64,000 nucleotides of DNA. It comes from an uncultured delta proteobacterium. Lineage in GTDB: Bacteria; Desulfobacterota; Binatia; Binatales; Binataceae. The position numbers and the translations under genes are program-made. Shown in pieces: positions 1 to 64,000 of this stretch. The stretch is from positions 200,999-264,998 of the forward strand of contig CAWHTV010000004.1 of assembly GCA_963832395.1 (NCBI GenBank), written 5' to 3'. Within the stretch, counting starts at the first letter, position 1. The number at the start of each line of letters is the position of its first letter. The notes under the pieces were generated by a model. The model was not told where the DNA came from. It did not search any database and saw nothing but the letters and a program-made list of their open reading frames with translations.

Positions 1-410
<410 letters not shown>

Positions 411-480
411 GCAGCTCGGCGCGCGATCCAGAAAATTTCCGCTTCAGAAAATTTCCGGACGGACCCTCACCCTATCCTCT

Positions 481-556
481 CCCGCGGCTATACGCGGGCG
501 AGGACGTAAAAATAAAAGAGCGGTCTAGCGTTCGCAGCGGCCCCGCGCGAACGCTA
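481..556. terminator. Hairpin pair between convergent genes (possible terminators)
   Basis: CCCGCG-N6-CGCGGG at 481-498 and a 10-bp stem TAGCGTTCGC/GCGAACGCTA at 526-556. On the minus strand the second hairpin is followed after 8 nt by a T-rich tract. No U-run abuts either stem directly. Confidence 0.3.
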
Positions 557-584
557 CGCGCGATTCGGAAGCGATGACTCGCTG

Positions 585-1739
585 CTAGCCCCACAGTTCG
601 CGGGAGGCGAGCTTCGCGCCGTCGGACATCGCGCGGAACTTGGCCCAGGTGATCGACGGCACCACGCGCGAGAATCCCGCAAAGGTCGCAAACCCGCAGT
701 CGGTGCCCGCGATCACATTCTCGCGCCCGACCACGTTTGCCAGGTTGCGGATGCGCATCGCGACCACCCCGGGATGCTCGATGAAGTTGGTGGTCGAGTC
801 GATCACGCCCGGGATCAGAATCTTGCCCGCCGGCAGTTTTACCTCCCGAAATACCTGGAACTCGTGCTCGTGGCGCGGATTGGACGCCTCGTACGAAATC
901 GCCATCGGGCGCGCCTTGAGCACGATGTCGATGATGTCGCGCAACTCGATGTCGTGATGATGCGGCCCCTCGTAGTTGCCCCAGCATAGATGCAGGCGGA
1001 CGCGCTCGGGCGGAACGTCGCGCAGCGCATGGTTGAGCGCCTCGATATGCAGCTCGGCGACCTTGCGAAACTCGGCCGTGCTGGAACGCGCGAACTGGAT
1101 ATGCCGGCTCATCGCGAGGTCCGGGCAATCGACCTGGAGCAGGAAGCCGGCGCGATGGATGGCGTCGTATTCGACCTTCATCGCGTCGGCGAGCGCGGCG
1201 ATATAGGCCTCGTGCGTGGGGTAGTAGGTGTTGCCGAGGAATTGCGCGATCACGCCCGGCGACGCCGCGCTCAAAAATCCCTCGCTCGCGTTGATGCCGG
1301 CGAGCGCGGCTTTGAAATTGTCGAGGTCGCGCTCGAGTTCGTCGCGGTTGCGGTAGGCGATCGGCCCGTTGCACGACGGCCGTTTCATCGGCGGCACCTT
1401 GCGCCCCAGGAACGCGCGCTGGGTGAATTCGGGGAACTCGGCCATGTCGGCGGCGGTGAGTGAGGCGCGCTTTCCGGTCTCGTCGCCGAAGCCGCTCAGG
1501 CGGTCCTTGACGTAGGTCGAGTAGCCAATTTTGCCCATCTCGCCGTCGTTGACGATATCGACTCCGACCTCGGCCTGCTTGCGCACGACCTCGGCCACCG
1601 CCGAGCGCACGCGCGCCTCCAAAGCGCCGCGGTCGGCGAGTTCGCCGGACTCCCTGGCGAAAAGCATGTCGGCGAGATCGTCGGGCCGCGGCAGGCTGCC
1701 GGTATGGGTGACCAGAATCCGCTCGGTGCTGCGTTTCAT
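585..1739 (-). CDS. Cobalamin-independent methionine synthase II family protein (MetE C-terminal-domain-like methyltransferase)
   Basis: Intact 384-aa ORF. ILVTHTGSLPRP at the N-terminus, with HLCWGN and GTDCGF segments typical of the MetE_C/UROD-like fold family. Confidence 0.75.
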   Translation of the reverse strand: MKRSTERILVTHTGSLPRPDDLADMLFARESGELADRGALEARVRSAVAEVVRKQAEVGVDIVNDGEMGKIGYSTYVKDRLSGFGDETGKRASLTAADMAEFPEFTQRAFLGRKVPPMKRPSCNGPIAYRNRDELERDLDNFKAALAGINASEGFLSAASPGVIAQFLGNTYYPTHEAYIAALADAMKVEYDAIHRAGFLLQVDCPDLAMSRHIQFARSSTAEFRKVAELHIEALNHALRDVPPERVRLHLCWGNYEGPHHHDIELRDIIDIVLKARPMAISYEASNPRHEHEFQVFREVKLPAGKILIPGVIDSTTNFIEHPGVVAMRIRNLANVVGRENVIAGTDCGFATFAGFSRVVPSITWAKFRAMSDGAKLASRELWG

Positions 1740-1995
1740 CGCTCGCTACCCCCGATTCTGTGGGCTAATCCCCGATTCTGGAATGGAGCACTAGCAAAGT
1801 CGCGCCCGGCGCGACAGCGAACGCAGACCCACATCCGATCATTCGGCGACCCGCGGCGACCCGCCGAGGTCACGCTTGGCTTTATTCTCCGGTGACGCTG
1901 GACTATGACTTGATTGTGGGATCGTCGTAGTTGAGTTCGGGTTGCCGGCGGAGCCGCCTCGGCGGACCGCAAATATCGCCCCTTGCGAGGAATTA

Positions 1996-3196
1996 ATGGA
2001 TTTCACGCTGTCGCCCAAAGTCGTGCAGTTGCAAAAGCGCGTCTCCGACTTCATGAACGAGCACGTCTACCCGATCGAGAAGCGGGTCGAGGACGAGATG
2101 AACGTCCACGGCAAGGAGCATACCGAGCCCGAAATTCTCAAAGAGGTCCGCAAGAAGGCCAAGGCCGAGGGGCTGTGGAACCTCTTCATGCCCGACGAGC
2201 ACTACGGCAAGGGACTGAAGGTGGCCGAGTACGCGCCGCTGTCCGAATTGATGGGCCGCAGCCCGATCGGCTCGCGCGCGTTCAACTGCATGGCGCCCGA
2301 CACCGGCAACATGGAAATCCTCGCCGACTTCGGCAACGCGGAGCAAAAGAAGCGCTGGCTCGAGCCCTGCCTGGAGGGCACGATGCGCACCTGCTACTCG
2401 ATGACCGAGCCGGAGACCGCAGGCTCCGACCCGACCCAACTTGCGACGCGCGCGGTCCGCGACGGCGACGACTATGTAATCAACGGCCACAAGTGGTTCA
2501 CCTCGGGCGCGGTCGGCGCGTCGTTCGCGATCGCGATGGTGGTGACCGACCCCAATACCGAGCCGCATCGCCGCGCGAGCCAGATAATCGTCCCGACCGA
2601 CGCGCCGGGATTCAAACTGGTGCGTGCGGTGTCGGTGATGGGCCATGCGGGCGGCGGCGGCCATTGCGAAATCATCTACAAGGATTGCCGCGTGCCGGTG
2701 ACCAACCTGCTCGGCGAGGAGGGCGGCGGCTTCGCGATCGCGCAGGCGCGCCTGGGCCCCGGCCGAATCCATCACTGCATGCGCATGATCGGCGTGGCCG
2801 AGCGGGCGCTGGAGCTGATGTGCAAGCGGGCGGCGACGCGCTTTACCCACGGCAGCCTGCTCGCGGACAAGGCCAACGTTCAGCAATGGATCGCGGACTC
2901 GCGGATCGAGATCGACGCGCACGCGCCTGATGGTGATGCATGCGGCGTGGAAAATCGATACCGCCGGCAAGCGCGAGGCGCGCCAGGAGATCGCGGAAAT
3001 CAAGGTGCAGGCCGCCAACATGGTGATGAACGTGCTGGACCGCGCGATCCAGCTTCACGGCGCGTTGGGGATGACCGACGACACGCCGATCGCCCGCTTC
3101 TGGCGCGAGCAGCGCGCGATGCGGATCGTCGACGGCCCCGACGAAGTCCATCGGATGCAGATTTCGCGGCGCGAAGTACGCCGCTGGCAGCAATAG
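1996..3196 (+). CDS. Acyl-CoA dehydrogenase (frame break near 2920)
   Basis: ATG 1996 follows GAGGA. YSMTEPETAGSDP and the C-terminal DGPDEVHR are ACAD hallmarks. The body is in frame 1 and the last 88 aa in frame 2 (ORF 2930..3196), with one extra base in GACGCGCACG/CGCCTG. The 812-aa track ORF 1942..4380 is read-through in a wrong frame. Confidence 0.85.
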
Positions 3197-3221
3197 CGGC
3201 CGCGGCGCACACTGGAAGCAT

Positions 3222-4380
3222 ATGCCGGAGCGGCAAACTCAAATATCGGCGCAGAACCCGGGACAGGCCTCGGCACAAACTTCAGGAGCGGACGACCTCG
3301 CCGCCGAATACGGCGAGGTGCGCGAGGAGGAGCGGCTCGACTGGCCGCAAGCTTCAGGCCTACCTCCGCGAGCACGAGGTGCCCGGCGCGGGCTCCGCGA
3401 TGGAGGTCAAGCAGTTTCGCGGCGGCAGTTCCAACCTGACCTACCTGCTGCGCTTCGCCGACGGCCATCAGTGGGTCGTGCGGCGGCCGCCGTTCGGACC
3501 GCTGCCGCCCTCGGCGCACGACATGGCGCGCGAGTACCGGGTGCTGTCGCGGCTATGGGAGGGATTTCCGGCGGCGCCGCGCGCGATCGTGCTGTGCGAG
3601 GATCCGGCGATCATCGGCGCGCCGTTCTTCGTGATGGAGCGGCGGGAAGGCGTGGTAATCAAAAATCGCCATCCGCTGCCGCCCGAGCTCGACCAGAAGC
3701 CCGAGACCTTCCGCCGCATCTCGGAAAGCTTGATCGATACGCTCGCCGACCTCCACGCGGCCGACTACGAAAAGATCGGCCTGGGCGGCCTCGGCCGTCC
3801 CGAGGGCTTTTTGCAGCGCCAGATCACGGGATGGATGGGGCGGTGGGAGAAGGCCAAGACGCGCGAAGTGCCGCTGATGGAAAAGCTCGGCACGTGGTTC
3901 CTGGAGCACATGCCGGCGGCGCAAAAGCCCACCCTGCTGCACAACGACTTTTACCTGCACAACGTGATGCTGGCGGCGGGCGATTCGGGCAAGGTGGTCG
4001 GCGTGTTCGACTGGGAGATGTCGACTCTGGGCGATCCGATGATCGATCTGGGGCTGACGATCGGTTACTGGCGCCAGGCCGACGACCCGCCCGAGCTGAT
4101 CGCGCTCTCGCAGGGCTATGCGCATACCACGACGCCCGGCTTCCTCAGCCGCGACGAGTTGCTCCAGCGTTACGCCGGGCGCAGCGGCCGCGACGTGAGC
4201 ATGGCCGACTACTATCGGGCGTGGGCCAACTGGAAGACCGCCACGGTGGTCGAGCAGATTTACGTCCGCTATGTGCGCGGGCAGACCAGCGACCCGCGCT
4301 TTGCCAACATGGGCGAGTGGGCGCCGGTGCTGGCGCGGCAGGCGGCGCGAGTCGTTGCCAAATTCGGCTTTAGGGAGTAA
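3222..4380 (+). CDS. Phosphotransferase (APH/choline-kinase fold, ACAD10/11-associated type; frame break near 3347)
   Basis: N-terminus in frame 3 (GEVREEERLDWP), body in frame 1 (KQFRGGSSNLTYLL, catalytic LLHNDFYLHNVM, VFDWEMSTLGDP). Sits directly downstream of the ACAD gene, as is common for this pair. Confidence 0.8.
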
Positions 4381-4627
4381 ACCGCAAGTGGGCACGCGCA
4401 AGTCCGCGTGCGCAGAACCAGGGCCTTTTTTAGAACCAAGGCCCTTTTCGAAGCCCGCCTTTGTAGTGACCCGTGGCGGCGGCGCGGGATGCCTTTCCAG
4501 CGGGAGTATTTTTTCAGCCGGTCTTTAGGTTAGGCTACGGGGTTGGATTACGAGTGTTGAATTACGAAGTATAGTGGACGGGCAGAGCCCATCAGCCCGT
4601 CACGCCCATCACGGAGGATATGCGGAC

Positions 4628-5496
4628 TTGCACGCGATTAACTACGAAGCTCCAAAAACGCTGAAGGACGCGGTCGCACTGCTCGCCCAATACGGCGAGA
4701 AAGGGCGCCCGCTGTGCGGCGGCACCGACCTCATCATCCAGTTGCGCGCCGGAGTGCGCCGCCCCGAGCATATCGTCGACGTAAAAAAGATCCCCGAGCT
4801 CACTGCAGCTCAGCTACGACTCCAAGAAGGGGTTGCGGCTGGGCGCCGCGGTGCCGGCGATCGAAGTCTGCGAAAACAAGGACATGCAACGGCACTATCC
4901 CGGCCTGATCGAGGCCGCGCATCTCATCGGATCGAACCAGATCCAGACCCGCGCTTCGGTCGGCGGCAACTTGTGCAATGGCTCGCCGGCGGCCGACACC
5001 ACTCCGGCGCTCATCGCGCTGGGCGCGCGGGCGCGCGTGGTCGGGCCAAAGGGCGAGCGCGAGGTCAAGGTCGAGGACTTCTGCACCGCGCCCGGACGCA
5101 CCGTGCTGCGCCGGGCGAGATGCTGGTCGAGATCCTGATCGACGCGCCCGAGCCGCATTCCGCCGACGCCTACCTGCGCTTCATCCCGCGCAACGAGATG
5201 GACATCGCGGTGGTCGGCGTCGGCTCGTGGCTGCACCTGGACGGCGACAAGGTGAGCGCCGCGCGGATCAGCCTGGGCGCGGTGGCGGCGACGCCGCTGT
5301 TCGCGGCCAAGGCGTCCGAGTCGCTGGTTGGCAAGAAGCTCGACGACGCGGCGATCGACCGCGCGGCCAAGCTCGCGATCGAGCTGAGCTCGCCGATCGA
5401 CGACATGCGCGGCACGGCCGAGTTCCGGCGCCATCTGGTCGGCGTGCTCACCAGCGCACGCTGCACATCGCGGCCGAGCGCGCTCGCAAGGCGTAA
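4628..5496 (+). CDS. Xanthine dehydrogenase family FAD-binding subunit (CoxM/XdhB-like; about 3 frame breaks)
   Basis: TTG 4628 lies 9 nt after GGAGGA. Motifs LCGGTDLIIQLR and ASVGGNLCNGSPAAD. Pieces run in frames 2/3/2/1 with breaks near 4808, 5110 and 5452; the last two look like a missing C in a CCC run. Confidence 0.75.
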
Positions 5497-5575
5497 CGGA
5501 GCGTCGGCGGCGCGATCGAATAACCGACACTCAAACTCAACGGACAACCGGCAAGACGAAAGACAAGAATTGACG

Positions 5576-6127
5576 ATGGATCACAAAACAGTAGTAGAGA
5601 CGACAATCAACGGCGAACAGATGGAATTCCTGTGCGAGCCGCGCCAGAGCCTGCTCGAGGTCCTGCGCGACGTGCTCGGGATGACCGGCAGCAAGGAAGG
5701 ATGCCTGACCGGCGACTGCGGCGCATGCACCGTGCTGGTCGACGGCCGCGCCGCCTGCTCGTGCCTGATGCTGGGCGTCGAGGCCGCAGGCCACAAAATC
5801 GAGACCGTCGAGGGACTCGCCCAGGGCTCCAAGCTGCATCCGTTGCAGCAGAAGTTCCTCGAGAACGCGAGCCTCCAGTGCGGCATCTGCACGCCGGGCT
5901 TCCTGATGTCGGCCAAGGCGCTGCTCGATCACAACCCGCATCCGACCGAGGCCGAGATTCGCTACGCGCTGGCGGGCAATCTTTGCCGATGCACCGGCTA
6001 CGACAAGATCGTTCACGCGGTGCTCGAAGTCTCCAAGGGCAAGCGCGTCCAAGGCGGCCTGAGGTCCGCGGCGGTGCGATCGCGAGCGGCGGCCGGCACT
6101 GAAACAGTTCTGGGTAAAGGGAGATAG
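5576..6127 (+). CDS. (2Fe-2S)-binding small subunit of xanthine dehydrogenase family enzyme (CoxS-like)
   Basis: ATG 5576. Two cluster motifs, CLTGDCGACTV and CGICTPG...CRCTGY. Intact. Confidence 0.9.
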   Translation: MDHKTVVETTINGEQMEFLCEPRQSLLEVLRDVLGMTGSKEGCLTGDCGACTVLVDGRAACSCLMLGVEAAGHKIETVEGLAQGSKLHPLQQKFLENASLQCGICTPGFLMSAKALLDHNPHPTEAEIRYALAGNLCRCTGYDKIVHAVLEVSKGKRVQGGLRSAAVRSRAAAGTETVLGKGR

Positions 6128-6133
6128 CTGAAC

Positions 6134-8430
6134 ATGGCAGCGACGACAGAAGGAACCCATCAATTCCGGGTGATCGGAACGCGCCCGATCCGTCACGACG
6201 GCGTCGAGAAGGTGACCGGGGCGGCCAGGTACGGAGCCGACTACGCGTTTCCGGGGATGCTCTTTGGCAGGGTGCTCCGCAGCCCGCACGCCCACGCGAT
6301 TATCAAATCGATCAAGACCGACAAGGCGCTCAAGCTGCCCGGGGTCAAGGCGATAGTGACGGCGGCCGACCTTCCGGAACTGCCCGACCGGATCGAGCAG
6401 GGCGGTGAGCTGCCGATCAACCTCCATCATCTGTCGTGCAACATCCTCGCGCGCGGCAAAGTGATGTACGACGGCCATGCGGTCGCCGCCGTCGCCGCGA
6501 CCAGCCCGCATATCGCCGAGGAGGCGCTGCGCCTGATCGAGGTCGACTACGAGGTGCTGCCGCCGGTGATGACGGTCGAGGACGCGATGGCGCCGGCCGC
6601 GCCGATCCTGCTGCCCGCGCTGCGCAACAAGGAAGACGGCCCCGACAAGCAGACCAACGTCGCCGCCCACGTCCAGTTCAAGCGCGGCGACGTCAAGGAA
6701 GGCTTCAGCAAGGCCGACTTCGTGGTCGAGCGCAAATTCAAGACCGCGATGGTGCATCAGGGGTATATCGAGCCGCACAACGCAGTCGGCATCTACAACG
6801 CCGACGGCCACGCCACGATCTATTGCTCGACCCAGGGCAGCTTCGTCGTGCGCTCGCTCAGCGCCGCGGTGCTCGGGATTCCCGAGGGCAAAATCCGCGT
6901 GGTGCCGGCCGAGATCGGCGGCGGCTTCGGCGGCAAGACCACGGTTTACCTCGAGCCGCTGTCGGTGCTGCTCTCGCAGAAGACCGGCCATCCGGTGAAG
7001 ATGACGATGAACCGCGCGGAGGTGTTGCGCGCCAGCGGCCCGACCTCCGGCGGGACGATCCGCTGCAAGATGGGCGCGACCAAGGACGGCAAGATCGTCG
7101 CGGCCGAAGTCTGGATGGCGTACGAGGCGGGCGGCTTCCCCGGCTCGCCGGTGCCGATGGGCGCGATGTGCATCGTGGCGCCCTACAACATCCCCAACAT
7201 CCTCGTCGACGCGTACGACGTGGTCGTCAACCGGCCCAAGACCGCGGCCTACCGCGCGCCGGGCGCGACCAACGCCGCGTTTGCCTCCGAGACCATCGTC
7301 AATGAACTCGCCGAGAAATGCGGCATCGACCAATGCGAATTCCGCATCCTGAACGGCGCTCACGAGGGCACGCCGCAGACCGCCGGGCCCCCGTACAAGC
7401 GCATCGGGATGATCGAAACGGTCGAGGCGATCAAGAACAGCCCGCACTACAAGTCCAAGCTCGAGGGCAAAAACCGCGGACGCGGCGTGGCCACCGGCTT
7501 CTGGTTCAACATCGGCTTCCAGTCCTCGGCGATGGTCAATATCCACAACGACGGCACCGCCAGCGTGGTGACCGGCTCGGTCGATATCGGCGGGTCGCGC
7601 GCCTCGATGGCGATAATCACGGCGGAGGTGCTCGGCCTGGATGTCAACGACGTCCGCCCGCTCGATCGCCGACACCGATTCGATCGGCTATACCGACGTG
7701 ACCGGCGGCAGCCGCACCACCGTCGCCACCGGGCTTGCGGTCTTCGAGGCGGCACAGGACGCCGTGCGCCAACTCAAGGAGCGCGCCGCCAAGCTGTGGG
7801 AGAAAAAGCCCGAGGAGGTCGAATTCAGCAACGGCCTGCTCAGCTCGAAGAGCAACGGCGTCAAGCCGATGTCAATCAAGGAGATCGTTCCGCGCCTCGG
7901 CCGCACCGGCGGTCCGATCACCGGACGCGCCACGGTCAACGCGCGCGCCGTCGGCCCGGCCTTCGCCTCGACCTGCGTCGACGTCGAAGTCGATCCGGAT
8001 ACCGGCAAGGTGACGATCCTGCGCGCCACGATCGCCCAGGATGCCGGCAAGGCGGTCCATCCGAGCTACGTCGAGGGCCAGATGCAGGGCGGCACCGTGC
8101 AGGGCATCGGCTGGGCGCTCAACGAGGAGTACTTCTACGACGCCAAGGGCGTGCTGCGTAACACCGGATTGCTGGACTACCGGATGCCGACCTGCCTCGA
8201 CCTGCCGATGATCGAAACCTGCATCGTCGAGGTTCCCGCGCCCGGCCATCCGATCGGCTCGCGCGGCGTGGGCGAGGTCTCGATCGTGCCGCCGCCGGCC
8301 GCAGTCGCCAACGCGATCGCTAACGCGGTCGGCGTGCGGATGACCGAGCTGCCGATGTCGCCGGGACGCGTGCTCAAGGCGATCCTGCACAAGGAAGGCG
8401 CCGCAGCAGGCCTCGGCCGCAGCCGACTAA
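6134..8430 (+). CDS. Xanthine dehydrogenase family molybdopterin-binding large subunit, copy 1 (frame break near 7663, probable second one near the 3' end)
   Basis: GGGFGGK and AAYRAPG motifs. Continues in ORF 7641..8537 (IADTDSIGYTDVTGGSR). The track ORF runs to 8537 through a terminator hairpin and a repeat element; TAA 8428-8430 in the +1 frame is the more likely stop. Confidence 0.8.
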
Positions 8431-8445
8431 GTCGCTGTCAGCAAC

Positions 8446-8482
8446 GGGCCGGGTTCCATTGGGGACCCGGCCCTTTCAATTT
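8446..8482 (+). terminator. Rho-independent terminator after coxL-like copy 1
   Basis: 12-bp stem GGGCCGGGTTCC / GGGGACCCGGCCC (8446-8457 / 8462-8473), 4-nt loop, then TTTCAATTT. Confidence 0.7.
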
Positions 8483-8492
8483 GTGCCAGATG

Positions 8493-8535
8493 GTCATCCT
8501 GAGCGAAGCGAGTCCGCGAGCGGAGTCGCGAGCAT
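8493..8535 (+). repeat. GTCATCCTGAGCG repeat family, copy A (single arm)
   Basis: GTCATCCTGAGCGAAGCGAGTCCGCGAGC matches the reverse complement of 26521-26548. Confidence 0.7.
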
Positions 8536-8603
8536 AGTTCAAGACCTCGCGCGGCGGCCTTTCGTCGCGTGATTTGCCTGGGTTTTTCCAGTAGCGTGAA
8601 CTC

Positions 8604-8870
8604 ATGCCGACTGTGATAGTCCCTGCGCTGCTGCGCAAACTAACTAACGGACAAGAGCGCGTCGCGGTGCGCGGCGCGACCGTGCGCCAGGTGATCGAGG
8701 ATCTCGAGCGCCAATTCCCCGGCATCAATACGCATCTGATCGAGGACGGCGATCTGAAATCAGGCATCGCCGTTTCGGTCGACGGCGAGATGGGAGTCGG
8801 CGGCCTGCTCGACCCGGTCAAGGAAACCAGCGAAGTCTATTTTTTGCCCGCGATCGGCGGCGGCCTCTAA
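8604..8870 (+). CDS. MoaD/ThiS-family ubiquitin-like sulfur-carrier protein
   Basis: 88 aa with a beta-grasp-like pattern (VAVRGATVRQVIEDLERQFPG ... EVYFLPAIGGGL). Glycine C-terminus carrying one extra Leu. Confidence 0.7.
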   Translation: MPTVIVPALLRKLTNGQERVAVRGATVRQVIEDLERQFPGINTHLIEDGDLKSGIAVSVDGEMGVGGLLDPVKETSEVYFLPAIGGGL

Positions 8871-9033
8871 CCGCGCCCTTCCCACCTATCGTTCCATCCT
8901 TCTCCAGGCGCTGCCTTCGATTGCTCTACCCGGCAATGAACAGGTTGCGATGGCGTCCTTCCGTTGCCTGCTGGTCGGTGCCCGACCTTGGATGATATAA
9001 GGGCGCTCGGTCGGTTGCTTCGCGTGGAGTGCG

Positions 9034-12000
9034 TTGACGATGCGGTGTTCGAAATGCGGGACCAACAATCCGTCCGCCAACAACTTCTGCGCGAAGTGCG
9101 GGAATGCGCTCATCAAACCCTGCGCAAAATGCAAAACAGAAAACCCTCCGACATCCGACTTCTGTGGCAAGTGCGGCACTTCACTCACAAATGATGCGGG
9201 CGCCGCAGCCGTAACTTCGTCGTCGCCAGAATTGGCCTCCGGCGTGCGCCTCGCGCCCGGGCAAACCTCCGCTGACGCCGGGGCGCTCGACGGCGAGCGC
9301 AAGACAGTCACCGCGCTGTTTGCCGACATCAAGGGGTCAACGGAGCTGATGGAGGACCTCGACCCCGAGGAGGCCCGTGCGATTATCGATCCAGCGCTCG
9401 AGCTGATGATCGAAGCGGTTCATCGCTACGACGGTTACGTCGTGCAGTCGACCGGCGACGGGATTTTCGCGCTGTTCGGGGCGCCGGTGGCGCATGAGGA
9501 CCATCCGCAGCGGGCGCTCTTCGCAGCGTTGCGCATGCAGGAAGACCTGAAACAGTATTCGGTAAAAGTTGTCGCCGACGGAAGCACACCTATCCAGGGT
9601 CGCGTCGGTATCAACACTGGCGAAGTGGTGGTCCGTTCGATCCAGACCGGCGCGGGTAACGTGGAGTACACTCCGATTGGGCACACCACCAACCTGGCCT
9701 CGCGGATGCAGACGGCAGCCCCGGTCGGCTCAATCGCGGTTGCCGAAGCCACCCGCAGGCTTTGCGAAGGCTACTTTATCCTCAAGCCGCTCGGCGCGAC
9801 CAAAGTCAAAGGCGTCACCGAGCCGGTCAACATCTACGAAGTGACGGGACTGGGGCCACTGCGCACGCGGTTGCAGCGCTCGGCGGGGCGGGGGCTGTCG
9901 CGATTCGTCGGTCGTGACCGCGAGATCGAGGAAATGAAGCGTGCGCTTGAGCGCACCACGGGCACGCGCGGGCAGATGGTAGCGGCGATAGGAGAGGCGG
10001 GGCTGGGCAAATCCCGTTTGTTCTATGAGTTCAAAGTGATCGCGGGCAGGCTGGATGCCTGCTGCTGGAGACGTTCTCGATCTCTCATGGCAAGGCCTCT
10101 GCATATCTGCCGTTGATCGACCTGCTCAGGAATTATTTCGAGATCACGGCGGAGGATGACGAGCGTAAGCGGCGCGAGAAGATCACCGGCAAAGTGCTCG
10201 CGCTGGATCGTACCCTGGAAGACACGCTGATCTTACCTGTTCTCGCTCCTCGGCGTGAGTCGAACGCGATCGATCCGCTCGCCCAGATGGATCCGCAGAT
10301 CAGGCAGCGACGGACACTGGAAGCGGTCAAGCGGCATGCTACTGCGCGAGAGTTTCAACCAGCCATTGATCGTTATCTTCGAGGATCTGCACTGGATCGA
10401 TGCGGGAACTCAGGCTTTTCTGAACCTGCTGGTCGATGCGCTGGCTACCGCCCGCATCCTGCTGCTGGTCAACTATCGGCCCGAGTATCGCCACGAATGG
10501 GGGAACAAGACCTACTACACGCAGTTGCGGCTCGATCCGCTGGGCAAGGAGAGCGCCGGGAAGCTGCTGACCGCGCTTTTGGGCGACGGCGCCGAGCTTG
10601 GACCGCTCAAGCGGCTGATTATCGGGAAGACCGAGGGTAACCCGTTCTTCATGGAGGAGACGGTACAGGTTCTCCTCGACGAGGGAGCGTTGGTCCGCAA
10701 CGGAACTGTCAAACTCACCAAATCACTCGCCGAGCTGAAGATTCCGCCCACGGTGCAGGGCATACTGGCCGGGCGCATCGACCGGCTGCCGGCGGATGAG
10801 AAGGACCTGCTTCAGGCCTTGGCGGTTATGGGCAAGGAGTTCCGGCTCGGTCTGGTAAAGCAGGTGGTCGGCAAGCCGGACGCTGAGCTGCAGCGGATGC
10901 TGTCGGACCTTCAGCTCGGCGAGTTCATCTACGAGCAGCCCGCTTTTCCGGATGTCGAGTACACCTTCAAGCATGCACTGACGCAGGAAGTCGCCTATAA
11001 CTCGGTGCTTGTCGAACGTCGCCGCCTTCTGCATCGGCGCACCGGTGCCGCAATCGAGTTGTTGTATCGGAACCAGCTGGAAGACCACTACCCCGACCTT
11101 GCTCGCCACTACCGCCATAGCGACGATGTTGCCAAGGCGGTTGAGTACCTGCGTCTGGCGGCGGAGCAGGCGGTCGAGCGATCGGCATACTCGGAGGCGG
11201 CGGCCGACCTGAGGGCCGCCATTGCCCTTGTCGGCGGACTTCCCGAAGGACCGGACCGCCTGAGGGTCGAGCTTGCGCTGCATACCACTGAGGGTTCGGT
11301 TGCCACGGTGTTACACGGAATCGGTTCGCAGGAGCGCGAGCGCGCCCTGGAGCGGGTATGCGAGATCAGTGAGCGGCTCAAGGACACGACTTCATTGCTT
11401 CGCGGATCGATCTTTCTTTCGCTGCTTTATATCGCACGGGGAGAGCCTGTGCACGCCCGGGAAATATGCAGCCGGCACCTCGAGTTGGCCGAGCAGTCTG
11501 GCGTGGCGGAAATACTTGGACCCGCACACTGGATTATCGAACTCAGCACGCTTTTCAGCGGCGATCTGAACGAGGCGCGCAGGCTGTCGCGCGAATGGAG
11601 GGAGCGTTTTGAGGCCGCACCTCAAGCGGCATTCCCTATCAATCTGCCGGCGGAAGTTCCGGGACATGGCGCATTGACTGTTCATCTTCTGGGTGGAATT
11701 TCAGAGGCTCTAAAGCTCAGCCAGGAATCGCTGGAACGCGCGCGCATACTCAAACAGCCCTTCACTCTCGGCATGGTGTTGCTTACTGTTGGCTGGCTAT
11801 ATCAGGTGCGGCGTGAGCCGGAGGCCGTGCGCGAAATCGCCGAAGCGACGATGGCAATCGGCGAGGAACACGGGTTCCCCGAATGGCTGGAGTGGGGCCG
11901 ATGGCTTCACGGCTGGGCACTAGCCGAGCTCGGAGACATGGAGCGGGGTGTTGCCGAGATGGAAGCAGGGATCGCCGGGTTTGCTCCCATGGGCGGCGTA

Positions 12001-12414
12001 CCCAGGCAGGCGTTTACGGCCGCGATGCTGGCGAAGGGTTACGAGAAGCTCGGGCGAATCGACCAGGCGATCGCGATGCTCGACGATCAGCGAGTGCGAA
12101 TCGAGCGCTCCGGTGAACGACTGGACGAGGCCGAGCTTTATCGAGTGAGGGGCGAACTGCTCTACGCGCGTGACGGCGCGGGCAGCAGCGAGGGTGAGTC
12201 GTGCCTGCGCAAAGCGATCGAAATCTCGCGGCGGCAGGAATCTCGATGGTGGGAATTGCGCGCGACCACGAGCCTGGCGCGGATGCTGATCGAACAGGGC
12301 CGCTCCGACGAAGCGCGCACGATGCTCGCCGAGATCTACGGCTGGTTCAAAGAGGGTTTCGACACCGCCGACCTGAAGGGCGCAAAAACGCTGCTCGAAC
12401 AGCTAAACGCATAG
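9034..12414 (+). CDS. Double zinc-ribbon / class III adenylate-guanylate cyclase / AAA ATPase / TPR-like multidomain signalling protein (about 4 frame breaks between 10050 and 10335)
   Basis: CSKCG..CAKCG..CAKCK..CGKCG, cyclase motifs ALFADIKGSTEL and STGDGIFALFG, P-loop GEAGLGKSRL, then LIVIFEDLHWID and a long helical-repeat tail. Pieces are ORFs 9034..10116, 10113..10640 and 10255..12414. Confidence 0.8.
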
Positions 12415-12420
12415 CTCCAC

Positions 12421-13734
12421 ATGGGCGAGATTCCAGCTCTTGACCTGACGCCGGAACGCGCAGCGGGACCGGAGCCGGCGATCCCGACCAGTGCCGTGGT
12501 CGCCACGGTGCTGGGCAACGCGCTGGAGTTTTACGATTTCACCACCTATGCCTTCTTTGCGGTGATGATCGGGCACGCGTTCTTTCCAGCCCAGGATCCA
12601 TTCATCAGCCTACTGCTGTCCGTTGCCGCGTTCGGTGTCGGCTTCATCACCCGTCCCCTGGGAGGCATCGTGATCGGCGCCTACGCCGACCGCGCCGGAC
12701 GAAGGCCCGCGATGATGCTGAGCATCGGATTGATGGCGGTGGGCATGGTGGTGCTGGCGGCGACACCGTCCTACGCCACCATCGGGCTCGCGGCGCCGAT
12801 TCTGGTGATCCTGGCGCGTTTGATCCAAGGCTTCGCGCTGGGCGGCGAGGTCGGACCGTCCACTTCTTATCTGCTGGAAGCGGCGCCTGCGGGAAAACGC
12901 GGGCAATACGGAGCCTGGCAGATAGCCAGCCAGGGCGCGGCCTCGGCGCTCGCGGGATCGCTTGGAGTGCTGTTGTCGTGGTTGCTCGACGCCAACGACA
13001 TGCAATCCTGGGGCTGGCGCATCCCCTTCATCGTCGGCGTCGCCATCGTGCCGGTGGGGCTGATCATGCGCGGCCAGTTGCAGGAGACCGTGGACCTCCG
13101 AGCGAGGACCACCCATTCGAGCGCGAGCCACGTGCTCTCCGCCCTGCTCCAGCATCACCTCCGCCCGCTGGTGCTGGCCCTGATGCTCATCACGAGCGGT
13201 ACGATCGCCACCTATATCGGCGTCTACATGACGACCTACGCGCTCAGCACGCTGCACATGGCAACCGGCGCGTCGATGGGAGCCACGGTCGTGGTGGGTC
13301 TGTGCCTGCTGGTGTTCGGTTTGATCGGTGGATGGCTCTCTGACCGTGTCGGACGCAAACCGGTCTACCTCGTATCGAAACTGGCGCTGACCGCGGTGGC
13401 CTATCCGGCCTTCGTGGTGATCAACCGGCATCACACTCTTACCGCGCTGCTGCTGATGGCGGGACTGATGTCCGCGCTGAACGCGCTTGGCGGCGTCGTG
13501 CTGGTGGTGATTCCTGAGCTCTTTCCGAAATCCGTGCGCAGCGCCGGCCTGTCGACTGTCTATGCGATCGCGGTCACCGTGTTCGGCGGCACCACGCAGG
13601 TCGTGGTGGCCTGGTTGATCCACGCTACGGGCGATCCCCTCTCGCCCGCCTGGTACCTGATAGGGACCAGCGCGATCGGTGTCGTGGCGATTTTGATGAT
13701 CGCGGAAACGAAGGACGCCACGCTGGCGGACTGA
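12421..13734 (+). CDS. MFS transporter (metabolite:H+ symporter-like)
   Basis: Intact 437 aa. LGNALEFYDFTTYAFFA N-terminal signature and GAYADRAGRRP loop; about 12 hydrophobic segments. Confidence 0.8.
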   Translation: MGEIPALDLTPERAAGPEPAIPTSAVVATVLGNALEFYDFTTYAFFAVMIGHAFFPAQDPFISLLLSVAAFGVGFITRPLGGIVIGAYADRAGRRPAMMLSIGLMAVGMVVLAATPSYATIGLAAPILVILARLIQGFALGGEVGPSTSYLLEAAPAGKRGQYGAWQIASQGAASALAGSLGVLLSWLLDANDMQSWGWRIPFIVGVAIVPVGLIMRGQLQETVDLRARTTHSSASHVLSALLQHHLRPLVLALMLITSGTIATYIGVYMTTYALSTLHMATGASMGATVVVGLCLLVFGLIGGWLSDRVGRKPVYLVSKLALTAVAYPAFVVINRHHTLTALLLMAGLMSALNALGGVVLVVIPELFPKSVRSAGLSTVYAIAVTVFGGTTQVVVAWLIHATGDPLSPAWYLIGTSAIGVVAILMIAETKDATLAD

Positions 13735-13819
13735 GCGTTCGCCGCTCGCTTCATTGGCCGTTGCGCAGGGGCTCTGCTACGCTCCGCCAGACAATTTGAT
13801 CTGAGGAGGGCCGGGTCCC

Positions 13820-14257
13820 ATGCCGCAGATGATGAATGACGCCGCTTTCAGGGCATACGCGATCGCCTGCTCGATCCTGGTCTTCAAAATGTTGGCCGCC
13901 GGGATCCTCACTGCGTCGACGCGCTCGCGGGTCAAGCAGTTTCTCAATCCGGAGGACGCCGGACTGTTAGGCGGCGCCGGCGTCATGCAGGAGCATCCCG
14001 ACGTGGAGCGGATGCTCCGGCTGCATCGCAACGACCTCGAGAACATCCTGCCCTTCTTCACGGTGGGGCTGATCTTCGTGTTGATGGGCGTCTCGGCTTT
14101 CGGCGCCCAGGTGTATTTCTACACTTTCACCGGTGCGCGAATCGCCCACACCATCACTTACGTAGCGAAGCTGCAGCCGTGGAGAACCGTGGCCTACGTG
14201 GTCGGAGTCGTCTGCATGGTCGGGATGCTGGTGCAGATTCTAATGGCCGCCCTCTGA
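13820..14257 (+). CDS. MAPEG family membrane protein (microsomal glutathione S-transferase-like)
   Basis: 145 aa with four hydrophobic helices; RAHRNDLENI-like motif (LRLHRNDLENILPF). Confidence 0.65.
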   Translation: MPQMMNDAAFRAYAIACSILVFKMLAAGILTASTRSRVKQFLNPEDAGLLGGAGVMQEHPDVERMLRLHRNDLENILPFFTVGLIFVLMGVSAFGAQVYFYTFTGARIAHTITYVAKLQPWRTVAYVVGVVCMVGMLVQILMAAL

Positions 14258-14438
14258 ATCATTGCGAGCGGGAAGCCCGGTTTTCGGACCGCCTAACGGC
14301 TTTGCCGTTCAGGTTAGGGCCGAAGGCAGTGCCCGGCTCGAAAACCCGCTGTAACCCCGAAAGCGGGCGGAGCAGGGTGGTCTGATCGGCTCCCGCAGGG
14401 GGGCGTCGCGCTCGACGCAGGACAAGCACAAACGCTCG

Positions 14439-14466
14439 TTGACAATACTTGTCCATGTTTTACAAT
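14439..14466 (+). promoter_or_regulatory. Sigma70-type promoter of the RHH-PIN operon
   Basis: TTGACA (14439-14444), 16-nt spacer, TACAAT (14461-14466). GACAA/TTGTC half-sites at 14421, 14441 and 14449 overlap it. Confidence 0.6.
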
Positions 14467-14722
14467 GACGACTATGCGTACCGCCAAGACCATATCCATC
14501 ACTCTGCCGCCCGACCTGCTGGTGAAGGCGCAGGAGCTAGCCGAGCGCGAGCACCGCACCATGAGTGAATTATTCCGCGAGGCGCTGCGCTGCTACATGC
14601 AAACCGATGCGGGATGGAAGACTCTGTTGTTGCGCACACGGACCACCGGCCAAGCCCTCGGGATTAAGAGCGAGGCGGATGTAGAGCGCCGGTCCGATGA
14701 ATATCGCCATGACAAGCGATGA
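14465..14722 (+). CDS. Ribbon-helix-helix (CopG-type) antitoxin
   Basis: KTISITLPPDLLVKAQELAEREHRTMSELFREALR gives the RHH beta-strand plus two helices. Stop overlaps the PIN start (ATGA 14719-14722). The true start may be ATG 14474, because ATG 14465 lies inside the -10 box. Confidence 0.8.
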   Translation: MTTMRTAKTISITLPPDLLVKAQELAEREHRTMSELFREALRCYMQTDAGWKTLLLRTRTTGQALGIKSEADVERRSDEYRHDKR

Positions 14723-15129
14723 CCAGGGTGGTGGCCGACACCAACATTTACGTATCGGCCATGATGTTCGCCGGGCTGCCTGGTTCCTTGCTTGACCTTG
14801 GATTGCTGCAGGCTTTCACGCTGGTTATCTCACCGCCGCTGCTGGATGAACTCGAAGACAAGTTGCGAGTCAAATTCGGCGTAACGGCCGAAGATGCCGC
14901 GACCATCCGCGCCAAGCTGGAAGGGGTAGCTGATGTGGTCGCCCCGGATTTCGTTCTCCACGTGGTCAAGGACGACCCTGATGATAACCGCGTGCTCGAA
15001 TGCGCGGTGGCTGGCAAGGCCGACTACATCGTCAGTGGCGATCGCCATTTGCTGAAACTCAAGGCGCATGCCGGCATACCGATTCTAACGGCCCGGCAAT
15101 TTCTCGATGCGGTTGCTCCGCCCAGTTGA
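14719..15129 (+). CDS. PIN-domain toxin (type II TA)
   Basis: 136 aa. VVADTNIYVS, LDELEDKL, DDNRVLECA and SGDRHLL supply the conserved acidic PIN residues. Translationally coupled to the RHH gene. Confidence 0.8.
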   Translation: MTRVVADTNIYVSAMMFAGLPGSLLDLGLLQAFTLVISPPLLDELEDKLRVKFGVTAEDAATIRAKLEGVADVVAPDFVLHVVKDDPDDNRVLECAVAGKADYIVSGDRHLLKLKAHAGIPILTARQFLDAVAPPS

Positions 15130-15608
15130 CCGCCGAGAACGCGGGGTAGCAGCGCGATCACCTACGGGACAGGAAATCGTTAGTTTATCGACAGAAGGGC
15201 TTCGGCGATCCAAGAAGACGACCTGCTGCGAGCGACTAAAATCGACGCGGCACGGTCAGGCAAGCGCGACTATCAGGTAGTCGAGAAACGCTGCGCGCTT
15301 ATCTTGGCCTCAATCTCCTGGAACGTGTCCGTGCACGCTCCGGCCCAAAAAAAACAGGTGCTGGCTCTTCACCGAGTCGCCAGCCTGAATCTTATCGGTG
15401 AAAAAAACAGGGGGGGCGCTTGGATGTGGATAACGCGCCGTGGATATCGTTGACATGGAATCGTCTGAAGGGTTCGATCGATATTGAATTATTTTCAGGA
15501 CGGTGAACGCCCGACGATACGCAACTATCGCTGAATATCGAAGCAGTCGCTTACTGGAACCGCGTTGCGTTCGAAATCCCCGACACCATCGGATACGACG
15601 ACTACCGG

Positions 15609-16991
15609 ATGTTCTCCCGGGGCATTGCGGAAGATCTGACCGCCCGTGCGCCGGATCGTCTGCCCGGCGCGCTGACCATCTTCCAGTATCCGAATTTCAA
15701 ACCCGACAATCCCGACAACTTGCGGCCAATGGCCGTCGTGAGCGTGCCCGACCTCGCGCTGTTAAGGGCCGATGCCGGATTGATCATCAAAATCACCGAT
15801 CCGCTGCTTTCCGATAACGTCTGCTCATACCGCCTGAACTCGTCCCTCATCCCTGGCGCGGCGTGGGGCTTTGACCGCCGAGGTTCCTGGAAGAAGCGGT
15901 TCCTCGCGGGCGGGATGCAGATCCTCGATGAAGCCGAATTCCCGTTCATGTGCAGGACGGACATCCGCAAGTATTATCCCTCGATCCAGCTTGATCTCCT
16001 GCAGGAAGCGCTGCTGATGAACGGCTGCGATCCCCAGGCTGTGGGTCGCATTTTTGCGGTTTTGAAATTCTGGCAGCAGTGCTACGGCCTCGGCGGATTG
16101 CCGATAGGCCCGGAGGCCTGCGCCGTTCTCAGCAACTTCTTCCTGCGCCCAATCGATGAGCTGATGGACGTGGCCGGCGCGCAGTACAAAAGGTACGGCG
16201 ACGATATGCTGATATTCAGCCGAGACCGACCCATGGGCGAGGCTGTCGCCGAATTCCTGGACGATGAATTGCGCCAACTGCAACTCACAAGGTCCGTAGA
16301 AAAAACAGAGTTCTTCGACGACCCCGCGGCCGCCAGGTCCAACCTGCAAGACCACGAGATCAATTACATGGAGGACGCCGCGGACTTCGACCAGGGCATC
16401 GCCTTATACACCGTCAAGCGCGGCTTCCACCGCCTGCTCTATACGGCTCCCCAGGACATCAAGCCGTCACGCTTCCGGTGGGTGCTGGGGTTCCTCAAGA
16501 GGCGTCGTGACCCCGATGGCTGCTTTGATCTCTCCCGGCGCGCGGACCTGATGAACGTCGACCCGAAGGCCGCGACGAATTATCTGGCCGTCGGCAGCCG
16601 GGATCAGCGCGTTCTGATCAATTGCATGCAGCGCTTGGCGCAGCCGCGGGAAGAGAGGTTCGACGGTCTCAACCTCCACCAGCTGCGCCTGATGGCGCAG
16701 ACGAAGACAGGTAAGGACGAAGCCAAGGAGTTCGAACGAATCGTCTCCGATAAATCCACGCCGTGGCCCACGCGGAGCTGGGCATGGGCGGCCTTTGCGC
16801 ACGCCGATGGAACCAAACCATCCCGTCTCATGGAAGCTGCCCGACACGAGGCCAACCAGAATATTCGCAGGGCGATCGTCGCCACCTTGAAGCGCCATTC
16901 CGATTCGTCGCAATGCCAAACTTTTCTGCGCGATGAAGCCGAACGCTCCCCCACGAACAAATACACCGTCGAGTGGGTAAAAGCCGCGTAG
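15609..16991 (+). CDS. Reverse transcriptase, stand-alone Abi/UG (defence-associated) type with C-terminal helical-repeat domain
   Basis: RT motifs LRPMAVVSVPDLALLRA, CRTDIRKYYPSI, GLPIGPEACAVLSNFFL, YKRYGDDMLIF (YGDD at 16194-16205) and LQLTRSVEKTEFF. About 210 aa of non-polymerase helical tail follow. The N-terminus may extend upstream (see findings). Confidence 0.85.
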   Translation: MFSRGIAEDLTARAPDRLPGALTIFQYPNFKPDNPDNLRPMAVVSVPDLALLRADAGLIIKITDPLLSDNVCSYRLNSSLIPGAAWGFDRRGSWKKRFLAGGMQILDEAEFPFMCRTDIRKYYPSIQLDLLQEALLMNGCDPQAVGRIFAVLKFWQQCYGLGGLPIGPEACAVLSNFFLRPIDELMDVAGAQYKRYGDDMLIFSRDRPMGEAVAEFLDDELRQLQLTRSVEKTEFFDDPAAARSNLQDHEINYMEDAADFDQGIALYTVKRGFHRLLYTAPQDIKPSRFRWVLGFLKRRRDPDGCFDLSRRADLMNVDPKAATNYLAVGSRDQRVLINCMQRLAQPREERFDGLNLHQLRLMAQTKTGKDEAKEFERIVSDKSTPWPTRSWAWAAFAHADGTKPSRLMEAARHEANQNIRRAIVATLKRHSDSSQCQTFLRDEAERSPTNKYTVEWVKAA

Positions 16992-17151
16992 CTCTGATGG
17001 CGGAAATCCGGGTTCAATAGTCAAGCCGAGTGACCCGACTCCCGGCGATCCCAGGCACGCCCGGTCCGACCAATGAACCATGGCACCCGTTGCGGCCTCT
17101 GGTGACGGGGCGCGGCCAGTCGTGATAATCTTCAATCACACGAGGTTGATC

Positions 17152-19641
17152 ATGGCGGACTCCACCAACGGCACTTCCAACGGTTCTGCGCAGAAAAGCT
17201 TTCGAGTCATCGGCACCCGGCCCATCCGGCACGACGGAATCGAAAAGGTCACCGGGCGAGCCAAATATGGCGCCGACTACTCATTCCCGGGAATGCTCTA
17301 CGGCAAGGTCCTGCGCAGCCCGCATGCGCACGCCCGGCTAATCGCGATTCGTACGGAAAAGGCGGCCGCGCTGCCCGGCGTGAAGGCGATAATCACCGGC
17401 GACGACCTTCCCGACATTCCCGGCACCACTGCGATGATGGGCGAACTCGTGGTCAACACGCATTACCTGTCGCTCAACGTGATGGCGCGGGGCAAGGTGC
17501 TGTACGACGGTCATGCGGTCGCCGCCGTCGCCGCCACCAGTCCGCATATCGCCGAGGAGGCTCTGCGCCTCATCGAGGTCGACTACGAACCGCTGCCTCC
17601 GGTGATGACCGCCGAGGCCGCGATGAAGCCGGATGCGCCGATCCTGCTGCCCGAGATTCGCCAGAAATTCATCGCCGGGCGCACTGATCCCGGATCGCCC
17701 GAGGGCCCCGACCAGCCGACCAACATCGCCGCGCACATCCAGTTCCAGCGCGGCGACCTCGAGGCCGGCTTTCGCGAGGCCGACTACGTCGTCGAACGCG
17801 AGTTCAAAACCGCCACCGTCCATCAGGGCTATATCGAGCCGCAGAACGCGGTCGCGCTCTACAGCTCAGACGGCCACGCAACCATCTACTGCTCGACCCA
17901 GGGCACCTTCAACGTGCGCACGCTCACAGCCACCGTGCTCAAAATGACCGAGGGCCAAATCAAAGTGGTGCCGGCGGAAATCGGTGGCGGCTTCGGCGGC
18001 AAAACCACCATCTATCTCGAACCGCTGGCCCTGTTGCTCGCGCAAAAGAGCGGACGGCCGGTCAAGATGACGATGAGCCGCGCCGAGGTGCTGCGCGCGA
18101 GCGGTCCGACTTCGGGAACCTGGATCAAGGGTAAGATGGGCGCGACGCGCGACGGCAAAATCACCGCCGCGCAGTTCTGGTTGGCTTACGAGGCGGGGGC
18201 TTATCCCGGCTCGCCGTTCGCGCCGGGCGCGATGTGCTGCACCGGCCCCTACAACATTCCCAACCTGCTTCTCGACTCGTACGACGTGGTGGTCAACCGG
18301 CCCAAGGTCGCGGCCTATCGCGCACCGGGATCGCCAAGCTCGGCGTTCGCCTGCGAATCGCTGCTCGACGAACTCGCGCTGCGCTGCGGAATGGATCCGC
18401 TCGAGATGCGTATCCTCAACGGCGCCCACGAGGGCACTCCGCAACCCGCCGGCCCACCATACAAACGCATCGGTTTCATCGAAACCTGCGAGGCGCTGAA
18501 GAACAGCGAGTATTACCGCTCGCCCCTGGTGGGCCCCAATCGCGGGCGCGGCGTCGCCGCCGGCTTCTGGTTCAACGGTGGCCTGCAATCGGCGGCGGCC
18601 GTCAACCTGCACAACGACGGCACGCTCAGCGTCGTGACCGGCTCGGTCGATATCGGCGGATCGCGCGCCGCGATGGCGATGGTGGCGGCGGAGGTGCTGG
18701 GCGTCGAGGCCGAAGACGTGCGCCCGATCGTCGCCGATACCGACTCGATCGGCCATACCGACGTGACCGGCGGCAGTCGTATCACGCTCGCCACCGGGAT
18801 GGCGGTCTACGAGGCGGCCGAAGACGTGGTGCGCCAGCTCAAGGAGCGCGCCGCCAAGCTGTGGGAGAAGAAACCCGAAGAAGTCGAGTTCAACAACGGG
18901 CGCCTGAGCGCGATCGGCAACGGCGTCAAGCCGATGACGATCAAGGAAATCACGCCGCGCCTTGCCCGCACCGGCGGCCCCATCACCGGCCGCGCGACGC
19001 TCAATGCCGGCGCGGTCGGCGCGGTCGGCAACGCGTTCGCGCTCACCTGCGTCGACGTCGAAGTCGATCCCGATACCGGCAAGGTGAAGATTCTGCGCTG
19101 CGCCGTCGCCCAGGATGTTGGCCGCGCTATCCATCCGTCCTACGTCGAAGGGCAATTGCAGGGCGCCACGGCGCAGGGGATCGGATGGGCGCTCAACGAG
19201 GAATACGTCTACGACGAACGCGGCATCATGCGTAACACCGGGCTGCTGGACTACCGGATGCCGACCTGCCTGGATCTGCCGATGATCGAGACGATTATCG
19301 TCGAAGTCCCCAACCCCAGCCATCCATTAGGCGTGCGCGGCGTGGGCGAAGTCTCGATCGTCTCGCCGATGGCGGCGGTCGCAAACGCCATCTATCGCGC
19401 CGTCGGGGTGCGGATGACCGAGTTGCCGATGTCACCGCCGAAACTGCTCAAGGCGATGCTGCAGCATCGGCGGTCCGGCGAGGAAGTTGCATACCGCGGC
19501 CGCCGACTGATACGAATCGCACGCCCAGATTCTGCTCTTAAAAGCGCTGTCTCGGACTCGATGGCTGGAGGCGCTGGAGCTCGTGCGCTGAAGCAGTCAA
19601 AAGCGAGTGTTGGTCAGTTTAGGCTGGAATTGCGGCAATAA
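17152..19641 (+). CDS. Xanthine dehydrogenase family molybdopterin-binding large subunit, copy 2 (orphan paralogue)
   Basis: ATG 17152 follows GAGG. Collinear with copy 1 over its whole length (FRVIGTRPIRHDG, GGGFGGK, AAYRAPG, ADTDSIGHTDVTGGSR). No frame break in the body. The 3' end is uncertain: an alternative stop TGA 19508-19510 sits in the +1 frame. Confidence 0.85.
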   Translation: MADSTNGTSNGSAQKSFRVIGTRPIRHDGIEKVTGRAKYGADYSFPGMLYGKVLRSPHAHARLIAIRTEKAAALPGVKAIITGDDLPDIPGTTAMMGELVVNTHYLSLNVMARGKVLYDGHAVAAVAATSPHIAEEALRLIEVDYEPLPPVMTAEAAMKPDAPILLPEIRQKFIAGRTDPGSPEGPDQPTNIAAHIQFQRGDLEAGFREADYVVEREFKTATVHQGYIEPQNAVALYSSDGHATIYCSTQGTFNVRTLTATVLKMTEGQIKVVPAEIGGGFGGKTTIYLEPLALLLAQKSGRPVKMTMSRAEVLRASGPTSGTWIKGKMGATRDGKITAAQFWLAYEAGAYPGSPFAPGAMCCTGPYNIPNLLLDSYDVVVNRPKVAAYRAPGSPSSAFACESLLDELALRCGMDPLEMRILNGAHEGTPQPAGPPYKRIGFIETCEALKNSEYYRSPLVGPNRGRGVAAGFWFNGGLQSAAAVNLHNDGTLSVVTGSVDIGGSRAAMAMVAAEVLGVEAEDVRPIVADTDSIGHTDVTGGSRITLATGMAVYEAAEDVVRQLKERAAKLWEKKPEEVEFNNGRLSAIGNGVKPMTIKEITPRLARTGGPITGRATLNAGAVGAVGNAFALTCVDVEVDPDTGKVKILRCAVAQDVGRAIHPSYVEGQLQGATAQGIGWALNEEYVYDERGIMRNTGLLDYRMPTCLDLPMIETIIVEVPNPSHPLGVRGVGEVSIVSPMAAVANAIYRAVGVRMTELPMSPPKLLKAMLQHRRSGEEVAYRGRRLIRIARPDSALKSAVSDSMAGGAGARALKQSKASVGQFRLELRQ

Positions 19642-19686
19642 GGACGTAATTTGAAGATTTTGCGCTTCATTTCATCATAGAACCTA

Positions 19687-19714
19687 TTGCAACTAATTAT
19701 AACTGGCGTACAAT
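19687..19714 (+). promoter_or_regulatory. Candidate sigma70 promoter upstream of the MoxR/VWA genes
   Basis: TTGCAA, 16-nt spacer, TACAAT, in an AT-rich patch about 320 nt upstream of ATG 20036. Confidence 0.3.
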
Positions 19715-20035
19715 GAGTCTCGCTGGCCGGGGTTTGCCCCCCCTTTTCCCGGTTGGCTGGGGCCGGACGGCGCGAGCCGTTCGGCCTCGATTAAATTCTC
19801 TCGCGCTGCCGCGACTCGCGTCTCGCAGATAGGCCGTGATACGCTACGCGTTTGCCGGCGACAAGCCCGCAATTCAAATCAAATTCGGTGGACCGCGGAA
19901 TTCGCGCGACTGAACGTGCAAGGCGATTGACGGTGGGCAATTGGCTGTTCGCAATTGACTGCGCGGTCGAATGACCGCAATGCTCAGCTTCTCAACCGGG
20001 CGAAGTGAACGTCACGCAGGCAACATCCAAACAAG

Positions 20036-20908
20036 ATGAACGTCACGCCCGAATTCGTTAGCGACGGCCTGCGACGCGCGCGCTACATCACCAACGAGCG
20101 CGTCGAGACCGCGGTCTTTCTCGCGCTCGCGCTCGACAAGCCGCTGCTCATCGAAGGGCCGGCCGGCTCGGGCAAGACCGAAGTGGCGAAGGTGCTGGCC
20201 GAGATGCTCGGCGCCGAGCTTATCCGGCTGCAATGCTACGAGGGACTCGACGAGGCGCGCGCGCTTTACGAATGGAACTATCAGAAGCAGCTCTTGCGCC
20301 TCCAGGCCGATCAGCATCAGGGACTGCGCTGGGAAGATGTTTCCGAGCATCTGTTCTCGCGCGAGTACCTGCTCGAGCGCCCGCTGCTGCGCGCGATATC
20401 GTCGCCGCGCAAGGTGGTCCTGCTGATCGACGAGGTCGACAAGGCCGACGAGGAGTTCGAAGCGTTCCTGCTCGAGCTGCTCTCCGACTTCCAGGTCACG
20501 GTTCCCGAACTCGGCACGCTTCGCGCCCGCGAGCATCCGGTGGTCGTGCTGACTTCCAACCGCGCCCGCGAACTGTCAGAGGCGCTCCGCCGCCGCTGTC
20601 TGCATCTGTTCATCGATTTTCCCGGCCTCGAACAGGAACGGCGCATCATCGAGCTCAAGATTCCCGAGCTCGACGCGCTGCTCGCCGCCGACGCCGCGCG
20701 CTTCGTCAATGCGCTGCGCAAGCTCGGGCTCAAGAAACCGCCCTCGATCGCCGAGACGCTCGACTGGGCGCGCGCCCTTCTGCGCCTGGGTGTAACGCAA
20801 CTCGACGCATCCGCGATTCGCTCCGCGCTCGGCGTCTTGCTCAAACACGAGGACGACCGCGCCAAGGTCGAAGCCAAAGCGGGCGCGCTCGCCGCGCGCC
20901 CGCGATGA
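20036..20908 (+). CDS. MoxR-family AAA+ ATPase (CoxD-like maturation factor)
   Basis: Intact 290 aa. Walker A GPAGSGKT and Walker B LLIDEVDKA, with an AAA_5/MoxR layout. Confidence 0.85.
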   Translation: MNVTPEFVSDGLRRARYITNERVETAVFLALALDKPLLIEGPAGSGKTEVAKVLAEMLGAELIRLQCYEGLDEARALYEWNYQKQLLRLQADQHQGLRWEDVSEHLFSREYLLERPLLRAISSPRKVVLLIDEVDKADEEFEAFLLELLSDFQVTVPELGTLRAREHPVVVLTSNRARELSEALRRRCLHLFIDFPGLEQERRIIELKIPELDALLAADAARFVNALRKLGLKKPPSIAETLDWARALLRLGVTQLDASAIRSALGVLLKHEDDRAKVEAKAGALAARPR

Positions 20909-22216
20909 GCACGCTCAGCGCCGAGTTGCTGCGCTTCGTTGGCGAATTGCGCGTGGCCGAAGTGCCGGTGTCGGTGGCCGAAACGCTCGACGCGATGCGC
21001 GCAGTGGCGGCGGCGGGTCTCGCCGACCGCTCGCGGATGCGCGAGGCGTTGGCGGCGGCGCTGGTCAAGGACGAAGCCGACCGCGAATCGTTCGACGAAG
21101 TGTTCGCGCGCTTTTTCGGCGCGGGCGCCGGGACGGCCCGCGAAGCGGGCCGCCCCGGTGCCCATCGCCGTATCGCCTCCGCCGCGGGCGGCGGCCGCGG
21201 CGAACAGGGAGCGTCGGCCCGGGCGCGCGCCGAGCGCGCCCGGGCCGACGCTCCGCCCCATGGCGGCGCGCCACCCAGCGCGCCGCCGCGAGCGAAGTCC
21301 GAGCCGGAGGCGGCGGGCGCCAAAGCGCCCGCCGCCTCCGGCCAAGCCGCGCCGCGCCCCGGCGCGGCGCGAGTCCGCTGCCGCGGGGGGCGGCGTCCTG
21401 AAGGACGCCGCCCCCCTCGGCGAGCGCGCGGCCCAGGCCGGCGCCGGCGTCGAAGCCGACGAGCCCGGGGTCGACGCACGCCGCCAGGCTGCGCTTCGCA
21501 GCGCGCGGCGCGCACCATTCGCGGCATATACCGACCTCGAGTACGAAGCCGCGCGCGACGCGCTGGCGCCGCTCGCGCGCCGCTTCCGCCTGCGATTGGG
21601 CCGCAGGCTTCACGCCGCGCCACGCGGCCGGGTCGATTTCCGCCGCACCATCCGCGCCTCCTTGCAGCACGGCGGCGTATTGGCCGAACTGCGCTTTCGC
21701 GCACGGCGCCCGCGCCACGTCGACCTTCTCATCCTGGCCGACGTTTCGGGCTCCGTACGATACTGCTCGGCGCTGATGCTCGAGCTGGTGGCGGGAGTAT
21801 ACGGACACTTCCGGCGTGTTCGCAGCTTCGTCTTCATCGATCGTCTCGCCGAGGCCGAATTCGCCGGCGGCCATGTCGCGACCGAGCCGGCGCTGGATCT
21901 CTACGCGCGATCGGATTTCGGACGGGTGCTTGGCGAACTATGGGAACGGCGTTCGGAACTGCTTTCACGGACGACGCTGATGGTGATACTGGGGGACGGG
22001 CGTAACAATCGACGGCCGGCACGGGCCGACCTGCTACGCGATTTGCGACGGCTGTGCCGCGCCGTCGTATGGCTGACTCCGGAGCCGACTGAACGATGGG
22101 GTACCGGCGACAGCGCCATCCATCAGTACGCGCGCGAGGTTGACGCGCTGCATCGATGCGCCAACCTGGGCGAGCTTGAGCGTTCGCTCGAGCGTTCGAT
22201 CAGGAGCGCCTTCTGA
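20905..22216 (+). CDS. VWA-domain protein (CoxE-like; frame break in the A/P/R-rich linker near 21370)
   Basis: ATGA overlap with the upstream gene. N-terminus MSTLSAELLRFVGELR in frame 1. C-terminal VWA domain with MIDAS motif LILADVSGSV in frame 2 (ORF 20939..22216). Confidence 0.75.
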
Positions 22217-22344
22217 GAGCGGGTTCAAAAATCTCTCATTTAATCGACTTAGGGTTTGACAGAGCGCTTAAGGGCTGTAAGGATGCGCGGTGCGAATTGC
22301 AATGCCTCTCAAAGACGTTCTTTCAATGAATAATAAGAAGAATC

Positions 22345-23147
22345 TTGCGCTTCGCTGTAGCATCTCTAGTCATGTTTACGCTATTGATTGCAAATCGAGC
22401 GATGGCGCAGACGCCCGCCGGCTCGGTGACCTCGCTCACCGGCGACGTGCATATCGAGCGCGCCGGAACCACCGTACCGGCCACGCCAGGAATGGCGGTC
22501 GACGTAAGCGACCGGATCGTCACCGGCCGCCAATAGCCGCGTCACCATAACCCTGACCGACAACAGCAGGATCGAGCTGGACGAATCGACCTCCCTGGTC
22601 ATCGACCAGCAGACGGTCACGGCCAACTCGCGCAACACCAAGCTGAGCCTGTTCTCGGGCTTGGTGCGTTCATTCGTGTCGTACTCGTCGTCGCCCACGC
22701 CGAACTTCGCGGTGCATACGCCCAACGCGGTCGCCTCGGCGCGCGGCACCCAATACGATACTTCCACCAGCACCCAAGCCGCCCGGCACGATGAGCGAGG
22801 AAGACCGCAAGAAGTACAAGGATTGCCGCAGATTCACCCAGGTATCGGTCTTCGAGGGCACGGTCGAGGTAATCAATTCGACCAACCCCGGCGGCGGATC
22901 GGTGCAGGTACCGGCGGGTCACAAAACATGGGTGGTTTGCGGCTTTGCGCCGTTTCCGCCGAGCGAGATAGCGGCGGCCGGCGCGGCCGCAGGTGCGGCT
23001 GGAATGGCAGTACGCGTGGGCCTGTTCGTCGGCAATGCGATCGTGGTCGGCGGTGTGGTCGGCGGATTGGCCGCCGGCAGGAGCATTCGGCGGTGGCGGC
23101 AGCAGCAATACTACCACCACAAGACCACCAGCACCCCGAAGCAATAG
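22345..23147 (+). CDS. Secreted FecR-domain protein with C-terminal membrane anchor (2-3 frame breaks)
   Basis: Signal peptide ...LLIANRAMAQ. FecR pattern GDVHIERAG...VSDRIVTG / RVTITLTDNSRIELDE / VHTPNAVASARGTQYD / VSVFEGTVEV. Frames run 1, 2, 3 with breaks near 22530 and 22785. ATG 22326 in another frame may be the real start. Confidence 0.65.
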
Positions 23148-23320
23148 CCCGAGCCCTGTCGCCCGCACGATACCTCGTCCGGCTCACACGCGCGACTGCC
23201 CGCGCGCAGAACTGAGTGCTCGGCAGAGACGCGGCACGGGCGCCGCTGGCTTCTCGGCGAGACCGGGCACGGTTGGTCGCCAGTGGCGCAACGCGCTAAG
23301 CTCTGAATCGTTCGCCCGCG

Positions 23321-25575
23321 ATGGCCACGACGACAACTGTCAGAACGCGCCGCCACAGGCACGTATGGCGCCCGCTGCTCATCGGGATCGTCATTCTGAC
23401 CGCGCTCTTCATCTTCAACGGGCTCCATCCCGCCGTCTTCGAGTTGGCCGATCTGAAGGCCTCCGATCTCAGGATGTACGTGACGCGGCGCGCCGCCGCT
23501 GACCGGCGCGGTCGTAATCGCCGCGATCGACGACAAGAGCATCGCCGAGCTGGGCCATTGGCCCTGGCCGCGCAGTGTCGAGGCGCGGCTGAACGATGCG
23601 CTGCGCGACTACAAGGCCGCGATAGTCGGTTACGACGTATTTTTCAGCGAACGTGACGAGGATGATGTTCAGGCCGAGCAGATCGCCGCACGCCTGAAGA
23701 GCGCTCGGCGTTGGCGCGGCGACGGTCGAGCAGACGTTGGGGACCGGCAATGACCTTGCCTTCGCCGAATGCGCGTGAAGGAGCAAGGCGCGACCTTCCT
23801 CAGCTACGCCTTCGAAAGCCATCACTTCGATCTCAAGAGCGCACGGGCAGGATCCTCTCCGCTCCGGTTCCGACCGGCTACAAGACTGAACCGCTCAAGC
23901 CGCCGCCGCTCGGCTACAACCTGGTGCGCGAGTTGCCGGGCGCGGCGCCGGATGTTGATTACGGCGCGCGCCTACCTGCCGCCGATACCGGTGCTCAACA
24001 GCGCGGCGCGTGGAACCGGTTCGTCGATATCGAAGCCGACTCCGACGGCGTATTGCGCTCGGAGATCGCGGTGATTCGTTTCGGCAAGCGCTACTGCGTG
24101 CCGCTATATCTCGGCGCTGACCGCGGCTTACCTCAAGAACGCGCCGCTTCGATTGGTGGTCGGCGCCGACGGTGTGCGCCAGGTCACGCTCGGCGACGAA
24201 GAAATTCCGGTGGACGAACTCGGGCGGATGCTGATCGATTTCCGCGGGCCACCCGGCACGTTTCCCGCCTATTCGATCTCCGACCTCATCGCCCATCGCG
24301 TGCCACCCGCCGCCATAGCCGGCAAAATCGTGCTGGTCGGCCTGACCGCGCATGCGCTCGGTGACCGCAAGGTCACCCCTACCGGCGGCGATTTTCCGGG
24401 CGTCGAGATCCACGCCAACGCGATCGATAACGTGCTGCGCGGCGACTTCGTCAGGCGCTCGCGCGTGGAGGGCGCCGCCGAAGAGGACGCGGTGGCGCTG
24501 GTGCTGGTGCTCGCGATCAGCCTGGCCGCGGCCTATCTCTCGCCGGCTATGGTCGGCGGCGGCCGCGCTGTGGGTGATCGTCGGCTTTTCGGCGTATGCG
24601 CAGTATCGCCTGGTCGACGACGGCGTGTTGATCGACGTCGTTCTGCCGCTGGCCTCGGCACTTCTCACCTACACGGTGCTGGCCACTTACCGCTACATGA
24701 CCGAAGGCAGCGAGAAGCGCTACCTGCGCTCCGCCTTCGAGCACTATCTCAATCCCGACGTGGTCGCGTCGGTGGTCGACGATCCGCAGGGGCTGAGGCT
24801 CAGCGGCGAGCGCCGCCATCTCGCGATCCTGTTCTCCGACATCGTCAACTTCACTTCGCGCGCCGAGCGCTCCGAGCCCGAGCGGGTGGTCGCGCTGCTC
24901 AACACCTACATGAGCGTGATGATCGACATCATCTTCCAGTCGCAAGGCGTGGTGGACAAGCTGATGGGCGACGGGATCATGGCGTTCTGGGGCGCGCCGA
25001 ATGAAATTGAAAATCCCGCGGGCGCCGCGATCGACTGCGCGCTCAAGATGCTCGAAGGACTCCAGCAGCTGCGCAAAACCGACGAACGTTTCGCCGACGT
25101 CGATATCGGTATCGGGATCGCCACCGGCGACGCGGTGGTCGGCAATTTTGGCGGCGCGCAGCGCTTCGATTACTCGGCCGTCGGCGACACGGTCAACCTG
25201 GCCTCGCGCCTGGAGGGGCTGACGCGCCATTTCCACGTCCATCTGCTGGTCAACCGCGAGACCCTGGCCGAAGCCGCCGGCGACTACTGCGCGCGCGAGG
25301 TCGGACTGGTCAAGGTCAAGGGCAAGGAACAGCTCGTGGCGATCGTCGACGTCGCCGGGCGCGCCGGCAACGGAATCGATCCCACCTTTTACGAACGCTT
25401 CAATCGCGCGCTCGAGCACATCCGCAACGGCGAGGCGACCACCGCGAACACGATGCTGCGCACGCTCAGCCGCGAAGCGCCCGACGACGCGCTGGTCAAT
25501 CTCTATCTCGAGAAGATCGTCGCGGCGGCCGACGGCCAGCCGACCGAGATGGTCTTCGAGTTCGACACCAAGTAG
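23321..25575 (+). CDS. CHASE2-sensor adenylate/guanylate cyclase (at least 5 frame breaks in the sensor half)
   Basis: CHASE2-type AIDDKSIAELGHWPWPRS and GVEIHANAIDNVL, transmembrane segments, then an intact class III cyclase domain (AILFSDIVNFTSRAE, GDGIMAFWGAP) in ORF 24352..25575. Confidence 0.8.
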
Positions 25576-25597
25576 CCCCGCGCGGCGCGCGGCAAAC

Positions 25598-26270
25598 TCA
25601 GAGCACGACGAAATCCCGCGTGATGATGAACGGGAACGGATGCGTGGTGTCGATGAAGTTGGGCTCGTCGGCGCGCACCGCGCGGTACTCGGGCGTCGTC
25701 GCCGACTCGCGCATCGCGCCGGTCGAATCGAACCAGACCTCGGCCACGCCGTCGAATGGCGGCTGATGGCCGTCGCGATAGGCGGCCGGCCGCACGTGGC
25801 ACTGCACGTAGCGCCGGACCATCGGGATCTTCGCACCCAGCGGGCCGTGCATTGCCGCTCCAGTGGCGCTGGAACGCCTCGACCTCCATCCCGGGCTTGC
25901 GCATGACGAACTCGACCAGATGCACCATCGACGGATCGGCCGGCGCGTCCTTCTGCATCCGCTCCTCGGTGATGACGAAATCGATCTTCGACAGGTCGAT
26001 AAAATTCGGCTCGTCGGCGCGCACGGCGCGGTACTCCGCGGTCTTCGCGGTTGCGCGCATCGCGTCGGTCGAATCGAACCAGACCTCGGCCACGCCATCG
26101 TAGGCGGGCTCGCCGTTGCGATAGCCCGACGGAATCGTATGGCACTGAACGTAGCGGCGGAGCCCCGGCAACTTGGTGACTATCGCGGCATGTTGCGTGC
26201 GCCAGTATTGTCCGAAGTCGTCGACGCTCATTCCGGGCTTGCGCTTGATAAAGGTAATCGTCTTGACCAT
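25598..26270 (-). CDS. Tandem EthD-domain protein (frame break near 25860)
   Basis: Two EthD-like halves: MVKTITFIKRKPGMSVDDF...AEVWFDSTDAM and MVHLVEFVMRKPGMEVEAF...AEVWFDSTGAM. ORFs 25503..26270 and 25598..26098. Confidence 0.65.
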
Positions 26271-26407
26271 GGTCGATGCCTCCGCGTGCGAAGTCGGCGC
26301 GCCGCGCGTAAGCGCGACTTGAACGCTTAACGATCCAGTACGGTGAGTCTCAAGTTCGTTGAATAAATTCTCCGCCAGTCATCTTCTTTGGCCCCTTCCG
26401 GTGCCTT

Positions 26408-26548
26408 TGTCATCCTGAGCGGCGGCTGCCGGAGCGAAGGATCTCGCGCGGTCCTCCGCGCGCTTTGTGCGATGAGCGACGGTAACACGCGCAAGAGCGC
26501 GCGAGATCCTTCGGCTCTGCTCGCGGACTCGCGTCGCTCAGGATGACA
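26408..26548. repeat. GTCATCCTGAGCG repeat family, copy B (complete palindromic unit of about 140 bp)
   Basis: Arms GTCATCCTGAGCG...GAAGGATCTCGCGCG at 26409-26450, with their reverse complement at 26498-26547. Confidence 0.8.
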
Positions 26549-26583
26549 AGCTCTTGGATGCAGCTTATTGGGGAGACCTCTCA

Positions 26584-28084
26584 CTAGATATCGAATATCT
26601 CGCGCATCTTCGCCAGCAGCCAACTCGAACGGCCGCGCGCGCCGCCGTCGGCCTGTTGCCCGGCGTCGAGCAACTCGCGCCGCTGGCTCAAGCGGGCGGC
26701 GATGATCTCGCTCATCTGCGCGGCGGCGTCGGGATGGCTCTTGAACAGCTCGGTGAAGCCGTTGCGGCTCATCTCGAGAATCTCGACGTCGGTGCGCGCC
26801 CGGATGGTGGCGTTGCGCGGCTCGCCCGTCATCAACGCCATCTCACCGAAGAAAGCCGGGCGGGTCAGCTCAGCGATATGGACCTGCTTGCCGTCGGCGC
26901 CGTTGGTAGTCACATCGACCACGCCGCGGCGGATGATGTAGAAAGTATCGCCAGTATCGCCCTCGCGCATCAGCGCCTCGCCGGCGCCGAACTGGCGCAC
27001 GCGGACCGCGCCGGCCAGTATTCGCACCTCGTCATCGTTGAGTTCGCGGAGAAAATCGACGCCGCGCAGTTCGGAGGCTATTTCGTGCAACGCCTCGGAC
27101 TCCTCGACCCGGCTCTCCTGTCTGAGCACCAGCGTGCGGATGGGGAAAGGAATTTCGATCCCATGGCGGCGCATCGCGTACCACAGACCCGACACGACGC
27201 GGGCATGGATCTGTTCGCTGCGCCCGTAGTCGGCGAGCCAGTACTTGACGCGGTAGCGGATCGCGTAGTCGTCGAATTCCCAGGCTAAAATCTCGGGCTC
27301 CGGATGGCGCAGCACGTCGGGCACGTCGCGCAGCACGTCCAGGATGACCTCGCGCACCCGATTGGGCGGCTCGCCGTAGCCGAGCCCGATCGAAACCTCG
27401 TCGGCCACCGCATGCTTGCCGTAGTTGAACAGCAGGTCCTTGGCCAACTGTGCGTTGGGAATATCGAGCCATTCGTTGGCGCGCGTCACGATCGTCGTCG
27501 CACGCCATCCCACGTCATGCACGCGTTCCAACCTTGTCGGCCACGCGCACCCAATCGCCGGGCTCGAAGGGCCGCGAGATTTGCAGCGTCAGTCCGCTGA
27601 AGATGTTGCCCAGCGTCTCCTGCAGCGCGAAGCCAACCACCACGGTAAGGACGGCCGGAACCGCGAGCAGCGCGGTGACGTCGATCTTGAAAAACGTGCG
27701 CAGCACGACCATCACCACCAGCGCCCACAAGATCAGCGTGAGCAGGTCCCTGAAGATGGTCGAGAAGTGCTCGCGTCCGCGATGGGTCGCGGCGTCGGCC
27801 AGTTCCAGCCCGATCCGGATTACGCCCCACAGGAACAGGATTACCGCGGCGGTATCGACCACGTAGGCAAACCGGGCATGGCCGAGCAGCGGAGTCGCGA
27901 CGTCGACCACCAGCCCGACCCCGGCCATCGCGACCGGCCACGCTCGCAGATTGCCCCGGCGATGGCGCAGCGCCAGCGCGTAGAGCAGCGCGGCGACCGC
28001 CACTATCGACTCGATAAGCGCGCGCGTATCGAAGGGCACGCCGTCGAGCCCGAGCAGGGCCTGGAGTTGGGTTACGTGAGGCAT
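26584..28084 (-). CDS. MscS-family mechanosensitive channel with C-terminal cyclic-nucleotide-binding domain (frame break near 27525)
   Basis: GNIFSGLTLQISRPFEPGDWV (MscS core) followed by a cNMP-binding motif FFGEMALMTGEPRNATIRA. ORFs 27515..28084 and 26584..27531. Confidence 0.8.
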
Positions 28085-28087
28085 CGG

Positions 28088-29261
28088 CTAGAGCCCGATT
28101 ATCTCCGCCATCTCGCCCAGCAGGCGTTGCGCGTCGAAATATTCGCGCGCGATCTCGCGCGCCGCGCGCGCATGGCGCGGGTAGTCGGCGCTGACCGCGC
28201 GCAGCGCCTCGACCGCCGAGTCGTCGTCGGCGAAACCCATCAGGCCGTCGCCGGCCGGGATGAATTTTTCAAAGCCGGTGAACTGAGTCACCGCCGGCCG
28301 CCCGGCGGCAAGGTAGCAGGCCGTGCGGTCGCTGAACCATCCCGAACGCGTGCCGACGTAGAGATCCTTGGCGACCGTGAATTCGCCGCGCGAGGCGCTC
28401 GATATAGCTGCGGTAGGTGTCGATATCGAGCGACATCGGGACCACCGGCCGGAAGCTGAAGCCGCCTGCCAGCGCCGCCTCGTAGTCGGGGCCGGAATTC
28501 AGGTCGGTTGCGAGCTCTACGGCCTGTCCGGCGCGCCGCGGAACGTCCAGCATCTTGGCAAAGTTGACGTGCTTCGACCAGTGGTAGGTGTCGCCCGCCA
28601 AGCTCTACGTCGTTGCCCTTGTTGCGCCAGGTGCCGACGGTCGTAAACGCCGCCGGCATCGGTGTGGCGCTCTGCTCGCGCCATTCGTCGAGCAGCACCG
28701 GCGGGCGCGTCGGATGCCAATGCAGGCTGCCGTCGGCAGCAGGCAATCGGGCTTGCCGATATTGGCGGCGTAAGTGAAGTGCACGCGATGCGCGTCGAGC
28801 ATCCGCCGCGCGCTGTCGTCGCCTTGCGCATAGCGTACCTGGTACACGCCGGGGTCGGTTTCGAGATAGACCAGGCATCGCGCGCGCCGATGCTCCTCGC
28901 GCGGATGAGTCGCGCCGCACAGATTGATCACGGCGTCGGCCTCCGCCAGCAGCTGCAGGCTGCGTTCGCGCCCCATCCCGACGTACTCGCCGCTGGTGAC
29001 GTCGAGAAACGACCAGCGATCGCGAAAGCCGAAGCGGTCCATCACTTGTCCGAGCAGCTTGAGATTGCGGCTGGCGTCCGGCGAGACCGCGTCCGCGATC
29101 GGGTCGTAAACCCACGCGCCGTGATCTTCGAGGTAGTAGACGTCGAGCCCCAGCTCCCTCAGCCCAACCAGGTGATGGATGAGTTGCCACATCACGCCCG
29201 CAAATGGGTAGCGCGCGGCCAGATGCAGCAGGACGACTTTGCCCTTGTGCTTTTTTTTCAT
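28088..29261 (-). CDS. Glycosyltransferase-like protein (CgeB/DUF3880-like; about 3 frame breaks)
   Basis: The pieces 28605..29261, 28269..28601 and 28088..28291, plus a middle piece in a third frame, join into one protein of about 390 aa. The C-terminus (GLMGFADDDSAVEALRAV...AREIAREYFDAQRLL) resembles GT1-type tails. Function not firmly recognised. Confidence 0.4.
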
Positions 29262-29339
29262 CAGGCGGGAGCGGAAATCCGCGCCCCGAGACTCACAGCC
29301 TGCGCACGGCGCGGCGCCGATGCAAGCGCGCGCGCCATC

Positions 29340-29982
29340 TCAGCGCGGGCCCGCGATCTGGAGGAGATCGGCGCGCAGAGCCCTCGAGCGCCGTCCGGCG
29401 CTGGCTGAGGCGCGCCGCGTCCTCGTCGGAAAGCTCGCCCAGGTAGCATCCGCGATCCGGCAAGAAGAGCACCGCGCGGTACGGAAACCCGGCGCGCATC
29501 CGCGGCCACACGCGATCGGCGATGACTCCCTCCAGCGCGGCCTCGCTCACGCGCTCGTGGATGCGCCCGTGTTCGTGATAGACGAGCGCGGTGGCCGCGC
29601 GCAGGCGCGCGCCGCGGCGCGCCGGCTCCACGCCGGCCATCCGGCGAATCACTTCTTCGGCGAGCGCGCGGTCGAGGTCGCCATGCGGGACATTGGCGGC
29701 GCCGCCGCTGAGCCATCGATGAGAGTGAACACCGGGCTCGCCGCCGAGCGCGTCGACCACCAGCCCGCCGTCGTCAGCGATGGTCGGAAGATTGGCGCGC
29801 GCGAAATAGAAGCGCGCCTTGAGCAGCGCGTTCTCGGTAAAGGTGGCGCCGGTTTCTTCCGGAGCATGATCGTCGACGCCGGCCTCGCGCAGCGACACCG
29901 GCGCAAGACCGTAGTCGCGCAGCAGCAACCGATATTCGTCGAGCTTGGCGGGATTGGTGGTGGCAACCAGCAGCGGTTTCAT
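29340..29982 (-). CDS. rdgB: Non-canonical purine NTP pyrophosphatase (RdgB/HAM1 family)
   Basis: MKPLLVATTNPAKLDEY start at 29982; TFTENALLKA and ADDGGLVVDALGGEPGVHS. A likely frame break near 29385 restores the ending ALRADLLQIAGPR and a stop at 29340, whereas the track ORF ends at 29293. Confidence 0.75.
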
Positions 29983-30050
29983 CGCGTGAATGGGCGTTGT
30001 CCTAGCAGGATGTTGATAAATGCAAGAAAAAGGATCCATCGCTTCGCGGA

Positions 30051-30131
30051 GATCCTTCGCTGGCGCTCAGGATGACAGAAAGGGAGTCTTTTTGCTGTCA
30101 TCCTGAACGAGGGTTGCCGAAGTGAAGGATC
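30051..30131. repeat. GTCATCCTGAGCG repeat family, copy C (short palindromic unit)
   Basis: GATCCTTCGCTGGCGCTCAGGATGACAG (30051-30078) faces CTGTCATCCTGAACG...GAAGGATC (30095-30131). Confidence 0.75.
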
Positions 30132-30166
30132 GACGCGGAGCGATTTTTGTATTTATCGACACCATG

Positions 30167-31346
30167 CTAGGAGCCCTTGACCTCGTAGGTAATCTTGAGC
30201 GCGGCGCGCTCGCGATGCTCCTCGAGCGCGAGCTCGATCAAGCGATCGATGAGCCGCCCAAGCGGCAGACCCGAGGCCTCCCACAGTTTCGGATACATGC
30301 TGATCGCGGTAAAGCCGGGGATGGTGTTGACCTCGTTGACGTAGATTTCGCTGAGCGCGGGGCGGGCCAGAAAATCGACCCGCGCCATCCCGCGCAGCCC
30401 CAGCGCGCGGAACGCGCCGCACGCAAGCTCGCGCAGGTGCTCGCTCTGGGCCGCGTTCAGCGCGGCGGGAATCTTGACCTCGGCGCCGTCGGGGTCGACG
30501 TACTTCGATTCGTAGCTGTAGAATTCGTGGCGCCCTCTTGACGATGATCTCGCCGGGGATCGACGCCTCGGGCCGTTCATTGCCGAGCACCGCGCATTCC
30601 AGCTCGCGCCCGACGCAGGCGGCCTCGATCAGCACCTTGCGGTCGTACGCAAAGGCGTCCTCGAGCGCCGCGCCGAGCGCGCTCTCGCTCTTGACCTTGC
30701 TAATCCCGACCGATGAGCCGAGCGCATTGGGCTTGACGAATACCGGGTATTCAAGCGAGCGCGCGAGGTCGGCCGCGCGCTCGGGCTCTTCGCGCCATTG
30801 CCAGCGCTCGACCACCGCATAGCGCACGACCGGCAATCCGGCCTCGCGCAGCAGCCGCTTCTGAATGTCCTTGTCCATCCCGACCGCCGAGCCCAGCACG
30901 CCCGCGCCGACGTAAGGAATTCCCGCCAGCTCCAGCAGTCCCTGCACGGTGCCGTCCTCGCCGTAGCTGCCGTGCAGCACCGGAAAGACCACGTCGAGCG
31001 GACCGGGCAATCCGGCTGCGCACCGCGCTGCCGCTCCGCGTGCCGCGCCGCGCGATGCGTTGCCCGGCGCCTCGACCAGCGAGTTGCCGGCGGGATGCGG
31101 CAGCAGGCTGACCTCGACACCGCCGCCGGCCAGCGCCTCCAGGCGCGGCGCCGTCGCGGCCAGCATCCGGATCGCGTCGGCGCGCAAGTACCAGCGGCCG
31201 TCGCGTCCGATCCCGATCGGCACCACTTCGTAACGCGCCGGATCCATCGCCGACATCACGGTCAACGCCGAGCGCAGCGAAATTTCGTGCTCGCTCGAGC
31301 GTCCGCCGAACAGCACGCCGACCCGGATTTTCTTTAGCTCAGCCAT
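30167..31346 (-). CDS. ddl: D-alanine--D-alanine ligase (frame break near 30535)
   Basis: MAELKKIRVGVLFGGRSSEHEISL, VFPVLHGSYGEDGTVQGLLE, and the C-terminal ARVDFL...EVNTIPGFT in ORF 30167..30580. Confidence 0.9.
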
Positions 31347-31546
31347 TTGCACCGCCCCGCCCCGCGCGCCTGATGCCGCGCGCACTCCCGGCCGCGTCGG
31401 CCGTCAGGATCTCAGCCGACAGAATATCGCAGGATGTCGATTGTGCCACGCTGGCGCGGCCGCATCGAGCGCCACGCGCGGCGCCATCGCGGGCGCACGC
31501 ATCAACGCGATCGCTTCCGCGCGTGGAACGGCGCCGGCGGTTGGCC

Positions 31547-33047
<1,501 letters not shown>

Positions 33048-33094
33048 TCAACCATGTTTTTGGATGCTGCTGATTTGGTGCAGCGCCATAACGC

Positions 33095-33123
33095 AATCTA
33101 ACAAAATGGACCCGCCCGATCAA
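33095..33123 (-). promoter_or_regulatory. Candidate guaB promoter
   Basis: On the minus strand: TTGATC (33123-33118), 17-nt spacer, TAGATT (33100-33095). Confidence 0.3.
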
Positions 33124-33286
33124 TTCGACCGATTCGTCGACCAATTCGCACGGTTAACGAAAAGCGAAGAAAAAACTTTGCTCCCCTTGCCGCAACCGGA
33201 AGGGGCCGGGGTTGGGTCTCTTCGCATTTTTCTCGGGGGAGATCTTTCGCGGCGAAATTTTTACGCCCGAGCGAAATCCGCGCCGC

Positions 33287-34140
33287 TCACTGCTCGTCGT
33301 TCGGCTCCTTCCACTCTTCAGGATAGAGCAGCAGCAGATCGCCGCTGAGGTTGCGCACCAGGAAGCGCTGGACCTCCGCCACCGTGCGTTCCAGCGCGCG
33401 GCCGCCGATAAGCCAATGGCCGCGGCCGCGCACGACGCGAATTGCGCGCCGAATGCGTGCGGCGAACTCGCTGGTTTTATCCAGCGGCGCAAACGGATCG
33501 GAATCGCCCGCCACGATCAGCCGTGGCACGGCGCGGCCGCTTTTATCGCAAAATTGATCCGGCCGCGCACGACTTCGAGCGCTGCGCGCGTGTCATCGGC
33601 CACCAGAGCCCGTGTCAGCGCCTCGCGCTGGAACGGCTCGGCGTCGGCCAGCAGATGGAAAAGCACGGCGCCGCGCGGCGGCTTGAGCGCGCGGCCGAGC
33701 AATCGCGCCGGCCAAGTTCGCCGCACCCAGTCACCAGAGGCGATCGAAACCCGGGAAGCATCGGCGCCAGTGCGACCGCCGCCCGCACCCGCGGATGCTT
33801 CAACCGCGTTCAGCGCCAGCAATCCGCCCAATCCATGACCGACGACGATTGCGTCGTGCCCGAGCGCCGTCAGCGCCTCGGCCAGCATCGCGGCCAGGCC
33901 GTCGAAGCCGCCGGCGCTCGAATTAGACGCGCGCGCGTCCGTACGCGACCGCTTCCGCCCTGCGCGGAGATCGGGCGCATAGACCTCCCATCCGATGCTG
34001 GCGAAATATCCGCGCGCGACTGCGAGATGGCGCGCGGTGGTGAAAAGATCGGGCAGCAGCATCAGCGGCCAGGCGAATTTCAGCGGTTCGGGCCGCTCGC
34101 AAGCGGCCGGGATATCGGCCAAGCCGCGTCTCCATCGCAA
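33287..34140 (-). CDS. Alpha/beta hydrolase (about 3 frame breaks)
   Basis: Nucleophile elbow VVGHGLGG. Pieces in ORFs 33517..34140, 33615..33803 (HPRVRAAVALAPMLPG) and 33287..33529 (PRLIVAGDSDPFAP...GHW). Confidence 0.65.
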
Positions 34141-34204
34141 TTACGTTGCGCCGCGCGTATCACGCGCCGCAAGCGCACGCAGAGCGAAGGTCGGCGCTCA
34201 TAAG

Positions 34205-34234
34205 AAAAAGAGGGCCCCTTTTCAGGGGCCCTCT
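34205..34234 (-). terminator. Rho-independent terminator of the 31-codon gene
   Basis: 11-bp stem AGAGGGCCCCT / AGGGGCCCTCT (34209-34219 / 34224-34234), followed on the minus strand by TTTTCTT. Confidence 0.65.
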
Positions 34235-34325
34235 CGCGGTACGGGGTTAATTCACCCCGGCTTATCCCAGCAGCATGCCCGGCATCTTGGCCAGCCTCCG
34301 GTTTCCCGGAGGAAAACTTATGCCG

Positions 34326-34421
34326 TTACTTCTTCTTTTTCTTGCCGGCTTTTTTCTGATCATATTCGTCTTTAACTTCGGTTTGGATTTTGTAGCTGAA
34401 CTTTTTTTCTTTTACTGGCAT
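34326..34421 (-). CDS. Unannotated small lysine-rich protein (31 aa)
   Basis: ATG at 34421 preceded by TAAGGAGGTG, 5 nt upstream. Translation MPVKEKKFSYKIQTEVKDEYDQKKAGKKKKK, stop TAA 34326-34328, with its own terminator downstream. Below the ORF-track size cut-off. Confidence 0.55.
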   Translation of the reverse strand: MPVKEKKFSYKIQTEVKDEYDQKKAGKKKKK

Positions 34422-34660
34422 AGACACCTCCTTAAAGTTGCTGCTGCCGGACAAGCTCCGAAAACTCTGCTTGCTGGGCCGCCATGGCCTCGCCTTCAGT
34501 TCGGATTATAGAAACCTGTTATTCAAAAATCAAGCAGAACGCGGATCGTTTATAAAGAAATTTTAAAATTGTAAGAATCCTTGGCCTGCCTCACCTTTAC
34601 CGGATTAGAATGGCTGTTCAGTCATAAGCCCGCTTGAAGTTGGATGCAAGTCTTTTTACG

Positions 34661-35183
34661 ATGCTGCTTGTGAGTCGGTTAAGCCTATACCTCCGCCGCG
34701 AATGGCTGACGTTATTCCTGGCCGCCGCCTGCGGCCTGCTCGCGATGGATTTCGCCACCGGGCCGCTGGGCATGCGCGACCTGATGCTGTTGCGCGAGCG
34801 GCGCGCGCAGCTGGAAACCGTGCACAGGAAATTGCTCAGGTCCAACGCGGCATTGAAGCTCAAGCTGGGCCGGCTGGGCAACGACGACCGCTATCCTCGA
34901 ACGCCGCATCCGCGAGCAGTTGGGCTACGTGCGCCCCGACGAGCTCGTCTATCGCTTCTCCACCGAAAGCTCGTCCCAGGCTCGCCTGACGATCGTTAGG
35001 CGAACGACAGCGTTAAAAATTCCGCCGGCAGCGACGATCTGCGATCAGCGAAGACCGATCACCGAAGAGCGACCATCGAAAAATAATCGCCGCGCGCATC
35101 CGCGCGCATCCGCAGCGCTTTTGCGTCGCGCGACGCATCACGAGCTCGATGAAGCGAGGGCCGCGAGCACCGCGCTTGCTTGA
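34661..35183 (+). CDS. ftsB: Septum formation initiator family protein (FtsB/DivIC-like; frame break near 34895, 3' end uncertain)
   Basis: One transmembrane segment (LTLFLAAACGLLAM), a coiled coil RERRAQLETVHRKLLRSNAALKLKLGRL, then DDRY / IREQLGYVRPDELVYRF in the next frame. Confidence 0.5.
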
Positions 35184-35237
35184 CTGCGACGCCGTCATGA
35201 CGATTTCCTTCATCGCGCGCGGCCAAGCCAGATTCAG

Positions 35238-36544
35238 ATGCCAACTTCGCAATCATCCAAGCCGCCCGCACCCTCCGCGGCGCCCGCCGGCGGCAAGTCG
35301 CGACTGATCCTGTTCGCGACCGTCTTTTTCGATCTGCTCGGCTTCGGCATCGTGATTCCGTTCCTGCCGATGTACGCGACGCGCCTGGGTGTCGGCGCCG
35401 GCGCGATCGGATTAGTCCTCTCCGACCTACTCGATAATGCAGTTCATCTTCGCGCCGCTGCTTGGGCGGCTCTCCGATCGAATCGGCCGCCGCCCGATTA
35501 TCATGCTGGGGCTGCTGGGTTCGTCGCTGAGCTACTTGATCTACGGATTCACGGACTCGTTTGCGGGACTGCTTTTCTCGCGCGCGGTGCACGGCGCATG
35601 CGCGGCGACGATCTCGACCGCGCAGGCCTACGTCGCCGATACCACCGAGGAATCAAAGCGCGCGCACGCGATGGGAATGATCGGCGCGGCATTCGGATTG
35701 GGCTTCGTGCTGGGGCCGGCGGTCGGCGGCTTGCTCGGCGCGGTGAGCCTGCGCACGCCGGTGCTATTCGCGGCGGCGCTGACCTTCATCAATCTCATCT
35801 TCGCGGCCGTCTGGCTGCCCGAGTCGCATCCTCCGCAAGCCCTTGCGCAAGACGCCGCGCGGACGCGCGCGCGAGGACGGATCACGTGGCAGGAGCACGA
35901 TGGTCGTTCGGCCTGCCACGCCAGCTGGGACGCCATCGCGCGCTCGGCGCCGCTGTTCATGGTGGCCTTCCTGCTGACCTTCGCGATAGCCGCGCTGGAG
36001 GCGACTTTCGCGCTGACCGTGCCCGCGGTCTACGGCTATGCGGCGGCCGGCATGGGCGGATTGTTGGCTTTCGCCGGACGTGGCGCAGGCAATCGCGCAG
36101 GGCTACCTGGTCGGCAAACTCGTGCCACGCATAGGCGAGGCTCGCGCTGGTGGTGGCGGGTGCGGCGGCGCTTGCGATAGGGCTTGCGCCATTAGGAAGC
36201 TGGTCCTCTCGCACGCGCGCTGTACGGGATGCTGATTCTGATAGCGTCGGGTTACGGAATAGGCAGTACGGCGGTCGCTACCCTTATCTCACGGCGCACG
36301 GGACGCGAGTTACAGGGCGAGGCATTGGGGCTCAATCAGTCGGTGCTTTCGCTGGCACGCGTGATCGGCCCAATCGCGGGCGGAGTTGCTTTACCAGGCG
36401 ATGGGGCCGGCGGCGCCATATTTCGGCGGCGCGGCGGTGGCGGCGGTGGCGATGGTACTGGCGACACGGATAAGCCCATATTCGAGCAGCCTGAGGCAAG
36501 GAGCGGCGCGATGGTCAGTGGAGCGGGCCTCATCGGCTGGGTAA
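35238..36544 (+). CDS. MFS transporter (Tet/TCR-like; at least 5 frame breaks)
   Basis: FDLLGFGIVIPFLP, GRLSDRIGRRP (MFS motif A), and later helices in ORFs 35437.., 36038.., 36150.., 36229... The last helix and TAA 36542-36544 are in frame 2. Confidence 0.6.
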
Positions 36545-36950
36545 TCGTTTTTCATCTGTTCGGAGTGATCATCTGGATCGGCAACTTGCTGGTGATTGCG
36601 TCGATGCTTTCGCTGGCCACTGAGGAGGTAGGCGCGGCGCGTGAGCGGCTTATCGGTGTTTCGCGACGCCTGTTTCAGGTCGGATGCAATATCGGGGCGC
36701 TGACCACCATCCTCCTGGGCATCATCCTGATTTTGCTGGATCCCGCCGTTCTTATGAGAGGCTGGCTACATGCGAAGCTGGTGCTGGTGCTCGTGCTGCT
36801 CTACTTTCATTACCGCCTCTACCGCCGCATCCGAGACCTGGAGGACGACGCCGTCGGGAGCCTCGGCGCGCGAGTTCAAGATGATTCACGGACTTCGTCA
36901 GCTTGCTGCTGCTCGCGATCCTCGCATTGGCCGTGCTGAGGCCGTTCTAG
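36511..36950 (+). CDS. CopD/HemJ-like integral membrane protein (2 frame breaks near 36860 and 36896)
   Basis: GWVIVFHLFGVIIWIGNLL, GWLHAKLVLVLVLLYFHYRLYRR and the ending VSLLLLAILALAVLRPF resemble the HemJ/UPF0093 family. Confidence 0.45.
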
Positions 36951-37051
36951 GGACGCTATCGGGCCATCATCTGACCGTTTACCAGCCAAGGGCACGCTCA
37001 CTCGAAATTTTAGCTACTGACTGCGAAACTGAGCGACCTCTCTGCCGCGAA

Positions 37052-37774
37052 CTACCTGTATAGCGGCGAGGGAGCCTGCCGTGCCAGGACGGGCGCGCGC
37101 ATGACGGGCGCGGGCGCGTGTATAAGTGGCGCAGGAGCGCGCAGCGGGATTCTGCGAATCTTCGGCACGATCGGAAATGGATTGCGAAATTTCAGCGTCT
37201 CGCCGTCGAAAGACTCGAAACTTACCGCGGTTGCGACGTTGACCGTCATCTCGAGCGCCAGCGCCATCCAGCACCATCGCCTGGCCCCATGCCGGGGTGC
37301 CGTCGATCGCCCTGACGTAGTGCCATTGGATCGGATCACCGACACGGGTGAATGTCTTGTAAAGGAGCTGGTGTCTCGCGGCTTGAGCATCACGTAGACC
37401 AGGATCGCTTGCGCCTTTCTGATACCCGACAGGATATAGCCCGCATGCCTTGCGAGCCGCGCCGCTCCGGGTGCGAGCGCCCATAATTCTCCGCATTCAT
37501 AGACACTTTCGGGGGGCAGGTGGGTAAGGTCGGGCCGCGGGTAGCTCTGCGGAAACGTCGCCAGGTTGTGAATCACAAATCCGGCCAGCATCTCGTCGGG
37601 CTCTGGCCCCTCCTCGTTATAGAGGGCGCATACCTCTCCATAATTGAGATGGATTTCGCCGAGGGCAGATTCCGGGGTTTCACTGAACCCGGCTCCCTTG
37701 CCGGCTCTGGCACGAACCATCCGATCGGCAAATTCATGCCGTTCGGCTTGCGTTTTCAGAATCCGCAATTGCAC
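37052..37774 (-). CDS. Hypothetical protein (about 2 frame breaks)
   Basis: ORFs 37052..37774 and 37014..37496 share one gene. No family recognised by eye. Confidence 0.3.
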   Translation of the reverse strand: MQLRILKTQAERHEFADRMVRARAGKGAGFSETPESALGEIHLNYGEVCALYNEEGPEPDEMLAGFVIHNLATFPQSYPRPDLTHLPPESVYECGELWALAPGAARLARHAGYILSGIRKAQAILVYVMLKPRDTSSFTRHSPVSVIRSNGTTSGRSTAPRHGARRWCWMALALEMTVNVATAVSFESFDGETLKFRNPFPIVPKIRRIPLRAPAPLIHAPAPVMRAPVLARQAPSPLYR

Positions 37775-38078
37775 GATGTCACCCGAGATTCAGCTCTAAG
37801 AACCGTTATTGTTACCTATCATGTCTCTTATCTTTTAGCCTAATGTTGCACGTTTGCATAGGCTTGATGCAAAATTGCCTGCTTTTAGTCGCCTAAAGTC
37901 CAATTTATCGCAAATTAGCTCGATTTTTCCACGGGCATGCTACTTGCGTTCGAGGCACTCGCGAGGGTCTAGAAGTTTGTAATGCGCCAATTTCTTTCGG
38001 CACGCTCCACTGCAGACCCGAATCCGGACGGTCTTCAGCTTCGAGCTGAAACCGACTCTGCCCGACGACGCTTGGGCG

Positions 38079-40720
38079 GTGCTGCTCACACGCGTCGGCA
38101 TCGCAATCATACTCGTTACACAACCCCTTTTCATAGTTTCCGAACTCCGTCTTGGCAATGCGCGAGAAGTCGATCCCTGGCTGCTCACCGGCTTTCATCT
38201 GTTCAATTTTGCCGCCGCACTGACCGGACTCGGTATAAGTTGGACGCGCGGCTTTCGCGAGCACTGGCGCTCGGCGGCTTTTTCGCTGTGCGCGATGCTC
38301 ATCGTAAGCTCCACGGTGATGAGCATCGCGGCGGGCGGGCGTCACGAGGCGCTGTTCCTCTCGCTGCTACACATCATGCTGGGCTCGGCGATGCTGGTGC
38401 CGTGGGAATCGCGATGGCAATTGGGGCTGGGCGCGCTTAGTGTGTCCGCGCTGCTTGCGAACACCATGCTGGCGCAGCACGTCGATCCCAACCTTCTGTA
38501 TCACTGGCTGGGCGTTATCACCGCGGCGTGCCTTTCCCAGTGCGCGACCAGCTTTGGCGTGCGCTACCGCGAGCGCACTCAGCAGTACCAGGCGCTGCGC
38601 GAACGCGATCTGCAACTGGGCGAGAGCGAAGAAAAATTCCGCCGCGTCTTCGAGACCAGCTCCGACGTGATCGTCATCACCCGAACCAGCGACGGCCATA
38701 TCATCGACGTCAATCGCGAGTTCGTCGACCGCACCGGATACAGCCGCGAGGAAGTGATGGGCCGCAGGCCCTCGGAGCTTGACTTGTGGGACGGCCGCGA
38801 ACAGGCCAAGCAGCTGTCCGATGCGATCAAGACCGCGGGCTTCGCGCGCAACGTCGAGGGTCGCTTCCGGATGCGTAGCGGCGAGTCGGTCACGGCGCTG
38901 ATCTCCTCGGTTAGGGCGATGATCAACGGCGAGGAATGCGTGATCAGCGCGGTGCGCGACGTGACCGAACTGCGCAAGGTCCACGAAGCATTGGTCGCGG
39001 CGCGCGAGGTTGCCCTGGCGGCCTCGGAGGCCAAATCGCAATTCCTCTCCTGCATGTCGCACGAGATCCGCACTCCGCTCAACGTCATCCTCGGCTCGGC
39101 CGATCTGCTCACCGACACCCAGCTCGGTCCCGAGCAACGCCACTATGTCGATCGCGTCATCAACAACGGCTCCAACCTGCTGGAGCTGCTCAACAGCATC
39201 CTCGACCTCACCCGGGTCGAAAGCGGACAGCTCCACCTCGAGCAGACGCCCTTCAACGTTGCCGAACTGACCGAGCGCGTCGCCGACACGCTCGCCATCC
39301 GCACCCGCGAGACCGCAGGTCGAACTGGTGGCCCGCTGCGCACCCGATTTGCCGGTCACTCTGCTCGGCGATCCGCTGCGTCTCAACCAGGTGCTGACCA
39401 ACCTGGTCGGCAACGCGCTCAAGTTTACCGAGCGCGGCGAGGTCGTCGTCACAATCGAGCGCGACACGCAAAGCCGCGATCCCGGCGCGCTGCGCTTTTC
39501 CGTAAGCGACACCGGCATCGGCATCGCGCCCGAAAAACTCGCCTCGATCTTTTCGCCTTTCGCCCAGGCCGACTCCTCGACCACGCGCAAGTACGGCGGC
39601 AGCGGCCTGGGACTCGCGATCGTCGAGCGGCTGGTGCAGTTGATGGGCGGCCGGGTATGGGTCGAAAGCGAAGCCGGCAAGGGCAGCACCTTTCACTTCA
39701 CCGCCCGCTTCGGCGTGCCGCAGGGCGCACCCGACGCGCCGGCGCGCGATCGACCTTGGCGGAGTGCGAGTGCTGTTCATGGACCGCAACGCCACGTGCC
39801 GCACCACCGCGCGCGAAATTTTCGAAATCGCATGGCGCCACCGTGATCGAAGCCGCCTCGGCAGACGAGGCCTGGGAGGCGGTCGAGCAGGCCAAGCGCG
39901 CCGCACGAGCCGTTCGCGCTGGTGTTCGCCGACTGCTCAGCGTCCTGACGCCGGCGGTTTCGATCTCGCGCGGCGCATCGGAGCCAGCGCGGGCGCCGCG
40001 GCCGGACTGACGGTGGCCACCGTCAGTTCGTACGATCTCTCGAAAGCCTTCGTCGGCCTGCGCGAGGCCGGCCTCGAGCACTACGTGGTCAAGCCGCTCA
40101 AGCGCGCCGAGCTGCTGGCCGCGGCGGCGGACTTCGCAAAACGCGCGCCCCTGGCAGCAGCAGCCCGCGACCGATTCGGTCTTTGCCGCGACTGCCGCCG
40201 CTATCGAGCAGTCAGTAGCACTCGCAGTCCGCGGCATCCTCGTCAGATACGCCTCGCGGCCTCGCCCGCGCAGGCGGCTCCGCCGCTCGCCTCGGTCGAG
40301 CCTGCCGCGGGGCCTTGCCGAATCCTGCTGGCCGACGACTCGGTCGACAACCGCCTGTTGATTCGCGCCTATCTCGGCAAGACCGGTTACGGACTCGACG
40401 AGGCCGAGAACGGCCAGGTCGCGGTCGACAAACTCTTGAGCGGCCGCTACGACCTGGTTCTGATGGACATCCAGATGCCGGTGATGGATGGCTTCTCGGC
40501 CGTGCGGCGTATCCGGCAATGGGAGCAGGAGAACGGCGCGCGCCGCACGCCGATCATCGCGCTGACCGCATCGGCTTTCGACGAGACCGTGCGCAAGGCG
40601 GTCGAGGCCGGATGCGATTCGCATCTGGGCAAGCCGCTCAGGCGCAGCACCCTCATGCGCGTCATTCGCGAGACCGCGTTCAGCGACCGTCCCGATCAGC
40701 CCGCGTCAGCCGCTGCCTGA
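38079..40720 (+). CDS. Hybrid sensor histidine kinase with membrane sensor, PAS, HisKA/HATPase and two receiver domains (at least 5 frame breaks)
   Basis: H-box [16 protein letters not shown] boxes [12 protein letters not shown] and DTGIGI...[10 protein letters not shown] (ORF 39328..39846), and receiver motifs [10 protein letters not shown]...[13 protein letters not shown]...ALTA (ORF 39764..40720). Confidence 0.85.
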
Positions 40721-40740
40721 GATTCGCCCCGCGCTGACCG

Positions 40741-41935
40741 CTAGGCGGCCGAGCCGTTATAAGCGCGGTCGGCGGCGGCGAGTGACTTGCCGCGCGCGAT
40801 CTCGAAGCCCATCGATTCCAGGATCGTCTCCAGCGCGCTCAGGATCAGCATCACGTTCTCGCGCTTGCACGACTCGCCCATCAGGCCGATGCGCCACACC
40901 TTGCCTTTAAGCGGCCCCAGCCCGGCGCCAATCTCGATGTTGAACTTCTCCAGCAGTTGCGTGCGCACCTTGGCCTCGTCGATCCCTGACGGCACCGCGA
41001 CCGTGGTGAGTTGCGGCAGCCGGAAGCCCTCCTGCGCCGCGAGATCCAGCCCCATCCCGCTCGATCCCCGCCTGCAGCGCGGCCGCGTTGGCGCGATGGC
41101 GCCGAAAGCGCGCCTCGAGCCCCTCCTCGACCACGATCCTGAGCGCCTCGTACAAGGCATAGTTCATCGTGATCGGCGCGGTGTGATGGTAGACGCGGTC
41201 GGGTCCCCAGTACTTCTCGATCAGCGAGAGGTCGAAGTACCACGAGGTGCACGGCGTCTTGCGCTTGCGGACAACTTCCATCGCGCGCGGGCTGAAGGTC
41301 ACCGGTGACAGGCCCGGCGGTGCGCCGATACCTTTTTGCGTGCAACTGTAGCAGGCGTCGATTTGCCAGCCGTCGATCTCCAGCGGCACGCATCCGAGCG
41401 ACGTCACTCCGTCGGCCACCATCAGCGCGCCGTGCGCATGCGCCATCTTCGAGATCTCCTCGATCGGCTGATGGATCCCGGTCGAGGTTTCGGCGTGCAC
41501 GATCGCGACCAGCTTGGGCGCCTTGGCCGCCTTGAGCGCCTGCTCGATGCGCTCGGGCTCGACGATTCTGCCCCACTCGGCGTCAACCCGATGGATCCGC
41601 GCGCCGAGCCGCGTCGCCAGTTCGGCCATGCGCGTGCCGAACACGCCGGCCGTGCCGATCACCACCTCGTCGCCCTCCTCGATCAGATTCGCCATCACGG
41701 TTTCCATTCCGGCCGAGCCGGTGCCGGAGACCGGGAAAGTGATCTCGTTGGCGGTGCGGAAGACTATCCGCAGCATCTTCTTGATGTCGTCCATCACCTT
41801 GACGAAGTCGGGATCGAGATGGCCGACCACCGGCGACAGCATCGCTTTCATCACCCGCGGATGAATGTTCGAGGGGCCCGGTCCGAGCAGCACGCGGGCG
41901 GACGGTTGCAACTCCGGAAACGAGGAACTTGCCAA
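40741..41935 (-). CDS. Class V aminotransferase (alanine-glyoxylate / serine-pyruvate type; frame break near 41060)
   Basis: LLGPGPSNIHPRV, HAETSTG, and SCTQKGIGAPPG carrying the PLP lysine. ORFs 40907..41935 and 40741..41160. Confidence 0.8.
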
Positions 41936-42149
41936 AGGCGGTCTCCCTTTTCAGCGCCGGTCGCGTTGAGCGGCGCCTGGGAGCGCGGCGTCTCGCCGGC
42001 GGCGATTTTGCACTGTGTTCATTATTGACCGGACGGGCGCGCATGGCAAAAGCGCGCCAGCGCATCGCGCAAGGCGCCGCGCGCCGACTGGCAAATGCGC
42101 GACGCGCGTACGGATCCGATTCGGCGCGATCATGCTACAGTAGCTGGCC

Positions 42150-43610
42150 GTGGAAAGCCTCGCCGCCGCCTCGCAATTCACTGCGCAACTGCCCGCACTC
42201 GCCGCGGAGCTGGCCGAAATCGTCGGCGCCGACGGCGTCGTCGCGCGCCCCAGCGAGCTCGCCGTCTACGAGTGCGACGGATGGACGATCGCCAAGAGCG
42301 CGCCCGATCTGCTGGTGCTGCCGCGGACCACCGCGCACGTCAGCGGCGTGCTGGCCGCGCTCGAGCGGCGCGGAGTGGCTTTCGTGCCGCGCGGCGCGGG
42401 CACCGGGCTGTCCGGCGGATGCCTGCCGCTCAACGCGCCGGTGATGATATGCACCTCGCGCATGAACCACATCGTCGCCTGCGATCTCGCCAACCGGCGC
42501 ATCGAGGTTGAAAGCGGCGTGGTCAACCTCAACGTGACCAACGCGGTCAAGGCGGCCGGTTATTTTTACGCGCCCGATCCTTCTTCGCAGGCCGCCTGCA
42601 CCATCGGCGGCAATATCGCCGAGAACTCCGGCGGCCCGCATACGCTGAAATACGGCGTCACCACCAACCACGTGCTGGGAGTCGAGCTGGTGCTGGCGGG
42701 CGGCGAAGTCGTCGAACTGGGCGGCCCGGCCGACGAGCGTCTGGGCTACGACCTGCTCGGCGCGGTGGTCGGCGCCGAAGGCACCGCCGGAATCGTGACG
42801 CGCGCGACGCTGAGGCTCCTGCGCGAGCCCCAGGCGCATCGCACGCTGCTCGGGATCTTCGCCGACGTCGAGCGCGCGACCGCTGCGGTCACCGCGATTA
42901 TCGCCGCCGGGATCATTCCGGGCGCGATCGAAATGATGGACCAGCTCATCATCCGCGCGGTCGAAGCGGCGTTCAAAGTCGGCTTTCCCGCCGACGCCGG
43001 CGCCGTGCTGATCATCGAGATCGACGGGCTCGAGGCCGGGCTCAGCGAACGCGCCGAGCGCATCGCGCGCATCGCCACCGAGGCCGGCGCGACCGAGGTG
43101 AAACTCGCGCGCGACGAGGCCGAGCGCGCGCTGCTGTGGAAGGCGCGCAAACGCGCTTTCGGCGCGGTCGGCCGGCTCGCGCCCAACTACGCCACCCAGG
43201 ACGGCGTGGTGCCGCGCACGCGGCTGCCCGACATCCTGCGCGTGATCACGATGCTCAGCCGCCACTACAAGCTCGCGATCGGCAACGTCTTCCACGCCGG
43301 CGACGGCAATATCCATCCGATCGTGCTCTATGACGAGCGCGATCCCGACCAGGTGCGGCGCGCGATCGAGGTCGGCCGCGAAATCCTGAAGGCCTGCGTC
43401 GAGATGGGCGGCAGCCTGACCGGCGAGCACGGCATCGGGGTCGAGAAGCAGCAGGAGATGCCGCTGCTGTTCGCGCCCGAGGATCTCATCGTGATGAGCG
43501 AGCTGCGCCGCGTGTTCGATCCCACCGGACACGCCAACCCCAACAAGATCATCCCGCAACCCGGCGGCTGTGTCGAAGTCGCCGCGCCGCGCCGCCAAGT
43601 CCCGCTGTAG
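42150..43610 (+). CDS. glcD: Glycolate oxidase subunit GlcD (FAD-linked oxidase)
   Basis: Intact 486 aa. PRGAGTGLSGG FAD motif, the C-terminal HAGDGNIHP and GEHGIG. Followed by glcE and glcF. Confidence 0.88.
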   Translation: MESLAAASQFTAQLPALAAELAEIVGADGVVARPSELAVYECDGWTIAKSAPDLLVLPRTTAHVSGVLAALERRGVAFVPRGAGTGLSGGCLPLNAPVMICTSRMNHIVACDLANRRIEVESGVVNLNVTNAVKAAGYFYAPDPSSQAACTIGGNIAENSGGPHTLKYGVTTNHVLGVELVLAGGEVVELGGPADERLGYDLLGAVVGAEGTAGIVTRATLRLLREPQAHRTLLGIFADVERATAAVTAIIAAGIIPGAIEMMDQLIIRAVEAAFKVGFPADAGAVLIIEIDGLEAGLSERAERIARIATEAGATEVKLARDEAERALLWKARKRAFGAVGRLAPNYATQDGVVPRTRLPDILRVITMLSRHYKLAIGNVFHAGDGNIHPIVLYDERDPDQVRRAIEVGREILKACVEMGGSLTGEHGIGVEKQQEMPLLFAPEDLIVMSELRRVFDPTGHANPNKIIPQPGGCVEVAAPRRQVPL

Positions 43611-43613
43611 CCG

Positions 43614-44885
43614 GTGAGCGACGCCCAAGCCGACAAGGTCGAGAACGCGATCCGCCGGACTGCTGGGCGCCGAGGGCGTGCGCCGGCCGCGCGGACGCGA
43701 AACCCTGGCCGCGCGGATAATCGCCGAACCGCGCGACAGCGACGAAATCGCCGCGCTGGTCCGTCAATGCGAACGCCAAGGCGAAGCGGCCCGACCACGC
43801 TCGCGCCGCTCGGCGCCGCGCGCACGCTCGGCGAAATCCGCCGCGCGCCCGCGATGCTCGGCGTCTCGCTCGCCCGCATGGACCGCATAGTCGCCTACGA
43901 GCCCGAAGACATGACGGTGATCGCCGAGGCCGGGATGACGCTCGGCGCGCTCAACCAGCGCCTGGCGAGCACGGACAGCGCCTGCCGCTCGACCCGGCCA
44001 ATCCCGGCGCAACCACGCTCGGCGCGCTGATCGGCGCGTCGCAGGCCGGCCCGCTCAGGCTTTCCGAGGGCACGCCGCGCGACCTGCTGATCGGCGTGCG
44101 CTTCGTCGGCCACGAGGGACGCGCGGTGCACGGCGGCGGCCGGGTAGTCAAAAACGTCGCCGGCTATGATTTGATGAAGGTGATGACCGGATCATTCGGC
44201 ACGCTCGGAATAATCACGGAGGCGGCTTTCAAGCTGCGGCCGATTCCCGAGGGCTACACGATAGGCATCGCGCCGTTCGCGCGCGCGGCCGACGCGTTCG
44301 GCGCGGCGCTCAAGCTTCACGACGCGCTGCCGCTGGTGCACGTCGAGGTGCTGAGCCCCGCGCTCGCCGCGCGCTTCGGCCATCCGGACGCTTTTCTGCT
44401 GCTGGCGGCGATCGCCGGCAGCGCTTCCGAGTTGGACTATCAGCGCGGCCATTTCGGCGGCCTTGCCGGCGCCGTCTTCACCGATGGCGCGCGCGCCATC
44501 GAGACCTATGAGCGATTGCGCGATCTCGAATTCGCGCCCGCCGCGATCGCCGCCCAACTCGCTACGGCGCCGGCCGAGCTTTGTCGATGCGTCGAAGCCG
44601 CGGGCGCGGAGTTCCGCGCGCACGCGGCATGCGGCGTCGCGCAAATCTTCATCGGCGGCGAGCTTGAACCCGGTAAAGGCGCGCGAGACGCTCGCTCGAT
44701 GGCGCGCCGCGGCGCACGCCGCGCATGGGCATCTGCGGCTGCTCGCGGCCGCGCCGGCGTTGCGATCGCATCTGGAATTTTTCGATGAGCCGCCCGCCGG
44801 CGCGCTCAAGCTGATGCGCCGGCTCAAGGCCGCCTTCGATCCGGCGGGAGTTTTCAACCCCGGATGTTTCGTCGGGGGACTTTGA
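43614..44885 (+). CDS. glcE: Glycolate oxidase FAD-binding subunit GlcE (about 4 frame breaks)
   Basis: [39 protein letters not shown], and the ending [14 protein letters not shown] in ORF 44463..44885. Confidence 0.8.
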
Positions 44886-46190
44886 TGGGGGATGCCGAGA
44901 CACGGGAAACGGTTGCCGCGCCGCGTCCCGGCCCGGTGCGCGACGTGGTCGAATACGACCTGTTGTTCGATTGCGTGCACTGCGGACTGTGCCTGGAGTC
45001 GTGCCCGACCTACCTGCTGACGCGGGCCGAGATGGATTCGCCGCGCGGGCGGATCTACCTGATGAAGTCGCTCGCGCAGGGGCGGATGACGCTCGACGAC
45101 GACGTCGTGCGCCATCTCGACTCGTGCCTGGGATGCCGCGGATGCGAGACCGCTTGCCCCTCGGGCATTCATTACGGACGGCTCCTGGAGCGGGCGCGCG
45201 ACTTCGTCGATCGCAACCATCGGCGCGGGTTCGATCGACGCGCTGCGGCATGCGGCGGTCCGCTTCATCTTTCCGTATCCGGCGCGGCTCCGCGCGATGC
45301 TCTGGCCGTTGCGCGTCGCCGAGCGGCTCAAAATGCGCGGCGTGGTCCGCCGGCTCATGCCGCGTGCGCTGCGCGAGTGGATCGACCTGGTGCCGGAGCT
45401 GACGCGAGGCCTCGCCGGTTTATCCTGAAGCAACGACGCGGCCAAACTCCGACGGCCCCATCGCGGTGGTGCATCACGGATGCGTCGCGGAAGTGCTGAC
45501 GCCCTCGGAGAATCGCAACACGGAGCGCGCGCTGGCGGCGGCCGGCTATCGCGTCGTGCAGCTCGCGTCCTACGGTCTGTTGCGGCGCGCTCGACCTGCA
45601 CGACGGCAACCTGCCGCGCGGACTCGATTTCGCGCGCCGCAACGTGCGGGCGCTCAAACAATCCGGCGCGCCAGCGATCGTCTCGGCGGCCTCGGGATGC
45701 GCCGCGGCGATCGCGTCGTACGGCGAGCTATTGAAGGATGACCCGGAGCTGGCCGAGCGACGCGCGCGAGGTCTCGGCGCGCGCGACCGATCTGAGCACG
45801 CTGCTGCTCGCGCGCGGCAAACCGGCGGGCACGGCTCGAATGCGCCGTGACGTATCATGACTCGTGTCATCTGGTGCACGGGATGGGCGTGCGCGAGGGG
45901 CCGCGCAAACTGCTGGCTTCGATCGCGGGCGTGCGGCTGGTCGAGATGGCGGAGTCCGACCTGTGCTGCGGCTCGGCCGGGAGCTACAACCTGCTCGAAG
46001 CCCGACGATGGCGCATCAACTGGCGCGGCGCAAAGCCGACAATATCGAGGCGACCGGCGCCGACTACGTCGTGCTGGGCAATCCCGGCTGCGAATTCCAG
46101 ATCGCGGCGGAGTTGCGCCGGCGCGGTTCGCGGATCCGGGTGATCCATCTCGCGGATTTTCTCGCGCTGGTCGCAAGCTCCGGCGCGTAA
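44885..46190 (+). CDS. glcF: Glycolate oxidase iron-sulfur subunit GlcF (at least 5 frame breaks)
   Basis: ATG overlaps the glcE stop. [12 protein letters not shown] and [12 protein letters not shown] ferredoxin motifs; CCG-domain pieces YHDSCH and CCGSAGSYN in later frames. Confidence 0.8.
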
Positions 46191-46300
46191 GCCGTTCTGC
46201 CGCGGCGCCAGTAGCGATCGCCGACCGCTGACGAATACTGCTGATTGGAAGAAGCGTGAAGGGCGAGCCGTGAAAGAGGCTCGCGCTGCGAGCTTTGCTA

Positions 46301-46519
46301 CTACTCTAACGACGGATCGAGATCGATAATCTGGCCGGGCTGCGGTCCGGGAACCATATCAGCGAGGTCGGCATCCTTGTCCTTGGCCACTCCAGACGGA
46401 GTCTGCCGTTCGGTGACGCGTTTGACCCGGCGCTGTTCCTTGTCCTGTTGCTTTTGCCGACGAAGCTGTTCTCTGCGGCGTTTTTCCAACTGGTCGCCTC
46501 TTCGAGCGGCCGCCGTCAT
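46301..46519 (-). CDS. Hypothetical highly charged small protein
   Basis: 72-aa ORF rich in R/K/E/Q (EKRRREQLRRQKQQDKEQRR). No family recognised. Confidence 0.3.
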   Translation of the reverse strand: MTAAARRGDQLEKRRREQLRRQKQQDKEQRRVKRVTERQTPSGVAKDKDADLADMVPGPQPGQIIDLDPSLE

Positions 46520-46570
46520 CGGCTCGCCAGGAGCGGCCGACGCTGTCGGGCTCGAAGATTTGCGTGCGCT

Positions 46571-46605
46571 AAAAACAACGGGGGCGGGGCTCGGCCCGCC
46601 CCCGT
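46571..46605 (-). terminator. Rho-independent terminator of the RRM gene
   Basis: 11-bp stem ACGGGGGCGGG / CCCGCCCCCGT (46595-46605 / 46578-46588), followed on the minus strand by TGTTTTT. Starts 13 nt after the stop codon. Confidence 0.75.
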
Positions 46606-46617
46606 TTCGATCGACTG

Positions 46618-46947
46618 TTACCAGCGATCGCGGCCGCGATTTCCACCGCCGCCGCCGCCACCGCCCCGGTTGCCGCCGCCGCCACCGCCGAAGCTGGACT
46701 CACGAGGCTTGGCCTCGTTGACCTTGATGTTGCGGCCCTTCAGCTCAGTCTCGTTGAACTGCTGAATTGCCTTGGCAGCATCATCCGCACTAGCCATCTC
46801 GACAAAACCGAAACCCTTTGACTGGCCCGAAAACTTGTCGGTGATGATCGCGACGCTCTGCACCTGTCCTACTTGTGAAAACAGCTGCTGCAGGTCGTCA
46901 TTGGTTACTGCGTAGGCCAGATTGCCTACGTACAATTTGCTGGGCAT
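46618..46947 (-). CDS. RRM-type glycine-rich RNA-binding protein
   Basis: ATG 46947 after GGAGGG. RNP2 LYVGNL, RNP1 KGFGFVEM, and a GGGGGNRGGGGGGGGNRG tail. Confidence 0.9.
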   Translation of the reverse strand: MPSKLYVGNLAYAVTNDDLQQLFSQVGQVQSVAIITDKFSGQSKGFGFVEMASADDAAKAIQQFNETELKGRNIKVNEAKPRESSFGGGGGGNRGGGGGGGGNRGRDRW

Positions 46948-47114
46948 CAATTGCCCTCCGTTGGTATTTGTCGGGAAGCTCTCGAACAGAGGACCCGGGC
47001 TCATTCCCGGGAGTTTGATAGGGAACACTCCGACCGTTACGCAATCAAGCTTATGCTTTTCCGCGAAGCAATGGAAGAGCCTCTGAATACCCTATCGTAT
47101 TCGGATCAGGGACG

Positions 47115-48304
47115 CTACGGGTCGCGCGTGACCACGATTCCGCTGCCACGCATCATCGGCGAGCCATCGATCGCGCATACCGCCGCCGCACCGGGGACTT
47201 GCCGGCGCTCGGCGCGCCCGGTCACCTGGAACACCGCCTCGGCAATATGCCCCATCCCATGCAGCCTTCCTTCGCTCAGACTGCCGCCGAAAGTATTCAC
47301 CGGCAGTTCGCCCTCCAGCGCGATACGGCCGTCCTGGATGAACGCGTAGGCCTCGCCCCGCTTGCAGAAGCCGGCCGCCTCCAGCCAGTAGAGCGTGGAC
47401 GGGCTGAAGCCGTCGTACAACTGCGCGGCGTCCATGTCGGTGGGGCCGAGTCCCGCCGACGACCACAACTTGCCCGCGAGCGACTGCCCGTTGATGACGT
47501 AGTCGTCGAGCGTGTAGAAGAGCAGCGCTGCGCCGGCTCGACGGTGTTCTGGCCGTGGCCGGCGATGTAGGCCGGCGGATGGCGCAGATCGCGCGCGCGC
47601 TCGGCGCTGGTCATCACCAGCGCGACGCAGCCCTCGACCGGCACGTCGCAATCGAACAGGCAAAACGGCTCGGCGATCGGGCGCGCGGCGAAATAGTCCT
47701 CGCGGGTCATCGGCTTGGTGTAAAAGAACGCGCGCGGATTGAGGTTGGCGTTGCGCCGCGAGTTCACCACGAAGGTGCAGAGATGCTCGCGCGTGGCGCC
47801 GTACTGATGCATGTAGCGCCGCCACGCCATCGCGTGCGACTGGATCACGCCGACGCATCCAAAGGGCGCGAGGAACTGCGCGTCGCCCGCGGCACGCGCG
47901 CCGCTGAACGCTCCGTAGCTGCGCGGCTGATGCAGCGCGCGCCAGATGAGCACGTAGTCGCAGGCGCCGGCCATCAGCGCGTGCGCGCCCTCGATTACCG
48001 GGGCCGCGATCATCCCGGTCTCGATCTGCGCGTACCATCGCACGTCGGGCGCGAGCGCCAGATGGTTGATGATCCAGGCGACGCTCACGATATCGACGCC
48101 GTCGCGGGTGCCGGCGCCCAGAAACGGCGCCTCGGGATAAGTCGCAAGCCCGTCGATCTGCTGCGGGCTCAACCCCGCATCCGCGATCGCTTCACGGCAG
48201 GCGTCGAGCGCGAGCAATCCCAGCGGCCGCTTGGACTGGCGCACCAGCTCCGAGTAGCCGATCCCGACGATCGCGGTCTTGCCCTTGCCGTGCCACATCG
48301 CCAC
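47115..48304 (-). CDS. Thiolase-like (SCP-x/DitF type) acetyl-CoA acetyltransferase family protein (frame break near 47540)
   Basis: KTAIVGIGYSE, and the C-terminal NTFGGSLSEGRLHGMGHIAE. ORFs 47297..48304 and 47115..48038. Confidence 0.75.
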
Positions 48305-48319
48305 GCCCCTCCGCTCCGC

Positions 48320-48739
48320 TCAGACCGGCCTGAACTGCGCGAGCACCAGGTCCGGGCCGCGCTCCTCGAACCAGACTTCGACGCGGTCCGCCGATTCGGA
48401 TTTTGTCCAGCTCCGCGTGCGGCAGAGTTGGAAACCATGAAGAGCATCGGCTGCTCCTCGAGCTCGACTACGATATTGACGTACGGAACCTCGCCCTCGA
48501 AACCGGCGACGCTCGGCTGATGCATCACGGTGAAGGTGTAAATCGTGCCGCGGCCGGAGACCGGCGCGAACTCCAGGCGCTGCGAGGAGCAGCGGTCGCA
48601 AGTGGGGCGCGGCGGATGGTTGTAATACCCGCAATCGGCACATCGCTGCACCACGAGCCGATGCTGCTTTCGCCGCGTCCCAGAACGGCTGCGAGAGTTC
48701 GTCGGCAACGGGAACTGGTTTTTCGCTACGGGCCGCCAT
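48320..48739 (-). CDS. DUF35 Zn-ribbon/OB-fold protein, usual partner of the thiolase-like gene (at least 2 frame breaks)
   Basis: LVVQRCADCGYYNHPPRPTCDRCSS zinc ribbon and GTIYTFTV OB segment in ORF 48169..48789. N- and C-terminal ends are in ORF 48320..48781. Confidence 0.7.
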   Translation of the reverse strand: MAARSEKPVPVADELSQPFWDAAKAASARGAAMCRLRVLQPSAAPHLRPLLLAAPGVRAGLRPRHDLHLHRDASAERRRFRGRGSVRQYRSRARGAADALHGFQLCRTRSWTKSESADRVEVWFEERGPDLVLAQFRPV

Positions 48740-48872
48740 CGGATCATCTCTTTCGCGACGCCGCACAGGCCGGCGCGGCAATCACGCATCCATTTTTAGC
48801 AGGTTTTGCTATAGCAGGTTTGGCGGCGCGAGTGTCAGCGCCGCGCGACGCCGACCGTGTCGTCGCGGCACT

Positions 48873-50012
48873 CTACTGGTATCGTGCGGCCGCGACGGTC
48901 GCGCTCGAAGCGGGAAAATATCTGCGCCGCGCCCATAGCGCCACGTCGACCAGGCCGATCATCACCGGCACTTCGATTAGCGGCCCGATTACCGCGGCGA
49001 AGGCGGCGCCGCTGTCGATACCAAAGGTTGCGACCGCCACCGCGATCGCCAACTCAAAGTTGTTCGACGCGGCGGTGAACGACAGCGTGGCCGTTTGCGG
49101 ATAGGTGGCGCCGGCCTTGTAGCTCAGCATGAACGAGAGCCCGAACATGATCGCGAAATAGAGCAGCAGCGGGATCGCGATGCGCACCACGTCCAGCGGC
49201 AGCCGAACGATCGCCTCGCCCTTGATCGAAAACATCACCACGATCGTGAACAGCAGGAAGATCAGGGTCAGCGGGCTGATTTTCGGAACGAAATGTTCCC
49301 GATACCAGGCCTTACCTTTGAGCCCGACCAGAATTTTCCAGGTCGCCAGCCCCGCGACGAACGGTACGCCGAGATAAATGCCGACGCTTTCGGCGATGTC
49401 GCCGATCGTCACGTGAACGATGGCTCCGCCAAGGCCGAGCCATCGCGGAATCACCGTCACGAAGACGAATGCGTAGATCGAAAAGAACAGCACCTGGAAG
49501 ATCGAGTTGAACGCCACCAGGCCCGCGCAATAGTCGTTGTCGCCGTCGGCGAGGTCGTTCCACACGACCACCATCGCGATGCATCGTGCCAGGCCGATCA
49601 TGATGAGTCCCACCATGTATTCCGGCCGGTCGCGCAAAAAGATAACTGCGAGCGCGAACATCAGGATCGGCCCGATGATCCAGTTCTGCACCAGTGAGAG
49701 GCCGAGAATCTTCCAGTTGCGGAAAACGTCGCCCAGTTCGTCGTAATTCACCTTCGCCAGCGGCGGGTACATCATCAGGATGAGCCCGGCGGCGATCGGG
49801 AGCGAAGTCGTGCCGATGCTGAGCCGGCCGAAAGCCGCCTTGATGCCGGGCCACGCGTAGCCCAGCGCCACGCCGGCCGCCATCGCAAGGAAGATCCACA
49901 GCGTGAGATAGCGGTCGAGGAGGGATAATCTCGGCAGTCTTGGCGTGTTCGCAAGCCTTAGAGTGGCGCTCAATTTCGTCGCTCCTATCCTCAGGGCAGG
50001 ATTGTTTAACAC
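48873..50012 (-). CDS. acr3: Arsenite efflux transporter ACR3
   Basis: Intact. [32 protein letters not shown] and [11 protein letters not shown] are ACR3 hallmarks. Confidence 0.92.
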
Positions 50013-50055
50013 TGCCGTAACACGCGAGCGCTGGTAAGAGCTTTCAGATTATTCA

Positions 50056-50079
50056 ATGATTCCATATATATGGAATCAT
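50056..50079. promoter_or_regulatory. 24-bp perfect palindrome in the acr3 / arsR-arsC divergent control region (candidate ArsR operator)
   Basis: ATGATTCCATAT|ATATGGAATCAT. Its last two bases are the first two of ATG 50078. Confidence 0.55.
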
Positions 50080-50905
50080 GACAAAGGAAACCGTCATCGC
50101 CGCATTGGCCGCCCTCGCGCAGGAGACTCGCCTGGACATCTTCCGGGCGCTGGTCGAGAGAGGTTCGGAAGGCATGCCAGCCGGAGAAATTGGTGAGCGC
50201 CTGAACTTGCCTTCGCCTACGCTCTCATTCCATCTCAACCAGCTCAGGCATACCGGCCTCGTGACGTCGCGCCGGCAGAGCAGGCGGATCATCTACGGCG
50301 CCAAGTTCCGCACGATGAACAGCCTGATCGAATATCTGACCGAGAATTGCTCCGCGGGTCCGGCAGACAATGCGATTCACGGTCGTCCAAAAAGCGTAGC
50401 GTCCGGGCGCGAGTTCAACGTTCTTTTTCTGTGCACGAACAACTCGGCCCGCAGCATCATGGCGGAATGCGCGATGAATCGATGGGGCGCCGACAGGTTT
50501 CACGCTTTCAGCGCCGGCAGCAAGCCGCGCGGCGCCGTACATCCGATCACGCTCGGGGCGCTGAATGAATTGAAATACGAGACCGGGAACTTGCGGAGCA
50601 AGGACTGGAACGAGTTCGCCCAGCCGGACAGCCCGCCGCTCGATTTCGTTTTCACTCTCTGCGACCGCGCCGCCGCCGAGATTTGTCCGACCTGGCCAGG
50701 CCAGCCGATAAGAACGCATTGGGGCGTGCAGGATCCGGTTGCGGTCGCCGGTACGAGTGGCGCTACACGAAAGGCATTCGTCAAGGTCTACACCGAACTG
50801 GAGCAACGAATCAGGATCTTCACCGCTCTTCCGATCGAAACGCTCGAGCGTTTCGCCCTTGAACGCTGGGTTGCGGAAATCGGCAAATTGAACCTGGCGG
50901 CGTGA
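50078..50905 (+). CDS. ArsR-family repressor fused to LMW-PTP-type arsenate reductase (ArsR-ArsC fusion)
   Basis: N-terminal winged HTH ([10 protein letters not shown]...[16 protein letters not shown]). C-terminal [16 protein letters not shown] carries the CX5R P-loop. Intact 275 aa. Confidence 0.85.
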
Positions 50906-50922
50906 TGGAGACAGGGGCAGCC

Positions 50923-51760
50923 ATGCCGGTGCGGTTGGGAATAAACGGCTTCGGACGCATGGGGCGCCTGGCGCTGCGCGCCGCATTCGATAACCCCCAA
51001 ATTAAGATCGTCCATATCAACGAGTTGAAAGGCGGTCCCGAGACCGCGGCTCACCTGCTCGAATTCGATAGCGTGCATGGTCGATGGCGCGTGCCGATAA
51101 CCCCGGAAGCGCACGGACTCAGGATAAACGGCGATCGCATCGCGTACAGCGACTTCGACGCTCCGGGCAAAGTGCCGTGGGACCAAGCCGGGGTCGAAAT
51201 CGTTCTCGAGTGTTCGGGCAAGTTCCTTACTCCGGAGGAATTGGAACCGTATTTCGAGCGGGGCGTGCGCAAAGTCGTCGTGGCGGCGCCGGTCAAGCAG
51301 GGCGCGCTCAACGTCGTGATGGGCGTCAACGATCAGTTGTACGACCCTGAGTTGCACCACATAGTCACCGCCGCCTCGTGCACCACCAATTGCCTGGCGC
51401 CCGTGGTCAAAGTCATCCAGCAAACGCTCGGCATCCGCCACGGCGTCATCACCACTATCCACGACGTGACCAATACCCAAACGATCGTGGACCTGCCGCA
51501 CAAGGATCTGCGGCGGGCGCGATCCGCGCTGATGTCGCTGGTGCCTACCACGACCGGGTCGGCTACCGCCATCGGCCTCATCTATCCGGAGCTGCAAGGA
51601 AAACTTAACGGCATAGCGGTTCGTGTCCCTCTGCTAAACGCCTCGCTGACCGACTGCGTCTTCGAGGTCGCGCGATCGACTACCGCAGTGGAGGTCAACA
51701 AATGCTTGCGGGCGGCGGCGGAGGGGGAACTCCGCGGCATCCTGGGTTTCGAGGAACGTC
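50923..51760 (+). pseudogene. gap: Glyceraldehyde-3-phosphate dehydrogenase (ars-island type), 5' part, interrupted by IS21-family element
   Basis: [15 protein letters not shown], active site SCTTNCLAP. Reading stops being GAPDH-like exactly at 51760 (..GFEER). Confidence 0.9.
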
Positions 51761-52023
51761 TGTTCGGCGTCAACTATTTTTGCCGATAAGCGACAAGTAT
51801 TTTTGCCGGTGGTCGCCAGGTTAACTGGTCCTTTTGTCCGATAAGATCGAGGGCGGTCACTGCGATACTCAGATTTGGCCCACCCCTGGTTGAGTTCCTC
51901 CTTTTCTGAAGAGAGATTGTAATTGTCTGGTCTTTTCGTTGGTGCGCGTTAGGAGACGCGCGCAGCGCGCACCTTGCGCGATCAGCGTTACTAACGCGCT
52001 CCACCAGCATCGACTTCATCGAA

Positions 52024-52815
52024 TCAACCTGGGCTCGCATCGACGGCTTCGCCGGGCTGGCCAGCATCGGTGCGACGACGCTTCCGAGTCCGGTAGCTGG
52101 GAACATTGAACTCCAGGATGGTCGCGTGATGGACCAGCCGATCGATCGCGGCCGCGGTCGCCATAGGGTCCTTGAAGATCCGTTCCCAGTCGCTGAACAC
52201 CAGGTTACTGGTGACCAGCATGGAGCGCCGCTCGTAGCGTTCCGCGATCAGAGTGAACAGGACTTCCGCCTCTTCGGGGCTCTGTTTGACGTAGCCAATA
52301 TCATCCAGGATCAACAGCTCGATCGAATCGAGCCGCCGCAGCTTTTGCGGCAGCATCAGATCGCGCTTGGCGGCGAGCAGTTCCTGCACCAGCTGATAGG
52401 CGGGACGGAACAGCACCGAATGGCCCAACTCAATGAGCGCGTTGCCGATCGCGCAGCCGGCGTGGCTCTTGCCCACTCCGGGCAGACCAAAGGCCAGCGC
52501 GTTCTCGGCCCGTTCCAGGAACTCGCCGCGTGCCAACTCTCGCAGCTTGCGCATCAGCGGCGCGGGCAGCGTGCCCGCGTCCAGTGTCTCGAAGGTTTTG
52601 CCGGGTGGAATCTGCGCGGCGCGGCGCAGGCGCGTGATCTTGCGCTGCTCGCGCGCTTCGGCCTCCATCTCCAGTACTTCCAGAACTAGCAGCAGCGCGT
52701 CGCGATGGCCGGCGTTCTCCAGGCGCGGACCTAGTTCCGGTGCCGCGGTGCTGAGATTGAAACCGGCGAGCAACTGGGTAGTGCGTTCGACGACATCGAT
52801 CTGAGCGGCTTTCAT
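52024..52815 (-). CDS. istB: IS21 helper ATPase IstB
   Basis: Walker A GLPGVGKSH, Walker B LLILDDIG. ATGA overlap with istA. Confidence 0.93.
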   Translation of the reverse strand: MKAAQIDVVERTTQLLAGFNLSTAAPELGPRLENAGHRDALLLVLEVLEMEAEAREQRKITRLRRAAQIPPGKTFETLDAGTLPAPLMRKLRELARGEFLERAENALAFGLPGVGKSHAGCAIGNALIELGHSVLFRPAYQLVQELLAAKRDLMLPQKLRRLDSIELLILDDIGYVKQSPEEAEVLFTLIAERYERRSMLVTSNLVFSDWERIFKDPMATAAAIDRLVHHATILEFNVPSYRTRKRRRTDAGQPGEAVDASPG

Positions 52816-54296
52816 GATGCTGCTTCCGCCAGCAACGCGTCGTAGACCTTCAGGTCCGGCGCGCCGATCATGACCGTCGGAACGATCGGCCGCTCAGGTC
52901 TGACCGTATGACGAACCCGGTCCGCGTCGAATCGCTCGCCGCCATCCAGCAGCTCGTCCAGGGCCTGCTCCACCAGCTGCTCGCCGCTAACCGCCGCCAG
53001 GTAAAGGATTCGCACGTACTCCGGATCGGCCCGCTCGCTGTGGAAGCCGCGCAGCGCATCGTAGGTGCGTCGGAAGACGAGACTCGGGAACAACTCCTCG
53101 CGCCAGCGGTAGCGAGCAAAGGCGCCGGGCTTCTTCACCAGCGACCAGATCACGTGATGATAATCGATCCGCGCCCAGCGCTGCCCGCGCCGCCGCGGCA
53201 GCCGCTCCACCAGCTTACCCGCGTAGTACACCTCGAGTTGATCGTGATGGAGATGGACTCGGACTCGTTCGCCGATTAATCGCGCCGGAACCGAATAGGT
53301 GTGGTTAACTACCCGGATCGTGCTCCAGCGGCGGACCATGACTGTGAACGTGGTATATGCGGGCAACGCGATCACCGGCAGCGGGCGCAGATGTCCTCGC
53401 TCCTCGACCAGTTTCTCGCCGCGCAGCGCGTTGTGTTCGCGCTCGATCACTTCGCGAACCCAGCGCTGATACTCGTCCACTGATGGAAAGTCGTGGCTGC
53501 CGCGCAGCACCAGCATCTGCGCCAAGATCGACTTGGTCCGCCGATGCGCCTGCTCGACCACCCCATTCTCGTGGGCTTTGCGCGGGAAGATTCGGGTGGA
53601 CTTCAGTTCGTAATGATCCAACAGACTCTGGTAACGCCGGGTGAGGGCTCGGCCACCGCTGACCGGCAGTTCATGCGTCGCCGCCGATAGATTGTCAGAG
53701 CGCAACACTTCTACCACGCCGCCCAGCCGCCAAAGCGCCTCCTGCACCCCGAGCAGCAGCGCTTCGTAGCTTTCGCTCAACGCCACCGTCGGCCAGCGCC
53801 AGCCGCTGAAGCTCAATACCAACTCAAAGAGCAGATGCTCGAACGGTGCACCACCGATCGTCACGCCGAGTTCGTCGCAGTTGGTGAAGTCGTAGGCCGC
53901 TTCGCGTCCGGGCAGATGTTCCTGGGGAAAGAACACTTCCTTGTCCGGCCCGTTCAACGCCCGCCATTGCCGGATCCGCCGCTGTAGCGTGCGCAACTGG
54001 CCTTCGCTGAACTGCCCCGGATGCCGGCGGTTCAATTCCGTCAACAGCGTGGTCGCCTCCAATACACCCTTGGAGTCTTCCGCCAACAGCGGCTCCACTT
54101 CGCTCTCAAATACCTCGGCAAACGGATCCTTCCGCGTTCGCCAGGTGTGCGGCTTATGCCGCTGCGACGGAAGCAATCCGTGCTCCCACTTGCGCGCGCT
54201 CCGCACGCTCATTCCAGCTGCTGCCGCCGACGCCTCCTGTGTCTTGCCTGCCATCCGTCTTCTCCGCAACACCCCGACCTGCGCGTCCTTCATCAT
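52812..54296 (-). CDS. istA: IS21 transposase IstA
   Basis: Intact 494 aa with an N-terminal HTH and a DDE core (DFTN..., LRSDNLSAA..., ENGVVEQ) typical of IstA. Confidence 0.92.
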   Translation of the reverse strand: MMKDAQVGVLRRRRMAGKTQEASAAAAGMSVRSARKWEHGLLPSQRHKPHTWRTRKDPFAEVFESEVEPLLAEDSKGVLEATTLLTELNRRHPGQFSEGQLRTLQRRIRQWRALNGPDKEVFFPQEHLPGREAAYDFTNCDELGVTIGGAPFEHLLFELVLSFSGWRWPTVALSESYEALLLGVQEALWRLGGVVEVLRSDNLSAATHELPVSGGRALTRRYQSLLDHYELKSTRIFPRKAHENGVVEQAHRRTKSILAQMLVLRGSHDFPSVDEYQRWVREVIEREHNALRGEKLVEERGHLRPLPVIALPAYTTFTVMVRRWSTIRVVNHTYSVPARLIGERVRVHLHHDQLEVYYAGKLVERLPRRRGQRWARIDYHHVIWSLVKKPGAFARYRWREELFPSLVFRRTYDALRGFHSERADPEYVRILYLAAVSGEQLVEQALDELLDGGERFDADRVRHTVRPERPIVPTVMIGAPDLKVYDALLAEAAS

Positions 54297-54398
54297 GGAG
54301 CTTCACCGCCTGGCTCCACTTCTCTCGCGCGCCGCCGGGACGGCCACAACCGGCAAATCTAATTGTCGTTAGCCGGCAAATTTAATTGTCGTTGATCA

Positions 54399-54605
54399 GA
54401 ACGTCCGCTGGTCTCAGTCGACTTCGTCAACGATCCACGATCCTCGATCGTCGACGGCCCTTCGACCATGGTCGTGGACGGCACGCAAGTCAAAATTCTG
54501 GCCTGGTACGACAACGAGTGGGGCTACGTAAACCGGCTGATCGAGTTGGCGACGAAGATCGCCGCGAGCCTGCCTTCGGTGCGGCGCAGCGCCGCGGCGG
54601 TGTAG
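54399..54605 (+). pseudogene. gap: Glyceraldehyde-3-phosphate dehydrogenase, 3' part
   Basis: Removing the IS and one GAACGTC copy restores [23 protein letters not shown]...[20 protein letters not shown], with stop TAG 54603-54605. Confidence 0.9.
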
Positions 54606-54609
54606 GACA

Positions 54610-55863
54610 GTGGAAGTGAGAAACGCCGGACGCAACTATGCCCTGGTCACCGGCGCCTACTGGGGTTTCACGCTCACCGACGGCGCTCTCAGAATGCTGG
54701 TGCTCTTGCACTTTGACCGGCTTGGGTACAGCGCGGTCGAGATTGCTTTCCTGTTCCTGTTCTACGAATTTTTCGGCATCGTCACGAACCTGCTCGGCGG
54801 CTGGATAGCCGCCCGTTCCGGATTGAAAGTCACCCTATACGGCGGGTTGCTTCTGCAAATCATCGCCTTGATCATGCTCGCCTTCCTGCAGCCGGCCTGG
54901 GCTCGACTGACCTCGGTCGCCTACGTCATGGCGGCACAGGCGCTCTCCGGAATCGCGAAAGACCTGACCAAGATGAGCGCCAAAAGCGCCATCAAGGTCG
55001 TGGTCCCGGAAGGCGAGGACGGCGCCCTCTTCAAATGGGTCGCTCGCCTCACCGGATCCAAGAATGCGCTCAAGGGAGCCGGCTTCTTCCTCGGGGCGGC
55101 GCTGCTGACCGCACTTGGATTTGCAGGGTCTCTCGTCGCGATGGCCGCGGGGCTCACGATCGTTCTGCTAGGCACCGTCGGCGCGCTTCCGAGCGGAATG
55201 GGAAAGGCCAAGTCGAAAGTCAAATTTACGACTTTGTTCTCGAAAAGCGTGGCGGTGAACTGGCTTTCGGCCGCGCGGCTGTTTTTGTTCTCTGCGCGCG
55301 ATGTCTGGTTCGTCGTCGGGCTGCCAGTGTTCCTCGCGTCGACGCTTGGATGGTCCTTCATGCAGGTCGGCGCGTTCGTCGCCGCCTGGTTTGTTGGCTA
55401 CGGCATGATCCAGGCAATCGTGCCAGAACTTCTCCGTCAATTGGGCGCGCGGCAGGGCGTGACCGGAGACACGGCCCGCCTCTGGGCTTTCGTGCTAACC
55501 GTTATTCCGATTGCTTTGGCATCCGCCCTTGAGCTTGGGGCACGGCCGGCCCCTGCACTCATGATCGGGCTAACGATCTTCATGGTCGTCTTTGCGATCA
55601 ATTCCGCCGTGCACTCGTACCTGATCCTCGCCTACTCGGATGACGATGAGGTGGCGACCAACGTGGGCTTCTATTACATGGCCAACGCCGGCGGCAGACT
55701 TTTAGGCACACTGTTATCCGGTGTGATTTTCGAAGCCTATGGATTTGTGGGCTGTCTGTTTGCCTCGGCCGCTCTGGTGCTTGCTGCCGGTGTTTTGTCC
55801 TTCAACTTGCCGAGTGCACGGGCAATTCCGCTTACGGTCAGACTGAAAGAGGCTGACGCCTAG
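54610..55863 (+). CDS. arsJ: Organoarsenical efflux MFS permease ArsJ
   Basis: RNYALVTGAYWGFTLTDGALRMLVLLHF and FLFYEFFGIVTNLLGGW. Lies immediately downstream of gap, as in known gap-arsJ pairs. Confidence 0.85.
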   Translation: MEVRNAGRNYALVTGAYWGFTLTDGALRMLVLLHFDRLGYSAVEIAFLFLFYEFFGIVTNLLGGWIAARSGLKVTLYGGLLLQIIALIMLAFLQPAWARLTSVAYVMAAQALSGIAKDLTKMSAKSAIKVVVPEGEDGALFKWVARLTGSKNALKGAGFFLGAALLTALGFAGSLVAMAAGLTIVLLGTVGALPSGMGKAKSKVKFTTLFSKSVAVNWLSAARLFLFSARDVWFVVGLPVFLASTLGWSFMQVGAFVAAWFVGYGMIQAIVPELLRQLGARQGVTGDTARLWAFVLTVIPIALASALELGARPAPALMIGLTIFMVVFAINSAVHSYLILAYSDDDEVATNVGFYYMANAGGRLLGTLLSGVIFEAYGFVGCLFASAALVLAAGVLSFNLPSARAIPLTVRLKEADA

Positions 55864-55955
55864 GCCGAGGTCTCGCTTCGTAAACGCGGGACCTGGAGCA
55901 CGCGCGCCAGGTCCAATAGCTCTCGCAGCGATTAAAGCTGTCGACGGAGAAGCTC

Positions 55956-57113
55956 GTGAAGACCAAAGCCAGGTTGAAAATAGCATCCGCGGTTTTCCTG
56001 CTCACTCTATCGCTCGCATCAATGCCGATTGCTGGCGCACAAACGGATCGGCTAGCGATCAATGGCGATGGCTCGACCTTCGCCTATCCGATGTACAGCA
56101 AATGGATCGATGAATATCAGAAGGACAATCCAGCCGTGCATTTTACATACGTGTCGAACGGCTCGGGCGCAGGCATCCATGACGTTATGATGGGGACCGT
56201 CGACTTTGCCGGCACTGACGGTCCACTGAACAAGGTCCAGATGTTGGACTTCAGCACTCACCGGAACTGCGAGGTGCTGCACTTTCCGACCGCGATAGGA
56301 GCGGACGTGCCAATTTACAATGTGCCGGGAGTCACTGGAGGTCTCAATTTCACTCCACAGGCGCTCGCCGGCATATATCTGGGAAAAATCACCAAATGGA
56401 ACGATCCCGAGATCGCCAAACCCAATCCGAACGTATCGCTGCCCGCCAACGATATTGTGGTTGTCCGCCGGCAAGACGGAAGCGGGACCACCTACGTATG
56501 GACTGACTATCTAACTAAAGTCAGCGCGGACTGGCAGCAGCGCGTAGGGACGGGAGTTTCGGTCATATGGCCGGTCGGGCTCGCCGCCAAAGGCAACCAA
56601 GGCGTTGTGCAGGTGGTCGCACACACGCCTTATTCTATCGGCTATTCCGAGCTCACGTATGCGATTCGAAATCGATTGTCCTATGGGAGCGTCGCTAACC
56701 GCAGCGGCCAATTCATCAAGGCCAATCTTGCGAGCGTGACGGCCGCTGCCGCCGGAGCGGCGGACAAAATGCCTGAGGACTTTCGCATCTCGATTACCGA
56801 CGCGCCAGGTCAGGACGCCTATCCTATTTCGAGCTTCACCTGGATGCTGATCCCTTCTGTTATCGGTGACGCAGCAAAACGCACCGCGCTCATAGGATTT
56901 CTGCAGTGGGGTTTGACCAAGGGCCAGGATTACCTCGAACCTTTGTTCTATGCACGGATCCCCAGCGCAGTAATCGCCAAGGAAAAGAAGGCAATCGCCA
57001 AGATAAGGTCGTCCAGCGGAAGCGAAGCGGCTGCGAGACACGTCGAAAGTTGTTGCCACGCGAGACGCCATGACGCGATAGCGGCCTCGGCCATCAGAAT
57101 TGCCGGCTTATGA
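55956..57113 (+). CDS. pstS: PstS-family periplasmic phosphate(-like oxyanion)-binding protein
   Basis: Signal peptide, then GDGSTFAYPMYSKW, SNGSGAGI, RQDGSGTTYVW and PISSFTWMLIP. Confidence 0.8.
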   Translation: MKTKARLKIASAVFLLTLSLASMPIAGAQTDRLAINGDGSTFAYPMYSKWIDEYQKDNPAVHFTYVSNGSGAGIHDVMMGTVDFAGTDGPLNKVQMLDFSTHRNCEVLHFPTAIGADVPIYNVPGVTGGLNFTPQALAGIYLGKITKWNDPEIAKPNPNVSLPANDIVVVRRQDGSGTTYVWTDYLTKVSADWQQRVGTGVSVIWPVGLAAKGNQGVVQVVAHTPYSIGYSELTYAIRNRLSYGSVANRSGQFIKANLASVTAAAAGAADKMPEDFRISITDAPGQDAYPISSFTWMLIPSVIGDAAKRTALIGFLQWGLTKGQDYLEPLFYARIPSAVIAKEKKAIAKIRSSSGSEAAARHVESCCHARRHDAIAASAIRIAGL

Positions 57114-57214
57114 CTAAGACCGCGCTCGCTTGAAAGCCTTCCGGATCGTCGTCTCATGGCTTGCAGGCAGCGGCTTGATCTCTCCTATATTTCTATGATA
57201 CTAGAATTGTCGTA

Positions 57215-57613
57215 ATGGTACGGCGAGTCGAACAGTTCAGCGCCTTGGGGCAAGAGGACCGGCTGGAGATCTTCCGCTTGTTGGTCCGCGCGGGACCGGA
57301 AGGCAATTGCGTGGACGATATCAAGCGGCGGCTCAAGATGCCGGGCTCCACTCTTTCTCATCATCTGTACGCGCTGACTCGTTCCGGCCTGCTGAGCGCA
57401 CGGCGCTCCGGTCGCTTCATCTTTTACGCCGTGAACTGGCGCGAGACTGCAAGCCTGATTCGCTTTCTCACCGAGGATTGCTGCGCCGAGATGCATACAA
57501 AGCTCGCTCAGACCGCTGGCTCGAAGACGCCAGATAAAGGTGGCGCCAATGAGGATTCGTGCTGCGGAGAGGATCAACCGGCCGCTCCAAGAACCAGGCG
57601 CAGGCGGCCCTAA
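57215..57613 (+). CDS. arsR: ArsR/SmtB-family metalloregulator
   Basis: DRLEIFRLLV...STLSHHLYALTRSGLL. C-terminal Cys pairs EDCCAE and SCCGE. Confidence 0.85.
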   Translation: MVRRVEQFSALGQEDRLEIFRLLVRAGPEGNCVDDIKRRLKMPGSTLSHHLYALTRSGLLSARRSGRFIFYAVNWRETASLIRFLTEDCCAEMHTKLAQTAGSKTPDKGGANEDSCCGEDQPAAPRTRRRRP

Positions 57614-57632
57614 AGCTGCGGGAGGCAAGAAA

Positions 57633-58450
57633 ATGGGAGACCAGTCTTCGATAAAAGAACAGGTCAGGGAAAATTACGCGCGTGCCGCTCGGCGCGTCTC
57701 GACCCAGGACGGCGGCTGCTGCGGCACCGCCGCCCCCTGCGGCAATCCGATCACCTCGAACCTTTACGCCGACAGCGAGACCGGGGCACTGCCGACGGAA
57801 GCGGTCGCCGCGTCGCTCGGATGCGGCAATCCAACCGCGCTCGCCGAGCTGAAAGCCGGGCGAGACAGTGCTCGACCTCGGCTCCGGCGGCGGCATCGAC
57901 GTGTTGCTCTCGGCGCGCCGCGTCGGCCCGGCGGGCAAGGCTTACGGACTCGACATGACCGACGAGATGCTCGCCCTGGCGCGCGAGAACCAGCGCAAGG
58001 CCGGCGCGCAGAATGTCGAGTTCCTGAAGGGCGAGATCGAAAACATCCCGCTGCCCGACAATTCGGTGGACGTGATCATCTCGAATTGCGTGATCAACCT
58101 CTCGGGCGACAAGGACCGCGTACTGGCCGAGGCGTTTCGCGTGCTGCGTCCCGGCGGCCGTTTCGCGGTCTCGGACGTGGTGGTGCGCGGCGAGGTCCCG
58201 GCCGCCATCCGCCGCAGCGTGCGAGCTATGGATCGGATGCGTCGCCGGAGCGCTGGAGGAATCCGAGTACCGGGCGAAGCTGAGCGGCGCCGGATTTGAA
58301 CAGGTCGAGGTCGAGCCGACCCGCATCTACCGCGCGGAAGATGCCACCGAGTTCTTCGCCCGCGCAAATCTCGACATCGAAAAAATCGCGCCGATGGTCG
58401 AGGGCAAATTCATGAGCGCCTTCGTCCGCGCCCGCAAACCAATCTCGTAG
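57633..58450 (+). CDS. arsM: Arsenite S-adenosylmethionine methyltransferase (frame breaks near 57860 and 58230)
   Basis: ATG after GGAGG. Cys-rich N-terminus ([11 protein letters not shown]), SAM motif [18 protein letters not shown], and the ending [11 protein letters not shown] in a third frame. Confidence 0.85.
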
Positions 58451-58571
58451 AGCTGCTTCGTCGCAACGTTCGAAAATATCGAGATGGCCTATACGACTCT
58501 TACTTTTGCGGTATGCCTCTTCGGGGAAATTCTCGTTGGCAATCCAGCATCGTGGCGAAGTGAACAGACTC

Positions 58572-59405
58572 ATGCAGAACAATTTCGAATCTGAGTTGTT
58601 GGTGACGACTGATTGGTTGACGGCACATCTTGACGATCTCGACATCCGCGTCGTTGATACGCGCAAGGGCGACGGCTACGACATAGCGCACATACCGCGC
58701 GCAGTCCGTTATCCGGCGCCCACCACCCCGTTCCTCAAGGAAAACGGTCGCGTGCCGAGCGCTGAGAGATTTGCCGCGCTCATGTCAGAGATGGGGATCG
58801 GCGACGCGAGGCTCGTGATCGCCTACGATGACGGCAACAATCTTTTCGCCGCGCGGTTGTGGTGGACGCTCAATTATTACGGGCATCGTCAGGTGAGGCT
58901 GCTCAATGGCGGTTGGGATTTGTGGGTTGCGGAAGGGCGCGCTGTCGCAGGTGCGCCCGCAAGTCCGAATCCCGCTAGCTTTACTCCAAAAATCGACGAG
59001 AGCTGGATCGCTGAATGGGAGCAGGTGCGCGCGGCGATCAAAAATCCGGCCTGCAGCATTCTCGATGTTCGCGCGGACAAGGAATGGACTGGCGAGGACC
59101 CGATGGGAACGAAGCGCGGCGGACACGTTCCAGGCGCAGTTCACTTGGACTGGCGCGAGACGATTGATCAAGCTAGCAAATGTTTCAAGCCCGAATCGGC
59201 GCTGCGACAGATGTTCGCGCAGGCAGGGCTCTCGCCGGATAAGGAAGTTATCACGTACTGCCAGGGTGGCATCCGGGCAGCCCACACCGCATTCGCCCTG
59301 CGGTTGGCCGGCTATGAACAGGTGCGAAACTACGAGCGTTCGTGGTACGAATGGGGCAACCGCGAGGACCTTCCAATCGAGTGCCCGCGAGGCACCGCGA
59401 AGTGA
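58572..59405 (+). CDS. Two-domain rhodanese sulfurtransferase
   Basis: [13 protein letters not shown], active-site loop [10 protein letters not shown]. Intact. Confidence 0.8.
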
Positions 59406-59614
59406 GGGGGCTGCTCTTCCTGTGCGTCCGGAACTCCGCCCGGAGCCAGATGGCGGAAGGGCTAGCGCGCAGGATTTTCGAAAGCGCCGTGCGCGTTCAA
59501 AGCGCCGGCTCGCGACCGGCCGGAGTTGATTCGCTCGCGGTCGCTGCGATGGCGGAGATTGGGATCGACATTTCCGCTCAGACATCGGTGCGGAGGAGAA
59601 TCGCTGCGCGTTGA
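59402..59614 (+). pseudogene. arsC: LMW-PTP-type arsenate reductase remnant (N-terminal ~70 codons only)
   Basis: GTG overlaps the rhodanese stop. [17 protein letters not shown] carries the CX5R loop. Similarity ends where repeat copy D begins. Confidence 0.6.
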
Positions 59615-59648
59615 TCCTTCGACTCGCGCGGCGCTCGCTCAGGATGAC
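59613..59648 (-). repeat. GTCATCCTGAGCG repeat family, copy D (single arm)
   Basis: The reverse complement reads GTCATCCTGAGCGAGCGCCGCGCGAGTCGAAGGATC. Confidence 0.7.
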
Positions 59649-59702
59649 GGAGAAGGGGTGGCTTGCGCTCAGCGGCGGCTCCGCGCGCGAGTGGGCGGCG
59701 CC

Positions 59703-60782
59703 TTACGCGAGATAGCCGGCGTGCTGCAAATATTCCGCGAGCAGCACCGCGCCGCGCCCCGCGCCCATCGCCGCGTTGTGCGTGACCAGCACGTACTTCA
59801 CCCCGTTGGGCAGGACTTCATCGGTGCGGATCCGTCCGACCGAAGTCGTCATCCCGCGCTCGGCGTCGCGGTCCAGCCGCGGCTGCGGGCGCATCGGGTC
59901 ACGATGCACGGTAATCATGTGCCGCGGCGAGTTGGGCAGGCCGAGCGCGGTGAATTCGCGCCCGAAACTTTCGAACGCCTCGCTTACCGCGTCGATCCCA
60001 GCCGCCTTCTTCAGCGACACCGCGACCGCCTCGGTATGCCCATTGAGCACCGCGGCGCGCGTGCAGGTCGCGCTCACGCGAAGCGGCAGTTCGGCGATGC
60101 CGCCTTCGGCCATGCGGCCGAGGATTTTGCGCGTCTCGAGCATCACCCGCTCCTCTTCGCGCGGGATGAACGGGATGACGTTCTCGACGATGTCGAGCGC
60201 GGGCAGGTCGCGTCCGGCGCCCGAGATACCCTGCATCGTCGTCACCATCGTGGCCTCGACGCCGAAACGCGCATCGAGCGCCTTCAGCGTGATCGCAAGG
60301 CCGGTCGCGGTGCAGTTGGGCAGCGTCGCGATATAGCCTTTCCATCCGCGGCGCCGGCGCTGCTCGTTCACTAGCGCGAGATGGTCGAGGTTGACGCCGG
60401 GGATCAACAGCGGCACGTCGGGCTCCATCCGATGCGGCCGGGCGGTGCTGATGGTTGGAACCAGGGCGGCGTAAATCGGCTCCAGCTCGCGCGCGGCCTC
60501 GGATTCGACCGCGGCAAACACCACGCCAATCCCGTCGAGGCCTAGCGACTTCGCGTCCTGCACTTCGAGGCCAAGCGCTTCGGCCGGCGGCTCGCAACCG
60601 CCGACGTACCATCGCCGCACGCCGCTTTGCGCGTCGGTTATCGCCTCGGCAAAGGTCTTGCCCGCCGAGCGCTCGGAAGCGGCCAGCGCGGCGATTTCGA
60701 AATACGGATGGCCATCCAGAGCGGCCAGCACCTGCTGACCGGCAATTCCGGTGGCGCCAACGATTGCGGCTTTGATCTTCAT
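59703..60782 (-). CDS. asd: Aspartate-semialdehyde dehydrogenase
   Basis: Intact 359 aa. KAAIVGATGIAGQ Rossmann motif and the active-site Cys in LPNCTATGL. Confidence 0.8.
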   Translation of the reverse strand: MKIKAAIVGATGIAGQQVLAALDGHPYFEIAALAASERSAGKTFAEAITDAQSGVRRWYVGGCEPPAEALGLEVQDAKSLGLDGIGVVFAAVESEAARELEPIYAALVPTISTARPHRMEPDVPLLIPGVNLDHLALVNEQRRRRGWKGYIATLPNCTATGLAITLKALDARFGVEATMVTTMQGISGAGRDLPALDIVENVIPFIPREEERVMLETRKILGRMAEGGIAELPLRVSATCTRAAVLNGHTEAVAVSLKKAAGIDAVSEAFESFGREFTALGLPNSPRHMITVHRDPMRPQPRLDRDAERGMTTSVGRIRTDEVLPNGVKYVLVTHNAAMGAGRGAVLLAEYLQHAGYLA

Positions 60783-60901
60783 CTCCAGGGTCGAGTATCT
60801 GAAAGTTTGGAGCTTAACAGATTATAGATGCCGGCCGGCGCGATCCATATGGCGCGCGGGGCCGGGCTGCCGGGGCGAACGCGGCGCGATCAGAGGCGCG
60901 G

Positions 60902-61626
60902 TCAGAATCGATTGACTAGCCAATCGCGGACCGTCTCGAGCAGTTCGTCTGCCGCCTCGGTAAAACGATGGCCGACGCCGGGAAAAAGCTTGAGCGTCCT
61001 CGGCTCCTGCGCGCGATCGTAAATCCGCTCGGAACATTCGTGCGGCAAAATCGTGTCGGCCGTGCCGTGCAGCAGCAACAGCGGACGCGGCGCGAGCTCG
61101 GCGACCACGTGCGCGCCCGCGAGCTGACTTGAAACCGCGATCACCGTCGTCACCATCGGAGCGAGCGTGCCCGCGTTGATCGCGACCGCGCCGCCGAAGG
61201 AATGGCCAATCAGCGCCGCGCGCTCGTACCGCATCGCCTTGAGAAACGTCAGCCCCGCCATCGTGTCGAGCACGCATTCGCCGAACTCGTTGGGCATCCG
61301 GTAATTGAGCCGCGCCACCGTGATTCCCAGCCGCGGCAGCTCCTGCCCCAGCCGCACGTAGAGCATCCCGGGGCCGTCGAAACCGCCGAGCGCGCCGCTG
61401 ATGCAAAGCACGGCGCGGCCGGGAGTTTCAGCCGCGCGTACGTCAGGCGTACTTTCTTCGGGCGCATACACTTCGGGCGCATGCACTTCGGCGCATGCAC
61501 TTCAGGCGCATGTATGATGATGGGGATCTCGCCCCGCGTGGTGCGCAATTTCAGGCGGCGCGCGCCGGCGATTTCGTCACCCGGATCGACGCCGACAATA
61601 CGTAGGTTGAGTTCGTCGTCGCTCAT
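60902..61626 (-). CDS. Alpha/beta (dienelactone-type) hydrolase with N-terminal HAPEV repeats (frame break near 61490)
   Basis: Nucleophile elbow LIGHSFGG and the HG..D triad region LLLHGTADTILP. ORFs 61249..61626 and 60902..61486 join inside the tandem repeat. Confidence 0.7.
61462..61516. repeat. 15-nt tandem repeat (GCGCATGCACTTCGG-like, about 3.7 units)
   Basis: Units at 61462-61476 (15 nt), 61477-61490 (14 nt) and 61491-61505 (15 nt), plus a partial unit. Encodes HAPEV repeats on the minus strand. Confidence 0.8.
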
Positions 61627-61705
61627 CGCAGCTCGACGGGCGGCGGCGCCGGCAAAGCCGGCGCCGCTCTGGCGCGGCCCGCTTCAAGCGGCACATACAT
61701 CGAGT

Positions 61706-62578
61706 TCACACATATAACGACGCGAGGCGGCGCAGCTCCGCCTGATAATTTTCCGGGCGCAATCCCGCCTCCAGCATCATGATGACGAAGCGATGCGCCC
61801 CGGCCGCCGCGTATTGCTCGAGCCCCGCGTGCACGTCGGCGCGCTCGCCGCGCAGCTCGCGCCGCATGATCGTGATGTCCATCCGGTCGAAGTCGCTGCC
61901 GGCCGCGGCGCATTCCGCGCGCAGTTTGCCGAGCTCATCCTTGAGCTGCGGCGGCGTCAGGAAAATCGGGCACCATCCGTCGCCCCATCGCGCGACCCAG
62001 CGCAGCGCGTTTTTGTCCTTGCTGCCGATGAGGACCGGCGGGCCACCCTTGCGCGCGGGCTTGGGGTAGCATCGCACCGGCGGAAATTTGATGTAGCGGC
62101 CGTCGAACGAGGCCTCGTCTTTGGTCCACAACTCGCGCATCGCGGCCACGTACTCGCGGGTCTGGGTCCATCGATGGGCAAAGTCGGCGCCCAGGATTTC
62201 CGATTCCTCGCGGAGCCATCCCGCGCCGATGCCGAGGAGCACGCGTCCGCCCGAGAAACGGTCGAGCGTCGCCAACTCATTCGCCGTCAGCAGCGGATTG
62301 CGCTCGGGCACCAGCAGCACTCCGGTGGCGACCATCAGGCGCGTGGTGGCGGCAGCCGCCATCGCCATCGCCACGAACGGATCGCAGATGTGGTAGTAGA
62401 TTTCCGGGATGCCGCCCTCGCCGGGACGCGTCTCGGGCAGCGGCGTCGCGGTATGGACCGGCATCACCGAATGATCCGGCAGCCATAGCGACTCGAAACC
62501 GAGCGCCTCCGCGGCGCGGGCCAGGTCGGCCGGGTTGACGCTGCGCTCGTTAGGCGCGACCAGCAGTCCTATCTTCAT
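61706..62578 (-). CDS. LLM-class (luciferase-like) F420/flavin-dependent oxidoreductase
   Basis: Intact 290 aa. GFESLWLPDH and RVLLGIGAGW, typical of the LLM family. Confidence 0.75.
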   Translation of the reverse strand: MKIGLLVAPNERSVNPADLARAAEALGFESLWLPDHSVMPVHTATPLPETRPGEGGIPEIYYHICDPFVAMAMAAAATTRLMVATGVLLVPERNPLLTANELATLDRFSGGRVLLGIGAGWLREESEILGADFAHRWTQTREYVAAMRELWTKDEASFDGRYIKFPPVRCYPKPARKGGPPVLIGSKDKNALRWVARWGDGWCPIFLTPPQLKDELGKLRAECAAAGSDFDRMDITIMRRELRGERADVHAGLEQYAAAGAHRFVIMMLEAGLRPENYQAELRRLASLYV

Positions 62579-62689
62579 TGAAATCCTCGAGCGAAAAGGT
62601 CGTTGCTCAGTGCGCGGCGACCTAACCCCCGGCCCTTTCCCTTGAGGGAGGGGAAGTAAAAATAGCTGGCGCTCTTGTGGCGCGCGGAG

Positions 62690-63064
62690 CTATTTTTTTG
62701 GTGCCGTTACCTCGGTGAAGGCACGGATCGCCTCGACCGCGCTCGGCACGCCGCTATACTGCGAGAGATGGAAAATCATCTCTTTGAGTTCGGTGTGCGT
62801 AATCCCGAGATTGAGCGCGCCGCGCATGTGAACCCTGAGCTCCGCCCCGCGCCCCAGCGCGACCAGCGCCGCCATCGTGATCATCGAGCGCGTCTTGATC
62901 GGCAGCCCGGGCCGGCTCCAGATGCCGCCGAACAGTTCGTCGTTGAGAAACTTGCCGAAGTCGGGGTCGAATCCGCTTAGGAAGTCGTTGCCCGCCTTGG
63001 CGCCCTTCTCGCCCCACAACTGGGTGCGTATCGCCATCCCTTTTTCATGCTTGTCGTCAGCCAT
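62690..63064 (-). CDS. Carboxymuconolactone decarboxylase (AhpD-like) family protein
   Basis: 124 aa. FGGIWSRPGLPIKTRSMITMAALVALG and HMRGALNLGIT match the CMD family pattern. Confidence 0.75.
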   Translation of the reverse strand: MADDKHEKGMAIRTQLWGEKGAKAGNDFLSGFDPDFGKFLNDELFGGIWSRPGLPIKTRSMITMAALVALGRGAELRVHMRGALNLGITHTELKEMIFHLSQYSGVPSAVEAIRAFTEVTAPKK

Positions 63065-63140
63065 CTCATTTCTCCTTTGAATAGTAAGTGTGAAATAGTA
63101 ACTGGTAACTGTATAGTGCGCGCGGCGCAGGGCGCGCGGC

Positions 63141-64000
63141 TTACGACGAGCCGCGAACTTTGACCCCGGCGCGCTCTTCCTGGATCATGAACGAGGCCGA
63201 CGAATCCTTCTCGCCCCAGCCCTTGTTCAGCGCTTCCAGGAAATCCTGCTCGGCATGCGCCGCCAGCGGCATCGGCACGTTGAGCTCGCGCGCAAGCTCG
63301 GTGGCGAGGCCCAGGTCCTTGCGCGCCAGCTTGAGCGCGAAGGTCGCGCGGTCGAAAGTGCCGCGAAACACCATCTTGGGCAGCGCCGCATTGAGCACCA
63401 TCCCCTGCCCGTAAGCGCCGCCTTGCACCGCGCGCAGCAGCGCCTCGGGCGAGACGCCCGCCTTGACGCCCATCGTGAAGGCCTCGGCGAGCAACTGGGT
63501 CGAGCAAATCGCGATCATGTTGTGGACCAGCTTGGCGACCGAGCCGGCGCCGATGTCGCCGATGTAAGTCACCTTGTCGCCGATCGCGTCTAGCACCGGT
63601 TTGACTTCGTTGTAGTCGGCCTCGCTCCCACCGACCATCACGGCCAGCGTCGCCTTGCGCGCGCCGACCACGCCGCCGCTGACGGGCGCGTCGAGCATCC
63701 GGATGCCCCGCGCTTTGAGCCGCGCGTGGACCTGGCGCACCACCGTGGGCGAGTTGGTCGAAAGGTCGATGTAAAGGCTCCCCGGCGCCATCGCCGCGAT
63801 TAGCCCGCCCTCCCCGAGCACCACCGCCTCGACCTCCTTGGGTCCCGGCAGCGAAGTGAAGACAACCTCGGCATCTTTGGCGGTGGCGGCCAGGCTGTCG
63901 GCCCACGTGGCGCCGCCGGCCAGATGCGGCTCGGCGACCTGGCGGCGGACGTCGTTGACCGTGACCTGGTGGCCCGCCTTCATCAGGTTGAGCGCCATCG
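63141..64000 (-). CDS. NAD(P)-dependent 3-hydroxyisobutyrate/6-phosphogluconate dehydrogenase-like oxidoreductase (N-terminus outside window)
   Basis: MLDAPVSGG, YIGDIGAGSVAKLVHNM and LARKDLGLA. The ORF runs off the right edge of the window. Confidence 0.8.
   Translation of the reverse strand, partial: MALNLMKAGHQVTVNDVRRQVAEPHLAGGATWADSLAATAKDAEVVFTSLPGPKEVEAVVLGEGGLIAAMAPGSLYIDLSTNSPTVVRQVHARLKARGIRMLDAPVSGGVVGARKATLAVMVGGSEADYNEVKPVLDAIGDKVTYIGDIGAGSVAKLVHNMIAICSTQLLAEAFTMGVKAGVSPEALLRAVQGGAYGQGMVLNAALPKMVFRGTFDRATFALKLARKDLGLATELARELNVPMPLAAHAEQDFLEALNKGWGEKDSSASFMIQEERAGVKVRGSS

Follow-up and report, generated by a model that had tools for sequence, protein, structure and literature searches.

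Architecture of the PIN–RT spacer

The window, the whole 64-kb stretch of DNA analyzed here, contains a gene for an RT-like polymerase with RHH/PIN genes and a molybdopterin oxidoreductase as its neighbors. A 479-bp spacer separates an intact RHH_1/PIN_3 pair (14465–15129) from the RT open reading frame, which starts at ATG 15609 in the ORF track. Frame 1 of the spacer is free of stops over 15184–15453 (89 sense codons, ATG absent), and the RT frame is open over 15402–15608, with TGA 15504–15506 as its sole interruption. Three homopolymer tracts are present, A8 (15347–15354), A7 (15401–15407) and G7 (15410–15416). Their clustering is unusual, since three of the seven runs of at least 7 nt in the window fall within 70 nt. 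All of these coordinates reproduce those of the first-pass annotation of this DNA, and translation from TTG 15420 gives exactly the peptide quoted there.

The third-position G+C of frame 1, which had been put at about 63% and described as higher than that of the region, is 62.2%. This is above the 55% G+C of the spacer overall, but under the 68–82% of nearby real genes. In first-order Markov simulations (479 nt, matching composition), 67% of the sequences gave an open frame of at least 90 codons in some frame, and the length of frame 1 alone is therefore not beyond chance.

The spacer and the RT gene were resolved into the following parts:

15187 to 15343, plus strand: RH3 (PF22180) Arc/MetJ-type ribbon-helix-helix antitoxin pseudogene, ancestrally of 73 codons, identified by protein and DNA homology
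15344 to 15415, no strand assigned: lineage-specific, non-conserved junction or filler of ~70 nt between the relic and the RT cassette, bearing A8, A7 and G7 and not alignable to relatives in general
15416 to 15503, plus strand: the RT cassette's conserved 5' control region, non-coding, a putative promoter with a short leader, defined by DNA-level homology with 18 relatives
15504 to 15506, plus strand: conserved in-frame TGA, the 5' bound of the RT reading frame (TGA or TAA in 17 of 18 window-clade loci)
15507 to 15608, plus strand: unannotated RT N-terminus of 34 codons (TPDDTQLSLNIEAVAYWNRVAFEIPDTIGYDDYR), recognized from pN/pS, homolog N-termini and model helices
15507 to 16991, plus strand: revised RT gene of 494 codons and a stop, encoding a stand-alone Class 1 UG/Abi RT-like polymerase as judged from profiles and predicted fold

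We consider it fairly probable that the spacer is a mosaic of an antitoxin relic, a filler, the RT control region, and RT N-terminal codons that follow a conserved stop, with ACG 15507 as the start.

An antitoxin relic and a lineage-specific filler

A search with the frame 1 translation against 5.8 billion proteins returned matches to 23 antitoxin-family proteins (best E = 9.7e-7), and BLASTP against P0047 aligned 51 aa at 55% identity. In tblastn comparisons, antitoxin residues 1–34 matched 15187–15288 in frame 1 (~70% identity), and residues 34–52 matched 15285–15341 in frame 3 (~80% identity), a 1-nt deletion near 15284 moving the reading from the one frame to the other. ATC 15187 occupies the position where the ancestral start codon stood. 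The homology runs out after codon 52, so that the last 21 of the 73 codons are missing. At the DNA level, an intact homolog aligned to 15214–15341 with 78% identity and a 1-nt gap, and the similarity ends at 15343.

Intact antitoxin homologs were followed by a PIN_3 toxin gene in four of the four places shown, and a search downstream of the relic detected no cognate PIN toxin. We identify 15187–15343, on homology, as a dead antitoxin gene, the decayed 5' two-thirds of a second toxin–antitoxin module, which is unrelated to the intact RHH_1/PIN_3 pair beside it. Over 15187–15341, it retains ~70–80% protein identity to residues 1–52 of the type II RH3/Arc-MetJ antitoxins that are paired with a PIN_3 toxin, but here the start has been lost, the frame shifted, and 21 codons and the toxin gene are gone. 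The relic accounts for the start-less open frame in frame 1.

The filler that follows the relic was alignable only to L051, over ~40 nt and with A4 and G4 in place of the tracts. A8, A7 and G7 were absent from all relatives, the others of which show GAATCAACAGGTCAGCGCG or nothing alignable, and the RNA folding z-score of the filler was +0.38. An independent assembly, L055, has 98.35% identity to the window over the aligned 3.7 kb and carries a spacer that is base-for-base identical. As L055 differs elsewhere, neither the tract lengths nor the TGA can be put down to assembly error. The tracts are real, but are conserved in no relative.

The control region of the RT cassette

DNA homology sets in at different points in the 18 relatives, from 15416 to 15497, and in ten of them at 15416–15425. 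The region 15416–15503 showed no 3-nt periodicity, and the relatives have stops in all frames. Comparison of the aligned loci revealed four candidate signals:

15425 to 15433, minus strand: DnaA-box-like 9-mer, TTATCCACA on the minus strand (TGTGGATAA), 16 nt upstream of TTGACA
15450 to 15455, plus strand: TTGACA, putative -35 hexamer, invariant in 14 of 14 aligned relatives, with flanks that vary
15473 to 15478, plus strand: TTCGAT, -10 candidate, separated from TTGACA by a 17-nt spacer, from the comparison of 14 relatives
15497 to 15500, plus strand: AGGA, Shine–Dalgarno-like with only a 4-nt match, 6 nt ahead of ACG 15507, with no variation among 14 relatives

The DnaA-box-like 9-mer is the sole perfect match within the 64-kb window, and TGTNGATAAYGC occurs once per locus in 13 related loci. 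Of the 14 aligned relatives, 13 keep the T...AT of the -10 candidate; L053 has TCGAA at those columns. A strict scan of 15000–15700 for sigma-70 promoters and terminators found nothing at threshold, as expected for the promoter from the lack of the consensus A at position 2 of the -10 candidate. In other clades, comparable positions hold clear -10 boxes: TGCTATAAT (L009), TGATATAAT (L010) and TATAAT (L034). The putative promoter is followed by a U-rich leader that carries the AGGA. From these motifs we infer a promoter within 15416–15503, and the RT would be transcribed from the cassette's own control region, consisting of the DnaA-box-like site, TTGACA, the 17-nt spacer, TTCGAT, and the U-rich leader with AGGA.

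The conserved stop and the RT N-terminus

The exception to the conserved stop is L020, which has TGC at this position, but a TGA three codons earlier. A second in-frame TGA is found three codons upstream in 13 of the 18 relatives, with no start between the two. On this comparison, TGA 15504 is a conserved stop and not an error. Besides the TGC of L020, a sense codon at this position was seen in P0082 (W, presumably TGG), for which only the protein is available and in which the RT is frameshifted. Selenocysteine insertion or stop read-through at TGA 15504 was considered and rejected because of the second upstream stop, the absence of an upstream start codon, and the end of protein homology at the stop; homology to RT N-termini was not found upstream of 15507. 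Programmed +1 or -1 frameshifting from a leader ORF was likewise rejected after inspection of several clades, in which there was no consistent slippery site or 0-frame stop.

Downstream of the stop, 15507–15608 has a pN/pS of 0.33 in the RT frame; the other two frames give 1.08 and 0.68. The sole indel in this segment across the clade is 3 nt long, and its third-position changes are synonymous. P0003, P0008, P0027, P0034, P0035, P0037, P0040 and P0041, as well as distant representatives, have N-termini homologous to the encoded peptide. The AlphaFold model has helices at residues 4–21 and 31–46, and helix 1 and the beginning of helix 2 are encoded in the extension, as is the conserved FE(I/V)PD-x-IG(F/Y)-x-DY motif. 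The substitution pattern and the homologs place 15507–15608 within the RT, under purifying selection.

The first-pass annotation had proposed that the RT might be much longer at its N-terminus. In this it was partly right, as the protein extends upstream of ATG 15609 by 34 codons, to the TGA; frame 1, however, is an unrelated antitoxin relic, and the gene is not broken. A lack of conservation upstream of Met 15609 in relatives would, by its own account, have counted against its readings, but they do share it, at the protein level. Comparison of the spacer across homologous loci, which it had suggested, gave codon-like conservation in 15507–15608 and no covariation in the block upstream.

The RT start codon

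No ATG, GTG or TTG is present in the window between the stop at 15504 and FEIPD. The first sense codon after the stop is ACG in 16 of the 18 clade loci, and Met1 of P0148 and of P0178 aligns with T1, the residue encoded by ACG 15507. Among homologs having this segment, Met1 clusters 0–7 residues upstream of T1 (tallied from the hit table as protein start minus query start). That no canonical start exists, that ACG aligns with the distant Met1, and that it lies 6 nt past AGGA make ACG 15507, on comparative grounds, the most likely RT start codon.

This codon is not universal, since L019 has CCG and L020 has ACA; nine codons past the ACG position, L020 has acquired a TTG. In related clades the codon is likewise non-canonical: ACG in L009–L011 (the clade at 48% identity), where it stands two codons ahead of the conserved Phe, ATT in L044, and CTG in L016. 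Initiation at ACG leaves the strong conservation of the directly upstream stop without an obvious reason, which counts against it.

In E. coli, ACG supports detectable initiation with an N-terminal Met (bioRxiv 10.1101/063800). Translation of the RT would initiate at ACG 15507 inefficiently, and such a start may serve to keep down the amount of a polymerase that could be toxic. Starts other than AUG, GUG and UUG are used to limit expression, as with the AUU of E. coli infC. Like infC-type rare-start genes, the RT gene has a near-cognate codon at the ancestral ATG position behind a Shine–Dalgarno-like motif, and its product is plausibly harmful if abundant. It differs from them in that the codon is ACG, its use is deduced from comparative data alone, and two clade members lack it. 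We know of no established natural bacterial ACG start codon. If confirmed, ACG 15507 would be a rare natural bacterial case of a conserved ACG start, in a setting where very low expression makes sense.

A more speculative proposal, which we regard as decidedly improbable, is that a clade of stand-alone Class 1 defence polymerases swapped ATG for a conserved ACG boxed by the upstream stop, so that output depends on a relaxation of start-codon fidelity, such as might follow a disturbance of IF3 activity or of host translation during phage infection. The start codon would then be part of an infection sensor or an expression throttle.

Translation of the RT in the window's sub-clade from ATG 15609, as in the ORF track, would make the 34 upstream codons a leftover no longer made into protein. 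We consider this unlikely. An ATG is present at this position in the window, L051 and L053, and pN/pS against L053 is 0.5–0.6 for the extension (very few sites) and 0.26–0.28 for the rest of the RT. At least 12 other clade members, however, lack an ATG there (CTC, TTT, ATC, GTC). By the clade-wide pN/pS given above, constraint on the extension is no weaker than on the remainder of the protein, and for the window versus L051 the value is 0.17. The upstream frame remains open, with no disrupting indels, no Shine–Dalgarno motif precedes 15609, and a start there would cost the protein W...FE(I/V)PD, the best conserved of the family's N-terminal motifs.

It is also improbable that the extension is translated by a route other than ACG initiation, several of which were weighed. 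For a start at CTG 15531 or ATC 15537, CTG is present in 16 of 18 loci, with TTG in L020, which has no ACG, and ATC in all 18; but the codons from ACG to CTG vary synonymously, have a 3-nt indel and align with homologs, so they appear translated, and neither codon is preceded by a Shine–Dalgarno motif. Initiation at GTG 15503 in the -1 frame, with an immediate +1 shift, would fit the retention of this GTG everywhere except in L053 and L054, which have an ATG one codon upstream in the same frame, and AGGA lies 2–3 nt before it, a geometry like that of the RF2 +1 frameshift site. Any TGA that follows G, T or A automatically makes an overlapping NTG, though, and the initiator tRNA cannot re-pair on UGA. 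Termination and re-initiation at TGA 15504 would make sense of the conserved stop, but upstream ORFs in the RT frame lack a start codon in most relatives. A last route is C-to-U editing of ACG to AUG; mRNA editing of this kind is not known at start codons in bacteria.

With ACG 15507 retained as the preferred start, two observations on initiation elsewhere can be added. A TTC start was considered for the non-window clades, in which GGAGG is found 6–9 nt upstream of an invariant TTC, but in many distant relatives a canonical Met stands a few residues further upstream, and the TTC is probably just the codon of a conserved Phe. Shine–Dalgarno usage across the genes of the window, with starts taken from the longest ORFs, was noisy.

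Assignment of the RT to Class 1 UG/Abi polymerases

The RT matches Pfam RVT_1 (4.3e-09), and R195, D198 and D199 of its RYGDD motif are invariant in 26 homologs. Among the PADLOC profiles, which have no curated cut-off, the best match was RT_UG23 (3.3e-37, 126 bits), with UG32 (1.8e-28), UG21 (2.8e-28) and Drt8 (1.5e-27) next. These top profiles are Class 1 groups, and UG17 matched at only 2.2e-11.

The AlphaFold2 model of the RT (pLDDT 87.8, pTM 0.86) is all helical over residues 273–493, forming a C-terminal helical repeat domain of the alphaRep/HEAT-like kind in the place of the thumb; the homolog P0029 is annotated as HEAT_2. Foldseek matched it over the full length to DRT6, the best by TM (0.66), then to DRT4/UG15, AbiA, AbiK and Abi-P2. 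By E-value DRT9 came first, but with a TM of 0.44 and an rmsd of 18.7. The profiles and the predicted fold assign the RT to the Class 1 UG/Abi polymerases.

Like AbiK, Abi-P2, AbiA, DRT4/UG15 and DRT6/UG12, the enzyme combines a YGDD-bearing RT palm with an all-helical C-terminal repeat domain that stands in for the thumb, and as with DRT4 and DRT6 it is a single stand-alone polypeptide, here of ~490 aa. Its sequence similarity to named UG groups is modest, even for UG23 and UG32. UG23 has been described with a NUDIX or SLATT partner (PMC9226505), whereas no NUDIX or SLATT gene was found beside the RT here. A further difference from other Class 1 UG/Abi RTs is that in this clade the canonical start is lacking and the first codon directly follows a conserved stop.

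Characterized members of Class 1 synthesize DNA without a template (PMC12783706, PMC13174585), so an RNA partner is not expected here. The priming Tyr is Tyr61 in Abi-P2 and Tyr44 in AbiK (PMC9508834). Y61 of the 494-aa RT, within F-x-Y-P-(N/K), is conserved and follows helix 2 as their priming Tyr does, a resemblance only. By analogy with AbiK, Abi-P2, DRT4 and DRT6, the RT would make protein-primed, untemplated single-stranded DNA, with no need for an RNA partner.

An RNA partner or a damaged gene

In DRT2, DRT9 and DRT10, a Class 2 UG/Abi RT works with an upstream templating ncRNA, and the first-pass annotation had raised a partner of the DRT2 or DRT9 type for this spacer. The conserved block at ~15416–15503, possibly with the homopolymers, would then be a template or scaffold for the RT. 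As in those systems, the RT gene follows a conserved non-coding block on the same strand, and this ~90-nt block travels with it. A short hairpin could sequester AGGA in the window and L051, and the homopolymer tracts recall the homopolymer products of DRT9.

We nevertheless regard an ncRNA partner as highly unlikely. RNAalifold, run on 14 aligned 5' blocks on both strands and in several sub-windows, found only a 6-bp helix between two invariant segments, with a consensus MFE of -3.7 to -4.8 kcal/mol and neither compensatory pairs nor covariation. Single-sequence shuffle z-scores were -0.08 to -1.7, and an Rfam search of 13000–20000 with E up to 1 gave no matches. The conserved positions are the TTGACA hexamer, the 9-mer box and AGGA, that is, DNA and translation signals. 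By eye, the block has no evident sequence similarity to what lies upstream of the RT in the 48% and 40% clades, where -10 boxes are seen instead. The tracts are strain-specific and lie outside the conserved cassette, and there is no conserved template tract. Differences from DRT2, DRT9 and DRT10 extend to the enzyme, which has a Class 1 fold and does not belong to Class 2 (UG2, UG28, UG17), and to the block itself, which is short, unstructured and promoter-like.

The other proposal of the first-pass annotation, that the RT gene is damaged or mis-assembled, with TGA as a nonsense or base error and an under-called A7 or G7 base that would join frame 1 to the RT frame, has a negligible chance of being correct: homopolymers are prone to error and the frames do overlap at A7/G7, but no indel there fuses them, L055 has the identical spacer while differing elsewhere, 17 of the 18 relatives, from different metagenomes, keep the stop, frame 1 is the relic of an unrelated gene ending at 15343, and in the relatives the homopolymers are absent and every frame contains stops within 15416–15503.

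Mobility and genomic context

Comparison of the loci points to a mobile RT cassette with established limits, ~15416 to 17011 (~1.6 kb), which is present in unrelated genomic contexts. In L001 and L006, it adjoins a tRNA-Ser. No neighboring gene family is common to the window-clade loci, and a search for direct or inverted repeats flanking the cassette gave only chance-level 11–21-mers. A scan of genome contigs with a single RT protein returned one locus only, and a scan of viral contigs for RT relatives found none. Class 1 UG/Abi RTs also occur in variable, island-like contexts. The setting beside toxin–antitoxin modules, the tRNA-Ser in L001 and L006, and the variable neighbors suggest a putative role for the RT in anti-phage defence.

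Implications for annotation

A start-less open frame next to a mobile defence gene may be what remains of an unrelated gene, and homopolymers clustered at a recombination junction are not necessarily functional. Gene callers shorten this RT family. The ORF in the window begins 34 codons late, and database homologs have been called from an internal Met or Val equivalent to residue 24, 75 or 148 of 494. Cloning or modeling from such annotations would lose helix 1 and the conserved FE(I/V)PD-IG-DY motif.

Composition of the spacer

The spacer between the PIN_3 toxin and reverse transcriptase (RT) genes, at 15130-15608, lies among the following genes.

14465-14722, RHH_1 antitoxin gene
14719-15129, PIN_3 toxin gene
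15609-16991, RT gene as annotated
17080-19641, molybdopterin oxidoreductase gene

The sequence features described in the first-pass annotation are present: frame 1 is open over 15184-15453, the RT frame is open over 15402-15608 save for TGA 15504-15506, translation from TTG 15420 gives the peptide reported, and A8, A7 and G7 tracts lie at 15347-15354, 15401-15407 and 15410-15416. The third-position G+C of frame 1, thought to be raised, is 62%, above the 55% overall G+C of the spacer but below that of real genes nearby (68-82%). The length of this frame is by itself unsurprising, an open frame of at least 90 codons being present in 67% of Markov simulations of the spacer region. The clustering of homopolymers is unusual, with 3 of the 7 runs of at least 7 nt in the whole 64 kb falling in this cluster. 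L055, an independent assembly from a slightly different strain, is 98.35% identical to the window over the aligned 3.7 kb and carries the same spacer base for base; neither the TGA nor the tract lengths are therefore assembly errors. The features are genuine in the sequence, but the finding is a composite.

The frame-1 translation matches 23 small Arc/MetJ-type (RH3, PF22180) proteins of 73 aa, and the identity to P0047 is 55% over 51 residues. In tblastn, antitoxin residues 1-34 match frame 1 over 15187-15288 (identity 68-72%, by query protein), and residues 34-52 match frame 3 over 15285-15341 (identity 79-84%). The DNA of 15214-15341 is 78% identical to an intact antitoxin homolog with one 1-nt gap near 15284, and the homology ends at 15343, directly before the A8 tract. 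The ancestral start position is now ATC 15187. In 4 of the 4 places shown, a PIN_3 toxin gene comes after the intact homolog; no cognate PIN_3 toxin gene was found after the relic at the window locus. Judged from these matches, frame 1 is a dead RH3 antitoxin gene, unconnected to the RT, which accounts for its start-less, mildly coding-like character.

The stretch 15344-15415 could be aligned to no relative but the closest one, L051, over ~40 nt, where the corresponding tracts are A4 and G4; more distant relatives carry GAATCAACAGGTCAGCGCG or unrelated sequence at this position. The homopolymer tracts are real, yet lineage-specific; they fall outside the conserved cassette, where it meets the antitoxin relic. 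Compared with the window, L051 (92% identical) carries an insertion of 76 nt (L051 ~3725-3800), before the common block and just upstream of a DnaA-box-like site. This segment, which appears to have been lost from the window, holds a strong hairpin (GGCCGAGC-TTGC-TCGGCC, then ATTT) and the palindrome TTGATAAGTCGACGAATCAA.

The RT cassette

About 55 loci encoding relatives of the RT were collected. DNA-level homology with 18 relatives (70-92% protein identity) has its right limit at ~17011 and its left limit at 15416-15497, varying by relative (15416-15425 in 10 of 18). The RT is neighbored by CoA-transferase and acyl-CoA dehydrogenase genes in L051, and, in L053, by a mer operon together with a different PIN/MazE pair, and no gene family common to the neighborhoods was found across the close relatives (the window clade, 18 loci). 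The RT, with ~190 nt upstream, therefore forms a self-contained unit moving between contexts. The PIN/RHH pair lies outside this unit. In two relatives (L001, 3481-3571; L006, 2484-2574), the cassette is preceded at ~230 nt by a tRNA-Ser(CGA) gene, and a tRNA-adjacent position is typical of island insertion. In a further clade of ~48% identity, two conserved same-strand ORFs lie downstream of the RT (L012, 4368-5459; L013, 3055-3810; L022, 5209-5964), directly following it in L012; they are missing from the window clade, and are possible partner genes.

The RT begins upstream of its annotated start

The RT-frame translation of 15507-15608 matches an N-terminal segment, AVAxWNRxxFE(I/V)PDxIGFxDY, of homologous proteins (P0003, P0008, P0027, P0034, P0035, P0037, P0040, P0041). 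Across 15 clade sequences, pN/pS for the 27 codons before 15609 is 0.33 in the RT frame and 1.08 and 0.68 in the others, the clade comparison giving 0.38-0.47 for the downstream RT. Synonymous third-position changes extend up to the first post-stop codon, and the sole indel is of 3 nt. The 494-residue protein, extended upstream to 15507, was modeled with AlphaFold2 (pLDDT 87.8, pTM 0.86), and residues 4-21 and 31-46 of the model are helical. ATG is present at 15609 only in the window, L051 and L053, other clade members having CTC, TTT, ATC or GTC. The RT truly begins upstream of ATG 15609. The suggestion of a longer N-terminus thus holds for 34 codons, on the homolog match and the pN/pS of 0.33, but does not extend to frame 1; an indel joining the two frames is ruled out by the unrelated relic and the identical tract lengths in L055.

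Many database entries (P0010, P0011, P0016, P0078, P0088, P0105 and others) start at an internal Met/Val corresponding to residue 24, 75 or 148 of 494, and are probably gene-caller truncations resulting from missing canonical starts. The family is systematically truncated at its N-terminus in databases, which is linked to the putative non-canonical start.

TGA 15504-15506, once suspected to be an error, is the same in L055, and 17 of the 18 clade loci have TGA or TAA there; L020 has TGC at this position and TGA three codons earlier. A second TGA is present in 13 loci (TTT TGA GGA CGG TGA ACG). Protein homology and codon-like evolution terminate precisely at the stop, a conserved boundary rather than a lesion. 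P0082 (250 aa, 76% identical) has Trp in place of the stop, presumably TGG from the protein sequence alone, which extends the frame upstream by 70 codons; a frameshift interrupts its RT after about residue 225, and it looks like a decaying copy.

Translation initiation

From the stop to the FE(I/V)PD motif, no clade member has an ATG, GTG or TTG except L020 (TTG). In 16 of 18 loci, ACG is the first sense codon to follow the stop, and ACG 15507 lies 6 nt downstream of an invariant AGGA. In an exhaustive HMMER search yielding 1371 RT family representatives, about 44 of the best 150 (hand count) have the N-terminal segment behind a canonical start, and their Met1 clusters 0-7 residues upstream of Thr1 of the window protein (protein start minus query start in the hit table). 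Direct alignment places Met1 of homologs P0148 and P0178 at Thr1. The ACG thus occupies the family's ATG position, one transition away. Among other start-less members, L009-L011 (48%-identity clade) have ACG two codons before the conserved Phe, L044 has ATT and L016 CTG. Measurable initiation from ACG, with N-terminal Met, has been reported in E. coli (bioRxiv 10.1101/063800).

The best reading is that the RT would be translated by weak, non-canonical initiation at ACG 15507, although L019 has CCG and L020 ACA at this codon, and an ACG start leaves the conserved stop just upstream without explanation. A shorter product from ATG 15609 is possible in the ATG-bearing sub-clade, the extension being under rather weaker constraint in L053 (pN/pS 0.5-0.58, from few sites). 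Minor possibilities are initiation at CTG 15531 or ATC 15537, -1-frame GTG 15503 with a +1 shift, termination/re-initiation, and RNA editing. What stays of interest is a clade of predicted defense polymerases whose putative start, a conserved ACG or at least a non-canonical codon, follows a conserved stop.

Every non-window clade has an invariant TTC, the Phe of an F-D/N-x-x-E-L motif, preceded at 6-9 nt by a GGAGG-like motif (L009-L013, L016-L018, L021, L024-L026, L033, L044, L047, L048). The TTC sits at the very position expected of a start codon, and in about half of these loci ATG, GTG and TTG are all missing from the interval that separates the upstream stop from this Phe.

Enzyme class

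Class 1 UG/Abi profiles scored best for the RT (RT_UG23, 3.3e-37, then UG32, UG21 and Drt8). Foldseek with the RT model gave DRT6 as the closest match (TM 0.66), along with DRT4/UG15, AbiA, AbiK and Abi-P2, all Class 1 UG/Abi polymerases, in which a helical repeat domain replaces the thumb. Characterized Class 1 members synthesize untemplated, protein-primed single-stranded DNA and act in abortive infection (PMC9508834, PMC12783706). In a recent summary, synthesis by Class 1 is described as untemplated, and that by Class 2 as using ncRNA templates (PMC13174585). UG23 has been described with NUDIX or SLATT partners (PMC9226505). Because the window RT has neither, we file it as a stand-alone Class 1 UG/Abi member with a predicted polymerase/defense role, and not as a confirmed UG23 system.

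The conserved non-coding block

The block 15416-15503 contains the following site.

15425-15433, DnaA-box-like 9-mer TGTGGATAA (minus strand TTATCCACA), 16 nt upstream of an invariant TTGACA

This is the sole perfect DnaA-box consensus match within the 64-kb window, and 13 related loci keep it as TGTNGATAAYGC. It may serve as an operator tying RT expression to DnaA/replication status, or as the site of another regulator. All 14 aligned relatives have TTGACA, and after a 17-nt spacer 13 of the 14 keep T...AT; a U-rich stretch and AGGA-N-GGTG are invariant as well. Relatives have stop codons in every frame across the block, and 3-nt periodicity is absent.

The alternative that the spacer is an ncRNA partner was not supported: consensus MFE for the block was weak (-3.7 to -4.8 kcal/mol) with zero compensatory changes, single-sequence folding z-scores were -0.08 to -1.7, and an Rfam search gave no match. 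The proposed comparison across relatives revealed codon-like conservation in 15507-15608 and no covariation in 15416-15503. Distant clades have no evident sequence likeness to the block (by eye), but have clear -10 boxes 40-90 nt upstream of coding starts (TGCTATAAT in L009, TGATATAAT in L010, TATAAT in L034). From the conserved signals, the null RNA results and these -10 boxes, we infer that 15416-15503 is a putative promoter, operator and short leader of the cassette. In its -10 candidate, TTCGAT, position 2 is not the consensus A, and a strict promoter scan of 15000-15700 returned nothing.

In the window and L051, the leader (15490-15502 and its equivalent) has the sequence (C/T)TGAA-N5-TTCAGGA, forming a short hairpin in which AGGA would be sequestered; relatives with TTTTGAGGA have no complementarity to hide it. 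A clade of ~40% identity (L017, L018, L021, L033, L034, L044) has its own conserved block ~60-30 nt before the coding start. With no evident sequence similarity to that of the window clade, it consists of a TATAAT-like box and then, at the predicted mRNA 5' end, a GC-rich hairpin (CUCGGCUCGCCCC-UUCG-GGGGUUGCUCCUGAG).

Follow-up and report, generated by a model that had tools for sequence, protein, structure and literature searches.

A stand-alone, UG23-like Class 1 UG/Abi reverse transcriptase with a helical-repeat C-terminus from an uncultured member of the Binataceae

Class and domain organisation of the reverse transcriptase

In the Class 1 UG/Abi reverse transcriptases (RTs), the RT is fused to an alpha-helical repeat (alphaRep) domain (PMC9226505). 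AbiK and Abi-P2 perform protein-primed, untemplated synthesis (PMC9508834), as do DRT4 and DRT6 (PMC12783706), and this mode of synthesis has been generalised to Class 1 (PMC13174585). The priming tyrosine is Y44 in AbiK, Y61 in Abi-P2 and Y298/Y303 in AbiA (PMC9508834, PMC11077055), its position being different in every solved Class 1 enzyme. In the model for DRT4 and DRT6, a hexamer makes tyrosine-primed, untemplated single-stranded DNA (ssDNA), which is toxic once a phage ssDNA-binding protein shields it from host exonucleases (PMC12783706). Class 1 products are not always random, since DRT3b, also of Class 1, makes poly-dCdA. For UG23, the group nearest to the enzyme described here, the association with defence was rated inconclusive by Mestre et al. 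(PMC9226505).

The RT encoded in the window, by which we mean the whole 64-kb stretch of DNA analysed, is a stand-alone Class 1 UG/Abi RT in the sense of Mestre et al. 2022 (PMC9226505); it and the other window features discussed below lie on the + strand. The original prediction had described an RT of the UG/Abi class with a helical-repeat C-terminus, a description that agrees with the best PADLOC profiles, all of them Class 1 groups, and with full-length Foldseek matches to Class 1 folds. Its subgroup, which could not be assigned by eye, is narrowed by the profile searches: RT_UG23 is the nearest profile (PDLC03761; 2.3e-41, 139.9 bits, residues 15-492 against profile positions 14-481 of 489), followed in order by UG32, UG21, Drt8 (UG7), UG19, UG22 and UG33, and relatives down to 24% identity give the identical ranking. 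Across the clade relatives sampled, RT_UG23 scores range from 86 to 156 bits, and these modest values suggest that the clade is a distant sister of UG23 and not part of its core. The clade is found mainly in metagenome-assembled genomes of Candidatus Binataceae and Verrucomicrobia, and the UG23-like branch as a whole amounts to about 294 clusters at 50% identity, mostly from soil Binataceae and Verrucomicrobia. Over the whole length, the best Foldseek match is DRT6 (9wy8_A, TM 0.67/0.67), ahead of AbiA (0.53), UG15/DRT4 (0.48-0.52), AbiK (0.52) and Abi-P2 (0.50).

All the RT peptides on which the prediction had been built were located where expected, namely LRPMAVVSVPDLALLRA at nt 15720-15770, CRTDIRKYYPSI at 15951-15986, GLPIGPEACAVLSNFFL at 16095-16145, YKRYGDDMLIF at 16185-16217, with YGDD exactly at 16194-16205, and LQLTRSVEKTEFF at 16278-16316, and so were the three peptides from the C-terminal helices. 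The motif A Asp codon is at 15960-15962, Pfam RVT_1 scores above its gathering threshold (36.8 vs 29.6 bits), and across 102 family sequences there is no variation at D152, D232 or D233, the catalytic residues. The RT-like fingers/palm domain spans 15645..16322 (approximately residues 47-272 in the 494-residue numbering justified below), and an alpha-helical repeat (alphaRep/HEAT-like) domain of about 13 helices stands in the place of the thumb at 16323..16985 (residues 273-493). This region is all-helical in the AF2 model, with pLDDT above 90, in keeping with the amphipathic repeats originally read from the translation; the model as a whole has a pLDDT of 90.3 and a pTM of 0.89, and for one homologue (P0029) a Pfam HEAT_2 match had been precomputed. 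Among the tyrosines, Tyr359 of the C-terminal domain (nt 16581-16583) is Tyr in 91% of the 102 family sequences, Y157 in 86% and Y61, within an FxYP motif, in 52%; by conservation, Y359, Y157 and Y61 are candidate priming residues, of which only the first two are well conserved.

The enzyme is not a retron, group II intron or diversity-generating retroelement (DGR) RT, and the follow-up searches found no maturase or endonuclease domain, no retron VTG and no template/variable repeat pair, in line with what had been noted by eye. The retron models of NCBIfam remain far under their cut-offs (retron_St85_RT, 38.5 bits against 235; Retron_TIR_antiphage, 15.8 against 600), YGDD is followed by MLIF and not by VTG, and the group II model TIGR04416 reaches 38 bits against a cut-off of 300 and covers the RT core alone; the C-terminus is an alpha-repeat. 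The NCBIfam Drt2, Drt3a and Drt5 models are likewise far under cut-off. A DGR RT structure matches over the RT core only (TMq 0.41-0.43), just short chance-level repeats were found in a search of 13700-17400 for a template/variable pair, and an Rfam search of the RT locus returned no retron RNA, no intron RNA and no match of any other kind.

Extent of the gene and its translation start

The gene was originally taken to be a 460-codon ORF at 15609..16991. That ORF exists, and the part of the claim that does not stand is its start, for the conserved frame opens 34 codons earlier. The RT frame is open and conserved back to 15507, right behind an in-frame TGA (15504..15506), and we infer a full extent of 15507..16991, that is 494 codons plus TAG. 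The N-terminal segment missing from the shorter ORF, TPDDTQLSLNIEAVAYWNRVAFEIPDTIGYDDYR (15507..15608, 34 codons), is conserved as protein down to 33% identity, matches RT_UG23 over profile positions 14-63, lifting the score from 126 to 140 bits, and is folded in the AF2 model (helices 4-20 and 31-46, pLDDT 77-90); therefore, the RT protein is about 494 residues long and not 460. Purifying selection acts along the whole gene, the first 10 codons included, with a pN/pS of 0.31 for the 34-codon segment vs 0.23-0.29 across the remainder. ATG 15609, on the other hand, is not conserved even inside the closest clade, and ATG, GTG and TTG are all absent from 15507-15608. Because the true N-terminus has none of these codons, gene callers systematically truncate this RT family at an internal Met, and the annotated ORF as cloned would lack at least 34 conserved residues of the fingers domain.

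The TGA that directly precedes the conserved coding sequence is taken as a genuine stop because the PIN, RHH and MAPEG genes of the locus all end in TGA; in relatives, the DNA upstream of the equivalent position is non-coding and holds extra stops. Directly 5' of this stop there is a Shine-Dalgarno-like AGGACGG (15497..15503), kept as (G)AGGA(C/T/A)GG in the window clade, and in the other clades a GGAGG-type motif ends 6-10 nt 5' of the conserved N-terminal codon in 17/17 sequences, vs 8% of control codons. That codon is of a non-start type: the window clade has ACG or CCC, the other clades TTC without exception. ACG 15507 is the best-placed near-cognate codon of the window segment, and lineages L058-60 lack near-cognate codons altogether.

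A conserved N-terminus that lacks a start codon and follows a stop codon could signify a decaying pseudogene, as would the want of ATG, GTG or TTG between TGA 15504 and ATG 15609 and the state of a distant relative with a truncated gene call, locus L109, which is truly interrupted by an internal TAG, a plain break. However, a conserved N-terminus that follows a stop and has no start codon is seen again, with the 494-codon frame intact, in about 28 of 34 distinct family sequences that come from many samples, and another truncated gene call in the wider family (locus L110) has the same Shine-Dalgarno-TTC arrangement. Decay is also opposed by a pN/pS of 0.23-0.31 that takes in the first 10 codons and by the fixed distance of the Shine-Dalgarno motif in all 17 sequences outside the clade, so we hold it to be highly improbable.

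Other routes to a full-length protein were considered and rejected. Read-through or recoding of the TGA from an upstream start was set aside because relatives have further upstream stops, with no protein-level conservation there, and TGA ends the neighbouring genes. A start at GTG 15503, whose last base is shared with no more than the NTGA overlap, and a subsequent +1 shift were discarded because about half of the independent lineages, no more than chance would give, have a canonical start at this overlap, purifying selection on the RT frame already begins at codon 1, and similarity in the alternative-frame ORF (15503-15817) does not reach beyond the close clade. For slippery-site frameshifting near the conserved TTC, a consistent heptamer is absent.

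The RT appears, from the comparison of these sequences, to be translated from a non-canonical start beside the Shine-Dalgarno motif, which would hold the protein at a very low level. It is conceivable, if rather unlikely, that the family dropped canonical start codons, that the Shine-Dalgarno motif fixes ribosomes on a non-start codon, and that synthesis at trace level, or mainly when start-codon fidelity falls (as with IF3 limitation upon stress or phage takeover), would serve as a translational fuse on a defence protein that makes DNA and may be toxic. On that reading, the strict retention of TTC, never replaced by TTT, would mean that the codon itself, beyond the amino acid, is read unusually at initiation. 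The start codon of infC, AUU, is an example of an IF3-sensitive non-canonical start. Genes of the infC type and the window RT are alike in having a good Shine-Dalgarno motif at normal spacing, followed by a codon other than AUG, GUG or UUG, with very low, fidelity-dependent translation as the expected outcome; they are unlike in that AUU gives way here to ACG/CCC or a strict TTC, and in L058-60 to no near-cognate codon whatsoever. To our knowledge, a family-wide arrangement of this kind around a non-start codon has no precedent, and a literature search for non-canonical starts in defence RTs returned nothing relevant. Rates of initiation at non-canonical start codons are given by Hecht et al. 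(bioRxiv 10.1101/063800). If true, the anomaly would offer a rare example from nature of a whole bacterial protein family that uses non-canonical initiation, and it would point to a principle by which toxic defence enzymes are regulated.

Upstream block and genomic neighbourhood

A conserved non-coding block of about 92 nt (15415..15506), which we read as a putative promoter plus short 5' UTR, matches 12 family loci in blastn at 71-89% identity, and the same search with the spacer 15130-15414 and the downstream stretch 16992-17140 gave zero matches among family loci. By this measure of conservation, no non-coding DNA other than the block accompanies the RT gene, and block and gene alone are the conserved unit. 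Within it, a putative promoter of the sigma-70 type (15450..15478) would pair the -35 hexamer TTGACA (15450-15455), which is unchanged in 13/13 clade sequences, with a weak -10-like TTCGAT (15473-15478) at a spacing of 17 nt; the -10 is only TnnnAT-like and fails the criteria of the promoter scan. A putative DnaA-box-like nonamer, TGTGGATAA (15425..15433), is found 16 nt 5' of the -35 hexamer; it is the sole match to TGTGNAWAA in the 64-kb window, where 0.81 would be expected anywhere, and of 13 clade members aligned, six have a perfect copy, six a copy with one mismatch and one has none.

A conserved 5' block also brings to mind the Class 2 systems and DRT9, in which the RT copies a cis-encoded noncoding RNA (ncRNA), with a template that might here be hidden in the block or at the 5' end of the mRNA. 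Besides the conservation of the 92 nt, such a template would fit the somewhat lower synonymous divergence of the first 34 codons (pS 0.39 vs 0.47-0.51) and the presence of DRT9 among the Foldseek matches by E-value. Nevertheless, the block is short and is accounted for by the invariant -35 hexamer and the Shine-Dalgarno motif; RNAalifold on the block plus 5' coding region finds essentially no structure (-8.6 kcal/mol, with a covariation term of -0.58), Rfam has no match, the TM to DRT9 is just 0.41-0.43 vs 0.67 for DRT6, and the best profile matches are all Class 1 groups, which together leave a copied ncRNA very unlikely.

As the original prediction had stated, a RHH-PIN pair precedes the RT on the same strand, 479 nt upstream of the ORF start at 15609, with the RHH gene at 14465-14722 and the PIN_3 gene at 14719-15129. 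The further suggestion of a three-gene unit could be developed into one defence system of RHH antitoxin, PIN toxin and RT, the RT sensing infection or making DNA that controls the PIN nuclease, and has in its favour the common strand and the 479-nt distance, the absence of a terminator-like site between PIN and RT, and the location of all three genes within one low-GC islet (about 14.3-17.2 kb). It did not survive the linkage survey: by tblastn of the window RHH and PIN proteins (E <= 0.01), a homologue of either was found in 0/104 fetched loci, approximately 45 of which have a clear family member. Moreover, the closest RT homologues (92%, 80%, 76% and 73% identity) have unrelated upstream genes, the one at 92% being flanked by CoA-transferase and acyl-CoA dehydrogenase; the PIN-RT spacer (15130-15414) shows no conservation; RT and toxin-antitoxin (TA) pair are each preceded by DNA of their own, a conserved block in the case of the RT and, in the promoter scan, a near-consensus promoter in that of the TA pair (TTGACA-16-TACAAT, 14439-14466); and the sole other PIN gene nearby (locus L023) is of a different family, downstream and on the opposite strand. 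Judged on this survey and on conservation, the pair is an unrelated neighbour of the RT inside a shared low-GC islet, and joint action of the three genes is scarcely credible.

No other gene takes the partner's place. All-vs-all clustering of the flanking ORFs within 4 kb at 45 loci revealed none in common that might be a conserved partner or effector, and PADLOC detected nothing among the recurrent small neighbouring ORFs; neighbours are lineage-specific only, such as SoFic, an SLFN_AlbA_2 gene, recombinases and small ORFs without matches. At most family loci the neighbours are metabolic and not related to defence, and the window, where the RT is surrounded by MAPEG, RHH, PIN and molybdopterin dehydrogenase genes, is no exception; beside some relatives, defence or mobile genes are found (SoFic, SLFN_AlbA_2/HATPase_c_4, Type_ISP_C, an integrase, D5 primase and serine recombinases). 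The RT locus is an islet of 53-60% GC with flanks of 63-67%, and no att repeats or tRNA were found at its borders.

These metabolic flanks are one reason to consider that the RT is a cellular enzyme outside defence, with a part in DNA damage response, regulation or stress, kept vertically in the Binataceae much like a housekeeping gene. So is a 37%-identical paralogue/orthologue in another Binataceae genome (L006), which is likewise followed, a few kb downstream, by coxD/coxE (MoxR/VWA); the inconclusive defence score of UG23 and the DnaA-box-like site in the promoter region point the same way. A gene of this sort, however, is at odds with the patchy distribution of the RT (just 46 close clusters in 5.8 billion proteins), with its place inside a low-GC islet, with variable neighbourhoods that include integrases, recombinases, SoFic, a Schlafen-type gene and a Type ISP fragment, and with the anti-phage function of all Class 1 relatives characterised so far. 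We consider a cellular role unlikely.

Proposed role and comparison with known systems

The reading that we favour, and hold to be reasonably probable, is that this UG23-like Class 1 RT would be an oligomeric, tyrosine-primed, untemplated DNA polymerase acting in a one-gene abortive-infection defence, with its own upstream block and with RHH-PIN as an unrelated neighbour. By analogy with the Class 1 enzymes studied so far (AbiK, Abi-P2, AbiA, DRT4, DRT6 and DRT3b), it would assemble into trimers or hexamers, prime on one of its own tyrosines and polymerise DNA with no nucleic-acid template, and the ssDNA product would turn toxic when a phage factor stabilises it.

With the window RT, the Class 1 UG/Abi enzymes gain a UG23-like branch that is uncharacterised and has no effector. 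As Class 1 enzymes turn out to make different kinds of DNA (random ssDNA, poly-dCdA), the branch is a reasonable, though not urgent, candidate for biochemistry.

Among the described systems, UG23 itself is the end-to-end best profile and shares with the window RT a length of about 490 residues and the architecture of RT plus HEAT-like repeats; unlike the window clade, whose loci have no such gene, UG23 has been described with a 2TM-NUDIX or SLATT partner. AbiK, Abi-P2 and AbiA (PDB 7r06, 7r08, 8oz7) have in common with the window RT an RT-like plus a helical domain, with neither thumb nor maturase, at a TM of 0.50-0.53; they differ in the extra HEPN domain of AbiA and the longer C-terminal blades of AbiK, and the priming tyrosines of the three have no confident alignment with the window RT. 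DRT6 (UG12) and DRT4 (UG15) are unlike it in sequence, with just 12-14% identity and with the PADLOC Drt6 and Drt4 profiles far below UG23, and Tyr125, on which DRT4 primes, lacks a demonstrated counterpart. Both are nevertheless, like the window RT, single-gene systems with the two-domain fold (PDB 9wy8, 9vdo, 9l9s), and DRT6 provides its best global structural match, with a TM of 0.67 both ways over 526 aligned columns.

Extent of the reverse transcriptase gene

The original prediction placed a reverse transcriptase (RT) in a 460-codon ORF at 15609–16991 on the forward strand, downstream of a toxin–antitoxin (TA) pair, and its raw observation was correct, since the ORF exists, each RT peptide quoted lies where expected (YGDD exactly at nt 16194–16205) and the TA pair is present. 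RVT_1, scoring above the gathering threshold, is the sole Pfam domain in the ORF. The start at 15609 was nevertheless wrong, the true coding start lying further upstream. Comparison with longer homologues, which share a conserved N-terminal segment, shows that the window encodes this segment too, as TPDDTQLSLNIEAVAYWNRVAFEIPDTIGYDDYR, in the RT frame between the in-frame TGA at 15504–15506 and ATG 15609. Adding the segment lifts the PADLOC RT_UG23 score, 126.2 bits without it, to 139.9 bits and makes the match end to end (residues 15–492 against profile positions 14–481 of 489). A confident AlphaFold2 model (29-sequence alignment; pLDDT 90.3, pTM 0.89) folds the segment as helices 4–20 and 31–46. 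Among 15 members of the window clade (the closest relatives), pN/pS is 0.31 for the segment, 0.23 for its first ten codons and 0.23–0.29 for the rest of the gene, and ATG 15609 is present in the six closest sequences only. For these reasons the segment is part of the protein, and the RT gene is therefore 15507–16991, encoding 494 aa.

Upstream block and translation start

The block at 15415–15506 is the only conserved DNA outside the RT ORF, the PIN–RT spacer and the 3′ flank otherwise having no match in the family loci. It bears, on the forward strand, a −35-like TTGACA (15450–15455) invariant in the clade, a weak −10-like hexamer beyond a 17-nt spacer and a Shine-Dalgarno-like AGGACGG; no conserved RNA structure was found in the block, and Rfam returned no match. 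A putative DnaA box, TGTGGATAA (15425–15433), lies 16 nt upstream of the −35 hexamer; it is a perfect consensus, the only one in the 64-kb window, and 12 of 13 clade members carry it intact or with a single mismatch.

The stretch from TGA 15504 to ATG 15609 lacks ATG, GTG and TTG. This extends to approximately 28 of 34 distinct family sequences (33–92% identity), in which the conserved N-terminus starts 0–10 codons past an in-frame stop and the conserved helix is reached before any canonical start appears, so that gene callers begin the proteins at internal Met codons (e.g., MCRTD, MAV). The anomaly was seen in the window (15504–15512) and in loci L004, L005, L035–L038, L042, L047, L050, L051, L057, L058 and L110, where a conserved non-start codon usually stands just past an in-frame TGA. 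In the other clades, a GGAGG-type motif ends 6–10 nt before a conserved N-terminal Phe codon in 17/17 sequences (about 10–12 lineages), compared with 8% of internal TTC codons taken as control, and it adjoins that codon even in sequences with a canonical start farther upstream. The Phe codon is TTC in all 17 and never TTT, which makes up 38% of internal Phe codons in the same genes. L110, from a further lineage, has the same layout, and in L058–L060 a stop immediately precedes the Shine-Dalgarno motif, with no near-cognate codon after it. At the homologous positions the window clade has ACG 15507 and CCC 15510, 6 and 9 nt past AGGA, and 12 of the 13 aligned members retain the ACG.

The data are at odds with read-through, recoding, slippery-site frameshifting and a +1 shift from an overlapping GTG. 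Judged from sequence, Shine-Dalgarno-directed initiation at a non-canonical codon would be the most economical reading. In E. coli reporters, such initiation reaches about 0.01–3% of AUG (bioRxiv 10.1101/063800), and a very low level would suit a potentially toxic enzyme.

Genomic neighbourhood

The RHH_1 antitoxin gene (14465–14722) and the PIN_3 toxin gene (14719–15129), both Pfam assignments on the RT strand, overlap by 4 nt and end 479 nt before ATG 15609. The three-gene RHH–PIN–RT unit proposed for them is not supported: none of the 104 fetched loci has an RHH or PIN homologue (tblastn, E ≤ 0.01), and the neighbours of RT relatives differ. The 92%-identical RT is flanked by CoA-transferase and acyl-CoA dehydrogenase genes; the 80%-identical one follows an unannotated gene preceded by a mercury-resistance cluster with MerC genes and a pyridine-nucleotide oxidoreductase, and has a different PIN/MazE pair downstream on the opposite strand; the 73%-identical one lies within an integrase/D5-primase/ParB element, and further relatives have housekeeping genes on both sides. 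The TA pair also comes with a near-consensus promoter of its own, TTGACA-16-TACAAT (from 14439; 11/12 matches). Because the −10 of this promoter runs into the listed ATG 14465, ending at 14466, the TA mRNA may be leaderless or the true RHH start may lie further downstream.

Clustering of all flanking ORFs in 45 family loci gave no shared partner gene, and the NUDIX and SLATT effectors associated with UG23 are absent. Neighbours are lineage-specific: SoFic, an SLFN_AlbA_2/HATPase_c_4 gene, serine recombinases and a Type ISP fragment. In the verrucomicrobial clade (L046 3253–4377; upstream genes of L058, L059 and L060), a Fic/DOC defence gene of SoFic type (PADLOC SoFic, 5e-45) stands directly upstream of the RT, whose 5′ UTR holds a TATAAT box along with a conserved GCCCC-UUCG-GGGG hairpin. 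The SLFN_AlbA_2 + HATPase_c_4 gene (~500 aa) adjoins the RT in L005 (9469–10965), L027 (4140–5666), L032 (1800–3344) and L105 (1818–3314, also with an integrase), in varying position and orientation. In the remote member L109 (3–1577), which has a canonical Met start, the RT is called as two genes because of an internal in-frame TAG, which marks a pseudogene or else an error of assembly.

The TA pair, spacer and RT occupy a low-GC islet (~14300–17200; 53–60% GC versus 63–67% in the flanks), at which neither tRNA nor flanking direct repeats were found. In another Binataceae genome (L006 7896–13922, against window 15507–22216), the same coxD-like MoxR ATPase (77–78% identity) and coxE-like VWA genes follow a 37%-identical RT at a distance of a few kb, with UDG and beta-lactamase genes where the window has molybdopterin dehydrogenase; this common arrangement may reflect a variable hotspot or an old locus inherited vertically. 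At 10255–12414, a TPR-rich 719-aa ORF keeps only the last part of AAA_16 at its N-terminus and may be truncated there or mis-started.

Class, fold and proposed mechanism

The predicted UG/Abi-class RT with a helical-repeat C-terminus is supported by profile, fold and model. PADLOC ranks UG23 above UG32, UG21, Drt8, UG19, UG22 and UG33, and Mestre et al. 2022 (PMC9226505) place all of these top groups in Class 1 of the UG/Abi RTs, whose RT carries a fused HEAT-like alpha-repeat domain; the model has about 13 helices over residues 273–493. As also predicted, it is not of retron or group II intron type, the NCBIfam models for these and for Drt2–5 covering the palm only, far under cut-offs. The subgroup, previously unassigned, is narrowed to Class 1, UG23-like rather than UG23, because no sampled relative exceeds 156 bits on that profile. 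The catalytic aspartates are invariant across 102 family sequences. The family has few close members (46 clusters among 5.8 billion proteins) but is sizeable at profile range (294 clusters; 50% identity, E ≤ 1e-30), its named genomes being Candidatus Binataceae, some Verrucomicrobia (Udaeobacter) and remoter Actinomycetota relatives. The RT is a new representative of an already known class, the start-codon arrangement being its sole surprising element.

All Class 1 enzymes studied are trimers or hexamers that synthesize DNA untemplated by nucleic acid, with one of their own tyrosines as primer, as described for AbiK and Abi-P2 (PMC9508834) and for DRT4 and DRT6 (PMC12783706); the DRT3b product is a protein-dictated repeat (PMC13174585). 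Candidate priming tyrosines, with conservation across the 102 sequences, are Y359 (repeat domain; 91%), Y157 (motif A; 86%) and Y61 (fingers; 52%). DRT4/DRT6 ssDNA is normally cleared by host exonucleases and becomes toxic once a phage DNA-binding protein shields it (PMC12783706). By analogy, the window RT, a Class 1 enzyme with neither partner nor ncRNA, would most likely act in the same way, the architecture being the only part observed: its tyrosine-primed, untemplated ssDNA would be cleared by host exonucleases and become toxic when protected by a phage protein. In Foldseek searches against the PDB, the model aligns full-length with solved Class 1 enzymes, DRT6 (9wy8_A) ranking first globally with TM 0.67 in both directions, followed by AbiA, UG15/DRT4, AbiK and Abi-P2 (TM 0.48–0.53), whereas similarity to group II, retron-type and DGR RTs is confined to the RT core.

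Follow-up and report, generated by a model that had tools for sequence, protein, structure and literature searches.

A complete IS21-family insertion sequence within the ArsJ-associated GAPDH gene of an uncultured soil bacterium, probably of the Binataceae

In the 64-kb stretch of DNA analysed here (the window), the GAPDH gene (gap) of an arsRC–gap–arsJ operon lies in two pieces, and the 2.6 kb between them carries a transposase gene and its helper. This arrangement raises the question of whether gap is split by nature, wrongly assembled or broken by a mobile element and, in the last case, how recent the event is and what it means for the operon. Almost certainly, the ArsJ-associated GAPDH gene was interrupted at codon 286/287 by the transposition of a single, complete IS21-family element that looks competent to transpose (Table 1). 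The event is a transposon insertion of an ordinary kind, if an exceptionally clean one.

Table 1. Features of the interrupted operon and of the inserted element (window coordinates)
Feature	Position	Strand	Remarks
ArsR–ArsC fusion gene arsRC (HTH + low-molecular-weight phosphatase)	50078–50905	+	Pfam HTH_20, LMWPc; NCBIfam ArsR/SmtB and arsenate reductase models
ArsJ-associated GAPDH gene, 5' fragment	50902–51760	+	codons 1–286 plus 1 nt
Target-site duplication, left copy GAACGTC	51754–51760		single copy in empty sites
IS21-family insertion sequence, complete	51761–54398	-	2,638 bp; boundaries set independently by copies in other contexts
IRR, terminal inverted repeat, istB side	51761–51817		holds repeats R1 (51768–51786) and R2 (51791–51809)
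istB, AAA+ helper ATPase, 263 aa	52024–52815	-	PF01695 178.9 bits; NF038214 226.3 bits (cutoff 200)
istA, DDE transposase, 494 aa	52812–54296	-	NF033546 190.8 bits (cutoff 160); PF22483
IRL, terminal inverted repeat, istA side	54342–54398		holds repeats L1 (54373–54391) and L2 (54350–54368)
Target-site duplication, right copy GAACGTC	54399–54405		
GAPDH gene, 3' fragment	54406–54605	+	from the final 2 nt of codon 287 to TAG 54603–54605; WYDNEWGY motif included
arsJ, MFS permease, intact	54610–55863	+	NF033734 568.9 bits (cutoff 400)

The insertion site and its empty alleles

The operon begins with arsRC, whose stop codon overlaps the gap start (GTGA), and ends with arsJ, which begins 4–10 nt past the gap stop and shows zero indels within the gene relative to the related contig L019; the same gene order is found in the related contigs L017–L020. 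In the interrupted allele, the gap frame runs for nine codons into the element (LFGVNYFCR) before a TAA at 51787–51789. The resulting product of 295 aa, for which an exact look-up returned no record and no other carrier of the filled site, covers positions 1–275 of 323 in NF033735 and 1–123 of 158 in Gp_dh_C. The GAPDH similarity ends at 51760 and resumes at 54406, in agreement with a reading made earlier from the sequence alone (the sequence-only reading), all of whose positions and sequence statements were borne out. That reading also held that removing the element with one GAACGTC copy restores the gap frame, and in-silico excision of 51761–54398 plus one heptamer indeed yields an open frame of 352 aa, which matches NF033735 over its full length (profile 1–323 of 323) with 559.3 bits (cutoff 450).

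The frequency of the GAACGTC heptamer is ordinary, with 12 copies in the window versus 11.6 expected. Its two copies here abut both element tips exactly, with a chance of about 6e-5 for one given position pair; the duplication is therefore meaningful because of this exact contact and not because the heptamer is rare. Both the duplication and the boundaries are independently borne out by the comparison with empty sites. Three related contigs have an uninterrupted gap gene, L017 with 97.5% nucleotide identity and L019 and L020 with 89–90%. The window flanks overlap on each of them by exactly 7 bp, which identifies a true empty site, and GAACGTC is present once in each (L017 2416–2422, L019 8832–8838 and L020 3338–3344); the reconstructed empty-site sequence is GGTTTCGAGGAACGTCCGCTGGTC. 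These alleles confirm the precise insertion with a 7-bp duplication that the sequence-only reading had proposed. Between the restored gap gene and the L017 allele there are 21 synonymous and 8 non-synonymous codon differences and no indels.

Ends and genes of the element

Because istA and istB are both encoded on the minus strand, the element runs antiparallel to gap and arsJ. The tips are TG...CA, with TGTTCGG... at one end and ...TTGATCA at the other. The inverted repeats are imperfect, matching at 34 of 48 positions and, when extended to 57 bp, at 41 of 57; among 200,000 pairs of 57-mers drawn at random from the window, none was as good, and the best reached 36. Each end contains the 19-nt repeat CGACAAnTAnnTTTGCCGG twice, with 23-bp spacing. 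The repeats include the TTTGCCG(G) box, are kept in relatives and are putative IstA-binding sequences. The TG...CA ends with imperfect inverted repeats of about 48 bp, and the box occurring twice at each end, had already been recognized; the former now extend further and the latter is part of the longer repeat, located at four sites. The istA ATG follows IRL at a distance of 102 bp, and a non-coding spacer of 263 bp, which varies among relatives, separates istB from IRR. A TTGACG hexamer is positioned in IRR 8 nt from the tip, facing outward on the minus strand. Reading by eye, we found no convincing −10 partner for it in IRL and could discern no (IS21)2-type junction promoter, and there is no tandem copy of the element in the window. 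A scan with an E. coli-type consensus, which may not suit Binatota, gave no sigma-70 promoter for istA; terminator-like hits showed no significant enrichment (10 versus 6.0 ± 2.6 expected), and an Rfam search of the window returned zero matches.

The NF033546 match of IstA spans profile positions 2–293 of 294, and the PF22483 match corresponds to a Mu-transposase-like C-terminal β-barrel. An alternative start at Met15 (54254), chosen by gene callers on identical DNA elsewhere, would give a protein of 480 aa. The DDE triad D136/D201/E248 aligns with D124/D187/E233 of IS5376 IstA (8q4d/8b4h), the catalytic triad of which is named in PMC10122671, in a weak pairwise alignment (E about 1e-6). Pfam rve gives no match to IstA even at E ≤ 10, and the predicted DDE assignment draws on the NCBIfam model together with the weak IS5376 alignment. 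IstB matches the structure of IS5376 IstB (8q3w) with an E value of 9e-39, and its Walker A and Walker B motifs are GLPGVGKSH (residue 110) and LILDD (residue 168), respectively. Both genes are uninterrupted and the istA stop overlaps the istB start in ATGA, as noted earlier, and the proposed IS21 family membership is upheld by IstA and IstB scores above the curated NCBI cutoffs and by the conserved DDE triad and Walker motifs.

In its overall organization the element resembles the IS21 family, including the prototype IS21 of plasmid R68 and IS5376 of Geobacillus stearothermophilus: a DDE transposase gene is followed by an AAA+ ATPase gene with overlapping stop and start codons, the tips are TG...CA, the size is about 2.6 kb, and the catalytic and Walker motifs are conserved. 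Target duplications of IS21-family elements measure 4–8 bp, a range that includes the 7 bp seen here. In prototypical members each terminal inverted repeat consists of two direct repeats, L1/L2 and R1/R2 (PMC10122671), and the same architecture is present in this element. There are also differences: the stagger in IS5376 is 5 bp (PMC10122671) in place of 7 bp, IS5376 IstA has about 400 aa compared with 494 aa, the extra C-terminal region being PF27155 Y4rL_C in precomputed Pfam annotations, and the spacer between istB and IRR distinguishes the element from both IS21 and IS5376. By analogy with these two elements, an IstA tetramer would bind the paired repeats of both ends (L1/L2 and R1/R2) and synapse the ends, and IstA would cleave at the terminal CA-3'. 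With IstB on the target DNA, the ends would be joined at staggered positions 7 bp apart, and repair of the stagger would generate the GAACGTC duplication.

Copies elsewhere and the age of the insertion

Among the closest relatives are unnamed IS21-family elements annotated in MAGs of Binataceae, Bryobacteraceae, Acidobacteriaceae and 'Deltaproteobacteria' (for example P0057, P0042 and L002–L011), whose IstA proteins are 78–96% identical. They have the same terminal repeat architecture and a near-identical 26-nt tip. They represent other copies or iso-forms located elsewhere, and none lies in a gap gene; at several copies in MAG MFD05377.bin.1.214 another element abuts or replaces the outer repeats. 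Plasmid IS21 elements of cultured Paraburkholderia, Mycetohabitans and Janthinobacterium align with IstA over its full length and share the istA/istB annotation, with an IstA identity of only about 43–44% and a DNA identity, over parts, that reaches no more than about 72%. Such values are far under the thresholds for the same IS. The plasmid collection thus contains no close relative (DNA search at most ~72% and without a full-length match, protein at most 44%), and the element is therefore probably an unnamed member of the family.

Near-identical copies were found in other assemblies. The copy in L001 (748–3385) is identical at 2637 of 2638 positions, that in L069 at 2638 of 2638, and that in L068 is 99.85% identical. 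These 99.85–100% copies have the same boundaries and lie in at least four differing flank contexts from independent assemblies. In a survey of flanking duplications, L007, a relative that is 82% identical and lies on a MAG contig of 510 kb, has the 7-bp duplication ATGGCCT; none was found at L001, L006, L009, L010 or L068, and the ends of L012 are ambiguous. We tentatively attribute the duplication-free copies in the survey to chimeric flanks on short contigs; for L001 and L068, the lack of a duplication is compatible both with chimerism introduced by metagenome assembly of a repeated element and with recombination among its copies at a later time. An exact match to the 26-nt IRL tip occurs in 47 contigs of JGI metagenomes, with differing flanks. 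Nearly all of these are ~65%-identical relatives or tip-only matches, the best being L058 (85.6%) and L066 (95% over 141 bp), and the tip scan added no other near-identical copy of full length with paired flanks. Since copies of 99.85–100% identity share their boundaries and differ in their flanks, the element has apparently been active recently. The insertion itself is young: the duplication is perfect, the IS genes are intact, near-identical copies occur elsewhere and the gap halves are free of disabling mutations. The earlier description of the insertion as recent and probably still mobile is supported in so far as sequence comparison can indicate it.

With these data the other explanations can be weighed. 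That gap is naturally split or differently organized in this lineage, with the intervening DNA as a resident sequence, has practically no chance of being correct: it is refuted by the uninterrupted alleles of L017, L019 and L020 with their single heptamer, the restored protein fits the full NF033735 model, and all 120 relatives among the matches listed are intact single proteins of about 313–361 aa (closest listed 98% identical). Misassembly is another candidate, a repeated IS having been placed by error at the gap locus of a metagenome-assembled genome. Across metagenomes the element is multicopy, and it clearly interrupts or misleads assembly: many relatives occupy IS-sized contigs of 2.5–3 kb, and L001 and L068 lack duplications. 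Several 1-bp insertions in other genes of the window, among them arsM, the thiolase gene and the ChsH2-like gene, also show that its base-level accuracy is imperfect. However, a misjoin would not produce an exact 7-bp target duplication flanking the element, nor would it keep the gap halves contiguous to the nucleotide, and we reject such an artefact, in view of the duplication, as very improbable.

Two further readings accept the element and differ on its nature. An old, fixed relic that has lost its mobility would agree with the undetected sigma-70-type istA promoter and with the single copy in the window, but the perfect duplication, intact ORFs and conserved catalytic residues, the near-identical copies in other flanks, the undecayed state of the disrupted gap gene and the absence of the insertion from a strain of 97.5% identity make a relic improbable. 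Finally, a composite transposon or a larger mobile element could carry the ars genes and have this IS as one of its arms, as might be suggested by ars-related segments of the window that are missing from relatives (acr3 at 48848–50061, pstS at 56005–57169 and, at 58441–59597, rhodanese with a truncated arsC). Against this, the window contains neither a further IS copy nor a matching end, the duplication directly flanks the single element, and the flanking genes for an RRM protein, thiolase and asd are syntenic with relatives; a composite structure was thus rejected and has only a very slight likelihood. A single, complete and recently transposed IS21-family element remains our reading of the locus.

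Probable consequences for the arsenic operon

The insertion cuts GAPDH after residue 286, and the protein, having lost its last 66 residues, is probably inactive. Expression of arsJ is probably lowered by polarity, because transcription from the operon promoter has to read through 2.6 kb of IS sequence that is antisense and untranslated; a scan with the E. coli-type consensus, which may not suit Binatota, gave no sigma-70-like plus-strand promoter between the IS and arsJ. It is reasonable to infer from this arrangement both the loss of the GAPDH–ArsJ route and the polar effect. A similar situation exists in transposon mutants of the var operon of V. cholerae (arsR–gapdh–...–arsJ, with a single upstream promoter), where promoter-proximal insertions have a documented polar effect on downstream genes (PMC9601151). 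Those disruptions are laboratory mutants, whereas the present one is natural and occurs in an uncultured lineage. In V. cholerae the GAPDH mutant is milder than the arsJ mutant, and the housekeeping Gap is probably still able to produce 1-arseno-3-phosphoglycerate (PMC9601151). The genes of the reduction and efflux route, ArsC and Acr3, are uninterrupted in the window.

The main value of the result lies in annotation; biologically the event is ordinary and leaves current concepts unchallenged. The ends, repeats and 7-bp duplication are now defined to the nucleotide for an unnamed IS21 element common in uncultured soil bacteria, which helps to annotate MAGs of Binatota and Acidobacteriota, whose assemblies the element fragments, and gap at this locus should be read as a recent pseudogene and not as a novel short GAPDH. 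The natural gap::IS allele and its matched empty allele also provide a pair for separating the shares of the dedicated GAPDH and of arsJ in arsenate tolerance outside model organisms. More tentatively, the element may represent an undescribed and currently active IS21 subgroup that circulates across uncultured soil phyla (Binatota, Acidobacteriota and Myxococcota-like MAGs), and the hit in gap could be a step in an ongoing decay of the arsenic-resistance locus, where arsM likewise has two frameshifts and a truncated arsC is found nearby, provided that these are not errors of assembly; we regard this reading as a whole as doubtful. The subgroup would be marked by its IstA (about 494 aa, with a Y4rL_C-type tail), the 7-bp duplication and the highly conserved 26-nt tip.

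The term 'arsenic island', which the sequence-only reading applied to the surroundings, proved to be loose. The core ars cluster occupies a conserved chromosomal position in Binataceae relatives, and strain-specific additions are present.

Boundaries, genes and family of the element

Judged from its sequence, the insertion in gap, the ArsJ-associated GAPDH gene, is a bona fide member of the IS21 family, and all of the defining features that can be checked in silico are present. The boundaries, GAACGTC duplication, end repeats and uninterrupted overlapping reading frames proposed in the sequence-only reading proved exact to the base when window positions 51000–55200 were read and coordinates were extracted by script; the insertion is correctly identified, cleanly documented and biologically ordinary. 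GAACGTC is not rare in the window (12 occurrences, 11.6 expected) and is significant only because both tips of the element abut it exactly. The repeat finder lists no inverted repeat in the region longer than that formed by the ends (I1), and each end contains a direct repeat spaced by 23 bp (D9, D10). Ungapped, the ends match at 34/48 and 41/57 positions; among 200,000 random pairs of 57-mers from the window none reached 41 matches (maximum 36). The TTTGCCG box is the 3′ portion of a 19-nt repeat within the ends. In prototypical IS21 members, two repeats make up each terminal repeat (L1/L2 on the left, R1/R2 on the right) and the terminus is CA (PMC10122671); the architecture found here is the same. 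The 26-nt tip on the istA side matches exactly in 47 JGI metagenome contigs and is a strongly conserved functional site, since most of the elements bearing it are only ~65% identical overall.

Features of the element, its copies and the surrounding locus (window positions unless a contig is named; IRL and IRR, istA-side and istB-side terminal repeats)
Feature	Location	Strand	Description
Target duplication	51754–51760; 54399–54405		GAACGTC; sequence reading and scripted extraction
Element	51761–54398		2,638 bp; first bases TGTTCGG, last bases TTGATCA
L1, L2	IRL		19-nt repeats CGACAATTAAATTTGCCGG, CGACAATTAGATTTGCCGG
R1, R2	IRR		19-nt repeats CGTCAACTATTTTTGCCGA, CGACAAGTATTTTTGCCGG
istA	54296..52812	minus	Uninterrupted ORF, 494 aa
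istB	52815..52024	minus	Uninterrupted ORF, 263 aa
Interrupted GAPDH ORF	50902–51789		Family match ends after ...GFEER
Extra segment vs L019, L020	48848–50061		acr3
Extra segment vs L019, L020	56005–57169		PstS phosphate-binding protein gene, between arsJ and arsR
Extra segment vs L019, L020	58441–59597		Rhodanese/3-mercaptopyruvate sulfurtransferase-like gene and truncated arsC
Copy in L001	748–3385		ENA ERZ25039548, 29-kb contig; 2637/2638 identity, identical boundaries
Copy in L069			Logan SRR28023748; 2638/2638 identity
Copy in L068			GCA_052915705.1; 99.85% identity
Copies in L070, L071			Identical, partial
Foreign sequence at ends of related elements	L002 2899–2921; L003 5387–5409; L004 5512–5534; L011 5515–5537		CGCATTGACTCAGGACTTTTGTTACCGAGTCGCCGG...

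The two ORFs overlap by ATGA and together fill the element. IstA passes NF033546, the curated NCBI model for IS21 transposases (190.8 bits, cutoff 160), and contains the Mu-transposase C-terminal barrel PF22483; the Pfam rve model gave no match to it, even at E ≤ 10. In a pairwise alignment (E about 1e-6), Asp136, Asp201 and Glu248 align with Asp124, Asp187 and Glu233 of IS5376 IstA (8q4d/8b4h), its catalytic residues (PMC10122671). IstB matches PF01695 (IstB_IS21, 178.9 bits), NF038214 (226.3 bits, cutoff 200) and the IS5376 IstB structure (E 9e-39), with GLPGVGKSH as Walker A and LILDD as Walker B. In the plasmid collection there was no close relative, with identity reaching no more than 44% for IstA and, over parts, about 72% for DNA; the relatives at 78–96% identity are unnamed elements in MAGs.

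Two possible in-frame starts of istA, separated by 14 codons, lie at 54296 (494 aa) and 54254 (480 aa). The inner one has GGAG 9 nt upstream and was chosen by gene callers on the identical DNA of L068 and L069. Two istA products, a transposase and a cointegrase, are described for IS21, of which the paired starts are reminiscent.

Disruption of gap and its expected effect

The interrupted gap frame runs for nine codons inside the element to TAA at 51787–51789 and covers only positions 1–275 of the ArsJ-associated GAPDH model NF033735. Removing the element and one GAACGTC in silico gives a 352-aa protein that matches the whole profile (559 bits, 1–323/323), which bears out the claim that excision restores an uninterrupted frame. 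Among the matches listed in a protein search, the restored GAPDH has only intact relatives of about 313–361 aa; the best of them reaches 98% identity, and Candidatus Binataceae MAGs account for many of the annotations. We aligned the DNA of these relatives' loci to the window. Window 50001–51760 and 54399–55167 correspond to 663–2422 and 2416–3184 of the related contig L017, and the flanks overlap on this uninterrupted allele by exactly 7 bp, GAACGTC. The same overlap occurs in the related contigs L019 (8832–8838) and L020 (3338–3344). The empty-site allele sought as a check is thus found in three relatives, and this exact overlap on uninterrupted alleles excludes a naturally split gap gene.

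In translation, the interrupted GAPDH retains the SCTTNC active-site region and lacks the last 66 residues, the WYDNEWGY motif among them; it is expected to be inactive. The relatives have arsRC, gap and arsJ closely packed in one direction, and the element is antiparallel to the operon. Rho-type polarity on arsJ is likely, because operon transcripts would need to traverse 2.6 kb of untranslated antisense element. A scan for a sigma-70-like promoter toward arsJ found none, using a consensus that may not apply to this phylum. In the V. cholerae var operon, where transposon insertions are documented to have polar effects on downstream genes, a GAPDH mutant has a milder phenotype than an arsJ mutant, since the housekeeping Gap probably still makes 1-arseno-3-phosphoglycerate (PMC9601151); thus, the phenotype here would hinge mostly on arsJ silencing. 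The window retains uninterrupted genes for the ArsR–ArsC fusion and Acr3, and arsenate tolerance need not collapse.

Probable recent activity and copies elsewhere

Exact-protein look-up with IstA and IstB located further copies, whose flanks all differ from each other and from the window. Compared with L017, the split gap has no indels and 21 synonymous versus 8 non-synonymous codon differences, showing no decay, and a strain without the insertion is only 2.5% divergent. A relative 82% identical to the element, on the 510-kb MAG contig L007, has a perfect 7-bp duplication, ATGGCCT. Together with the conserved tip, the 99.85–100% copies, undecayed gap halves, insertion-free strain and L007 duplication support recent activity, in agreement with the sequence-only reading. 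The weak point is that no target duplication was seen around the copies in L001 and L068. Chimeric flanks are the likely cause, because many relatives occupy element-sized contigs.

The left flank in L001 (1–747) codes for the N-terminal part of another transposase/integrase-like protein (...GRPRVSREVRHLIVRMAGDNFLWGA), whose frame is not resumed on the right; either contig chimerism or nested insertion accompanied by rearrangement might explain this. In four related copies of MAG MFD05377.bin.1.214, a common foreign sequence abuts or takes the place of at least the outer terminal repeat; it continues into another transposase-like ORF (MATRRELKDAIRQRYQ...) and looks like a second element repeatedly landing in or beside these ends.

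The arsenic locus and other features of the window

The intact arsJ (NF033734, 569 bits) lies directly downstream of gap. Upstream, the stop of the ArsR–ArsC fusion gene overlaps the gap start, and acr3 lies divergently upstream of that fusion gene. The closest GAPDH relatives and syntenic contigs are from Binataceae (phylum Binatota). The RRM-protein, thiolase and asd genes on its flanks are in synteny with relatives, so by gene order the locus is an ars cluster conserved on the chromosome, with additions specific to the strain, and not a clearly delimited island. The truncated LMW-phosphatase arsC (59342–59614) covers only profile positions 2–59 of 129. A perfect palindrome, TTCCATATATATGGAA, at about 50055–50078 between the divergent acr3 and arsRC, immediately 5′ of the arsRC start, is a plausible candidate ArsR operator. 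Compared with the window at 50001, the 97.5%-identical relative L017 has 134 additional bp (529–662), at the acr3 5′ end or upstream of it.

Compared with the intact 270-aa gene of L019, arsM (about 57633–58440) has frame-shifting single-base insertions at 57855 and 58221; either another arsenic gene has been inactivated here or the assembly is wrong at these bases. The thiolase gene (1-bp insertions at 47526 and 47538) and a ChsH2-like gene (48385, 48426 and 48668) also carry isolated 1-bp insertions, and no deletions, in their coding regions relative to L019, and both are broken or scrambled. This pattern suggests that sequencing or assembly of the source introduced erroneous insertions, and it cautions against calling pseudogenes from the window. 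Elsewhere, a ~1.9-kb segment is present in two direct copies 11 kb apart (6404–8244 and 17440–19318, 80–83% identical), presumably paralogous genes forming a pair or a cluster. Lastly, an inverted 41-nt pair 18 kb apart (8488–8528 and 26512–26552, 88% complementary, …GTCATCCTGAGCGAAGCGAGTCCGCGAGCGGAG…) may be a dispersed short repeat.
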